Of a stretch of DNA of 64,000 bases, positions 1 through 64,000 are shown in pieces. Origin of the DNA: Eledone cirrhosa. Its lineage: Eukaryota. Position numbers and translations under genes: made by a program. Numbering within the stretch: position 1 is the first letter of the stretch; each line of letters opens with the position of its first letter. The notes beneath the pieces were generated by a model that saw only the letters and a list, made by a program, of their open reading frames with translations, did no database searches and was not told the origin of the DNA. The stretch lies in contig OZ024742.1 of the NCBI GenBank assembly GCA_964016885.1, forward strand, positions 300,886,001-300,950,000. The letters run 5' to 3'.

Positions 1-174
1 AAAAAGCGCAGCTCCCTAATTCATAGTCTACAAATGGCTGCGATAGCTGGCACCTTCAAAATTTGCAAAACATTCTTGCGATTCAAGGGATGACAAATTC
101 TTTTCTTTTACAACCTTGCCACCAGGAAGGTGGCCGGTCAAAAAAATATACTCGAAATTAAGAGAAAGAGATAA
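1..174 (+). mobile_element. 3' end of R4/Dong-clade non-LTR retrotransposon (family 2), cut by window edge
   Basis: Frame 1 reads KKRSSLIHSLQMAAIAGTFKICKTFLRFKG* (stop 91-93), homologous to the C-terminus LVRKLQVQSINGTVKICKTFQK of the RLE ORF at 61367-61843. The 3'UTR recurs at ~10530-10628 and 54730-54832 and ends at (CATA)n. Confidence 0.75.
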
Positions 175-240
175 CATACATACATACATACATACATACA
201 TACATACATACATACATACATACATACATACATACATACA
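175..240. repeat. (CATA)n/(TATG)n microsatellite, tail of element B
   Basis: Pure tandem CATA. Similar arrays at ~644-713, 1322-1406, 10680-10757, 11366-11443, 12066-12142, 59429-59586, 59972-60053, 60669-60750, 61059-61139. Confidence 0.95.
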
Positions 241-599
241 TGATGATGATGGCTGCCCCCTCGTTATCGAGAATATCCATTGCACGATATAACATTATTA
301 ATAATTATTAATTAATTCTATCATGCAATGCCTGTGCATGAATATTTTTTTTAAAGTGAGGAAAGACTGTGCACTGAGCCAATCCCACTCTCTGAGCGAC
401 AGTAGCTATAACCCGAAAAGAAGAAAAGATCAACATCATCAGTAACTACTGAGCCGCAGGTTTTATGTCGGAGGTATCCCAGATTCCTGAGTTGCCTTCT
501 CCTAGAAGAATGCCCTGACAAAGGCTAGGGGTCCTTCACTCCCAGTGGGTTAACCGCGCGATCGGATACCCAGCCCGACTATTTCTATGTCCCCGCGCA
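241..599 (-). mobile_element. Non-autonomous RTE-derived bipartite element, family B (lacking head)
   Basis: Near-identical to 11444-11799 and to both ends of the long RTE (54851-54892 and 58811-59106). Carries the RTE 5'UTR-type motif CTAGGAGAAGGCAACTC on - and a 3' stem-loop CTCG-ATAA-CGAG followed by GGCAGCCATC(ATC)(TATG)n. Confidence 0.8.
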
Positions 600-713
600 T
601 ATATGCACACATGCATATACATATATACATATACATACACATGCATACATACATACATACATACATACATACATACATACATACATACATACATACATAC
701 ATACATACATACA

Positions 714-1321
714 TGGTGGCTGCCAACTCGTTTTCGAGTACGGCCACTACTTTATATCCATGTAGGAGAACCCCTACCGAAGCGCTGAACGAGTGTGACT
801 TTTTAGTCCAGCCAGCGACTTGAAAACTCTGGTACGAACACTACACTTGTGACAATTATTGACACATAGTGCTGGGCCCATTGTACCATGTGAGGACAAG
901 TGCAGAGAGATTTCCAGATATAAAGCAATGCCTGTGCCGTGAAGCTTTTATAGTGAGCAAAGGCACTGCACAAAGCCTGTCCCACTCTCTTAACCAAGAT
1001 GATATTTACCAAAAAGAAGAACAAGTCAACATCATTGGATACCATCAGGGTTGCAGGTGTTATATCAGAGTTTTCCTTCTCCTAGAATTCTGCCTTGACA
1101 AAGGCTAAGGGGTCATCTCTCCCGGTGATTTTGGATGGCCATTGACTCTGAAGAGCTCCTTTGCCCTTTGACAGGTTTTGTTTTTAGTCCTGCAGGATGT
1201 CCAAAGTCACCCTCCTCACCAAGAAACCTTGGTGGGGTTGCCAGTTTAGTCGCCAACGACCCGACCATGAGACAGGTTGTACTGGGATACATGTTACCAA
1301 TAGGACCAACTGGTGACCTGA
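714..1321 (-). mobile_element. Non-autonomous RTE-derived element, family A (~608 bp)
   Basis: Near-identical copies at 10758-11365, 60054-60660 and a partial at 60751-61058. Has the motif CTAGGAGAAGGAAAACTCTGA typical of RTE 5'UTRs, a remnant C2H2 finger (HKCSVRTRVFKSLAGLKSH), and a 3' stem-loop ACTCG-AAAA-CGAGT with a (TATG)n tail. Confidence 0.85.
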
Positions 1322-1710
1322 CATACATACATACATACATACATACATACATACATACATACATACATACATACATACATACATACATACATACATACAT
1401 ACATACACACATATTTATTTATTTAGCTGAAACAACCATTATATTGTTCACGCTCAAACAATAATAAATATAATGTTAGATAATGCAGCGATTTGAAAAA
1501 GAGAAAAAGAAGCACAAAAAAAATGAGATGAGGAAAAAATAGAGGAACTGTTGTCACTTGTGAAAAGAACTAGTGCATAAGTACTAAATTAACAGTGTGT
1601 ATAACTTATTAAGTAAGCCGAATGTTAAAATAAATGAATAAACTAGGTACTACTGTTACTACTACTACTACTACTACTACTGTTGCTGCTGCTACTATTA
1701 TTAATAATCA

Positions 1711-2400
1711 TTTGTACTATAGGCACAAGGCCAGCAATTTGGGGAGAGGGGAAATCGATTAAATTGACCTCAGTGCATTACTGGTGCTTTATTTTATCGA
1801 CTCCGTAAAGATGAAAGGCAAAGTTAACTTCATCGGGATTTGAACTCAGAATGTAAAGAGACGTAACTATGTCGCGAAGCAAGGTATCAGACGTTCTACA
1901 GATTCTGCCAATCCGCCGACATAATGACTATTATTAATAATAATAATTGTTTCTACTTTTGGCACAAGTCCAGCAATTATCCCAATGTATTACTGGTACT
2001 TTATTTTATCGACCCCGTAAGGATGAAAGGCAAAATTAACCTCGGCAGGATTTGAACTCAGATCATATTAATAATTGTTTCTACTATTGGCACAAGGCCA
2101 GAAATTACCCAGTACATTACTGGTACTTTATTTTATCGACCCCGTAAGGATGAAAGGCAAAGTTAACCTCGGCGGGATTTGAACTCAGATCATATTAATA
2201 ATGGTTTCTGATTTAGACACAAGGCCAACAATTTGGGGAAAAGGGAAAGTCAATTTAATCGACCCCAGTACGTTACTGGTACTTTATTTTATCGACCCCG
2301 TAAGGATGAAAGGCAAAGTTAACCTCGGCGGGATTTGAACTCAGAACGTAAAGGGGCGTAATTCTATGCTGCAAAGCATGGCGTCCGACGCTCTAACGAT
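1711..2400 (-). mobile_element. Tandem array of four tRNA-derived SINEs (Deu/Nin-like central domain)
   Basis: The - strand shows B-box GAGTTCAAATCCC followed by TTTGCCTTTCATCCTTACGGGGTCGATAAAATAAAGTACCAG. Four units, some 5'-truncated, separated by AAT-rich spacers. Confidence 0.85.
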
Positions 2401-2810
2401 CAAGAACAAAAACAAAAGATTTAATGATAAGATTAAAACAAAGAAAATCGAGAGAGAGAAACTTCCTAGCACCACTCGTGGGGAAAAAAAACATTGAAAA
2501 GTCACGGTCATCTCAACCACTAAGACAAGTGATTTCTACCAGTTGGTGAGGGCTTGACCAAAGGGGAACGTGTTTGTCTTCAGCTTTTTTAATATTTTCC
2601 ACCACGTAATCTGTTTTATCATGACCACCAGACAAAAAAAAATGTCTATCTTATAGAACTCCAAAGTGAAGTTTCCACCGATCACATTACACGATTAACA
2701 GAGGACTGTAATAGCTTCATGACATTTCAATTGCTAAGAATCCCTTCTCACTCTTCACTTGACTCATGAATGCAGCTCTATCAAAGTGATAAGTTGTGGA
2801 AAGACATATT

Positions 2811-3232
2811 CTCTTCTTCTTCGTCCACTTATCCTGGCATGGTCGTGGGGGCAGAGTCCCCAAACACTCCTTTCAGTGGGTCCTGTCAGAAGCAACCACC
2901 CCAATTGATTCGGTTGGATCCCCATGCAAGACCAGTCAAGCTCATGGATGTTATCCAACCATCTTGCTCGGGGTCTACCCCTGGGTCTCTTGCCAGTTGG
3001 TTTTGCCCGTAAAATCTCTCCAGCAATTTTTTCTCTGAGACATTCTAACCACATGCCCACATATCAGAGCTGTGATCTCTCAATTTGGAGAAGTAACGGC
3101 TCTACCTAGAGTGACTCTTTGATCTCTGAGCTACGCGCTCTATCGAGTAATGATACTCCAAAGACCCTTCGGAGGAACCCCATTTCGGGGTATCCGCGAT
3201 CTTTCGGTCATTACCCAAGATATATGACCATA
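2811..3232 (-). mobile_element. 5'-truncated RTE LINE 3' fragment with (GAA)n tail
   Basis: Translation ILRAKPTGKRPRGRPRARWLDNI matches the RTE C-terminal GxRPRGRPxxRW motif. Related copies at 8868-9105 and 47690-47942. Confidence 0.8.
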
Positions 3233-3559
3233 GTTGTGCATATTACTTAAAATGTAATGCTACTTATGCGTACCATAATGTACTTACAGTTGTGCGTGTA
3301 GGACAAAATAATGTGTATATTGCCTATGTTTGGAGGATATGTTGGTATTACGATAAACAGTTATTTGCGATAAACAGATCCATTAACAACGTAGAGCACA
3401 ACTTAACCGGTAAGTTGCCTTTTCCTTTTTGTATACGCACATCCACCCTACAATACAAAAGCTTGAGGTTGCCTACAAAAAGCGGGTACCTGTATTTTAT
3501 CATATATATATATATGTGTGTGTGTGTGTCAGCAATACCATGCATCGCAAAAACTGTCA

Positions 3560-3750
3560 CATATCAAGCGATGCCTGTGCTTGAGGGCTTTGCACGGGGC
3601 CAATCCTACTCTCTGAACATCGAATGCATTTACCCAAAAAGTAGAACTGGTCTACATCATTGGATGCAAATAAAGTCGCGGGTTTTATATCAGAGCAACC
3701 TTCTCCTAGAGAGATGTCTTAATGAAGACAAGGAGTCTCTCACTCCACAA
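3560..3750 (-). mobile_element. Degraded relative of elements A/B (RTE 5'UTR part)
   Basis: Contains gcgatgcctgtgc, gccaatcctactctctga, ggttttatatcagag and ccttctcctaga in the same order as element B. Confidence 0.55.
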
Positions 3751-3940
3751 AAATAAAATAGATGTGAATCTGTAGCGTATGTATAATTTATTGGAACCAT
3801 CGTTTTACGACTGAATTCCCCGTGCAGTTAGCATATCAAGAACCATCTCTCAATGTTCTTGGTAGGCTAATCAACCCACAGTCTGTCAAAACGGGTAAAT
3901 CAGCCATAGAATGACGATGATGTATGTATATATGCATATG

Positions 3941-4054
<114 letters not shown>

Positions 4055-4339
4055 ATGTCTGTGCGTGTGTGTGTTCACGGGTTCGATTCCTCTGCACTAT
4101 ATCTTGACCAAGAGTCATATACCTTAGTCTGGATAAATGGAAGACGTTTGGAAGTCTGGGTGTGACATGCTCAACCCTATGTAATAGGGTGCTATATTGA
4201 AGCTCGTTAAACATTACTTTAAGTGTATATTTATGAGGCTATAGTCATTCACGTTTGGACGACTACCCTTATTTTTCCTTTCGTTGCAGCATATGCAGAA
4301 AGGAATGTAAGTCCTTGACGGGGCTAAAGAGTTATGTTC

Positions 4340-4403
4340 GTGTCACCCATGTATGAAAAAAGGATCAAGTCAAAGCAATTCTCGAAATCGAGGGGCAGCC
4401 ATC
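4340..4403 (+). mobile_element. Short RTE-type 3' end
   Basis: CTCG-AAAT-CGAG-GGGCAGCCATCA followed by a TATG-like tail, the same terminal signature as A/B but on +. Confidence 0.55.
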
Positions 4404-4427
4404 ATATGTATATGTATATATATATAT

Positions 4428-4615
4428 GAACCAGTAAGACCCCGACAGCTGAGCTCAAGCCGTTTCGACGGCTAATTCTGTCCAGAATTAGCCGTCGAAA
4501 CGGCTTGAGCTCAGCTGTCGGGGTCTTACTGGTTCCTATTACCCACTCTACTACCTCAAGTATTGAGTACTTTGGTGCGTTATAGTCCACCTGGTTCCTT
4601 ACCACATTTCCTTCG

Positions 4616-4617
<2 letters not shown>
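4428..4617 (+). mobile_element. Dispersed (TA)n-embedded element with 53-bp-arm perfect palindrome (probably Penelope pLTR-derived)
   Basis: Arms 4428-4480 and 4483-4535 are perfectly inverted. The tail ttacccactctactac...accacacttccttcgtt recurs at 20790-20990, 44220-44310, 44350-44381, 44425-44577 and 48960-49106. Confidence 0.7.
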
Positions 4618-4672
<55 letters not shown>

Positions 4673-4778
4673 CATATATACACACACACACATATATGTC
4701 ATTTGCTTTGTTATTTCTGTTTGCTTTTTGCATATATATATATATATGTGTGTGTGTGTGTATGTGTGCGTGCGTATA

Positions 4779-4867
<89 letters not shown>

Positions 4868-4879
4868 GTACATACACAT

Positions 4880-4962
4880 ATATTGGGTCATCAAGTATGA
4901 AATGTGTAGAAATTTGTAGAAAAACAACAAATCTCTACAAATTTCATACTTGACGACCAATA
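4880..4962. repeat. Small imperfect palindrome in TA-rich DNA
   Basis: atattgggtcatcaagtatgaaat...atttcatacttgacgaccaatat inverted arms. Confidence 0.6.
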
Positions 4963-5332
4963 TATGTGTGTTCTACAGTGCACGCAAATATGTATATTTA
5001 AATATGCATGGTGCTATGTATATATATTGGTGTGTAAAGTATGTGTGTGTGTGTCGGGGTTATTCAGTACAAAATATTGACCGACTTTGACGTCCTGAAC
5101 CCTCCTACCCCGTCCTATTCGTGGCATTTAGAAATATTGTAAGAATAAATGAGTGGATCATAAATGACAACCTGTCTGTTTGAGTTAGTACACAGACACA
5201 TACACAGAGACATATATATACACATACACACACATACACATATACACACATACACATACATATACACACACACATGTATTTACACACATATACCCCACCA
5301 ATACATATATACATACGTACCTACATATACAC

Positions 5333-5398
<66 letters not shown>

Positions 5399-5529
5399 GC
5401 ATGTATGTTTGTATGTTTTTATGTATGTATGTATGTATGTATGTATGTATGTATGTATGTATGGCGGTGGTGGTGGTGATGGGTAATAAATGATAGGGGA
5501 AGCAGGCGACTGTCAAAAGAAATTATGTA

Positions 5530-5680
5530 AAGAGAATTAGGAACCAAATTATGAAAGTTACTAGAACATCGGATAGAATGCTTTGCTGTATTCTTTCCGG
5601 TTTTTAATGTTCTGAGTTCAAATTCTGCCGAGGTTAACTTTGCCTTTCATCAGCTTGAGATTAATAAATAAAGTACCAGC
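5530..5680 (+). mobile_element. Degraded tRNA/Nin-type SINE
   Basis: ctgagttcaaattctgccgaggttaactttgcctttcatc...aataaagtaccag. Confidence 0.7.
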
Positions 5681-7883
5681 CTTAGGTTAATTTTTCCTCT
5701 ATCTTTTTATTTGCTGTCTCTTGAAAAAATCGGTTATGTTCAAGACTGGAGTGATGATGGATTCCGCCGTGTTTAAATGCGAAAGACACGTCGTATCACC
5801 ACACTGCCTCTACCACTCAATCTGACGTGGTTGTTGTTCCTTAACAGCAAGAATCTCTGAATATTCATTTTGTGTAATGCATGTAGTAACTTCTGAGAAA
5901 AATAATAATTTGATTACTTTTCAAAATGATGCAGGGTAGTAGGTACATTTTATTGTGACGCCAGCACTGAAAAAGTTATAACTTTGACACGACTGAAAAA
6001 TCCTCTTCGACCTTTGCTTGAAATAGTTTCTATGGTTGCATGCTATTTCTTATCTCATGATTTAATGAAGTAAACCGAAACGAATTGCGGAATATTTGCA
6101 AAAAACTAACGATTCTTACAAAGGAAGTTAATGAATTTCATATTTTTACATGGGATTTCAATGGATGAGGAATAGACTGAAAAATATAATTGGAAAGGTA
6201 ATCAACATAAAAACGGATGAATACAATTTCAGAAGGGAAAGAAAGGAGGAAGACAATCCTAAGTCAGCCGATATAATTAAAAATAAAATTGGATTCCTGT
6301 GGAATAACAAAATTTTCCGACGAAAGTTTACTTTTGGGAGCATGCTTAAAAATGCCATCAAAGCTGAAATCTATGAAAAATCGTTAAATTCTACCCTATT
6401 GATCTTACCTAGAAAATTGCAAATCAAAACAATCAACGAGAAATCTGATCAACAAACATTTCCATAAATAAAATAAATATGGAAATTGAATTCTTATGAT
6501 TAGAGCGCCAACCAATGAACAGAAATATAAAGTTATTGGTGAAGAAATGCAAGTGGGAATTTCAAAAAGAGCTGATAGTTCGCTATTAGAAAATATTTAA
6601 AAACTATAGAAACAAGAGTGTAAAAATGAAGAACTGGTATCCTTTCAATGATGAGAAAAGAGTGAAAACTAGTTTTTCAAGTATGAGGAGCAATTTAAGA
6701 AAAATATGATTCAGATAATCTGTTTTCGGAAAAAAACCCACCAGAAACAAAACTTACAGGAAAAATATAAGAAACACTAAGAAACCACACTTATCAAAGA
6801 ACACAGAAATCATATTAATACAAAACGAATCTAACCAACCACAGGTAAAAAGAGAAACATTTTTTCCACAAAGAAATTCTCCGGAAAGGACTGGTCAAAT
6901 TACCATATCTCAAACCTAACCAATATATTGAAAAAATATGTCTAGAAACAATCAAGTGAAAAACAATCATAGTAGAAAAATACTATGTATGAAAGAAATT
7001 CAAAACACGAATCAACAGATGAGAGAGTCGTTTTACACGCTATGTATATCAGAACTACTGATGATTACGAGAAACAAACCCAAGACTCATATTTTAGTAC
7101 AAAGACAAAGATACCAAGACAGTCGTTTCATAGAGACACCACATTTTACACCAAATATAGAGATACCAAGACACGAGATGGAACCCGAAAAAACACGGGT
7201 AATAAACTTATCGATGAAGAAAAAAATAAATCATATTCAAATCGATATTCAATGTAAAGGACCAAAGTTTACATTTACCCGACAAAGATCTAATGTACCA
7301 AAACTTTAAAATGATATCACAGAATTTTGCCGTAAACTAAGAATTACTGAACATTTCTTTGAAAATGATTAAGTTGATGATGGATCAATAGTTCGAAGTA
7401 AACGTAACTTCTTTCCCTCATTCCACCTCAAAGACAGAAATGAAGCACCGGATAAGTTTTATGGTTACTTCAATCCATACTGCATAAAAGAAGAATATAC
7501 AACTAAATTTGCCAAGACTAGAATGATCAACGAACTACAAGGTACTGATATAATTAAAGAAACAGATAAAGGAAATGCAATTATCATAGCTCGTCAAAGA
7601 TAATACTTGTTACGAAAAGGAAAACCAATATAAAAACTCAAATATAATGGGAACACTGAGTATATTATTAAATCTGCATCAAATATGTTTGGCAGATAAA
7701 GAAAAAGATTACTTAATAAATTTCAAATATAAAACTAGCAATTCTTATGGATTACGGAAGGTCCACAGAAATAAACAAATATGTGAAGCAAAGCAAAAAT
7801 CTTAATCGAAATATATTGAATTACCTTCACTACAAGACTTGGAACGGAAACCTATTATCACAGACCTAACGTATGCAGCACAT

Positions 7884-8020
7884 CAGGGAGGTGGAATTGG
7901 GTGGAGGGCAGCCCCTCCCCCCTTCAATAATTATATTTTTCTACCCAAACTACCAAAACACACACCTATTTGTATATGTGCCACAATTTATGTACATATT
8001 ATGTTTATCGCATATCGAAG

Positions 8021-8071
<51 letters not shown>

Positions 8072-8306
8072 GTTATGTAATAAACAACATAAGATAATTA
8101 ATTATCTTATATTGTTTATTACATAACTAATAAGCTCTGTAACCTACATAGAGCACTCTTTTTTCCTGGCCCTTTCCGACGGAATTACTTCACATATATA
8201 TATATATCTTGGTTGGTATTTGATAATAACAGCTAAACTAATCACTACAACTAAATTGACCAAATTTGCCTCTTCCCACAATTCAGAAATGCTTTTACCG
8301 CCCCTG
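7884..8306 (+). mobile_element. MITE-like DNA element (CAGGG..GTGGAA / TT..ACCGCCCCTG ends) inserted in the Penelope remnant
   Basis: Imperfect TIRs. The Penelope reading resumes after it. Internal sequence is shared with 12431-13205. Confidence 0.65.
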
Positions 8307-8867
8307 ACATAGATTAAGCAATTTCTTGGATATTCTGTAAAAACCTTTCCTAAAATATGTACCAAGTTTTGTTCTGGATGACCTAGATATGTTCAATCAT
8401 TTACTAGAAGTAATACACGAAAACAACAGTTATTGCTTCGTTCGACGATTAAAGGCTATTTAATATTGATTCAACACGTACCGATTCGTACTCAACACGT
8501 ACTGTATAGAAACGAATTTCGTCAAATATCGGGACCAGCTTTAGGTACTTAAGTAGCACCAACATACGTAAATCTAGTTATGGGTTACTACGAAAAGAAC
8601 ATTTATGAAAAGTCACTAAAAAATGCGGAGCCAACATTTATTCAAACCTAAAAAATATTGGAAAAAGTTTCTTTATAATTGTTTCAACTCGTGGAACGAA
8701 GCGACAAATAAACTAGAGGAGCTTGAAAAATATTCTAAACACCATAAATATTAACATTCAATTGACGGTGGAATTTAGCAAGGAAGAAACTATCCACCCT
8801 ACTTTTTAATATATATGTTTATAAAGATAATAGATGGACGAATTGAAAGAGATATCTATTATAAACA

Positions 8868-9105
8868 CTTCTTCTTCTTCTTCTTCTTCTTATGAGAGAG
8901 TCATGGGGGCAGAGTCCTCAAAAACTCCTTCCAGTGGATCCTGTCAGAAGCAACCATTTCCAACTGATCCAGCTGAATCCTCAGCTGAGCTCATGGATGT
9001 TATCCAGCCATCTTACTCGGAGTCTACCTCTGGGTCCCCTGCCAGTTGGTTTTGCCCGTAAAATCTCTCTAGCGATTCTTTCCTGCAACATTATAACCAC
9101 ATGCC
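8868..9105 (-). mobile_element. RTE LINE 3' fragment with (GAA)n tail
   Basis: Similar to 2811-3060. Confidence 0.75.
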
Positions 9106-9299
9106 CTTACTTCTATTATAAACCCACAAACTCAAAACAATACTTCTGGGGAAACTAATATATTCAATTCTTTCGAACCCGACAATGCAAGACTGATAGA
9201 ATTACAAAACATCTTATTCCTCTGAAAATTTCCCTCTAATTTAATAAAAAGTGGAATGGAAACTGAAAACTATATACATTCAATATTTATGGATGGTTT

Positions 9300-9458
9300 A
9301 AGGCCTTTTACGATCTGAGTTCAAACCGTGTCGAGGTTAACTTTGCCTTTCATCGTTACGGGGTAGATAAAATAAAGTACCAGTAATACACTGGGGCCAA
9401 TTTAATCGACTTTCCCCTCCCCCAAAATTGTTCGCTATGTGCCTAAAACAGAAACCAA
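9300..9458 (+). mobile_element. tRNA/Nin-type SINE, 5'-truncated
   Basis: B-box and central domain as in 1711-2400. Confidence 0.75.
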
Positions 9459-9699
9459 TATTTATAGCTGGTAAAAAAAATAATAATGAAATAAACCAAA
9501 AGAAAACACACTTCCATTTATATCAACATAGAAACCGAGGAATGTTTAAATTTCTAATCATATTCAAAGGAATCTAGCCATTTTGTATAATGATGAAAAA
9601 ATCTTGGTAAATCAACAATGATGACATTACTGAACAACAAAGAATAAACCAGAAGAAATTACTAATTAATAAAGAAAGGAAGACAAACAAATACTGGGG

Positions 9700-10140
9700 A
9701 TTGTCAGGCCACTTCGTCTTAGCACCAGTCACCGTCGAGACCTTAGGCGTACTTGGATCCAGTGCCGGATTTACCATTGTACTTAGGTGTGCCCCGTTGG
9801 CCAGGGGAGCCCATCTTCCTGCCCCCAAAAATGTTTTACGATGAATTACCTCCTCCGGGGCTCAAGTAAGAGGCCTTATAACTTAACAAGCACAGGACCT
9901 CAATTGTCCTAAATCCGGCACTGCTTGGACCCCGTATTGCCGAGCTCCTCCGCAAGATCGGAACGTCAGCAGCCCGTCTGAGGAAGAAGCCCCGCGAGGT
10001 GGAGTGGTTGTTGCAGCGGGTGCCACTGGCCATTGACCACGGGGTGCAGCCCCAACGCCACCGCACCCTAGGCCTAGAGCCCATCAACCTCTCCCTTCCT
10101 CCTCCTATTCTTCTGTGATCCTAGAGCCCTTGCCTTTCCT
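9700..10140 (+). mobile_element. CRE-clade non-LTR retrotransposon 3' fragment (RLE C-terminus), split by a MITE
   Basis: Joined translation HFVLAPVTVETLGVLG/PRIAELLRKIG...REVEWLLQRVPLAIDHG resembles the CRE C-terminal PxAVETxGxxG...QRxSLAIQRGN motif. Confidence 0.6.
9760..9923. mobile_element. hAT-type MITE
   Basis: Perfect 14-bp TIR CAGTGCCGGATTTA; 8-bp TSD cttggatc/cttggacc. Confidence 0.85.
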
Positions 10141-10499
10141 TTCCTTTTCCATTATTAATTATCACGTAAACTGTGTCACAAATCAGATATATGCATTAAT
10201 AAACATATAATTAACAAATATAAACCGAGCTTAAATATTTAGATGTCATATTCTGCCATCGTAGCAAGTCCCATGACTACTCTAGCGCTCAATTATCAAG
10301 TCAAAGTTTAAATGACATTTATTTACAGTAAAAACTTATGAATAGAGAAACACAGGAAAGCAATTAAAACTTTTACTGTTGACAATAAACGGTGATTAAA
10401 GTAATTAATATCATTATAAACTGTATAATGTTAGGTATACTGTCTGTGGTTGAAAAATGTTCGTCTTTATTATATATATAATCTTACATACATACATAC

Positions 10500-10628
10500 A
10501 AAACATTCTTGCAAAACCTAACAAAATATTATTGTGATTCAAAGGATGACAGTTTCTTTTCTTTTACAACCTTGCCACCAGGAAGGTGGCCGGTCAAAAA
10601 TGTATTCGAAATTAAGAGAAAGAGAAAC
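10500..10628 (+). mobile_element. R4/Dong family 2, short 3' end
   Basis: Matches 67-174; flanked by CATA repeats. Confidence 0.7.
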
Positions 10629-10757
10629 ATACATAGATACATAAATACATACATACATTCATAAATACATACGTACGTACATACATACATACATACATAC
10701 ATACATACATACATACATACATACATACATACATACATACATACATACATACATACA

Positions 10758-11365
10758 TGGTGGCTGCCAACTCGTTTTCGAGTACGGCCACTACTTTATA
10801 TCCATATAGGAGAACCCCTACCGAAGCGCTGAACGAGTGTGACTTTTTAGTCCAGCCAGCGACTTGAAAACTCTGGTACAAACACTACACTTGTGACAAA
10901 TATTGACACATAGTGCTGGGCCCATGGTACCCTGTGACGACAAGTGCAGAGAGATCTCCAGATATAAAGCAATGCCTGTGCCGTGAAGCTTTTATAGTGA
11001 GCAAAGGCACTGCACAAAGCCAGTCCCACTCTCTTAACCAAGATGATATTTACCAAAAAGAAGAACAAGTCAACATCATTGCATACCATCAGAGTTGCAG
11101 GTGTTATATCAGAGTTTTCCTTCTCCTAGAATTCTGCCTTGACAAAGGCTAAAGGGTCATCTCTCCCGGTGATTTTGGATGGCCATTGACTCTTAAGAGC
11201 TCCTTTGCCCTTTGACAGGTCTTGTTTTTAGTCCTGCAGGATGTCCAAAGTCACCCTCCTCACCAAGAAACCTTGGTGGGGTTGCCAGTTTAGTCGCCAA
11301 CGACCCGACCATGGGTCAGGTTGTACTGGGATACATGTTACCAGTAGTACCAACTGGTGACCTGA
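10758..11365 (-). mobile_element. Element A copy
   Basis: Colinear with 714-1321. The finger remnant reads HKCSVCTRVFKSLAGLKSH. (CATA)n on both sides. Confidence 0.85.
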
Positions 11366-11443
11366 CATACATACATACATACATACATACATACATACAT
11401 ACATACATACATACATACATACATACATACATACATACATACA

Positions 11444-12063
11444 TGATGATGGCTGCCCCCGCGTTATCGAGTATGGCCATTGCACGATATACCATCGTTA
11501 ATAATTATTAATTAATTCTATCGTGCAATGCCTGTGCATGAAGATATTTTTTTTAATGAGGAAAGACTGTGCACTGAGCCAATCCCACTCTCTGAGCGAC
11601 AGTAGCTATAACCCGAAAAGAAGAAAATATCAACATCATCGGTAACTACTGAGCCGCAGGTTTTATATTGGAGTTATCCTAGTTTCCTGAGTTGCCTTCT
11701 CCTAGAAGAATGCCCTGACAAAGGCTAGGGGTCCTTCACTCCCAGTGGTTTAACCGCGCGATCGGGTGTCCAACTCGACTATTTCTATGTCCCCGCGCAT
11801 ATACATACACATGCACCCATGTATATACACATATACATATACATACATATGTATATACATATTTACACACTTTTGGATGGCCGTTGACTCTTATGAGTTC
11901 TTCCGCCCTTTGTCATGTTTTGTTTTTTGTCCTGCAGGGTGTCCAAAATCACCCTCCTCACCAAGTAAACTTGGTGGGGTTGCCGGTTTAGTCGCCGACG
12001 ACACGACCATGCGACACGTTGTACTGGGTTACATGTTACCAGTAGCACTCAAGAGTGACCCGA
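11444..12063 (-). mobile_element. Element B, probable full-length copy (head + degenerate microsatellite + 5'UTR + 3' end)
   Basis: 11444-11799 matches 241-599. 11871-12063 is a diverged version of the element A head and ends at the equivalent nucleotide. Confidence 0.75.
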
Positions 12064-12142
12064 CACATACATACATACATACATACATACATACATACAT
12101 ACATACATACATACATACATACATACATACATACATACATAC

Positions 12143-12412
12143 CAGGGGCGAAGGGTACGTGCATGCAACGCATGCAGTGCATGCGTTATAGAATCTTGAG
12201 TTGATCAATTGCGTCGGTTGAAGCAAGCAGAATTTTGGTTGCTTGCTAAATCGTAGACACATAAAAAGATAACACACACACACACAAGACAACACTACAT
12301 GCGGCTTTGACCGTGAGGGTCATTTAGAGGGAATGGGGGGGGCTGCACAGCCCACTTTCCGCCATGGCGATTGGACTGCATGCCCTGCTTTCCAGGTTAC
12401 CCTTCGCCACTG
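12143..12412. mobile_element. hAT-type MITE inside a (CATA)n array
   Basis: TIR CAGGGGCGAAGGGTA / TACCCTTCGCCACTG; flanks atacatac on both sides. Confidence 0.8.
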
Positions 12413-12430
12413 ATACATACATACATACAT

Positions 12431-13205
12431 CAGAGGCGGTGGAACTGGGGAGGGGAACAAGGATAGTAAAACTGGGGGACAGGGGCTTACTGAAGGTCCA
12501 TAAAAATAAACAAATAAGCTAAGCATGTCAAAAATCTAAATCGAAATATATTGAATTACTTTCAAGACTTGTAACTGAGACCTATAGCCACAGACCCAAC
12601 ATGCGAAGCACATCAGAGGCATGCCCCCCCCCCCCCTCAATAATTATATTTTTCTCCCCAAACTGCCAAAACACACATCTATTTGTATATGTGCTACAAT
12701 TTATGTACATGTTATGTTTATCGTATATCGAAGTTTTTAATACCTTCGTTGATATTTAATAATTGTTTCTACTTTAGGCACGAGGCCAGCAATTACCCAG
12801 AGCATTACTGGTACTTTATTTTATCGACCCCGTAAGGATGAAAGGCAAAGTTAACCTCGGCGGGATTGGAACTCAGAATGGCAAGGGCCGTAACTCTATG
12901 CGTCAAAGCATGCCGTCCGACCCTCTACCGATACTGCCAATCCACTTAATAATTGTTTCTACTTTAGGCACAAGGCCAGCAATTATCCAGTGCATTACTG
13001 GTACTTTATTTTATCGACCCCGTAAGGATGAAAGGCAAAGTCAACCTCGGCGGGATTTGAACTCAGATCGTAAAGGGACATAACTATGCTGGAAAGCATG
13101 GCGTCCGACCCTCTACCGATAATAATAACAGCTAAACTAATCACTACAACTAAATTGACCAAATTTGCCCCCCCCCCCCATTCAGAAATGCTTCCACCGC
13201 CCCTG
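12431..13205 (+). mobile_element. Composite MITE carrying a Penelope fragment and two SINEs (12762-13120)
   Basis: TIR CAGAGGCGGTGGAA / TTCCACCGCCCCTG. 12487-12625 matches Penelope-derived 7752-7888. Confidence 0.7.
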
Positions 13206-13242
13206 TACATATATACATGTATGTGTGTGTGTCTGTATATGT

Positions 13243-13274
<32 letters not shown>

Positions 13275-13605
13275 GTATATATATATGTATATATACATAC
13301 ATATATATATACACACACATATATATATGTGTGTGTGTGTGTGTGTGCGTGCGTGAGTGTATGTGTGTGCGCGCGTGTGTGTGTGTATGTGTGGCTGTAA
13401 CCTCTCTGTCTGAAGAACGATGTTAATCCTCAAACCTTTGCTATTTGAGTAGTTATATATTGTGTTGCTCACTTTCTAATTATATATATATTTCATTGAG
13501 TGTGATTTTGTATAATGAAAGTATGAGCTCTCGACATGAAAACAAAGAAGTAATTTATATATTTATGCATGGTATTAATTGTACATAAAAATTTAACAAA
13601 TTCAT

Positions 13606-13736
13606 GGATATTGTTGACAAATGCACATATTCTCCATTATCAAAAGGTATATGTTTATTAAGGTTCACGATTAGGAAGGCCATGACGTACAGATAACTTC
13701 TGATAATGGAGAATATGTGACTTTGTCAACAATACC
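13606..13736. repeat. Inverted repeat / MITE-like
   Basis: ggatattgttgacaaa..cacatattctccattatca versus tgataatggagaatatgtg..tttgtcaacaatacc. Confidence 0.65.
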
Positions 13737-13993
13737 TATGAAACTGCTAGTTTCTTGAAAGTGTAATTAATAGCGTGCATTAATATATATATACACATAA
13801 TATCGACACTAATATAAACACACTTCATTTGCATTCCAAGACTACTTAACTGTTTGTCTTGTTTACACTCTTTATTTTTGATTTTTTTTTCTTTACTTGG
13901 ACTACTTTTATTTCTGCATCTCCTTTGTGATCCTGTCTCTAATTTTATACTCCTGAAGAAAGGATAAAGTCCGATAGGTCGAACTGTGTTCAC

Positions 13994-14300
13994 AGCCCAC
14001 AATGTAAATGTGGTCGTGTAGGAGACACGGCAAAAAGCACCTAGCCCACAATGTAAAATGGTCGTGTAGGAGACACAGCAAAAAGCACCCAGCACACACT
14101 GTAAAGTGGTCGTTTTGGAGACACAGCAAAAAACACCCAGCCCACACTGTAAATGTGGTTGACGTTAGGAAGGGCATCCAGCCGTAGAAAACCGGTCAGA
14201 AAGTTCTACATGAGCAAGACACGGTCACCCGACCCAATTTGCCTCTAATGGGACAAACTTGTCTAACCCATGCTAGCGTGGACAAAAGACGTTAAAAGAT
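13994..14300 (+). repeat. Three ~49-bp tandem units running into a SINE-like 3' end with (GAT)n tail
   Basis: Unit agcccacaatgtaaatgtggtcgtgtaggagacac.gcaaaaagcacc, then gttaggaagggcatccagccgtagaaa. A related reverse fragment lies at ~21480-21525. Confidence 0.6.
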
Positions 14301-14920
14301 GTTGATGATGATGGTGATGATGATGACGATGATGATGATGATGATAATTCAATAATACAACAACAACGTACACGACATAACAACAGCAATAACATATATA
14401 ACATAACACAACATAACAACCCATCAACAATATCGTACATCACAACAACCCAACAACAACAACATAATAACAACATAACAACTCCACATCAACAATAATG
14501 TAAACAACATAAGAATAGCAATAACGTAAATAACACAACAATACAATATAACAACACGGCAATAACATACATAACAACATAATATAACACAACAGTAGCG
14601 TATATAACATCACAATATATCAACAACACAACAGTAATGTACATCACAACACAACACAACATAATAACATACATAACAACACAATACAAAAGTGAGATAA
14701 ATAACAACACAACATATCAACACAACAACTGTAACATACATAACAACAACAACACAACATAATAATAGTAACATACATAATAACAACACATAATATACAA
14801 TGCATATTGTAATGTACATCACAACACCGCACAACATAATAACAACATACACACCACAACATCAATACAACAGTAACATACACAACAACAAGACAACATA
14901 ATAACAGTAAGATACATAAC
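14300..14920. repeat. (GAT)n and degenerate (ACA/ATA)n low-complexity tract
   Basis: Direct inspection. Confidence 0.9.
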
Positions 14921-14929
14921 AACGGAATG

Positions 14930-15206
14930 AGATGGACCTCCGTTGGTTTCAACGATGAGTACTCCAGTTGTTCGGTAAAAAGAACAGCCTGTTCATGAAA
15001 TTAACGTGTAAGTAACTGAGCTTGCCACAAACATACCTTTAATGTAATTCTCAGGGAGAGTCAACGTGACACAGTGTGTGACAAGGCAAGCCTTGACTGG
15101 AGCCACGTAAAATAAAGCATCTTTTTCAAGGAGACCATGCGCCACCCGGGAATCGAACTCACGACCTCACTATCATGAGCCGAACATCCTAACCACTAAG
15201 TCATGC
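14930..15206 (-). mobile_element. tRNA-derived SINE, second family (CORE-like domain)
   Basis: The - strand shows A-box-like TAGTGGTTAGG and B-box GAGTTCGATTCCC, then gccttgtcacacactgtgtcacg..gacggaggtcc. Relatives at 36660-36950, 37000-37332 and 40405-40718. Confidence 0.75.
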
Positions 15207-15740
15207 GGCGATGATGATGATCATGATGATGATGATGATGATCATGATGATCATGATGGTCATGATGGTGATGATGATGATGATAATGATGATGGCAACA
15301 ATGATGATGATGATGATGAATATGGTGGTGACAATGGTAACAATGATGATGATGATGATGATGACGATGACAACAATGATGATGATGATGTTGTTTGATG
15401 TTTCTAAAAGGAAGTATACATCCCTTAATTAAATAATTAATAAGAAGAGAGAATTAATAGTGTTATGTGTAATTAAAGTACTTACTTGGTAGCCACATGT
15501 TTGTCCATTAGAACCTTCGTTAGGGCAGCCGCCCCGCGCCGAACGGCCAGACGACAAGGAAATGGTGAAAACACATATGAAACATGCTCTCAATAGCAAC
15601 ATTGTCGGTTGCTTTAAAATACAACACTGAATAAAACAAATGGAAAGCAGCACCAGTAAATATATTTATCTATCCTGCTCTCAACATGTGAATATTTGCT
15701 TCAATAACACTAATACATCGTCAGCCACTCTTACTTTCAA

Positions 15741-16000
15741 CTCAGCCTTACCCTCTCTGTTTCAACACTCTTAACATTTACTCTTTCTCTTTCTCTCACT
15801 CAGCCTTACCCTCTCTGTTTCAACACTCTTAACATTTACTCTTTCTCTTTCTCTCACTCAGCCTTACCCTCTCTGTTTCAACACTCTTAACATTTACTCT
15901 TTCTCTTTCTCTCACTCAGCCTTACCCTCTCTGTTTCAACACTCTTAACATTTACTCTTTCTCTTTCTCTCACTCAGCTTTACCCTCTCTGCTTCAATAC
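15741..16000. repeat. 58-bp minisatellite, ~4.4 copies
   Basis: Unit ctcagccttaccctctctgtttcaacactcttaacatttactctttctctttctctca. Confidence 0.9.
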
Positions 16001-16083
16001 CTTATCTTTTCACTATCTTTTCTCCATTTCTTTCCCTTTCACAATCACACACTCACACACATACACACACACACACACACACA

Positions 16084-16284
<201 letters not shown>

Positions 16285-16477
16285 CATTCTGTCAGTTCTA
16301 TTTCTCTGTCTCTCTTAATTTTCCTTTCCCCTCTCTGATGCGTGTTCTTTTCTATACTCTCTCTTTCTCTAACACATCTCTAAATTTCTGTCTCTTTCAC
16401 GCACACGTGTACTCTCTCTTTTTTCACACGCACACGCGCACTTTCCTCTCACATGCTCTCTCTCTCTCTCTCTCACC

Positions 16478-16508
<31 letters not shown>

Positions 16509-16658
16509 ACATGCTCTCACTCTCTCTCTCTCTCTCACACACACTTTCTCTTTCTATCCCCTCTTTCTCGGTTCCCTCCCTTACCACCTCTAGTTTAACT
16601 GTTAATATATCGGCAATCTCTCCTCCCTTTCTTTTACTCTCTCTCAATCGATCTATCT

Positions 16659-17680
16659 ATGTGGGTCCCGTTCGTGAGGCGAGCCTTACCACGACTCGTC
16701 TCGCTGACCGAGCTGCAGTCCTGGGTCAAGCAAAGACCGAGGAAAATGGGCGACTGGCACATCGAATGTGCTCAACCGCTCACAGCCCTCTGGGAGGCGG
16801 ACCCGGCGATCAGTGGAGACTCCACTTCGTCATTCTATAGAGGGTTGATCCGCAGCAAGTGCGACAACGCGCTCGGTGAAACTCTAGGCGTAGAGGAAGA
16901 TGAACTGGTCAGTCTGTTCGGTAGGACCGATGGACAACTTCCAAAAGTCCCTGGCCTGGCAGTGCTATCGAGGAGCTCTACCAGTTCGAGACAAGCTCTA
17001 CAGACATGGCCTCCCGGGCAGGGACCCTGCAAAAAAGGTCTTCCGAGGTGCGTGCGAGACGAAGAAACCGTCGCGCACGCATTCATACACTGCCCGGGCG
17101 TCACTGACCTGTGGGGCTATGTAGAACGACTATTGTCGCGGGTGGGACCAATCCGGTTGACCACCGAGTCCATTGTCATGATCAAACCGCCACCCTCCTT
17201 CAAAAACGAAGGAGAGGCGGTTTTCCTTTGTGTGATAGCTATGGCGAAAGAGGTTGTATGGTGGACAAGGTTGAAAGGGCTGAGGTCAGACACCTTTCTC
17301 TCCGGCCAACAACTGATTCTTTTTTTCAAATACCACTTTGGAAGAAGAATCAGGATGGAGAGAGAGGTGCTGTACCCCAGCAAGTTTTATGAAAGGTGGG
17401 TGAAAGTGGCGAGAATGGCCCGAGTGAATGGGCCTTCTCTCTATATCAGCCTGTAGGTTGAGGAAAAGGAGGAGGAGAGGAAAGGAGTACAAAGGAGATG
17501 AGGGATGCACATTTTTTCGGGGGTATGTGTTACCCATATAAACTGTCTCCCCCTATTGGGGAAAATCGACTAACTTTTTAAATTGCATTTGTGATAACAT
17601 TTTACACGTTTTTATTGTATGTAAACTTCCCCCTTTGTATTTGTCCCCTTCTGTTGTGCCCCTGTGGCTAATAAAGAAAC
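16659..17680 (+). mobile_element. Tx1/L1-clade LINE, 5'-truncated (ORF2 C-terminal zinc-binding region)
   Basis: DNFQKSLAWQCYRGALPVRDKL...RC..DEETVAHAFIHC (with frameshifts). The 3'UTR ends gctaataaagaaa, abutting (TATC)n. Confidence 0.8.
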
Positions 17681-17742
17681 ATATCTATATACCTATCTAT
17701 CTATCTAACTAGCTCTCTCTCTCTATATATATATATATATGC

Positions 17743-17803
<61 letters not shown>

Positions 17804-17804
17804 A

Positions 17805-18261
17805 TGTGTTATGGCTATGGTGAAAGAGGTTATATGGTGGACGAGGTTAAAAGGGCTGAGGTCAGACACCTTTCTCTCCGGCGAGTAACTGATTCGTTTT
17901 TTCAAATATCACTTTGGAAGAAGAATCAAGATGGAGAGAGAGGTGCTGTATCCAAGCAAAATTTATAAAAGGTGGGTGAATGTGGCAAAGATGGCCCGAG
18001 TGGTTGGGTCTTCTCTCTATATAAGCCTGTAGGTTGAGGAAAAAGAGGAAGAGAGAAAGGGAGTACTCACTCTTGGTGCTCCTGGAGATGAGGGTTGTAC
18101 ATTTTTTCGGGGTGTACAACCCATGTGTAACACCTCCCCCCTATTGGGCATTTCAATTGTTATTTGTTGTTTTATTAATAGTTTTATTTTCATATACCTG
18201 TATGTAAACTCTCCATTTGTATTTCTCCCCTTCTTTTGTGCCCTTGTGGCTAATAAAGAAA
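17805..18261 (+). mobile_element. Tx1 short 3' fragment
   Basis: Matches 17229-17680; flanked by (TATC)n. Confidence 0.8.
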
Positions 18262-18293
18262 TTTATCTATTTATCCATCTCTCTCTCTCTGTC

Positions 18294-18354
<61 letters not shown>

Positions 18355-18365
18355 ATATCTATCTA

Positions 18366-18436
<71 letters not shown>

Positions 18437-18456
18437 TTGTACCTATCTATCTACCT

Positions 18457-18656
18457 TGCACAACACGCTCCTGGAGTTGAGGGTTGTTCTATCGACGGGG
18501 TATTAAACAACCCATTTGTGGCACCTCCCCCCTATTGGGGTTTCGATTGTTATAATTGTTTGTTTCAATATTTTTACACGACTGTGTGTAAAATCCCCGG
18601 CATGTGTCTTTGTATTGTCCCCTTTTCTTGTGCGCCCTTGTGGCAAGTAAAGAAAT
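18457..18656 (+). mobile_element. Tx1 3'UTR-only fragment
   Basis: Matches the 3'UTR at 19925-20134 and 18070-18261; TATC-type flanks. Confidence 0.7.
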
Positions 18657-18690
18657 ATATCTATCTATTTGTCTGTCTGTTTATCTATCT

Positions 18691-20134
18691 GCAGGAATAC
18701 GAAACGTTGACAGGAGCAAGACTAAATCCAAACAAGTCTGTCGGTTTGCAACTCGGCACATGGAGAAGCAAACCCATGCCTTCCGACAGTGTCGTTGGGC
18801 GCTGGACCGAAGGGCCGGTGAAATTGCTCGGGGTCTGGTTTGGTCCAGACCTCCAGGTGTTTGCACTCACCCAGAAGTGGGCTGAGTGCAAACTCTCGAT
18901 GAAAAGTCGAGCGGAGGTGGCGAACACTTACATAGCGTCCGTCATCTACTACCGTTTGACAGTCGTGCCTTATTCCCGCGAACACCTCACCAAAATGGAA
19001 CGCCTACTCTTCAAGTTCCTCTGGAAGAAACAGGCTCTATTGGTGATGAGATCCATCTGCTGTCAACATCCTTCTAACGGAGGGCTGGGCATACCGTGGC
19101 TGATGATGCGCAAACACGCGCTGAGGCTACGCCATCCCCAGGTATTCCTGACCGGCGAACCGGTGTGGCTGTCGTTTGTGAGACGAGCTCTTCCACAACT
19201 CGTCTCACTAACAGAGCTGCAGTCCTGGGTCAAGCGAAGACCGAAAATGGGTGCCTGGCACCTCCAGTGTCTTCAGGCGTCACGGCCCTCTACCAAGCGG
19301 AAAAGTCAATCAGCGGAGAATCCACTTCGACATTCTATAGGGGATTGGTGGAGGATAAGTGCGACGATGTTCTCGGGGAAACTCTAGGCATCGAGGAGGA
19401 CGTACTGACCAGTATGTTCGGGAGGACTTTCCGTCCAGGGCCTATGGATAACTTCCAGAGGTCACTGGCCTGGCAGTGCTACCGAGGAGCTCTACCAGTT
19501 CGAGACAAAATCTACAGGCACGGACGTCCTGGCAGAGATCCTGCCAAAAGGACCTGTCCAATATGCGAGCAGGACATCGAAACCGTCCTGCACGCAATTG
19601 TTCAGTGCCCAGGGGTGACCGACCTGTGGAATTATGTCGAACAGCTACTGTCACGTGTGGAACGTATCCAGTTGTCAGCCGAGTCCATCGTGAGGATCAT
19701 CCCGCCGCCTTCATTTACGAATGAAGGAGAGACGGCTTTCCTCTGTCTGGTGGCTACGGCGAAAGAGGTAATATGGTGGACGAGGTTAAAAGGACTGAGA
19801 GCAAACACCTTTCACTCCGGACAACAACTTATTCCCTTCTTTAAGTACCACTTCAGAAGGAAGTGGAGAGTGTATATAAACCTGTAGGTTTAGGAAGTCA
19901 AACAGAGGGAAGACGGGAACACCTACAAAACGTGTTCCTGGTGTTGAGGGTTGTTCTGTCTACGGGGTGTAAAAACAACCCCGCAGTAACGTTCCCCCAC
20001 TAATGGGGATTTCGATTGTTTTATTTTATATATAGTTAATTGTTATTCGCCATTGTTAAATATTTTATGTAAATCCCCGCCGTCACATCTTGTAATGTCC
20101 CATTTTTGTACGCCCCCGTGGCAAATAAAGAAAG
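18691..20134 (+). mobile_element. Tx1/L1-clade LINE, longer 5'-truncated copy
   Basis: TGARLNPNKS, KLLGVWFG, GGLGIP, then DNFQRSLAWQCYRGALPV...CPIC...ETVLHAIVQC. Frameshift near 19280. Confidence 0.85.
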
Positions 20135-20311
20135 ATATCTATCAATTTACATATCTGTCTATCTATCCATCATGCCTCTCGGTAATGGTCGCTCTTCTCT
20201 ATTTTAACTGCCATCTCTAGTTTAACAACAATTACAATATTCAACACCTCCAACCTTTTCCTCTCTCTTATCAATAACACCTTTCTTTGTGCAGATTTAT
20301 CATAGTGGAGA

Positions 20312-20362
<51 letters not shown>

Positions 20363-20421
20363 TTTTTAATGTATTCTTGGCGCGATCACTTTGGAAAATT
20401 AATTGTCTAAATTTGAGCTAA

Positions 20422-20495
20422 CTCCTGAAGTATCCGAAGCTCTAGATATCCCATGTTATTGGATGTCTTAAAATGCGGATGAAACCATGGTAGAG
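20422..20495 (+). ncRNA. Hammerhead ribozyme, degenerate (Penelope pLTR-type)
   Basis: ctc-CTGAAGT-atccg...cggat-GAAA-ccatgg-TA-gag. Core A9 is altered; stem III is palindromic. Confidence 0.5.
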
Positions 20496-20789
20496 GTAAT
20501 TAAATATGTACACATTTCTTCTAGTTTATTTTACACCTAATTCTGTTTGGTTGACTGTATATCTGGTCGATTTATACATGCTGTCGAAATATTCGATAAA
20601 TACTCCGTCGTAACCGCCGCGAAGGGGCTGCTTTCGGTTATTTGTCGGAGATTTCTTCATAGGAGCCTTTATTCTTATAGCTTGGTCTAATTGATTTTTT
20701 ATATGGTTAATTATGCTAATTGGGAGAGGAAACCGTATATATTTTATCTAGTGATTCTATAGACATGTTTTATGATATATATATATATA

Positions 20790-20986
20790 TGAAAATATAT
20801 AACCCCGACGGCAGAGCTCAAGCCGTTTCGACGGCTATTTCTGGACTGATTCCAGAAATAGCCCGTCGAAATGGCTTTAGCTCTGCCGTCGGGATTAAAC
20901 ATTTTTTCTATTACCCACTCTACTACTCTAAGTATTGAGTACTCTGGTGCGTTATGGTCCATCTGGTTCCTTACCACACTTCCTTC

Positions 20987-20990
<4 letters not shown>
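20790..20990 (+). mobile_element. Copy of the palindromic (TA)n element seen at 4428
   Basis: Imperfect palindrome centred on ggctatttctgga..tccagaaatagcc plus the shared tail. Confidence 0.7.
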
Positions 20991-21022
<32 letters not shown>

Positions 21023-21134
21023 ATCAACCATCTTTTGATCTTATATATTATGTATACTCCAGTCCTACAAACTGTAGAGTGCTTCTTATCCGATATCTGC
21101 ATTGCTTTATTGTACTACAATAAAACTCACCTCC

Positions 21135-21206
<72 letters not shown>

Positions 21207-21230
21207 CATGACATGCATACACCCCCCCCC

Positions 21231-21271
<41 letters not shown>

Positions 21272-21522
21272 AATAGCTCGTTTGTTTGACCGTTTGTCTC
21301 CTATGCACATAAAAACCAGTGGACCAGTCATGTTCAAACTTGGCATGTGAGTTCCTTAGACTCTGGAATAGGTTTTCCTCAAGACTCCACGCTAGCTTGG
21401 ATTAGATGAGTTGACCCATTGTGAGACCAGCCGTGTCCGATGACGATGTCGTGCGTATGCAAAACTGATTTGGGGGTTGGTTTCTACAGCTAGGTGCTCT
21501 TCCTAACCCCAACCACATTTAC

Positions 21523-21573
<51 letters not shown>

Positions 21574-21575
<2 letters not shown>

Positions 21576-22500
21576 TAGCAGAAGTACCCGGTGTTGTCTG
21601 AGTTAAAGAAAATAATTGTTTCTACGTTAGGCACAAGACCAGCAATTACCCAGTGTATTACTGGTACTTTATTTTATCGACCCCGTAAGGATGAAAGGCA
21701 AAGTTAACCTCGGCGGGATTTGAACTCAGAATGGCAAGGGCCGTAACTCTATGCGCCAAAGCATGGCATCCGACACTCTACCAATATTGCCAATCCACCG
21801 CCTGAGTTAAAGAAAATAATGAAATCTTATTCAAAACTTTTTCCATGGTGTATTTTAAACTTCTAATGTAGCTGTTTCTTTTATGTAACATATTTTTTAG
21901 TTGCGATATGATTTCATACCTTTCATATCTTGTCTGTGTTTGGATTTCTTGTTCTGAAAGTGGTCCACTTCTGTGGTACACTTACCCTTGATCTTGAAAG
22001 TGGGTGTAACGGCATCTTCATAGATTACATTTGCACCAAATGATGTCATTTTTAATGCATTATTGTACTTCTGGATATTTTGAAGAAAGTGTCTTGATTC
22101 AGTAGTTGTACCAATTAGCAGTCCCCTCAGGTGTTCTGGTGGTTCAGGTAATTGTCTAAACTTAATCTTTCCATTTAAAGAGTACAATCCTGTTGACTCA
22201 CCATTCCATTTTTTAGCACCAAAATTTGGACAAATTTTGTTCATTGAATTAAAGGTTCTGAGGCATAGTCTTGATGTGGATCGTAACTAAAAGCAGCAAA
22301 GTTCCACTCGGTAACCTTTTTAAATCGCAAATCTTCTGGTCTTGCTCTCTGTTCATATAGCCTTCGAGTTGTTTGAGCTTCAGTTTCTTCATGCCACCTT
22401 TGGGCTGTTCTATTTCCCTCCATTTGCAGTCTTAATGATTTTTCGTACATCTGATTCCTCTTAACGAATAGTTGCTTCCATTGTTCTATCTTTAGCATAT
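21574..22500 (-). mobile_element. Helitron deletion derivative (Rep/Hel N-terminal remnant + 3' CTAG end)
   Basis: MNKICPNFGAKKWNGE...NGKIKF..LPEPPEHLRGLL...SRHFLQNIQKYNNALKMTSFGA...PTFKIKG is typical of the Helitron N-terminal region. The - strand ends ccgggtacttctgCTAGt. Confidence 0.75.
21617..21801 (-). mobile_element. Full-length tRNA/Nin-type SINE with long TSD
   Basis: Direct repeat ctgagttaaagaaaataat at 21598-21616 and 21802-21820. Confidence 0.9.
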
Positions 22501-22759
22501 ATCTATATATAGTGAGAGGTAGATAGATAATCAGATGCACAACGATCATCAAGGCTTCAACAACAAAGAATAAAAAGTGCATAGAATAGATAGGATCGTT
22601 CAAAGGAACAAAGATCAAAAAGGCTTGCTGAAGATAGGACAAGACTTAAGGGTCATTGCTGCTGACTATAAATAGTTCTTAGTTGGGTTGAGAGGCCTTG
22701 AATAGAGAGCGTGGGTAAAGGAAGACAGTACACCTACCAACAAGACACTGCAAAATCCC

Positions 22760-22930
22760 ATAAGAATAGATGAGTAACAATCTCTATGATCATGTCACCC
22801 TGAACATATGGCCTCCCAGTTCTCTAGACCTGAATCAGTTGAACTCCTACATATAGAGTGTAGTCGAGAGGGAAGTCAATGTCCTATATAATGCTAACGG
22901 CAGATTCATTGAGAAGATGCGTCAAGAAGA
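22760..22930 (+). mobile_element. Tc1/mariner transposase fragment
   Basis: WPPSSLDLNQLNSYI*SVVEREVN resembles the WPPxSPDLNPLDY.VW motif. Confidence 0.6.
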
Positions 22931-22989
22931 GTCTCAAGATTATTCATGCCAATTTTTTTCTTATGACTTATGCGTCTTCTATTAAATTT

Positions 22990-23290
22990 ATGTAACCATG
23001 GGTGACTGCTGGTCTTCCACAAACAATCTTGCTTGGACTTGTGTCTTCAAAGAACAGAGTAACTATATATGCATACCAGTCTCCCCTCTCCACACCCCTA
23101 TCTCATCCAAGAGAAAAGCAATGGCCGATATAGCTTGGCACTAGTGACGTCGCAACTCATATCTACAGCTGAATAAACTGGAGCAACGTGAAATAAAACG
23201 TCTTCCTCAAGGACACAACATATTGCCCGGTCCGAGAATCGAACTCACAACCTCACGATTGTGAGCCTAATGCTCTAACCACTTCACTAT
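22990..23290 (-). mobile_element. tRNA-derived CORE-like SINE
   Basis: B-box GAGTTCGATTCTC and tgtgtccttgagg..ttttatttcacgttgctccag on -. Confidence 0.7.
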
Positions 23291-23321
23291 AGTTATTAGT
23301 TATTATATATATATATGTGTG

Positions 23322-23382
<61 letters not shown>

Positions 23383-23499
23383 CAATTTGGGAAAGTTGGT
23401 TGATCAGATAATCCACCGACTTTTGTTGTAAACAGACGTAAAGCTCTCTACAATTTGTATTCCTTAAAATGTTATCGATAAGGTATCAACCGGAGTGTC

Positions 23500-23620
23500 A
23501 ATATTATGAAGAAGACAGACAGTTTTAAATGTACATCCTCTGTTTGTTATATAATCCCGTAAAGGATTATATAATAAACAGACGATGTACATTTAAAACT
23601 GTCACTCTTCTTCATAATAT
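23500..23620. repeat. Palindrome with ~55-bp arms
   Basis: atattatgaagaaga..acagttttaaatgtacatc..tatataatcc-cgtaaa-ggattatata..gatgtacatttaaaactgtc..tcttcttcataatat. Confidence 0.8.
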
Positions 23621-23782
23621 ATATATATATATCAAGTAAGTATATTTTGAAACAGTGAGCAGGTTTGAAATTAGAAAATATATAGCTTTCACCGTATTTT
23701 TTACTAAAGGAATTTTAGCCTGATAGTGGGGTTTAGAACCCTCAGATAAATGGAAAAAGATGAGTATTGACGTACATATATA

Positions 23783-24150
23783 TATACAATATATTAACAA
23801 ATGGAAACTATATTTATAAAACCATATTTATTTCATTATACATATTTCAAGGACACCACAGCAAATGATGGTGCGCTTTCGGGAGCCTCCAACCGACATG
23901 GTCGCATTCTTTAAGGATATGTCAATATTTGTTTATAAAACTGATCTATATTATATTTTATCTGATGAAAGCGCACCATAATTTGCTGTGGTGTCCTTGA
24001 AATATGTATAATGAAATAAATATGGTTTTATAAATATAGTTTCCATTTGTTAATATATTGTATATTTACTCCAATAATTTGTTGAGTGCTTTATATCAGT
24101 TATAAAAATATTTGCTTGTTGTATCCCAACAAATTAAATATAACTTCTAC
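23783..24150 (+). mobile_element. Penelope pLTR with upstream inverted partial copy
   Basis: ~98-bp inverted arms (23783-23880 / 23967-24065). The sequence is homologous to the terminus 52306-52500 of the GIY-YIG element. Confidence 0.75.
23957..24012 (+). ncRNA. Hammerhead ribozyme (type I, Penelope-associated)
   Basis: ttat-CTGATGA-aag.gcacca..tggtg.ctt-GAAA-tatg-TA-taa. Confidence 0.65.
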
Positions 24151-24218
<68 letters not shown>

Positions 24219-24473
24219 CTGTGCGACTGATTTGATGTTATTCACATATACATGTCTTCTAGTTATATATTATATATGAATATATATCTATACACGTTGG
24301 TGCAGTCTCGGTTATACACTCTGTATTTATACAAACATAACTTTATCATACACCTCGGCTGCTACCGCACTTCTTTGATGGCAACATGAATGGACCTGTT
24401 ATTTTTCTCTAAAAACATTTTTTTTCCAATTCCACCTCGCCCGTCCCTTCAATCTTTCTAATTTCGCATTGTT

Positions 24474-24509
24474 TCTTCTGGTGAAGGACTAGCGTCCGAA
24501 ATGTTAAGA
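24474..24509 (+). ncRNA. Minimal hammerhead, mutated core, within pLTR-like repeat 24375-24597
   Basis: tctt-CTGGTGA-a-ggac-tagc-gtcc-GAAA-tg-TT-aaga; same family as 44005 and 49356. Confidence 0.55.
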
Positions 24510-24612
24510 CCCTCTTCCTGCTATTTCAAGCGTTAGCCTAATATATTTCTTCCATATACTGTACCGATTGTGTTGTTATTTCTGTTTACCTTTTACACAC
24601 ACACACACACAC

Positions 24613-24689
<77 letters not shown>

Positions 24690-25264
24690 CGCGCGCGTGT
24701 GTGTGTGCGCGCGCGTGTGTGCGTGTGTGTGTTAGGTAGGTTGTAACTACAGTTACAGGTGGCGAGCCCTTCGAAGCCCTCATTGCTGTTACGAGGTCCG
24801 TAACACAAGGTTGTAATCCAGAGTTAAGGCGGCGGTAGTGTAAAGAGTGTAAATAGAGTAAGTAGAATCGAAGTCATTGTTGTAGTATATGTACAAAACT
24901 TATTGGCATATTATAATTAATTCGAAATCGATCAGCTGATGGTACAATCAAAATGACGGGAGTCGACATCTCATCAGATAAGCGAGTTTATATGTGCAAA
25001 GACGTAACGGCATATTTCACTTAATAACATGGAAATAAATAGGGAAATCGTCATACAAATGTTTAGCTTCTTTTTTTTTATTGTTTACATGCGTATCGGC
25101 ACATTAAGTCAAGTCTGATTTTCAATCCATACACACAAAAGCCGTACCTTTGGAAACATCACATAAGATCTATAAAAAAATAAGGCCCGATTAATTAATG
25201 GATTAGCTGATTGAGCACTTGACTTAATTTTCTCTTTACTGTCACATATTGCTCCCACTGTTGA

Positions 25265-25532
25265 CAGAGGCGTAAACTAGGGAAAACAGCGCCTATGGCA
25301 AGCAGTGAAATTGTGCCCTTGCCCAAACATCTAACACCCATCTTTCAGATAACCAACCACAAAATCAGCTCAAATATCCTAATCACGTTCGTTAATCTTT
25401 TAATTGAAAACAATACATGAAAATTACAATTGTATATTTTTCTTTGCTTATCTGACTTCAATAGAAAGTGTTCCTAGTCCAAGTGACGCCCATGGCACGT
25501 GCCATGCTTGCCATACCTTAGTTACGCCTTTA
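25265..25532. mobile_element. hAT-like MITE
   Basis: cagaggcgtaaactagg / cttagttacgccttta ends; degenerate 8-bp TSD actgttga/tctgtaga. Confidence 0.55.
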
Positions 25533-26098
25533 TCTGTAGACATTGCAAACTTTAATGTTTTGGCAATGTAGCTGGGGGGGGGGGGGGGTCCCCCCCCCCC
25601 CTAATACCCACCTACACACACATCAAGCCTTTACAAAACATCAAGTTTGTTATCAAATGTAATCCCTTTGTGGTTGTTTTTTATAATACTGCCTTCATTT
25701 CCACATGATAACTTTTTTCCAGACATCTCAAATATTAGTTTCTGATTTAGGGACAAGGCCAATAATTTTAGGAGAGGGGGAGGTCGATTAAATCGACAAA
25801 GCTACGTACTGCCCTCTTCTGCCGAAAATTATAGAAGCTGGAGTCTTATAGAATTCCAGTAGTAATCAGGAGCTGATTATACAGAGCGATTGCCGGTCTA
25901 GAAAAAATTAAGTATTAGGATTGGTGCTCTGAAATAGCAGAGAGAATATGCTCCGAAATCATTAGACGTGTCCGTCGGACCTACGGCTCCAGAATCAGAC
26001 AGAGCCACACAATGATCGCGTCTCGAGCTGTCTGCCGGGGAAACAATTGTAACACACAATAAATTGAGTTCAGATGCATCACTGATTTTTCGTTTTCT

Positions 26099-26143
<45 letters not shown>

Positions 26144-26394
26144 GAGAGGTATAGAGATTGTTTTAGCAAGAAGCTAACGGCATTCTATAACATATATGCG
26201 ACTATAACGTCAAGATGGGAAAAGTAGTTAACGAAAGATTTAGGAAAAATAACTCAAACTCATCTCAAAAGAGAATCAGGATATAAATTCATCCACAGAA
26301 TTTAGTAAAATCCAGGGAAAAATCTATAGACCTTTAACTCATGATAAAATAAAGTTTGAAACACTTTATCCTTCAATTTGGAATAACATCAAAT

Positions 26395-26475
26395 GCTCTG
26401 TATAGTCTTAAAAGACTATTTCATGAAAACTTTCAGTGGAGATGGTCACGGTTGGATTTCATTCATCAGCAGAGC
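26395..26475 (-). ncRNA. Hammerhead ribozyme (type I), intact
   Basis: gctctg-CTGATGA-atgaaa...tttcat-GAAA-tagtctt-tt-aagacta-TA-cagagc. Stem I is 6 bp, stem II 6 bp, with a full stem III. It lies in a (TA)n-flanked segment ~26140-26652. Confidence 0.8.
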
Positions 26476-26648
26476 TCAACAGAAACCAGGGCTTTCACAG
26501 TAATATAATCCGAAAAAGGGAGTTCTAAAACTGGCTAGTTCGCCTTCATGTGTATTTATGAAAAAGCACATGAGGAAAAAACGGGGCTAGTGACGTCAGG
26601 ATGGAAGTGAATGTTTATTTACAAGAAATAGCAGTCAAATACATTCTG

Positions 26649-26692
<44 letters not shown>

Positions 26693-27124
26693 TATATATA
26701 TATATATATAATTATATATATATATATTGTTATACTTTGGGAGGGTCATGTTGCCAATAAGAAACGAAATATATATATATAATTATATATAAATATATAT
26801 ATAATTGAAAAAATAACCAAGGTTCATATATATGTGTGTGTGTATACAGAGAGAGAGGGATAGGGGGACAGATAGATAGATATTTGTGTGTGTGTAGGTG
26901 GATAATTTGGTTATAATCCGAGAGGTTAATCTCTAGCAACAGCTTCTTAAGTAATCATTAAATTATCACTAGAGGGAGAGATAAAGTGTTGTTGTGCTGG
27001 AGAGTGTTTCGGTGGGAGATTATATATATGTGTATGTAAGTGTGTGTGTTCATCTTGGAATCAATACGGGAAATACAAGACATCACACATCATATATCGA
27101 CTATGACGGCATGTGTGTGTACAC

Positions 27125-27167
<43 letters not shown>

Positions 27168-27189
27168 CACACAAATATATATACAAATA

Positions 27190-27841
27190 TCTATTTATAT
27201 AAAACTGAGGATGTCTGTCTGTGTGTGTGTGTATATGTGTGTGTATCTGTGTCTGTGAGTTTGAATCCCTAAAACTCGAGAAGTAGCCAACCGATTTTTT
27301 TCAAACTTTACATGTGTGTTACTTATGTTCAGGAAGTGTTATGCACATAAAATTCAACTTTTTGATCCCCTAGGGCTTCCATTAGGTGTAAAAATGCGTT
27401 TTTTTAAAGCTTTTGGGGGTTTTTTGAGACGTTAGGTCAGACTGATTTCTTGAAATTGTAACTATGTATTAGTCAGTCTCTTCTTCATACCGTGAGCAAA
27501 GAAAATCCAACTTTTTTATGACCATTAGGTGAAAAACTTCATTTTTTTCAGCTTTTTAGGGCTTTTTGAAGGCGTTACGTCTAGCCGATTTTCCCGAAAT
27601 TTCAATGCATATTACACATTAAAAAATTTCATTTTCTTGATGCCCTAGGGCCCGCATTAGGTGAAAACCTGCATTTTTCCTGCTTCATCGAGGAAAATCT
27701 TAAAGATTATCCAGCCATCAGAGTATTCGGTTTATTTTCTTTACATATTGTCCAGGCATGCAGTTTTTCCACGATTAGGTCTGTTGGCGGACCGCGTTCC
27801 AAAATACCTTATCCCGTGCAACGCTGGGTACCACTGCGAGT
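27190..27841 (+). mobile_element. Non-autonomous Helitron
   Basis: 5' TCtatttatataaaactgaggatgtctgtctg and 3' hairpin cccgtgcaacgctggg..tgcgagt. Ends are shared with 43128-43709. Confidence 0.7.
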
Positions 27842-28037
27842 ATATATATAACTTTGATAACTTTGTTAACTTTGATAGGTTCGGCCAGTATTGGCCCAGA
27901 CCATGTCTAACTTGATAGCACCACCTGACGAAGACTTTCAAATCAGGATTTGGACACCATGGTCCACTCAAGTAGAGAGTTTTATATATATATATATATT
28001 CACACACAAATGTATATATATATATATACACACACAA

Positions 28038-28073
<36 letters not shown>

Positions 28074-28148
28074 TTGTACATATATATATATGTACATATA
28101 TACATGTACATATATATATGTACATATATATATGTACATATATACATA

Positions 28149-30301
<2,153 letters not shown>

Positions 30302-30488
30302 AGTTAACAAGATATCGTTTAAGGTAATCCAAGTAGAGGTTATGAGTACTCTGTAGCGAGGATAGTTTTAACGTTCGGCAATTTTTGACTCAACAAGAAG
30401 TTTCCTTAGTCGGGTGGCTGGTTTAAGAAAGTTCCCCTAGGGAAGTGGTTCTTGGAGTAATAATAGTACATGAGTGAAGAATAACATA

Positions 30489-30521
<33 letters not shown>

Positions 30522-30528
<7 letters not shown>

Positions 30529-32411
30529 TAAAATAACAGATTAAAGTTTAAGCAAAGAATCGCTGCTTTCACCCTTAACGGGATCTTCTGAAACTAACAA
30601 ATTCAATCTGTAAACGCAGAACTGGATATTTCAAAAAACGTTGCAACCGGAGGAAGACAGGAAGACGATACTTTGGTTCGTGGTAACGTTCGCTGGCAAA
30701 GAACGGGAAAAAACGAATAATACGTCATTAATAGGAGCGGTGAAAAACAATTACGCGCAAAGACAAAACCACGTTTATGGTATAGAAGAGGTCGTAGACT
30801 AATGTTCTCTTAGGTGGTGCATAGAGACGTTCTCTGGCAATGAACGAAAAAACGAAGATAATAAGTCATACGTGGAGCGTGGAGAACAATAGCACGCAAA
30901 GACAAAACCACATAAATGGTATAGCAGAAGTCGTAGACTAAAATTCTAACTAGGAGACCAAATGAATCTCCGCTACAGAGTTAAGAACAAAGTAAATAAA
31001 TACAATACAGAAGTAATAGAAACAAATAAATACATACACGCAAACAGATACGTACATACACAAGCATACGCAGAACCTTACCATAGGTATACAAAAGCAC
31101 GCACATATAAATATGTGTGTGTGTGTGTATGCTTGTGTACAAATAAATAAATAATTATATAAACGTATATAAGTAAATAAATACGTATATAACAAGCGCA
31201 CACGCATACCTACATATAAATACACGAATGTTCGGAGACGTAAGTCAACTAAAACAAGAAGTACACATATACACACACCCACCATACGTACGAACCTGCA
31301 TACTCACGCAGACGCAAAACTCCCGTATACACATAGCTAAACCCTAAATACCAGAAAATGTAAAAATTATACGCCATAACAGTCAAATATACGTACGAGA
31401 AGGTATACATGCCTTCACAAAACATACGGGTAATATATACTTACCTATGCAAATAAGTAAAGGAATAAACAAAACATATACTTAGCTCCCACATCAAGAC
31501 GTAAAATATCCACGTATAGATCGTGCTATCCGTTAGGGTATAAGGTGGGGCTGTAATACAGGAAAGTTTTGTGCAATTTATGTTTACAAGCCGAAATTGC
31601 CTCAGATTTTTTGTTTAAGATGTGGTCTGTGGCGTACAGTATTTCCAGGGCCTCAGCGGCGCAGAGGTCACATGGTCTTTTATTTCCGTTATACGATCTA
31701 GCCCTAGCTAGGATCTCCCAGTGTAACTTATATTGGGTGTGGTTGTCTTTTAGACTCCAGATATAAGCTGAAAGTGACGCCATATTCCTTTTTAGAGGGT
31801 AACGAAAAGAATGGGTATGCATGTAAAGACGCTGCTTGAAACTATTGGCGGTTAACCCTATGTAGGCCCTACGGGACGTGGGTATTACAACCTTACATTT
31901 GTAGACAATGTTACTAGAGATGCATTTCCCGGATAGGGGGCAATCAGCCCGATTCCTACGATTACAGTTAGTACTAACTACAGGGTTGCACGTGTTCCTA
32001 CGGCTAGGTAGTTTAGCTAAATTTGAAGCTGTGATGTTATGTGCAAGGTTAGGAGTCGTAGAGTAAGAAATTTTAATAGTATTTCTATTAAAAATTTTAC
32101 TATATTTATGTGTAGGGGGAAAATGCTTCGTAATAAGGGAAAGAAAGATCTTAGCTAATGGTGTGGCCACCTCCATATTATATGGTGGGTTAAACCAACA
32201 AATGCGACGGGATCTATTTCTTCTAGGTCTATTTTCGTACTCTGTATATGCTACCTTATCGACAAATCCACTTCGAGCAAGAGCTTCATTGTAATAAGTG
32301 GAATGGTCGTTGAAAATGCGCTCGTTGGTGGAAAGACGGGAAAGCCTCAACGAAACGTTTCTTACCAGGTTCTTGGTTATGCTGGCAGGGTGGTTGGAAT
32401 GCTTACTTATG

Positions 32412-32414
<3 letters not shown>
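30522..32414 (-). mobile_element. Same Penelope family, 5'-truncated: thumb + GIY-YIG (31526-32350) + 3'UTR/pLTR
   Basis: CPLSGKC..NIVYKCKV...YIGLT..FKQRL..H...CDLC..E. 32112-32414 overlaps 29868-30172 in inverse; (TA)n flanks. Confidence 0.9.
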
Positions 32415-32460
<46 letters not shown>

Positions 32461-32465
32461 TCTCA

Positions 32466-32513
<48 letters not shown>

Positions 32514-32711
32514 ATACTTGGGGAGGGTCATATTTGTGTAATATTGCCAGAATTAATAACAGAACACACTCACTGTTTGGTTGGTTTTCGCTTTTCGCTT
32601 CTGTGTCTTTTATATCGGTAATCTAATTATTCGGTCCTCAATGTTGCCATTGACTGACCAACGGTAAAAAATAATACAGATACAATATAGACACAAACAC
32701 ATATATATAGT

Positions 32712-32755
32712 TTATCAAAGTTGTTTCGTTGCACGTCTGCAACATCGTCAGTGGT
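32712..32755 (-). ncRNA. Degenerate hammerhead at the 3' end of the 33-36.5 kb Penelope
   Basis: CTGACGA-t-gttgca-gacg-tgcaac-GAAA-caactttg. The cleavage site and stem I partner are damaged. Confidence 0.5.
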
Positions 32756-33008
32756 GCTATTGTTTCCTCCCGTTACATTGTATTTTCTACGCCATCTTTA
32801 TTTAGTCTGTTTATATATTTATTTATTTGTTTATTTTATTTTGTCTTCTTTGCGCATGCGTTTGCGTGTGTGTATAATGTTTTGTTTGATGTGTGTTCGT
32901 GATTGGGTGACTGTGTATTGGTTAATGTATTCTATCTTTACTAGTGTGTGTTTATATGTATTTGTTGTTATTGTACTTGTGTATGTATTTATTTATCTAT
33001 TTATTTAT

Positions 33009-36000
33009 TTATACTTCTCTTAGGTCAGTGTTGTTTGTTTGGGTGTTGCTGTTATTCCATTCATTCTTTCTGTTTAGTCTTCGCCTTCTAAGTTCTATTT
33101 CACTGGCCTCTCTGATTTGCCTATCTGCTGGGTCATTTCTATGTTTAGATATTATTCTAATTTCTATGTTGTCTATGTTACCGTCGTGTTGTTGTCTGGC
33201 ATGTTCGTATAGTACTGACCCGTTTTTTCGTCCTTTTAGTTCCCCCCAGTGTTGGTCTATCCTTTCACCTATGCTACGAGCTGTCTCGCCTATGTATGTT
33301 GTTGTCATGTTTCTGCAAGTACCCTCTGTACATCTTATGCTATAGACTACGTTTCTAGTTTTACAGTTTATCCGGGGGTTTACCTTACATATGATACATT
33401 TCCTATTAGTACAGTGGGTTTTCTTAAAAGGGTAGGTTTTGCTGATCAGGGATTTTATGGTGGTTCCTGGCTTTTCTACCACTTTTATTTTTAAGTGGGT
33501 CTTTCTCAGGGCCTTTCTACACTGGTTAGCTAATTTCCCTCCAGGGGTAGCGTCCACAAACATGACACTCTGGTATCTCTGGTTGTCGTACCATGAGGTG
33601 GCTTTCCCTATCTTATGTCTATCCCTATCTAAGCTATTCCATGATTTGCTCCTGTATAATGGGCAAATTCCTTTCATGTCCAGTTCTATGAGGGTCTTAT
33701 ACTTCTCCATGGCTCCTTCGTATACTCTGACTCTGTCTCTTTGGTTGTAGCCAGAGAACTGCATGCGGTTGATGAAGTGTTCGATGTGTCTTTCCATTTC
33801 TGTTGGGTCGCACATGCGGGACACATTCTTCATCACTCGTACCAAATCTGCGATCAGAATATTAAACTTAGCACTACTGGACATTGCTGATTTTTGAGTA
33901 TCAGGTATTTGGAGGCCATGGGTTTAGCATAGTGTGAGTGGAGAATTTGGGCTCTCTCGTCTATAGTGTTAATCCAGAGTTCCGTGTCTAATACAGGTAG
34001 TTTATTGTTAGGGTGTTTGGAAGGGTAGTCGATAGTTACAGTTATACTCTGGTGTATGGAATTAGCTATCTGCTGGATGCTTTCCATTGTGCTACGTTCT
34101 AAATCAAACTTGTTAGTGCTCTCTAGTGGGGATGTTCTTATAACTATATTGATATCGTCTACGTAACGAGAGTACATGATGAGGTCTATGGAGCTCTCAT
34201 TAAGGAGATCTTTAAGTCTCCTTTCCCACCATACCATGAAAAGGTTGGCAACATCACCAGCTATGCTGACGCCAATGGCTGCTCCCTCATTTTGGGTGTA
34301 GATCTTCTCGTTGAACTTGAATATGTGGCCCTTTAGGGTAGTTTTGATACTAGCCCCTATTGCATGTGCGACCATTTTTCTTACCTGATCATTGTTTTGG
34401 GGGGTCCGTATAGCTTTGGTCCACCCAATCCACCTTCCCACGGGAGTCTTTTTTGCCATTGAGGTTATGGTGGGGGGTCTACCTCTTATGGGTCTACTAG
34501 GGCAGAAACGTCTAAGGTCATGGCTGTCTAGGTAGTCAGTGTCGTAGGTAAGTCTAAGTAGGAGGCCCAGTTCGTCTGTGTCGACGTCGCAGAACTCCAC
34601 CTCACTCTCAATGATCATCTCCACACATTTTTCCACAGCAAAATCAATGTTAATGGATGGGTACAGTGATACCACATCCATGCTGCCTATTATGCAGTTG
34701 GATAGGTTCCTGTTTTTGTTGCACTCACTGATTCTGCTGAGGAGGTCCTCTGTACTGTCACATACATCTGGGGACATCTTGATTATGGGGCGTATAATCA
34801 TTGAGAGGAAGTAGGAGATCCTGTAGTTGCTAGCTATATTTGCTCCGCATACGGGTCTTGTTGGTGATCCTGTTGTCGGGTCGTCGACTGTCTTGTGGTC
34901 TTTGCGGAGCCCATACAAGGGTGGTATGCCATTGTTAGACGCCTGGAAGTTGTTGGCAGTGCGTCTGCTTGGCTTTAGGATGTCGGTCCACATCATCATG
35001 TGAGCGTTGAGGATTTTCTCTCTCTCATCATGTGTTTGCTGTGCAATTTCGCTCGTGTTGGTGATGTGGGGTTGCATAGCTTTGATGTAGTTCGGCATGC
35101 TATCTATTGACATCCTACCAGACTTATCCGTGGGTAGACATACTACCTCACCATCCCTTGTGCGCTGCTTGAGGCTAACCAAGCCTTCTACAGGTTTCCT
35201 CCCAAGTTGTTGGGCCTCTGGTCTGCTCTGTCTCTTAGTATACCTGTCTACTACTTGTCTAATCTTATTTCTAGCTATGGTGAACTGTGCCTCTGTCTCG
35301 TCATCTATTTGTTGTGGTATGCAAACTCTTTTATTAAAGGGTAACCTCGTAGCATAGATATTACCCATCTTATATGTTTTGTCAGCTGGGTTGAAAAATA
35401 GTTTCTCTGAGGGGTTGTCATTATATCTATCGTCATAGTTGTGTGTGTTGCTATTATTGTTATCATGGTGGTTGTTGTTGTTCCTATCATTAGCATCATT
35501 ATTATTGTTATGATTGCTAGATGTATTGTTGTTTACTTCATCGTTATTGTTGTTGTTACTGTTATTTCTACCATTGCGGTTGTTACTTTTATTATGTTTC
35601 TTGTTTTTGTTGTGTCTATCATTAATGTGGCTACATGTATTATTTCCATTATTACCACTGTGGTTATTGTTGTTGTTGTTCGTATTGTTACCGTTATTAC
35701 TACTGTGGTCGCTGCTGCTGTGTCTGTGGTTAATGTTTCTATTATTATTATTATTGTGGTTGTTGTTGTTGTTCTGTCTATCGTTAGTATTATTACCATT
35801 ATTACTATTTCTCACTCTCCTGCTATTGTTATTGCTATGGCTGTTATTTCTATACTCAGAGTTATTGTTTATATTACTACTACCGTTATTATTGTTGTTG
35901 TTGTTGTTGTTTACTTTTGCATTCCAACGTATTTTTGTGAAACACTTTTCCAGCTCCGTTTTGGACTCAATAGGGTTAATCTTTTTGTAGATGGCAAATT

Positions 36001-36500
36001 TTGGTGGTAGCTGCAGGATTTGTTGTTCTTGTTCACTGATTAAAGTGTTCCCATAAATATTTACTGTGTGGTCATTGGTAAATTCTTCCGGTAGTTTTGC
36101 ATCAGTCATACGGATATTGTTGATGTTATCTGGGTATTTTTGAGAATATTCTATTTTCCTTTCTTGTAGTTTTTTCTTATTCATCCATTCTAATTTCTTA
36201 TTGAAATGCCTATTGCATTCGTTTCGGGCGTATTTCGTTTGGTGTGGTGAGATTTTGGACTTCCTTACCGTTAATGCGTTTCTGTCTGTAAAGTTCGTTG
36301 ACTTTTGTGTATGTTGTTCTTTTCATATTAACTGTTATTGTGTGTTTTAGTCGTTCAGCTTGTGTTTTGTTCAATAATAAATTATTTACTTGTTTTGATA
36401 TGTTTATTGTGTATATTTTGGAGGAAACACAGTGTTTTAAGAAGCGGATTTGTTCTGTTGTTATTGTAGTTTTTATATATATATGGTAGTTGCAACACAT
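33009..36500 (-). mobile_element. Near-complete Penelope-like element: RT + GIY-YIG, frameshifts near 33885 and ~36200
   Basis: TDKSGR, LYGLRKDHK, SMDVVSLYPSI, QNEGAAIG, SRYVDD, LPVLD, then CKTRNVVYSIRC...YIGETARSIGERIDQH. Asn-rich in-frame insert at ~35420-35910. Confidence 0.9.
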
Positions 36501-36659
36501 TTAAAACGATCACGATTGAAATATATTTTTAAAGGACTGGATGATCATAGTTTGAGAGAAAGAAACGAAATACAAAAAATGAAAGAAAAAAAGGTGTTTG
36601 ATGATAATAATGATATTAATGGTGTTGGTAGTAGTAGTGTTAGTGGTGGTCTTAGTAAT

Positions 36660-37332
36660 GATGTGGCATTATAGTTAGGGTATTCGGCTTACAATCGTAA
36701 GGTTGTGAGTTCGATTCTCGGTGGCGCGTTGTATCCTTGGGCAAGTCACTTTATTTCACGTTGCTCCAGTTCACTCAGCTGGCAAAAATGAGTTGTACCT
36801 GTAATTCGAAGGGCCAGCCTTGTCACATTCTGTGTCACGCTCGCTGAATCTCTGTGGAATGCTCAGTCACTTGTTCGTTAATTTCACGAGAAGGCCGTTC
36901 CATTGATCGGATCAACTGGAAAACTCGTCGTCGTAACTGACGGAGTGCCTCAGGCAGCATTGTTGTAGTATTGTTATTGTGTTACTGAAGAGACTGTGAT
37001 GGCACAATATGGCTTAGTACTAGACATGTCGTGAGTTCGATTTTCAGCGACGCATTGTGTCTTATATTGCTTCAGTCGATTCAGCTGACCAAAAGAAACA
37101 AAAATACGAGAATCGCGCTAAATCTCACCCTTGCTCCAGTCAACTCAGCTGGCAAAAATGAGTTCTACCTGTAATTCGAAGAGTCAGCCTACTCACATGA
37201 TGTGTCACGCTGAATCTCCCCGAGAACTGCGTAAGGGTACGCGTGCTTGTAGAATGCTCATTCCCTTGCATCCTTAATTTAACATGCAGACGGTTCTGGT
37301 AGTATTGGTCGTTGCAATCGACGGAGGTCCAA
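36660..37332 (+). mobile_element. Two tRNA-derived CORE-like SINEs
   Basis: B-box gagttcgattctc, then tgtatccttgggcaagtcacttt, ttgctccagttcactcagctgg and gccttgtcaca...gacggag. Confidence 0.75.
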
Positions 37333-37647
37333 CATACTGTAGAGACTTACAGTAAAGATCAACATTAGTAGCCTTAATAATGAGGCTTCTCGGATTATTT
37401 CTCGGTTAGAGTGGAACATATGCTGACGTTGCTTAAGATGAAATAAGGATTACAGTTAATACTAATCCATGTAGTCAACATTTATAGTAATTTCAACGAA
37501 GGTATTTGGCTTAAGACATCAACTGAGGAATATAATTACACGAATGCAGCCTAGTTTCTCTTGTTCCTTGTGTACTTTACTTCTTACTGGCTTGTTGTTT
37601 AGTGTTTGTTTGTCAAGGTCTGTGGCGTTCATAAGATCTAGGTTGTG

Positions 37648-37681
37648 AATACATACATATATGCATACATACATTCATACA

Positions 37682-37712
<31 letters not shown>

Positions 37713-37729
37713 GTACATACATACATACA

Positions 37730-37763
<34 letters not shown>

Positions 37764-37957
37764 CATAGATACATATGTACATACATTCATACATACATAC
37801 ATATATACATAGATACATAGGTACATACATACATACATACATACATATGTACATACATTCATACATACATACATACATACATACATACATACATACATGT
37901 AAGCATACATACATACATAAATACATGCAGACATGCATACGCAAACACATACATACA
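37648..37957. repeat. Degenerate (CATA)n array
   Basis: Direct inspection. Confidence 0.9.
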
Positions 37958-38292
37958 CGGTAGTTTATCAGTGTTTCTATTTGAACTCTCATTAAACCCA
38001 CTATCATACCTAATTACAAAGCATAGTTGTCATAGAAATTAATCCAGAAGTATTCCTGCCTTTTCTTCGTAAAAAGAAAAGTTTATGCTGAATGGGCAAA
38101 ATACCGACCACTCCAAAACACAATTATACCTCATAACTCAATTTTCCAGAGACATTGAAATGGAATATAGTGAGTCAAAGCGTCCATTTTTTTTTGGGGG
38201 GGGGGGGGGGGTAAATGAAGAAAATTTGTGCAGCTCAACGAAGAAACTAAACATGAATGACTTTACAATACAACCTCTAGGGTTAGGTAACA

Positions 38293-38486
38293 CAGACCTG
38301 CCAACCTCTAAAAGCCCAAACGGAAGAGTACCATGAAAAAGTGCCCCGAAACGGGGTGAAATGAGGCAAAATGGGGAGATTTTATATGATGATAGTTATA
38401 CCCATTTTCACAAGATAAGAAATCTCTCAACAACCCCAAAGTGGGTGAGAGATCTCCCTGTCGGACGGGGAGAGTTGACAGGTCTT
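38293..38486. mobile_element. hAT-type MITE
   Basis: cagacctgccaac / gttgacaggtct ends; TSD aggtaaca/tggtaaca. Confidence 0.7.
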
Positions 38487-39104
38487 GGTAACAACAGTAG
38501 TTATCTTGGACAGGATGAGAATATCAGATATAATGTACCCATAAATGCGGGGAGGGCAAGAAATGAATGGCTCGGGAGAATAAAGAAAATATAGTCGTCA
38601 GAAATCTTCACCTACAAAAATCATTGTTCACAAAACCTTTACTGTACCTATCCTAACACCTATATTTGACATTCTGAACTGGTTACTATAACTAAAAGGG
38701 ATAGGTATAAGAACTTACAAGCTACTCAGTGCTACTGAAAATGTTTACATCAATGAGGTGTACACAGGCTATACTTTCAACACAAGGAGGGTAGCCGGAA
38801 TTTGAACTTAAGTACACATTAAAATAATAAAACTACTATGAGAATATTAAATATACAGGAAAATGTAATTATACTTAATTTGAAATATCATAAGAAATAT
38901 AAATGTAGACTGAGCTTTTTAGATATATTTGTGACAATTTAAGAACATTAGAATAATTATAATATGCAAAGTCTAGACAGTTTCGAGACGACCGTACTTT
39001 AAAGAATCAAAAGCCACTTGTTTAACTTCTACTTATCTTTTTTTTTTAAATAAGCAAGACTCTAAATGAAATTGCTAAACACAACAAAAACAAAATACGT
39101 TGCT

Positions 39105-39242
39105 TATAAGCCCCCTTAACGAAAAAATGGACCTTATCACTCGTGGGACTCGAACCCACAAATTTATACCCTGCAAGCATGAAGGCATAGGTTTGAGTCC
39201 TGCAGGTGCTAATGTCCATTTTTTCCGTTAAGGAGGATTATA
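39105..39242. repeat. Fold-back element with two opposed B-box-like motifs
   Basis: tataagcccccttaacgaaaaaatggac / gtccattttttccgttaaggaggattata arms; inner gggactcgaaccc and ggtttgagtcc. Confidence 0.6.
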
Positions 39243-39639
39243 TACCCTATTGTTTAGACCAGCGTTTCTCAATCTTTTTACCCTTGAAATAGTTTTCATG
39301 TCTCAAGGAACTCCCGCATAAAAATGATTATATATCGTTCTTAATATCTATCTCTTTTATATCTTTATTGTAGTTCACGTGGTAAATATATATATAATTT
39401 TAGGATAACTGGTTTATTTATCATACGTTTATTTAAAATACGTTACATTTAATATACAAAAGAGCACGAAAGTATCTAACAGTGATAGGCACTCTACCAA
39501 TAAATTCTTCAAACACTGCAATCTCGCAATCTCATAACTTTAAACGTGCTTTCATTGCAGGCAGGTACGACAAAAGAAGTTAAGGAATTTAAAACATAAT
39601 TTAAAGTATAATTTAAAACAAGATCATTAAGTATGTCTT

Positions 39640-39930
39640 GAACGCCTCTGCCTTCCCATCGAAACTCGAGCCAGTGTGGTTGGACCGAAAGGGATTCAAA
39701 AGGCTGGATGGCATCACGATCTTCCCATCGCAGGGTGGCTAGCCACTTATCTGGGAAGCAACATACAACAACACTTTCTCCAGCAACAACCTGATACATT
39801 TGGCGACAGACCCAGGCTTCGTTGCACGACAAACCGAAGATCTCAAACTGTTGACGTATCGGCCGCTTTCCGAAAGGTCTTTCGTTGAACCTGTAGCTGT
39901 GGAGAGTACCTGGGTTCTTGGTCACCGTAC
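39640..39930 (+). mobile_element. CRE-clade RLE fragment
   Basis: LEPVWLDRKGFKRLDGITIFP..G*PLIWEAT...PVAVESTWVLG resembles the CRE EP..L.R.DGKRPDG.T..PW..G..L.WDAT motif. Confidence 0.6.
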
Positions 39931-40404
39931 CATCTCTCTACCTACATAGAATGGCTATTTCAATACATCTCCCTACCTACGCAGAATGGCTATTTCAACA
40001 CATCTCCCTACTTAGAATGGCTATTTCAACACGTCTCCCTCGCTACCCTCCGATGTAACGATTTCTCCCTTCTGTCCGCTGAGATCAGGGGGCGTCCGAG
40101 CTCGTATCATTGGGGGTAGCTATGATTGAGTATTCTTTCTCGTATTTTATAAATTATTTCTCCCTCTCACACACAGAGTTTAATTTTAACTTTTTTGACG
40201 TGCTTCAAAACATAATTAAAAATACAACTAAAGCCCAAAGCGATCGAGATAATGAACACAACCGTTCCACAAACAATTCCAAAAGCTACTAAATATTCCA
40301 GATTGTGATAGACCTGACACCAAGAATCGATGCTTAAAGTGGAGAGTAAAGGCTTTCTTAAATGTAGTCCAAAATTACAAGAGGTTTATTCTGAAACAGT
40401 GGAC

Positions 40405-40718
40405 AGCATGGCCGAGTGGTCAAGAAGTTTGCTTCGTAAACATTAGAAGTTCCATCCCAAAGCTTGGTATTTTAGTAATGTGCAATTTACCATAGCCTCG
40501 GTTTGACCCAAGCCTTATGAGTGAAATTTGGTAGACGGAAAATGTTTGAAAGCTCGTCGGATGAGCTTTACCTGTAATTCAAAGGGTTAGCCTCGTCACA
40601 CACTGTGTCATACTGAATCTCCATGAGAATTACGTTAAGGGTACACGTTAATTTCATGAGCTGGTTGTTCAGTTGATTAAACAACTAGAACACTTACCGA
40701 CGAAACCGACGGAGGTCC
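40405..40718 (+). mobile_element. Chimeric tRNA SINE
   Basis: A-box tggccgagtggt; 3' half matches 36795-36948. Confidence 0.6.
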
Positions 40719-40754
40719 ATGCCAATTCTGAAGAATGTTATGCCAAGAGGTTGC

Positions 40755-41158
40755 ATGTATAGATATCTCACACTAAACGTCATATCATATCAGAGGATAT
40801 CTCACACAGAACATGTCATATATCAGAAGATATCTTACATTAAACATGTCATATTATATCAGTGGATATACCGGCGGCTGATTGGCAGTATCGGAAAAGG
40901 GTCGGACGCCATGCTTTGCAGCATAAAGTTACGGCCCTTTACTATCTGAGTTCAAACCCTGCCGAGGTTAACTTTGCCTTTCATCCTTACGGGGTCGATA
41001 AAATAAAGTACCAGTAATGTACTGGGATAATTGCTGGCCTTGTGCCAAAAGTAGAAACAATTATATCAGTGGATATCTCACCCTAAATATGTCATATATC
41101 AGAAGATATCTCATAGTAAACATGTCATATATCGGAAGATATCTCACACTAAACATGG
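40755..41158. repeat. ~33-bp minisatellite interrupted by a SINE (40872-41060) with TSD
   Basis: Unit gatatctcacactaaacatgtcatatatcagaa; attatatcagtggatat duplicated around the SINE. Confidence 0.75.
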
Positions 41159-41227
41159 TTAGACATTAAAATGGGAGGAGAGATGCGAATGGCATCAATA
41201 TGCGAATGATATTAATATTAGTAAATA

Positions 41228-42170
41228 ATTGTTTCTACCTTTGGCACAAGGCTAGCAATTATCCCAGTGTATTACTGGTACTTTATTTTATCGAGGATTT
41301 TTTAAGGATGAAAGGCAAAGTTAACCTCGGCGGCATTTGAACTCAGACTGTAAAGGGCCGTAACTCTATGCTGCAAAGCATGGCGTCCGACTCTCTACCA
41401 ATACTGCCAATCCACCGCCCTAATATTAGAAAATAATGGTTTCTTATATAGGCAAAAGGCCAGCAATTTTAGGGGAGGGGAAAGTCGATTAACTTGACCT
41501 CAGTGCATTACTGGTACTTCATTTTATCGACTCTGTAAGGATGAAAGGCAAAGTTAACCTCGGCGGGATTTGAACTCAGACCGTAAAGGACCGTAACTCT
41601 ATGCTGCAAAGCATGGCGTCCGACCCTCTACCGATACTGCCAATCCACCGCCCTTTATTAATATTAGAAAATAATGAAATAAAAAGATGTTTTGTTTTTT
41701 CCTTGTTCCTCATTTATTTATCCCTTTATCATATTTGTTTCATCATTGTCTATTGTTAACACCACCACCACCCTCTCTTCTCTTAGATAATGTGTAAACA
41801 AGAGAAACTCTTTGATAATGGTTTCTTTATATTTTTTTTTATAATAATGGTTAATTTGCCAGGCCAGTGGATTGGCAGTATCGGTAGAGGGTCGAACGCC
41901 ATGCTTTCGAGTTCAAATCCCACCGAGGTTAACTTTGCCTTTCATCCTTACGGGGTCGATAAAATAAAGTACCAGTAATGCACTGGCTAATTGCTGGTCT
42001 TATGCCAAAAGTAGAAATAATTATTATTTGTGGTCGGACGGCATGCTTTGACACATAGAGTTACGGCCCTTTCCATTCTGAGCACAAATCCCGCCGAGGT
42101 TAACTTTGCCTTTTATCCTTACGGGGTCGATAAAATAAAGTACCAGTAATGTACTGGATAATTGCTGAAA
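41228..42170. mobile_element. Cluster of four tRNA/Nin-type SINEs (two -, two +)
   Basis: Same motifs as 1711-2400. Further copies at 42965-43130, 46150-46335, 46453-46668 and 47422-47627. Confidence 0.85.
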
Positions 42171-43127
42171 CAATTATTATCAAGGAGTTTCTATTGTTAT
42201 TTCCACCGAGACCGGAACACTTCACAACAATGGACCTTGACTTGAAGTGTGTTACGGCACCATTGACTTGCTGAGAATATGGGTCATCAGGAGGTAATCT
42301 GAGGCAAGACATAGAAGTGGTTGTGTTCGTGGTGGTGATGGTGGTGGTAGTGGTGGTGGTGATGATGGTGGTGGTGGCGTTGGTGCTGGTGCTGGTCGTG
42401 ATGATGGTGGTGGTGGCGGTGGCGGTGGCGGTGGTGATGATAATGATGATGATGATGGTGGTGATGGTGGTGGTGGTGGTTGTGAAGATGATTATTAGGA
42501 TGAGGATAATGATGATGATGATGATGATAATGAGGATGATAATGATGATGATGATGATTAATACGATGATGATGTACGCGGTGGGGATTGTTATTCAGTG
42601 AAGATAGAGGTCCTTATAGCCAGATAGACACACACACACACACATACACACACACACACTAACTCACACACACACACAGATTAAACAAACAGAAATATCC
42701 TTGGCACATTCAGGAAATCCAGTTGGTACCTGTCAGATGGAACTGAACTTTTTTAGACTAACCTCACACAATCCAAACGAGTGTCTAAGAGGCCATTCTA
42801 GTCACCCACTCATAATGGTTTCTGATTTAGGCACAAGGCCAGCAATTTGGGAAAGGGGATATATATTTAATATATATATTTAATATATCTATCTATCTAT
42901 CTATATATATATATATATATATATATATCTAAGGCGGGTAAAATTCCCGAGATAATATATAAATAATTGTTTCTACTTTTGGCACAAGGCCAGGAATTAT
43001 CCAGTACATTACTGGTACTTTATTTTATCGACCCCGTAAGGATGAAAGGCAAAGTTAACCTTGGCGGGATTTGAACTCAGACAGTAAAGTGCCGTAACTC
43101 TATGCTAGAAAGCATGGCGTCCAACCC

Positions 43128-43709
43128 TCTATATATATAAAACTGAGGATGTCTGTCTGTGTGTGTGTGAGTTTGAATCCCTAAAACTAGAGAACCACCC
43201 AACCGACTGTTTTCAAATTTTACACATGTAATACTTATGTTTCAGGGAGTGTTCTGAGCAAAAAGAATTTCAAATTTTCAATGCCGACATCGGGCGATTT
43301 AGCGATCTCTCTCTATAATTCTTAGTCTTTCTCTTTTTAGATAGATACATACATATAACGTCGCACCCTTATAATCTGTCTGTATGTCTGCTGTCTGCAT
43401 TACGTCACTTCCTACAATTCGCTCTGCGTCCAGAACGCGCCCTTATAATATCTGTCTGTATGTCTGGCTGTCTGCTGCCTCCGGTTATTCTGCTACCCTT
43501 GCTCAAGACAAATCTCATACTCATTCCCCAAACAGTTGGTAAGTGCACACAACTTCTTCCTCACGTTTTAAGCCACAGTGTTGCTTACTTACGTACCACC
43601 AGACCCTTACTTCTTTGCCAGCCGTGGTTGTGGCAATACTAAGCTTAGCTAAGGCGGTTATATATTTCACAATACCTTATCCCGTGCAACGCCGGGAACC
43701 ACTGCTAGT
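43128..43709 (+). mobile_element. Non-autonomous Helitron
   Basis: 5' TCtatatatataaaactgagg; 3' cccgtgcaacgccggg-aaccactg-CTAG-t. Confidence 0.75.
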
Positions 43710-44004
43710 TGAATATAAAAGAGAGATAAACACAGGTATATACATATACTGGTCCCTTACGATTTGAACACATATATGTATATACCTGTGTTTATCTCTC
43801 TTTTATATTCAATTATAATATACGGCTCAGAAAAATCTCGTTCCTAGAGTTATTTTATTGTAAGACACTATTTTGAGTTTCTAACTCAATATATACCTTT
43901 GATATATATATATGTATGTAAAAGGTAAACAGAAATAATATCACAATCTGAATAGTATATGGAAGGAATATATTAGGTTAACGCTTGATATAGCAGGAAG
44001 AGGG

Positions 44005-44040
44005 TCTTAACGTTTCGGACGCTAGTCCTTCATCAGAAGA
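44005..44040 (-). ncRNA. Minimal hammerhead ribozyme (Penelope pLTR)
   Basis: tctt-CTGATGA-a-ggac-tagc-gtcc-GAAA-cg-TT-aaga, with palindromic AACGTT stem III. Confidence 0.8.
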
Positions 44041-44379
44041 AAGAATGAGAAATAAGATAGATTGAGGGGACGGCCAGGTTGGAATTGGAAAAAATGTCTT
44101 TAGATAAAAATAACAGGTCCATTCATGTTGACATCTCTGGCAAAACTATTGGTGCTGGCGTTTTGTATATGATTTATATTTTTAAAAAGTGGATGATGGA
44201 GCGCGTCTGTGTATGTATATAACAAAGAAAGTGTGGTAGGGGACCAGGTGGACCATAACGCACCAGAGTACTCGATACTTAGGGTAGTAGAGTGGGTAAT
44301 AGGAAATGGGGTCCTGACTCTTTTCATATATATATATGTGCATATATGGTACACCTGGTTCCTTACCACACTTCCTTCG

Positions 44380-44423
<44 letters not shown>

Positions 44424-44571
44424 ACAATAACGCACCGGAGTACTCAATACTTAGGGTAGTAGAGTGGGTAATAGGAAAATGTTCCAGACCCTGACGGCAG
44501 AACTCAAGCCGTTTCGACGGCTATTTCTGTCCGGCGAAACGACTTGAGCTCTGCCGTCGGGGGTCTTGAAC

Positions 44572-44613
<42 letters not shown>

Positions 44614-44727
44614 ATTGTAACGTCCAATTACTGTAGGCTCACCAAAGTGAACGCGCGTCACACCTCAATAACTGTAATGAAGAGCTAACACTTCGTCCTT
44701 CGTCCTTCGTCCTTTTTATTATTAGTA

Positions 44728-44816
<89 letters not shown>

Positions 44817-44824
<8 letters not shown>

Positions 44825-45102
44825 TAAAAAAATAATGAATAAAACAATGAAACAGTTCCTTATATTAAACAAATAAAGTTCATTATTTAACGATCGTTTC
44901 TAGGACATATATGTGTTAGAATTGGCATGCATATTCAACAGATCTATGTACAAAATTGTATAATTTTGTACATAGATCTGTTGAATATGCATGCCAATTC
45001 TAACACATATATGTCCTAGAAACGATCGTTAAATAATGAACTTTTTTTGTTTAATATAAGGAACTGTTTCATTGTTTTATTCATTATTTTTTTAACATTT
45101 TA
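44817..45102. repeat. Near-perfect palindrome with ~140-bp arms
   Basis: Centre caaaatt-gtat-aattttg (44951-44968). The right arm contains GAAA-cgatcg-TTA. (TA)n lies on the left. Confidence 0.9.
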
Positions 45103-45234
45103 TCTTGACTCTGTATTCCGTTTATCTTTCACCGAAAGTGATTTTTGAATGCATCTCTTCTTTCCATGATATCCGGATTACATTGAGTTCTTCATACGGA
45201 TTGGACACTACCGTAAACTTTTGGTAGATTTATC

Positions 45235-45274
<40 letters not shown>

Positions 45275-47169
45275 TACATGTAATTTAGAGTGTGTTTGTT
45301 TATCTAAGTATGTGTTTGGTATGTGTGTGTTGTGTGTGTGTGTGTGTGTATGTGTTTGCGTGTGGTGAGTCATGCTTGTGTGTGGTGTGATATATGTGGT
45401 GTGTGTGGTGTCGTGTACGTGTAATGTGGTGCGTTATGTATGTGTATATGCGTGTGCGCGCGTACATACAAATGAGAGTGCATGTTAACGAAGGAAAGTA
45501 TATACAAATGGCGTGCCAACGATATGAACTCGCAAACACCGATTTAATTAAGGAATGTCCTGTGGCACGTCTATTTCTTGCCTTCAAAACCATCAGCAGC
45601 TACACCAGTTAATTTGTAAATTTGGCAACAGTGAAACTCGCCTCTTACATTCCCTTTGAAAAATGTATGCAGCTAAAACTGTTGTCCTGAATATTTGTAA
45701 ATTCTCTAAGGACACATGTAAATGTGCAGTATTCGTATGTAGAGAAGTGTAAGCAAGTTTAGTAGCTGCATAATGGTCTCGTGATACGGATTCAAACCAT
45801 CCTTGTTCTAAATTGAGTATTCTTTACTACTATCACGATGGAAGTAAAATTATACATTAATTAAAGAGAATAATTAACCGCCCAAATAGATTATAACGTG
45901 CACACACTATTTAGACTATATTATTGATTTTCAAAGCCTCCATATCCTGGATGGTTCCTATCTCGACAGAATTTTACTTTTTAGAGCTTCACCCTAATAT
46001 TCAATGATGAAACATCAGAAACCCACAGCTTTACTAGCCATAAGCCAGCTACAACTTTATCAGAAATTATCATGATGTCCATTGAGGAATACAAAATATG
46101 ACCATACTACAGACTTATTGCTGTAATTTTACTGTTGTGAAATTTTACTGCGGTGGATTGGCAGTATCGGTAGAGGGTCGGACGCCATGCTTTCCAGCAT
46201 AGTTACGTCCCTTTACGATCTGAGTTCAAATCCCGCTGAGGTTGACTTTGCCTTTCATCCTTACGGGGTCGATAAAATAAAGTACCAGTAATGCACTGGG
46301 TAATTGCTGGCCTTGTGCCTAAAGTAGAAACAATTATTAATTCTTTTTATTTGCCACAAGGGCCAACAAAAAGGGGGAACAATACAATAGACAGGGACAG
46401 TGGGAGTTTACACTGAAATTGAGTAGAAAGAAATTAACAAACAAATAACAATGATTTCTACTATAGGCACAAGGCCAGCATTTTTTTTTTTTGTGTGGGG
46501 GGGGGGGGGTCGATGAAATTGACCCCGGTACATTACTGGTGCTTATTTTATCGACCCCGCAAAAGTGAAAGGCAAATCTAACTTTGGCGTAATTTGAACT
46601 CAGAACGTAGAAAGTCATAACTCTATGCCACAAAGCATGTTCTTCGACGCTCTAACGATACTGCCAATACAACAACAACAACAGCAACAACAGCAACAAC
46701 ACGCACTAATTAAAAACACTAATCTCATATTAGATAAAGAAATACCAATTTTGAAGAAAGGAACATTAATTAAAAAACTCTAATATCATATTAGATAAAG
46801 AAACATCGATAAGAGATTTAGACCAAACACGGACCTACGAATACTTAAGAATTAATTGACAAGGCAGAGTACAACACACGCTGATGAAAGAACATTTTAG
46901 TAAGAAGAAATATTATAGATACATTAGGTTAATATTTGAATAACTTTATATATTGTTTATAATTCTTACAGAATGAAAATGTACACAGAAATAATATATA
47001 ATATACTTAATTACATAACTATTCCACATTAAAATATAAAATTAAAACGAAAGAAAATATATTATAATCATGAGCGAGAGAAAGAAAAAAAAAGAAAAAA
47101 AGGGGTGAGGAAGCAAAACTGAAAACGACCATCAATTCGCCACCAAGTGTGACACCTCGCAAGGGGCAA

Positions 47170-47262
47170 CGGAATATTTTGAGGCAAGCCAACACGCTCG
47201 CAGCATTACCACGGGTGATGGCGAGGCTAAGACGCTGAAACAAACAGACGCCGAAACAACCC
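47170..47262 (-). mobile_element. CRE 3' end fragment
   Basis: LFQRLSLAITRGNAASVL. Confidence 0.65.
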
Positions 47263-47689
47263 TCAAGGGCATAGTTTAAAGCTAAGCAGAATAACTTCCA
47301 AACCGTATTACAAAATATGAGATCTAAATATAACCCAAACTCCAGCATATTAAATGATAACAGCCCCCTTAAGTAAATACTGAAACAACAGAGAAATATG
47401 TAATAATTATAGCCACAATAAAGGCACAAGGCCAACAATTTTGGAGAGAGGGGAAAGTCGATTAAATCGACCTCAGTGCATTACTGGTACTTCATTTTAT
47501 CGACCCCGTAAGGATGAAAGGCAAACCTAACTTCGGCAGGATTTGAATTCTGAACGTAAAGGGATGTAAGTCTATGCCGCGAAATATGGCGTCCGACGCT
47601 CTACCGATACTGCTAATGCACCGCCCTCAATTAAATACTACAATAATGAACTACAACCCGTTATAAAACTAATTTATCACAGCAAATAT

Positions 47690-47942
47690 ACAGACATGTG
47701 GTTAGAATATCTCAGGAAATAATTGCTAGACCGATTTTACAGGTAAAAACCAACCGGCAGGAAATCCAGGGGTAGACCTCGAGCAAGGTGGTTAGATAAC
47801 ATCTATGACCTCGGGTGTTCTCGCCTGGGGATCCAACCGGATCAATTGGTGACGGTTGCTTCTTACAGATCCCATTGGAAAACATGTTTCAGGACTCTGC
47901 CTCCACGACCCTCCCAGGAATAAGTGGACAAAGAAGAAGAAA
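47690..47942 (+). mobile_element. RTE LINE 3' fragment
   Basis: Homologous to the reverse of 2811-3060; (GAA)n tail. Confidence 0.75.
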
Positions 47943-48495
47943 AGGAAATCTTTTAAAATCTCTTTGTTCACTAATCAGCGGTTTTTACATATGTGTGCGT
48001 TCTTGGTGTTCAATGCGAAGGGCTTCTAAAAAAAATGTTAATAAAATCCTTCATAGAAAGGTTTTCTATAGAAAAATTACATTGCTTACATAATTTTCCC
48101 CGTATGTAGAGCAAGAATTTCCGTCAAATTTTCTTTAGTGTGACGCAAACAAACTGATCTGAAAACTTGAGTTTTTCACTTATATATTACCAGTCACCAG
48201 AGGATCGGGAACGAGAAAAAAACAACACATATTTGAATAAATTATATTACACTTCACTTAACAACCTTAAGCATTTTCTTCTGCTTAATTCCATATCACA
48301 TTGGTATGTGGCCACCACAGTCCATTATATATATATATAAATATAATTCTATATGTGCGTGTGTGTGTGTGCATGCACGTGTGTGTGTATATATACATAA
48401 ATATGCATACACTGTGTACATATATTGACATGTTAATACGCACACATTCACAAACATATATATGCATATTCAAACACTCATGTGTGTGTGTATAT

Positions 48496-48581
<86 letters not shown>

Positions 48582-48840
48582 AACACACACATATGTGTGT
48601 GTGAGTGTGTATAAACTATATAAACATACATGTATGTGTAAGTTTAATTAAAGGATGTTGTTCTGAGGAGAGATTGCAAAGATTATTTTAACTTTGATTC
48701 AGGCACTTATTAAACTTGATGAAAATGTTTGCAACGAGACGAGAAGAGTGTTACTTTTGCGGTTTACACTACTTCTACTGGCCACATCCTATACTTCTTC
48801 ACAGACAGACACACAGACAGACACACAGACAGACACACAC

Positions 48841-48960
<120 letters not shown>

Positions 48961-49105
48961 CTTAAGCCGTTTCGACGGCTATTTCATTTCTGGACAGAAA
49001 TAGCCGTCGGAGTTAAACCTTTTCCTATTACCCACTCTACTACCCTAAGTATTGAGTACTCTGGTGCGTCATGGTCCATCTGGTTCCTTACCACACTTCC
49101 TTCGT

Positions 49106-49248
<143 letters not shown>

Positions 49249-49355
49249 GGTGTGTGTAAAAGGTGTATGTAAAAGGTAAACAGAAATAACAACACAATTG
49301 GTACAGTATATGGAAGGTATATATTAGGTTAACGCTTGAAATAGCAGGAAGAGGG

Positions 49356-49391
49356 TCTTAACGTTTCGGACGCTAGTCCTTCATCAGAAGA
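49356..49391 (-). ncRNA. Minimal hammerhead ribozyme (Penelope pLTR)
   Basis: Identical to 44005-44040. Confidence 0.8.
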
Positions 49392-49538
49392 AAGAATGAA
49401 AAATAAGATAGATTGAAGGGACGGGCGGGGTGGAATTGGAAAAAATGTCTTTAGATAAAAATAACAGGTCCATTCATGCTGACATACATGTATGAATACA
49501 TATTCATATATGTGATATGTGCTTATTTTGCACCTCCC

Positions 49539-49606
<68 letters not shown>

Positions 49607-49609
<3 letters not shown>

Positions 49610-50854
49610 ACTTGGGTAAAAATATCTAACCCAGAGAACCCATTCGATGTCTCAATGGGCTCTTATGACAGTGCCGAGGTTTGTGATCTGGTCGGCCTAT
49701 TCCTCTTACATACACTTAAAGAAAAATTTCCTAACCATATTTTGGGGCTTTATCGCGACGATGGTCTAATACTTTCCCATACCACCATAGGCCATAACTT
49801 AGATATATTAAGGAGAGACTTAATAAAAACCTTCGCTAGTTTTAATCTTAAAATTACTATTGACACTAACCTTTCCAACGTAGATTTCCTAGATATAAAC
49901 CTAGATTTGCCTACTGCTTCTTATAAACCATACCATAAACCTAACAAAAACTTAAAATATATAAATAAAGGATCTTGCCATCCACCTATAGTTTTTAAAA
50001 ACCTTATCCCTAATATTAGCCGTAGGATCTCCACCCTCTCTTCCTCAGAAGCTATTTTTAATAAGGCATCCCCCTACTATAATAAAGCCCTCCAAAATAG
50101 CGGCTTTAGCGAACCGATTAAATACATACCTAACTATACTAACTCTATTAAACATAAAAATAGGAAAAGAAAAATAATTTGGTTCACACCCCCCTACTCT
50201 CTAGCAGTTAAAACTAATGTAGGCAAAAAATTCCTTGAACTCCTAGATAAACATTTCCCTAGAACACATAGATACTATAAGATCTTTAACAGAAACTGTG
50301 TTAAAATTAGCTATTCCTGCGGTCCCCCTATTAAGTCCTATATCCTCAACAAAATATCACCTAGAGAAAATCAAACTTGCTCCTGTAGAATCAAAAGTGA
50401 ATGCCCATTACAAGGTAAATGCAACACCAAAGCCATTGTATATGCGGCTAAAGTGACAACCATCAGCAACAACCATCCAGCCACCAGTGAACCATATGTG
50501 GGTATGACGCAAGACAAATTCAAAACGCGTTATTACTCACATGTCGCATCCTTTCGACATCCAGAAAAAAGATTTACAACAGCTCTGGCTAGCAGAATTT
50601 GGGATTTGAAAGACCAAGGCATCCAATATAAACTAGATTGGTCAATTTTGAACCAATCTAAAAAATATGCTAGAGGAACAAGAAAATGCACGCTCTGCAT
50701 AAACGAAAGATTTTGGATATTGCAAAATCTAAAATCACCAAAGACCTGCCTGAACACAAAGACGGAAATTTTCACCAGTTGCCCACACATGAAATCACAC
50801 CTGCTTTCCAGCTCATATAAACTTAACACACTTTCAGATACTTATCCTCCATAA
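49607..50854 (+). mobile_element. 5'-truncated Penelope-like (Naiad-like) ORF: RT C-half + GIY-YIG, uninterrupted; 3'UTR to ~52260
   Basis: FDVSMGSYDSAEVCDLVG, GLYRDDGL, DFLDI, CSCR..ECPLQGKC..AIVY...YVGMT..FKTRY..H, CTLC..E. Confidence 0.9.
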
Positions 50855-51247
50855 ACTCTTATTATTCTCTTTTTAATTACCCTTTCTGACTTACTTTCAT
50901 TTTTATCCTTGTCAATAATTTCATTTATTTTTATTTTTATTTTTACTTCACATCCACCCCCCCCCCTTTATTCTCCGATTCACTTTCCATTTTTTACTTC
51001 CCCTTCTTTTACTTCCCTTTTTCCTCCACTAACTGATTACACTTGTCTTTTGTGTTTTTCAATCCAGATATATTTTTCATTTTTATTTTTATTTTTATTT
51101 TATTTTTGCGCAGCCTATCTTACAATTTTATATTTGTACTTATTTATCCACAAGTTTTTTACACCCTGTATCAATATGGCTGAACGCCTTAATGTGTGTA
51201 TACTTTTATATATGTACATGAGTGACTACGTATGTGCGCGCGCGTAC

Positions 51248-51283
<36 letters not shown>

Positions 51284-52084
51284 GCATATATATATATATG
51301 TGTGTGTATATGAGTGTGTGTGTGTGTGTATGTATATATTATGCGTATGTGTATGTGTCTTTATATCCGTGTTTTTGACATCTCGGTTTTATGTTTTGTT
51401 CCTTTTTTCTTCTCCCCCCCCCTTTCCTTTTTTTTACTCACTCAGTTTTATGCGTGTGCATGCAAACAGGTTCATATGCGTGAGTATAAGTATGTGTGTG
51501 TGTGTGTGTGTGTGTGTATGTACGTATCGAACGTATGGATGTGTAAGTGCGCGTGTGTATATAAGCATATATATTTTTACATTTCTTTTGTGAGACATGC
51601 GTGTCTGTGTATGTATGTACCCCTTTTTTTGTCTTCTTTTCTTTAATTTTTTCTTTCTAAAAATATTTTTTCTTTCTAATTTATCGTTACATTTCTATAA
51701 ATATATCGAGATTGATACTTTTCTTTTAATTATTACACTCCCTTACCTCTTTTACTTCCGCATCTAAGTGTACGAGTGTGCAGGCCTTTTATGCGCGCGC
51801 CTTCATATTCATATATTTATGATGTAACTATTCTGTCTGTAGATTACAGACATATTGATACATTTGCCCTAAATTTTAGAATTACGCACACTTTCTCACT
51901 ATACGTATACATGTGTGCATATACATATATGCACATCTGTGAGCGTATATACATACATATACACACACCTAACTATATTTCTTGATAGATTTTTATATAT
52001 TTCAATTTCTATTTCATTTGTCTATATCTTTTTTTTTGATTTTCTTGATGAGTTTTTCTAAGTATTTACCCATGTTTTATATTG

Positions 52085-52154
52085 CCTCGTCTGACGAACG
52101 AATGAAGTCGTTTATTTCGTATTCGCCTCATTCGGGAAATCTCTGGTAATGAGG
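52085..52154 (+). ncRNA. Hammerhead ribozyme in the 3' pLTR
   Basis: cctcgt-CTGACGA-a-cgaatga...tcattcg-g-GAAA-tctctgg-TA-atgagg. Confidence 0.7.
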
Positions 52155-52255
52155 TAATTATATTGTATTGATTTTTATACATTAAATTTTGCTCTGATAC
52201 TTACATAGAGCACTCTTCATTTCTATTACCTTTTCTGTTTCCAACGGAAATTTCA

Positions 52256-52310
<55 letters not shown>

Positions 52311-52445
52311 AAGTTATATTTAAAATTGTTGGGTTACAACTAGTAAATATTTATAACTGATATAAAAGCACTCGACAAATATTTGGAGTATATTTACAAT
52401 ATTAAATAAATGGAAAACTATATTTATAAAACCATATTTATTTCA

Positions 52446-52500
52446 TTATATATATTTCGGGGATATCATATTAACAATATGCTATGCCTTCATCAGACAA
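52446..52500 (-). ncRNA. Hammerhead ribozyme in the 3' pLTR
   Basis: ttgt-CTGATGA-agg...ccc-GAAA-tata-TA-taa; homologous to 23957-24012. Confidence 0.6.
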
Positions 52501-52850
52501 AATACAATATAAACAGTTTTATAGATAAATATATTCGACATACCGTAATAAACATCAACTTCTTTTGAAGAGGTTTACGCTAGCAGTGAAAATACAGAGA
52601 GAAAGAAAGAGAGAAAGAAAAGATGGAAAAAAAAAACGAAGAGAAGGAAGAAAAAGAAGAAAAAGAAAAAAGAAGAAATGCATGGAACAAAATAGAGAGA
52701 TGGAAAAATAGATAAAGCGAAGAGCTTCATGTAAAGAGACAGAAAGATATATATAGAGAGAGAGAGAGAGGAAATAGAGATAGATACATATATATATATA
52801 GAAAATTAGGTAGTGGGAGGTCATTTTGAGTAAGTGTATCAATGATACAT

Positions 52851-52885
<35 letters not shown>

Positions 52886-53986
52886 GCTCAAGTATTAATG
52901 TAAGGGAGATATATAGAGAGATATAGAGAGATATAGAGAGAGAAAAAAAATTTAAAAATAGCCAGACATATTCGAGGCGTAGAAAACCCTATGTTTTAAT
53001 GTATTAGTATTTATAAAACTTACACTATATTGTAAATATCAGTATTCCTGAATGAAACAAGTATTCACAATGTGTGAAAATTCATTATCTTATGTTTAGT
53101 TTTAAACAATTCATATGTTTATGTGACAGCTACAAACATCAATGTGAATCCAACTGATTCACTCCGCAAACTATAAGTTACCGGAAAACATTCTCAATGT
53201 GGTATAAAAATTTGAGCATATTATTATTCTTGCGATTACTCTACAAGATTATCTATCAAGCAGAAATAGAGAGCAGATTTCAATATACTAATCGAAAATA
53301 TATATTATATTATAAACAAAGATAACAATAATAATAATAATAATAATAAGTAAAAATATATAAAAATATAGAATAGAAAACTAAAAAAATAGAAAACTAA
53401 AAAAATATTACGAAAGAATATTACATAATAAAAATATTGCATATTAAAAATACTACGTATTAAAAAATATTACGTATTAAAAATTTACATATAAAAATAT
53501 TAAAAATAAAAAAATAAAAAATAAAAATATTATAGAATACTACAATACTAAAAGAATAAAAATAAAAATAAAAATAAAAATAAAAATAAAAATAAAAATG
53601 AAAATAAAAATAAACCACAAAGAACAACCCTTCAAAGTTAATTGACAATATATTGCCAAGTTCATTACAAGACAAAGCCAAAAATTATCTATCAAATCAC
53701 ATCTAGCAAAGAATATCGCAAAAAAAAAAAGATTATGATGTCCAATAATGTCTACATATGTTCCTATATTTAATATAGAAGTTTATCTAGTGTAAGGTTA
53801 ATTCAAAAAATTTGGAGCATCGGCTTTTAGGGTAGCTTAATTTTTCATGAGGAATGTTTAGATAAAAATAAAAATAAATTAAATAAATTAAACAAAAAAA
53901 AAAGAGTAAAAAGAGGGAATCAAAGATTTAGGAATCAAAAGATTTATCGGCTAGTTCTCATATAAATATAAATCAAACTAAATATA

Positions 53987-54520
53987 CTACATTTTAAATT
54001 TAAATTTATATTTAAACGTTGAGTTTAATCTATGTTTGCAACAACTGAATAAATTTGTCCGTAGGTTAAGGGAATTTTTAGATTTTAGTATAAAGAATAT
54101 CTCCTCTGCGCAGAGGTCACATGTCTCAGAGGATGAATTAAAAGGAATCCCTCTTGAGACTATATTCCAAGCCGTCGAATATCTAACGTTATCTAGCTTA
54201 AGTTGCCAGAGTACCCCTGATAGTGCCGTTGAAGATTTTTTATTTGGATCTGTGAAAGAATTCTTGTGGTTATTATAGCGAAGTTTAAATTCCGTCGATG
54301 TGGAACCGACGTAGTTAAAAGAATTAGAGTCAGTATTAACATTACAATTGTATACTATATTTTTAACTAAGCAGTTGTTATTTAACGGACATTTAGATCT
54401 ATCTCTACAGTTACATTTGTTAACTTGTATATTATTTATGCTATTATCAGTAGGTTTTAAGTTCCTATTATTTATTCTATTAATATTTTGTGCTAAATAT
54501 TTTGTGCTAAATATTTTGTG
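53987..54520 (-). mobile_element. Penelope GIY-YIG 3' fragment (no start codon, absent from the ORF track); element extends to ~52306
   Basis: Manual translation: KCNCRDRSKCPLNNNCLVKNIVYNCNV...YVGSTSTEFKLRYNNHKNSF...CDLCAEE...SCCKH, stop at 53987-53989. Confidence 0.85.
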
Positions 54521-54592
<72 letters not shown>

Positions 54593-54729
54593 GTAGAACA
54601 CTGGTGGGTTATATCCGTAGTAGTAGACCACTCAGTCTATGGGACGAGTTTGGTAGTAGTTCCACAACAGGAGGCTAGGGCCTCAAAAAAAGCTTAATCC
54701 TACCCTGATACATACATACATACATAATA

Positions 54730-54832
54730 CATTCTTGCGATTCAAGGGATGACAATTTCTTTTCTTTTACAACCTTGCCACCAGGAAGGTGGCCGGTCAA
54801 AAAAAATACTCGAAATTAAGAGAAAGAGATAA
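54730..54832 (+). mobile_element. R4/Dong family 2, short 3' end
   Basis: Matches 71-174; CATA flanks. Confidence 0.75.
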
Positions 54833-54850
54833 CATTCATACATACATACA

Positions 54851-54979
54851 TGATGGCTGCCTACTCGTTATCGAGTATGGCCATTGCACGAGGAGAAAAA
54901 AAAAATAAAATAAAATAAAATTAAAATAAAAAAAAAATTAATAAATAAATAAAAAAGAAAATAAAAATTAAAAAAAGAA

Positions 54980-55012
<33 letters not shown>

Positions 55013-58000
55013 CATACACATACATATACATACATACACACACACATATATACACACACATACATTAATAACAATAATAATAATAACAACAATAATAATA
55101 ACGACAACAACAATAATAATATACATATACATATATGCATACACATACACGCACACACATAAACATATCTATACACACACACACGATAGCAACTAACAGC
55201 GCTGCGATCGAATGTGGCTTTATAGCCCAGCCAATGATCTAAAATGTCTTGCACAGAGTCGGCAACCAAAACATTCACTGGGAATAGTCGGCTGTGGTTG
55301 GAGTTCGTGTACTTTTGCATGTCGCTTGAGCCCTCCTGCTGATTTACATTCTCTACCACATGTTTGGCAAGCATGATGAGTAGCATCTCCAACAGCAGCC
55401 TGGTAGTCAACCACTGGTCTTACTTTATGACTGCGAAGATGACTTTCGAGTCCAGCTTTGCTTAGGGAGAGTCTCGCACAGACGCTGCATGTCATCACCA
55501 TAGGAGAACCCTCGCCGTCTGGAAGTGCAACAGCAATGCCCTTCCTCACATCCCGCTTTACTTTCTCGTATGCGATTCGACATGCCTCAAAGGCAACTTT
55601 TCCCTCATATACAGTCTTTCTCCATTTATTACGATCAGCAACAATATTTCCCATGTATCAGCAGAGATGTTAGCGTCTTTCAGAGAGGCTTTCAAGGAAT
55701 CCTTATACCTCTTTTTTGGTTTATGTGGCGGTCGTTTTCCTTTAACCAACTCTCCATAAAAGAGTTGTTTTGGTATTCTAGACTCCTTCATCCTGGCAAG
55801 GTGACCACTCCAACGGAGTCGTTGCTTAAGCACAAGAGCTTCTATACTGTCACACATAGAGCTTTCCAAAATCTCGACATCACTGATGTGGTCCCTCCAG
55901 TGAACGCCATGGATCCGTCTGAGACACATCTGATGGAAACGCTCCAATTGCTTAAGGTGGTGTCGATATGTGACCCAAGTCTCGCAGGCATAAAGAAGAC
56001 AAGCGAGCACACATGCCCTGTACACCTTTACCTTTGTCCTCCTGCATATGTCTCGCCGACCCCAGAGTCGCCTTTCTAGCTTTCCGAAAGCATCACTTGC
56101 TTTCCTAATCCTAAGTGAGATTTCACTGTCAAGGTTGCTGTATCGATTGACAGTGCTTCCCAGGTAGACAAACTGATCAACCACTCCAAGTCGTTTACCA
56201 TACACATAGATATTTGGTTCAGTGTACTGCTTACCAGGGGCAGGTTGGTACATGACGACGGTTTTCTTGAGACTGACAGTCAATCCTAGGGCAGTGCAAG
56301 CGTCAGAAAATGCATTCAAAATGTGCTGCATATCACTCTCTGTGTGCGCTACAAGATCGCAATCATCTGCATACAAGAGGTCTCTTATGATTGATGTAAA
56401 TACTTTTGTCTTTGCAGCAAAGCGCCTGATGTTAAATATGCTGCCTGAGGTTCGATATCGGATGTAAACACCATGCTCGCAATTCCTGAATGCAATACAG
56501 AAAACCATTGCAAAGTATATGGCAAACAGGGTCGGTGCTGGAATATCCCCCTGTTTCACTCCATTTTTTACTGAGATAGGCTCCGACATGTTATCTCCGA
56601 CATTAACCCAAGCCTTCATGTCGTCATGGAAAGACCTAACTAAAGCAAGGAACTTATCAGGGCAACCAAGTTTCTGGAGAACCTTCCAAAATGCATCTCT
56701 GTTAACAGTATCGAAAGCTTTTGTCAGATCGACAAAAACCTGATACAGATCCAAGCCTTGTTCTATGCACTTCTCCTGGAGCTGTCTAGCTGAGAAGATC
56801 ATATCAGTAGTGCCGCGTCCAGCACGAAAACCAGATTGACTTTCAGGAAGAACACAATCTGCAATGTGTGTCAGCAGACGGTCCAGAAGCACCCTACATA
56901 AAACTTTCCCTACGAGAGAAAGCAATGATATACCTCTGTAGTTCCCACAATCATTCCTGTTACCCTTTCCCTTGTACAAGACCACCATTACTGCATCTCT
57001 CCAGTCCTCAGGTACGGATTCATTAGCCCATATCCTGCCAAACAAAGAATGAAGATGTTGCAGGAGTCTCTCACCACCATCTTGTAGGAGCTCAGCATGT
57101 ATGCCATCCATACCTGGAGATCTTTACTGTTCAGCTTCGAAATAGCCACTGCAACCTCCACAAGCGTCGGAGGTTCGGCGAGAGCTACTTTCACAGGACT
57201 TTCTGGAAAGAGATTGAGGAAATCTTCACTGACGACAGACGGCTGATTCAAAAGATCATCAAAGTGCTCTCGCCACCTTCGTAGAATTCCTTGTGAGTCA
57301 CGAAGAAGTTCTTTGCCATCCTTGCTGCGAAGCGGTGTCACCAGAGAAGAAGACGGTCCATAAACCTCACGCAAGAGACTGTACAACAGCTTTGTGTTAT
57401 TGGAATCTGACGCAGTTTGTATCTCATCAGCCTTCTCACTCCACCACTGATCCTTCATCTGAGAAAGACTCCGCCTAACACATGATTTTACATCCTTGAG
57501 TTCCGCATGCAACTATTCCTCTCCTGTGGTTTTGCCGTCAAGTAGCGTGACAGAGCACACCTCTTATCAGCCAACAAGTCTTCTATATGTACATCATTCT
57601 CATTAAACCAGTCCTGATGTTTTCTCTGCACCAATCCCAGAACACGCCTGCCTACATCATAAACCGACTTTTTAAGGGTCGGCCAATCCTCACCAAGATC
57701 TGCAGCCTGCATCTCTTCTTCCAATGTCCTCTTCACATTTTTATCCTTAAGACGAGCAGCATTCAATCTTTTGGGCAGGGCAACACCAGGAGCCCGGTTT
57801 TTACGTTTAGTGATTAGTTTCACTTTTGCGCGTACCAGGCGGTGGTCCGTCCAGCACTAAGCTCCACGAAGAGCACGAACACACTGCACATCCTGTCTGT
57901 CACGCACCCTGACTAAGACGTAGTCCAAAAGATGCCATTCCTTAGATGCAGGATGCATCCATGTGGTCTTGAATTTGTTCTTTTGTTGGAACATGGTGTT

Positions 58001-59106
58001 GGTAACACACAGATCCAGCTCCTCACACATCTGCAGCAGGAGCATACCATTGTTGTTACACTTTCCCACCCCATGCCTTCCGATTACATTCCATGTGTTA
58101 AAATCTCTACCCACTCTAGCATTAAAGTCACCAAGCACGATGACTTTGTCTGCCTGAGGGATGTTTCTTAAAACACCTTTCAAGGCATGGTAAAAGGACA
58201 CTTTTTCTTCATCGACAGAATTCATAGTTGGAGCATACACACTCACCAGGGTAGCATATCTTCCTCTGTCCAGCGGAACTCTCATGGACATAAGACGCTC
58301 ACTAATCCCTACTGGGAATTCTTCTAATTTATTCACAAGTACAGTCTTAACAGCAAATCCTACCCCAGCCTCTTTTCTGGTTCCTTCATCTCTTCCTTTC
58401 CAGAAGAATATATATTTTCCACAAAATTCTGTAAGATGACCATCTCCAGCTAACCTCGTCTCAGATAAAGCCACGATGTCAAGATCGTAACGTCGAAGCT
58501 CCTTTGCAACAAGAGCGGTCCTTCGTTCAGGACGCTCCAAGGAATCCCTGTCAAGCAGCGTCCGTACGTTCCAGCGTCTAAGACTAAATGCCTTGTTTGG
58601 CTCTATTACAATGGCACGATGACGAGCGGGCCCAGGCTGTGATAACCTGGGACCCCTGCCCTTATTGCCAATTATCTTTTTTGTTCCAGAACCTAAATTG
58701 CCAATTATCTCTTTTATATTGTTCTGGAATATCATTGAATTGGGAAAAAAAAAAAAAAAAAAAAAAAAAGTAATAATAATAGTAACAATAATAATAATAA
58801 TAATACACTATTAATAATTATTAATGCACTCGCGCAATGCCTGTGCGTGACGAATATTTTTAAAGTGAGGAAAGACTGTGCACTGAGCCAATCCCACTCT
58901 CTGAGCGACAGTAGCTCTAACCCGAAAAGAAGAAAAGATCAACATCATCGGTAACTACTGAGCGGCAGGTTTTATATCGGAGTTAACCCAGTTTCTTGAG
59001 ATGCCTTCTCCTAGAAGAATGCCCTGACAAGGGCTAGGGGTTCTTCACTCCCAGTGGTTTAACTGCGCGATCGGGCATCCAGCCCGATTATTTCTGTCTC
59101 CGCGCA
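54851..59106 (-). mobile_element. Near-full-length RTE LINE (AP endonuclease + RT + three C2H2 fingers), inactivated
   Basis: EN motifs WNVRTL, ALSETR, YAPT, GDFNARVG, LDYV. RT motifs NYRGISLLS, QSGFR, FVDLTKAFD, GVKQG, YADD, YLGS. Stops at 57857 and 55220; frameshifts near 57500, 57115 and 55650. UTR ends match element B. Confidence 0.92.
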
Positions 59107-59253
59107 AAAAAAACAAAAAAAAAACTCACTTATTGACACTTATACGTACGACATACACACACGCGCATACATATGCGCGCACACACACGCATACATACGC
59201 GCGCACACAGCAACACTCATACATACAAACAAACACACACACGCTACTCACTT

Positions 59254-59315
<62 letters not shown>

Positions 59316-59501
59316 TACCGTCATTACTGATACAAGATTACAAGATTATGTCAACTGTTGACTTTCAAGAGTTTGTATAGTTGAAGCCGTTCGTATTACA
59401 GTCCAGTATTATTATAATTGCTTTACAGCATACATACATACATACATGCATACATACATACATACATACATACATACATACATACATACATACATACATA
59501 C

Positions 59502-59532
<31 letters not shown>

Positions 59533-59586
59533 CATACATACATACATACATACATACATACATACATACATACATACATACATACA

Positions 59587-59971
59587 TTATTGGGGCACTG
59601 GGATATGTTAGATACTGCCTCAATACACATCTTGAGAAGCTAGGCTTCACAGGAACAGAAAGAACACAACTAGTTAGGAAACTACAAGTACAATCCATTA
59701 ATGGAACAGTAAAAATATGAAAAACATTCCAAAAATGTTGCATCTAATAACTGCATATACACATGTACAGATACAAAGCATATACACATGCACACATACA
59801 ACTCAAAACATCCACATCCACACATACAATAACATCCATATCTACACATGCATGCATACATATCTACCTAGTTGATGTTGTGTAAATTCCAATGAGAGAG
59901 TCTTGTGTCCATGTTAGAAACCGACTCTCTCTCTATTGGTAAAACTTTGTGAAATTATAAAACCAGAAAAA
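59587..59971 (+). mobile_element. R4/Dong family 1, short 3' fragment
   Basis: Near-identical to 61683-62067; (CATA)n on both sides. Confidence 0.85.
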
Positions 59972-60053
59972 CATACATACATACATGCATACATACATAC
60001 ATACATACATACATACATACATACATACATACATACATACATACATACATACA

Positions 60054-60660
60054 TGGTGGCTGCCAACTCGTTTTCGAGTACGGCCACTACTTTATATCCA
60101 TGTAGGAGAACCCCTACCGATGCGCTGAACGAGTGTGACTTTTTAGTCCAGCCAGCGACTTGAAAACTCTGGTACAAACACTACACTTGTGACAATTATT
60201 GACACATAGTGCTGGGCTCATGGTACCATGTGACGACAAGTGCAGAGAGATCTCCAAATATAAAGCAATGCCTGTGCCGTGAAGCTTTTATAGTGAGCAA
60301 AGGCACTGCACAAAGCCAGTCCCACTCTCTTAACCAAGATGATATGTACCAAAAAGAAGAACAAGTCAACATCATTGGATACCATCAGGGTTGCAGGTGT
60401 TACATCAGAGTTTTCCTTCTCCTAGAATTCTGCCTTGACAAAGGCTAAGGGGTCATCTCTCCCGAGATTTTGGATGGCCATTGACTCTTAAGAGCTCTTT
60501 TGCCCTTTGACAGGTTTTGTTTTTAGTCCTGCAGGATGTCCAAAGTCACCCTCCTCACCAAGAAACCTTGGTGGGGTTGCCAGTTTAGTCGCCAACAACC
60601 CGACCATGAGACAGATTGTACTGGGATACATGTTACCAGTAGCACCAACTGGTGACCTGA
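60054..60660 (-). mobile_element. Element A copy
   Basis: Colinear with 714-1321. Confidence 0.85.
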
Positions 60661-60750
60661 CCATAATACATACATACATACATACATACATACATACATA
60701 CATACATACATACATACATACATACATACATACATACATACATACATACA

Positions 60751-61058
60751 TGGTGGCTGCCAATTCGTTTTCGAGTACGGCCACTACTTTATATCCATGT
60801 AGGAGAACCCCTACCGATGCGCTAAACAAGTGTGACTTTTTAGTCCAGCCACCGACTTGAAAACACTGGTACAAACACGACACCTGTGACAATTATTGAC
60901 ACATAGTGCTGGGCCCATGGTACCATGTGACGACAAGTGCAGAGAGATCTCCAAATATAAAGCAATGCCTGTGCCGTGAAGCTTTTATAGTGAGCAAAGG
61001 CACTGCACAAAGCCAGTCCCTCTCTCTTAACCAAGATGATATTTACCAAAAAGAAGAA
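60751..61058 (-). mobile_element. Element A, 5'-truncated
   Basis: 3' half only; (CATA)n on both sides. Confidence 0.85.
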
Positions 61059-61139
61059 CATACATACATACATACATACATACATACATACATACATACA
61101 TACATACATACATACATACATACATACATACATACATAC

Positions 61140-62067
61140 CCACTTTGAAGGATACGATTTTGCAATCCAAGAACAGGAGATTATCACGAAATACCTGATT
61201 CACAAAAGAGATAGGGATGCAGGCAAAACACCTAGATGTGATAACAAGTGCAGACTCTGCAGAACTAACATCGAGGATATCACCCATGTCATCAGCAGCT
61301 TCCCAAAGATGTCATCGCGGTACTATTTACCTATGAGGCATGATGTAGTGGCCAAAACACTGTACAATGCAGTTCGTAAAAAAGATAGCCCCGATAAATA
61401 AACACATTAAAGGCTACAACAATGTGGAAGACATCCATGTACATAATATGAAAGAGTACTGGTGGAATGTTCCAGTAAAAACCCCAATAAAATGCAGGCA
61501 TAACAGACCAGATATTATGATATGGGACAGGGAGAAGAAAACATGCACAGTAGTGGAAATTAGCTGCCCAGCAGATGCCAATATAATATCAAAGATTAGT
61601 GAAAAGGAGAATATTTATGCAGAACTGATGAGAAATCTGCAGATACTCCACCCTGATTACACCTTCAGATTTATGCCTGTGATTATTGGGGCACTGGGAT
61701 ATGTTAGTAACTGCCTCAATACAAATCTTGAGAAGCTAGGCTTCACGGGAACAGAAAGAACACAACTAGTTAGGAAACTACAAGTACAATCCATTAATGG
61801 AACAGTAAAAATATGTAAAACATTCCAAAAATGTTGCATCTAATAACTGCATATACACATGTACAGATACAAAGCATATACACATGCACACATACAACTC
61901 AAAACATACACATCCACACATACAATAACATCCATATCTACACATGCATACATACATATCTACCTAGTTGATGTTGTGTAAATTCCAATGAGAGAGTCTT
62001 GTGTCTATGTTAGAAACCGACTCTCTCTCTATTGGTAAAACTTTGTGAAATTATAAAACCATAAGAA
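61140..62067 (+). mobile_element. R4/Dong-clade LINE, 5'-truncated (CCHC finger + restriction-like endonuclease)
   Basis: AIQEQ, CRLC..EDITHVISS(F), RHD, HNRPDIMIWD...VEISCP...EKENIY, PVIIGALG. Frameshift near 61400. (CATA)n flanks. Confidence 0.88.
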
Positions 62068-62395
62068 CATACATACAAAGAAGACCAGATTTAATTAAGT
62101 ACTCAATACATGCGAATCGGCAGCGTTAGTATAATTTATTGGAATCGCCTTTTGGCGCACCCGTAATCTCCGCTACCTTATTGTGAATAGTTCTTCCCTT
62201 CCTCCTCTAGGTCCCCCACCCCTTAGGTCTCGTCCCTGCACTCACGCCCGCTATAAAATGTCTGTTTATTCATAACCAACCTACCCATCCTCACAGGTAC
62301 GAACCAGTCTTTTTACATCCGTCTTCCATTTATATGTACCTCCACCAATGTTGGCTATGCCCTCTCCTGTTCTTCTTTACCGGTTTATATACATC

Positions 62396-63511
62396 GAGGG
62401 ATATGAGACATGAGACACCTGACATATGAGACACCTGAGACACCTGAGACATCTGAGACACCTGAGACACCTGAGACACCTGAGACATCTGAGACACCTG
62501 AGACACCTGAGGGATATGAGGGATATGAGACATGAGACATCTGAGACACCTGAGGGATATGAGACATGAGACATCTGAGACACCTGAGACACCTGAGGGA
62601 TATGAGCCATGACACACCTGAGACATCTGAAACACCTGAGACACCTGAGGGATATGAGGGATATGAGACATGAGACACCTGAGACACCTGAGGGATATGA
62701 GGGATATGAGACATGAGACACCTGAGACACCTGAGGGATATGAGGGATATGAGACATGAGACACCTGAGACACCTGAGGGATATGAGGGATATGAGACAT
62801 GAGACACCTGAGACACCTGAGGGATATGAGACATGAAACACCTGAGACACCTGAGACACCTGAGACACCTGAGGGATATGAGGGATATGAGACATGAGAC
62901 ACCTGAGACACCTAAGACACCTGAGGGATATGAGACATGAGACACCTGAGACACCTCAGACACCTGAGACACCTGGGGGATATGGGGGATATGAGACATG
63001 AGACACCTGAGACACCTAAGACACCTGAGGGATATGAGACATGAGACACCTGAGACATCTGAGACACCTGAGACACCTGAGGGATATGAGGGATATGAGA
63101 CATGAGACGCCTGAGACACCTGAGGAATATGAGATATGAGACATGAGACATGAGACACCTGAGACACCTGAGGGATATGAGGGATATGAGACATGAGACG
63201 CCTGAGACACCTGAGGGATATGAGATATGAGACACCTGAGACACCTGAGGGATATGAGACATGAGACACATGAGACACCTGAGACACCTGAGACACCTGA
63301 GACACCTGAGACACATGAGACACCTGAGACACCTGAGACACATGAGACACCTGAGACACCTGAGACACCTGAGACACATGAGACACCTGAGACACATGAG
63401 ACACATGAGACACCTGAGACACCTGAGGGATGTGAGACATGAGACGCCTGAGACACCTGAGGGATATGAGGGATATGAGACACCTGAGACACCGGAGGGA
63501 TGTGAGACGCC
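62396..63511. repeat. Compound minisatellite of 7/9-bp words
   Basis: Words GAGACACCT, GAGGGATAT, GAGACAT, GAGACATCT and GAGACACAT, with local higher-order units. Confidence 0.92.
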
Positions 63512-63613
63512 TCCGTTGCCCATCAATTCCGTTCCCCTAATCCAACACTTCTCTGTTTCAGGTATCATTCTATTTAATGGATCCCTACCCATTCGCTCCA
63601 GGATCCTGTAGAA

Positions 63614-63806
63614 CAGGCATGTCAAACTGAGGGTCCCCTGAGAGTCATATGTGTCGCATATGTGTTGTCTGAGGGCCACACACGACAACTAATTGCACAC
63701 ATTACAACTATTTTTATTTATTCGAAGATAAAACATGTTCGCGCTGTAAAAACGTTTGTGCGGGCCGCAAGTGTGCTTGTAAAGGGCCGCACATTTGACA
63801 TGCCTG
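63614..63806. mobile_element. hAT (Charlie-like) MITE
   Basis: TIR CAGGCATGTCAAA / TTTGACATGCCTG; TSD ctgtagaa/ccgtagaa. Confidence 0.85.
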
Positions 63807-63896
63807 CCGTAGAACGTAATTTTCCACATTGGAACTACCTTCTCAAATTACCTCAACGCACCTCCCTCACTGTTGCTATAACCTCTATTTATCATT

Positions 63897-63952
<56 letters not shown>

Positions 63953-64000
63953 CCCAGCCTACCACACCAATGCACACAGTCACTCACACAACGCTCGTAT

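Follow-up and report, generated by a model that had tools for sequence, protein, structure and literature searches.

Complementarity between the 5'UTR and the 3' end of RTE retrotransposons and their short derivatives in Eledone cirrhosa and other animals

A long RTE copy and three short families

RTE LINEs, BovB included, are widespread in animals. The window analysed here is a stretch of 64,000 nucleotides of the Eledone cirrhosa genome (contig OZ024742.1, positions 300,886,001 to 300,950,000), which carries one long RTE-type copy with the following features, numbered from the first letter of the window.

54845..59430, minus strand: long RTE-type LINE copy, 5'-truncated relative to other copies
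58862..58900, minus strand: conserved 5'UTR motif GAGAGTG...CCTCACTTTAA, a predicted local hairpin that recurs in about 10 of 14 elements
58829..58839, minus strand: 5' arm of the long-range helix, with one private substitution in the window copy
55193..58735, minus strand: single ORF with APE endonuclease, RT and C-terminal C2H2-like motifs (Pfam)
54882..54892, minus strand: 3' arm of the long-range helix
54864..54875, minus strand: 3' terminal hairpin CTCG-ATAA-CGAG, of a type known from PMC6007223
54853..54857, minus strand: GCCAT, partner strand of a local lower stem; the stem takes in the final 3 nt of the 3' arm and is a possible alternative fold

Within the single ORF the APE endonuclease precedes the RT (PF03372 and PF00078). 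The ORF of the window copy is broken by one in-frame stop and three frame changes; the copy shares about 93-97% protein identity with an ORF-intact copy, in which the ORF is 1181 residues long. No RTE-labelled protein is found among the 11 PDB matches. RTE 3' tails are (ATGT)n or (AT)n microsatellites, and 5'-truncated copies are present. By its ORF order, its microsatellite tail and 5'UTR domains like those in print, the element would thus be placed among the RTE-clade non-LTR retrotransposons; its 5'UTR motif matches RTE-14_Lch, RTE-3_PM and RTE-3_AMi as printed, when compared by eye. Single-sequence z-scores for the hairpin predicted within that motif are weak. An earlier note on this DNA took the helix to bring the two ends of the element together. 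The 5' arm lies inward of the 5' end of the RNA, as the window copy extends to about 59430 and further upstream sequence is common to other copies.

Copies of three short families, A, B and C, accompany the long element.

246..600, minus strand: second family B copy
712..1320, minus strand: family A copy, about 610 nt, arms 917-930 and 745-758
3530..3760, minus strand: copy of family C, truncated at its 3' end, 5' arm 3561-3573
10756..11364, minus strand: family A copy
11446..11800, minus strand: family B copy, about 355 nt, arms 11519-11530 and 11478-11489
60052..60663, minus strand: family A copy
60749..61060, minus strand: 5'-truncated family A copy

To judge from their sequences, all three families are multi-copy, ORF-less, bipartite RTE derivatives, in which a part of the 5'UTR is joined to the 3' end of the parent. 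Genome-wide there are 21,775 exact 33-mer matches to family A, whose length is about 610 nt and not 430, and 901 exact 53-mer matches to family B. The 5' part of family B aligns with the LINE 5'UTR, and the family is an internal-deletion derivative of an older long subfamily; a long copy of the B-type parent, L238, shows that the B arms were inherited unchanged. For A and C, a search for the parents returned the young long family only and did not find them. Family A also shares a 23-nt run, seen by eye, with OegopSINE, in the RTE-3_BF-like part of the latter. Family C did not figure in the earlier account; its complete copies elsewhere in the genome carry a complementary 3' arm.

In the short derivatives the deletion junctions fall, in the sequence, inside the loop of the putative helix. 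The loops of A and C consist of parental 5'UTR remnants and the last codons of the parent ORF, family A keeping the final zinc-finger codons and the position of the stop. They are leftovers rather than cargo, and the suggestion that the helix acts "whatever lies between" its arms finds no footing in them. Among the Rfam matches listed for the window (150 of 170), which are microsatellite-driven miRNA matches, all below the gathering score, there is neither a ribozyme or cis-element family at the arms nor a small-RNA head (tRNA, 5S or 7SL).

Compensatory change at a fixed place

All six arm sequences reported earlier for the long RTE and families A and B are present on the minus strand at the positions listed above. 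The 3' arms are followed, again as claimed, by the CTCG-AWAA-CGAG hairpin, GGCAGCCA and an (ATGT)n tail. The central claim, that pairing is kept while the letters differ, is borne out by family-level column counts on copies with both arms (31 of A, 33 of B, 13 of C and 18 of the long RTE), which show double-sided changes at arm positions 4, 7, 8, 9 and 11. Family C and the older long subfamily also show compensatory changes, and so does the comparison of the old with the young long subfamily. In L238, a degraded long copy of the older subfamily, B-type arms flank the ORF remnant, so the compensation at position 11 dates from a time when the arms lay kilobases apart. L238 alone among 23 older-subfamily stretches retains its own 5' arm, the others being truncated or without an arm. 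The inner end of the helix has been worn down by a poly-T tract in 16 of 18 copies of the young, ORF-intact subfamily, which leaves 8 Watson-Crick pairs plus G-U and A-U.

The same arrangement was sought in foreign RTEs. From 87 loci, 29 were inspected and 16 tested, giving 14 non-redundant elements. Those left out were truncated just past the arm site (L111), a duplicate of L118 (L119), without a 5'UTR (L120, L144, L154, L185), without a 3' end (L124, L148, L166), or members of a distant group at 31-33% identity that is without the anchor (L155, L160, L171, L183). The 5' window was placed by a pairing-independent anchor, the 5'UTR motif described above, and the 3' window was the 28 nt before the 3' hairpin; both were fixed after the foreign sequences had been inspected. 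An initial blind scan, in which the 3' windows were 75 nt long, had put the top window near the anchor in about 6 of 21 elements, and the 3' window was reduced because the longer ones were too noisy.

Duplex energies of cognate and non-cognate pairs were compared over 19 elements with a median RT identity of 51%. The cognate mean is -21.6 kcal/mol against -11.2 kcal/mol for non-cognate pairs (z -11.7), a value matched in 0 of 200,000 permutations, and a strand-neutral ungapped score gives 9.1 against 5.0 (0 of 100,000). Each of the 14 foreign elements finds its own partner best by the 3' window, and 12 of 14 do so by the 5' window. The signal is gone when the 5' window is shifted by at least 40 nt (21 offsets, |z| <= 1.8) or the 3' window by at least 20 nt (10 offsets, |z| <= 1.1), and of 300 shuffled windows per element no more than 12 attain the observed energy in any of the 19. 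For 6 of the 19, a stronger partner than the anchored window exists elsewhere in the 5'UTR. The CTCG-AWAA-CGAG-type 3' hairpin covaries across the foreign RTEs too; no relatives were found among viral contigs.

Published consensus sequences agree when read by eye. In the printed part of Kojima 2018 Fig. S1, all 6 LINE consensuses with both ends shown pair at this place (BovB, RTE1_LA, RTE-3_AMi, RTE-1_PSi and, more weakly, RTE-11_AMi and RTE-4_PPo), and the 5'/3' junction lies inside a helix loop in about 11 of 14 bipartite SINEs listed in its Table 1. The same helix can be read, by eye, in the Bov-A2 and WALLSI consensuses as printed, with the deletion junction in the loop. The 5'UTR-3' complementarity therefore extends beyond the E. 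cirrhosa genome, at a fixed place and with compensatory change between lineages. What was first proposed, a covarying helix at a fixed place in a long element and in independent short families, holds more widely than was claimed; the further points, that selection acts on the sense RNA, that the helix is a cis-recognition domain and that the interior is immaterial, stand as proposals.

A split template signal and its alternatives

We consider it probable that the helix is a two-part template-recognition signal for the RTE reverse transcriptase, joined by pairing of the 5'UTR with the 3' end. Animal RTE LINEs keep 9-14 bp of complementarity between a fixed 5'UTR site and the bases immediately before the 3' terminal hairpin. 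We infer that this forms an RNA helix, which would bring the 5'UTR motif next to the 3' hairpin and the tail, and that the joined domain would be bound by the ORF protein and be needed by the reverse transcriptase to start target-primed reverse transcription. RNAs without the 5' arm, as in most 5'-truncated copies, should then be poor templates, and therefore a deletion between the arms would give a mobile mini-element, whereas one that removes an arm would give none. The juxtaposed arms may also promote interior deletions by template jumping.

Why should the pairing not serve the RNA in some other way? The helix might loop the RNA for translation or stability, with the short forms keeping the arms as sites at which the reverse transcriptase jumps and deletes the interior. 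The ORF lies inside the loop, its last codons or stop are often part of the 3' arm, and the autonomous RNA has a microsatellite at its end in place of poly(A); moreover, the B arms are unchanged from the long parent, and published SINE junctions, as read by eye from the printed parts, lie 2-10 nt from the helix, as expected of a jump hotspot. We nevertheless think this unlikely, since non-coding derivatives have reached thousands of copies without losing either arm, and Bov-A2 differs from BovB by one compensated pair (by eye, in the consensuses as printed). Independently arisen non-coding Pol III SINEs retain the 5' piece up to the arm, according to the parts available of PMC5786205 and PMC4844689, which points to the retrotransposition step and not to translation. 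Partners of animal RTEs are also repeatedly bipartite, and such derivatives are reported from only four LINE clades in the available part of PMC5786205. A switch is less probable again, in which the helix is one state against the local 3' stem (RTGGC/GCCAY), exposing or hiding the priming end, so that pairing with the 5'UTR would tie reverse transcription to the completion of transcription or translation. The local stem shares 3 nt with the end of the 3' arm, and its two strands change together: GTGGC/GCCAC in A, ATGGC/GCCAT in B and RTE. When single sequences are folded, the helix has a P of about 0.9-1.0 in both B copies folded, of 0.0 and 0.13 in 2 A copies, and of 0.03, 0.0 and 0.99 in 3 C copies, the local stem being preferred in A and some C copies, and many foreign elements are predicted to have a longer 3' stem that extends into the arm. 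The overlap, however, is only about 3 bp and could be fraying at a junction, and no lower stem is predicted in L105, L113 and L130. Such a switch is in any case a refinement of template recognition, not a full alternative to it.

The strand on which the pairing acts bears on a further reading, that it forms in first-strand cDNA or a cDNA/RNA hybrid and aids completion or second-strand synthesis. The earlier note had taken the non-Watson-Crick positions, as G-U on the sense strand, for a sign of RNA-level selection. The pairing is indeed kept, but the best diagonals of single sequences hold 9 G-U against 8 A-C, and the sense duplex beats the antisense one in 4 of 19 elements, about as for non-cognate pairs; selection on the sense RNA is therefore not established. 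The G-U of the window RTE is a private mutation and not a family feature, 27 of 28 other 5' arms being Watson-Crick there (the 28th differs at another position, and at one of the 30 loci no arm could be read). Watson-Crick pairing looks the same from either strand, and the antisense duplex is slightly the more stable in 15 of 19 elements. Yet its advantage is as large in non-cognate pairs (1.0 kcal/mol for cognate, 1.3 kcal/mol for non-cognate) and so reflects base composition. All four one-sided family-level changes found in this genome are G-U (4:0), and RTE1_LA and WALLSI2 have three G-U each, by eye, in the consensuses as printed. Family A has two family-level G-U pairs (29 of 31 and 28 of 31 copies), one of which coincides with the compensated local stem. 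Since the start of the cDNA becomes anchored at the target and the 5' junction is a long way from the 5' arm, we regard a role in cDNA as very unlikely. Chance or compositional complementarity might be suspected, as the helices are short and the windows were picked after inspection, but the sharp positional peak, the flat controls, the rarity of equally strong shuffles and the agreement of the held-out published sequences (by eye, as printed) make it exceedingly improbable.

Why does RTE, unlike L2 or CR1, repeatedly yield two-ended derivatives, a puzzle since Bov-A? More tentatively than for the recognition signal itself, we suggest that animal RTE LINEs, BovB included, may read their template through a split RNA signal assembled across the ORF. 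If so, it would be a check for full-length templates of a kind not described before for non-LTR retrotransposons, and one rule would cover both two-ended mini-elements and SINEs with a junction in the helix loop. A helix throughout the clade would alter the usual view that a LINE protein reads the 3' end only, and predicts that 5'-truncated copies are dead as templates. It would also give a design rule for RTE gene insertion, about 130 nt of paired ends with any payload in the loop.

Relation to known systems

Short long-range pairing between ends licenses template copying in Ty1, by 5'-3' RNA cyclisation, and in flaviviruses, by cyclisation sequences. These are an LTR element and viruses with other priming chemistry, and homology to the RTE helix is not implied. 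A prior description of a 5'UTR-3' helix was found neither in the titles and abstracts of the searchable literature nor in the text of Kojima 2018, so far as available, nor by term look-ups in further papers, in keeping with the first impression that the helix was undescribed.

RTE-2_OV, an octopus RTE, has a similar anatomy by description rather than by sequence, with a C2H2 finger and a microsatellite 3'UTR; UTR pairing is not mentioned in the available part of its report (PMC9115989). Families A, B and C resemble elements of the Bov-A2, AfroSINE and WALLSI type in being 5'+3' RTE deletions with a 5'UTR domain and a microsatellite tail. Such bipartite derivatives and RTE-mobilised SINEs (Bov-A2/Bov-tA, AfroSINE, WALLSI, RTESINE and AviRTE SINEs) have their two-part structure described without pairing between the parts, in what is available of PMC5786205 and PMC4844689, the former (Kojima 2018) stating there that two-ended derivatives arise "for unknown reasons". 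In the RTE-1_MD "Gene Writer" system the template RNA carries a payload between cognate 5' and 3' UTRs and is used in trans (PMC13708176). The tolerance of cargo that had been proposed is therefore real for these templates and was already known, although the family A loop is no instance of it. Their UTRs were optimised by reconstruction and screening, with no structural reason given in the available part of that source, and a clade-wide helix would bear on them. Plant Au-like and TS SINEs are reported, in the part available of PMC6007223, to have only the 3' end of RTE in common, and some lineages may therefore do without the 5' part. The CTCG-AWAA-CGAG hairpin is of the same kind as the 3' stem-loop of stringent LINEs, plant RTE/Au SINE included, described there. 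That signal, as described, is local to the 3' end, whereas the helix found here ties the 3' end to a site 3-4 kb upstream.

The helix in Eledone cirrhosa

The helix joins a 5′ arm in the 5′UTR to a 3′ arm just before the 3′ terminal hairpin, and all six arm positions given for it in the earlier note, in the long RTE copy and in the short bipartite derivative families A and B, were found in place. The long element, with APE and RT domains, is a LINE of RTE type. Its window copy has one stop and three frame changes; the family is young, with 142 of 142 scored RT matches 97-100% identical in a search of the 3.0-Gb genome, many within open frames of ∼1,200 codons, and one intact copy encoding 1181 aa. 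The window copy reaches ∼59430, and further upstream sequence is common to other copies, implying that the 5′ arm sits well within the 5′UTR. The helix thus encloses the ORF, as had been proposed, but does not join the RNA termini.

Features of the window
3530-3760: family C copy, 3′-truncated
4340-4410 (+): fifth RTE-like 3′ end, with hairpin CTCG-AAAT-CGAG, GGCAGCCA and AT tail; upstream sequence different, no 5′ part found beside it
4425-4535: near-perfect inverted repeat, ∼50 bp per arm, directly after that 3′ end
11871-12074 (-): partial copy of family A (its first 200 nt only, 85%), immediately upstream of B
29869-32415: inverted repeat, 307-nt arms flanking ORF fragments
44816-45103: inverted repeat, 142-nt arms
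54845..59430 (-): long RTE copy, single ORF
59430-59600: microsatellite setting of RTE copies as described below, seen also at loci L007, L094, L098, L099 and L033-L038

RTE copies truncated at the 5′ end usually have in front of them the repeat of their own tail, (ATGT)n or (AT)n; this may reflect insertion into a microsatellite or microsatellite synthesis at the 5′ junction. A, B and RTE copies are also stacked head to tail in such repeats. At L002-L015, the young-family 5′UTR is prolonged by several hundred repeat-rich bases upstream of the stretch it has in common with the window; its two length variants suggest 5′ acquisition.

Counting by column, over copies in which the 5′ and the 3′ arm are present (A 31, B 33, C 13, long RTE 18), reveals double-sided changes at positions 4 (T-A/C-G), 7 (A-T/T-A), 8 (C-G/T-A), 9 (G-C/T-A) and 11 (G-C/T-A), so that pairing is indeed kept among A, B, C and the RTE while the sequences differ. 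A poly-T tract has cut the helix of the young subfamily down to 8 Watson-Crick pairs together with G-U and A-U (16/18); if the GG/CC that flanks it is counted, the duplex comes to about -17 kcal/mol. The G-U of the window RTE, one of those previously read as a sign of RNA-level selection, proves private to that copy, the place being Watson-Crick in 27 of 28 other arms. Such selection is not proven by G-U pairs, which number 9 against 8 A-C, although at family level this genome shows G-U in 4 of 4 changes; that the pairing acts on cDNA we consider very improbable.

Exact matches genome-wide number 21,775 for family A (33-mer) and 901 for family B (53-mer). Both are genome-wide families. A third, C, has complete copies outside the window with arms CATCGCTTGATA (5′) and TATCAAGCGATG (3′). 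L238, a degraded long copy from an older subfamily (82-88% identity to the young one), is the one fetched stretch in 23 to keep its own 5′ arm. There B's 5′ arm and loop start precede an endonuclease remnant and B's 3′ arm follows the ORF end, implying that B is an internal deletion of this older subfamily and that it was in long elements that position 11 became compensated. In A and C the loops are parental remnants and not cargo: they translate to the end of a C2H2 finger resembling the one in the intact ORF, and then to a stop, implying separate deletions from two other parents.

Pairing in RTEs of other organisms

Protein alignment led to 87 fetched loci (80 metagenome, 7 genome-contig), 29 of which were inspected. 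Of these, sixteen foreign elements retained the two UTRs and a usable 5′ window, 15 through a conserved 5′UTR anchor motif and one (L109) starting at the site itself. Across 18 aligned elements, pairwise RT identity has a median of 51% and a minimum of 42%. The duplex test covered 19 elements, the RTE, A and C of this genome among them. Its 5′ window, 35 nt long, was placed by a sequence motif (TGCCCAG, or CACTNTAA plus 10 nt); its 3′ window, 28 nt long, stopped 4 nt short of the core of the terminal hairpin. With windows and hairpins set after inspection of the same foreign sequences, the mean energy was -21.6 kcal/mol for cognate pairs (both windows from one element) and -11.2 kcal/mol for non-cognate pairs, a result matched in 0 of 200,000 permutations (z -11.7). 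An element's own partner was best for 17/19 by 3′ window and 15/19 by 5′ window, and for 14/14 and 12/14 of the non-redundant foreign elements. A strand-neutral ungapped score gave 9.1 for cognate pairs versus 5.0 (0/100,000).

When the 5′ window was moved by at least 40 nt or the 3′ window by at least 20 nt, |z| was at most 1.8 at 31 of 31 offsets, ruling out base composition as the cause. The arm sequences are mostly unrelated among elements (for example CATGACTTCA/TGAAGTCATG, CTCCGGTC/GACCGGAG, TTTGTGCTGCTA/TAGCAGCACAAA and TCTGCTTGCA/TGCAAGCAGA). Compared with the whole 5′UTR, the anchored site was best in 12 of 19 elements, tied in 1 and beaten in 6; nothing informative came from an earlier scan using 75-nt windows. 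A distant group (L155, L160, L171, L183; 31-33% identity) lacks the anchor motif, and the RTE-like elements L181-L187, within contigs of prokaryote genome assemblies, are probably eukaryotic contamination.

A held-out check, by eye only, used the accessible part of Kojima 2018 (PMC5786205), where Fig. S1 shows six LINE consensus sequences at both ends. In BovB, ACCCCATGAA lies near 812-821 and TTCATGGGGT near 3798-3807, and Bov-A2 (CCCATGGAC/GTCCATGGG) differs from it by one compensated pair. RTE-3_AMi (TCATGACATCG/TGATGTCATGG) and RTE-1_PSi (TCTTGACATC/GATGTCAAGG) likewise differ by compensation; RTE1_LA has 15 positions paired, with three G-U and one mismatch, and pairing is weaker in RTE-11_AMi and RTE-4_PPo. 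Read in the same way, the 5′/3′ junction falls within the helix loop in about 11 of the 14 bipartite SINEs that Table 1 lists, one other being weaker and two (HaSE1, HaSE3) unclear; the loop is 6 nt in WALLSI1 and 2-4 nt in SINE-1_Pmo. The 'unknown' 3′ ends of MonoRep87A/B in Fig. S1 resemble, by eye, that of RTE locus L104, helix and hairpin included, and on this likeness they seem to be bipartite RTE SINEs of the ordinary kind.

Layout, possible role and precedents

A recurring order is seen: local 5′UTR hairpin (predicted in about 10 of 14, with weak z-scores), short A-rich linker, long-range helix, 3′ terminal hairpin and microsatellite tail. In family B this occupies ∼130 nt in all, with a predicted helix probability of 0.9-1.0. 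Single-sequence folding gives 0.0 and 0.13 for A and 0.03, 0.0 and 0.99 for C, often favouring other structures, one of them a local stem at the 3′ end with which the arm overlaps.

What might the helix do? Most likely it belongs to a signal in two parts by which the ORF protein would recognise its template. In the accessible parts of PMC5786205 and PMC4844689, the 5′ piece is retained precisely as far as the arm in non-coding derivatives, among them Pol III SINEs that arose separately, while for other LINE partners 3′-only tails are usual. Au-like and TS SINEs of plants are reported, in what is accessible of PMC6007223 and PMC3747384, with the RTE 3′ end only, so the two-part rule may not cover plants. 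A closed loop serving translation or stability, with the derivatives as template-jump by-products, is unlikely. The overlap of the local 3′ stem with the arm, and its covariation between A and B/RTE, would favour a conformational switch at the priming end, which we nevertheless regard as quite improbable.

Bipartite RTE derivatives, a conserved 5′UTR domain and the 3′ hairpin are already published, and a payload between cognate UTRs is in use for RTE-1_MD (accessible part of PMC13708176). Pairing of 5′ with 3′ ends in RTEs was not found in the searchable literature, including the accessible parts of PMC7245038, PMC6007223, PMC3531059, PMC3747384, PMC13708176, PMC4844689, PMC9115989, bioRxiv 2022.11.04.512097 and PMC5786205; that of PMC13295347 mentions no secondary structure, stem or hairpin. 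No RTE-labelled protein was among 11 PDB matches. The helix is apparently undescribed so far, with a modest but real chance of an earlier description.

We conclude that the helix is real and clade-wide among the animal RTEs tested, and we infer its function in template recognition. For end-to-end RNA pairing of this kind, Ty1 and flavivirus cyclisation provide analogies.
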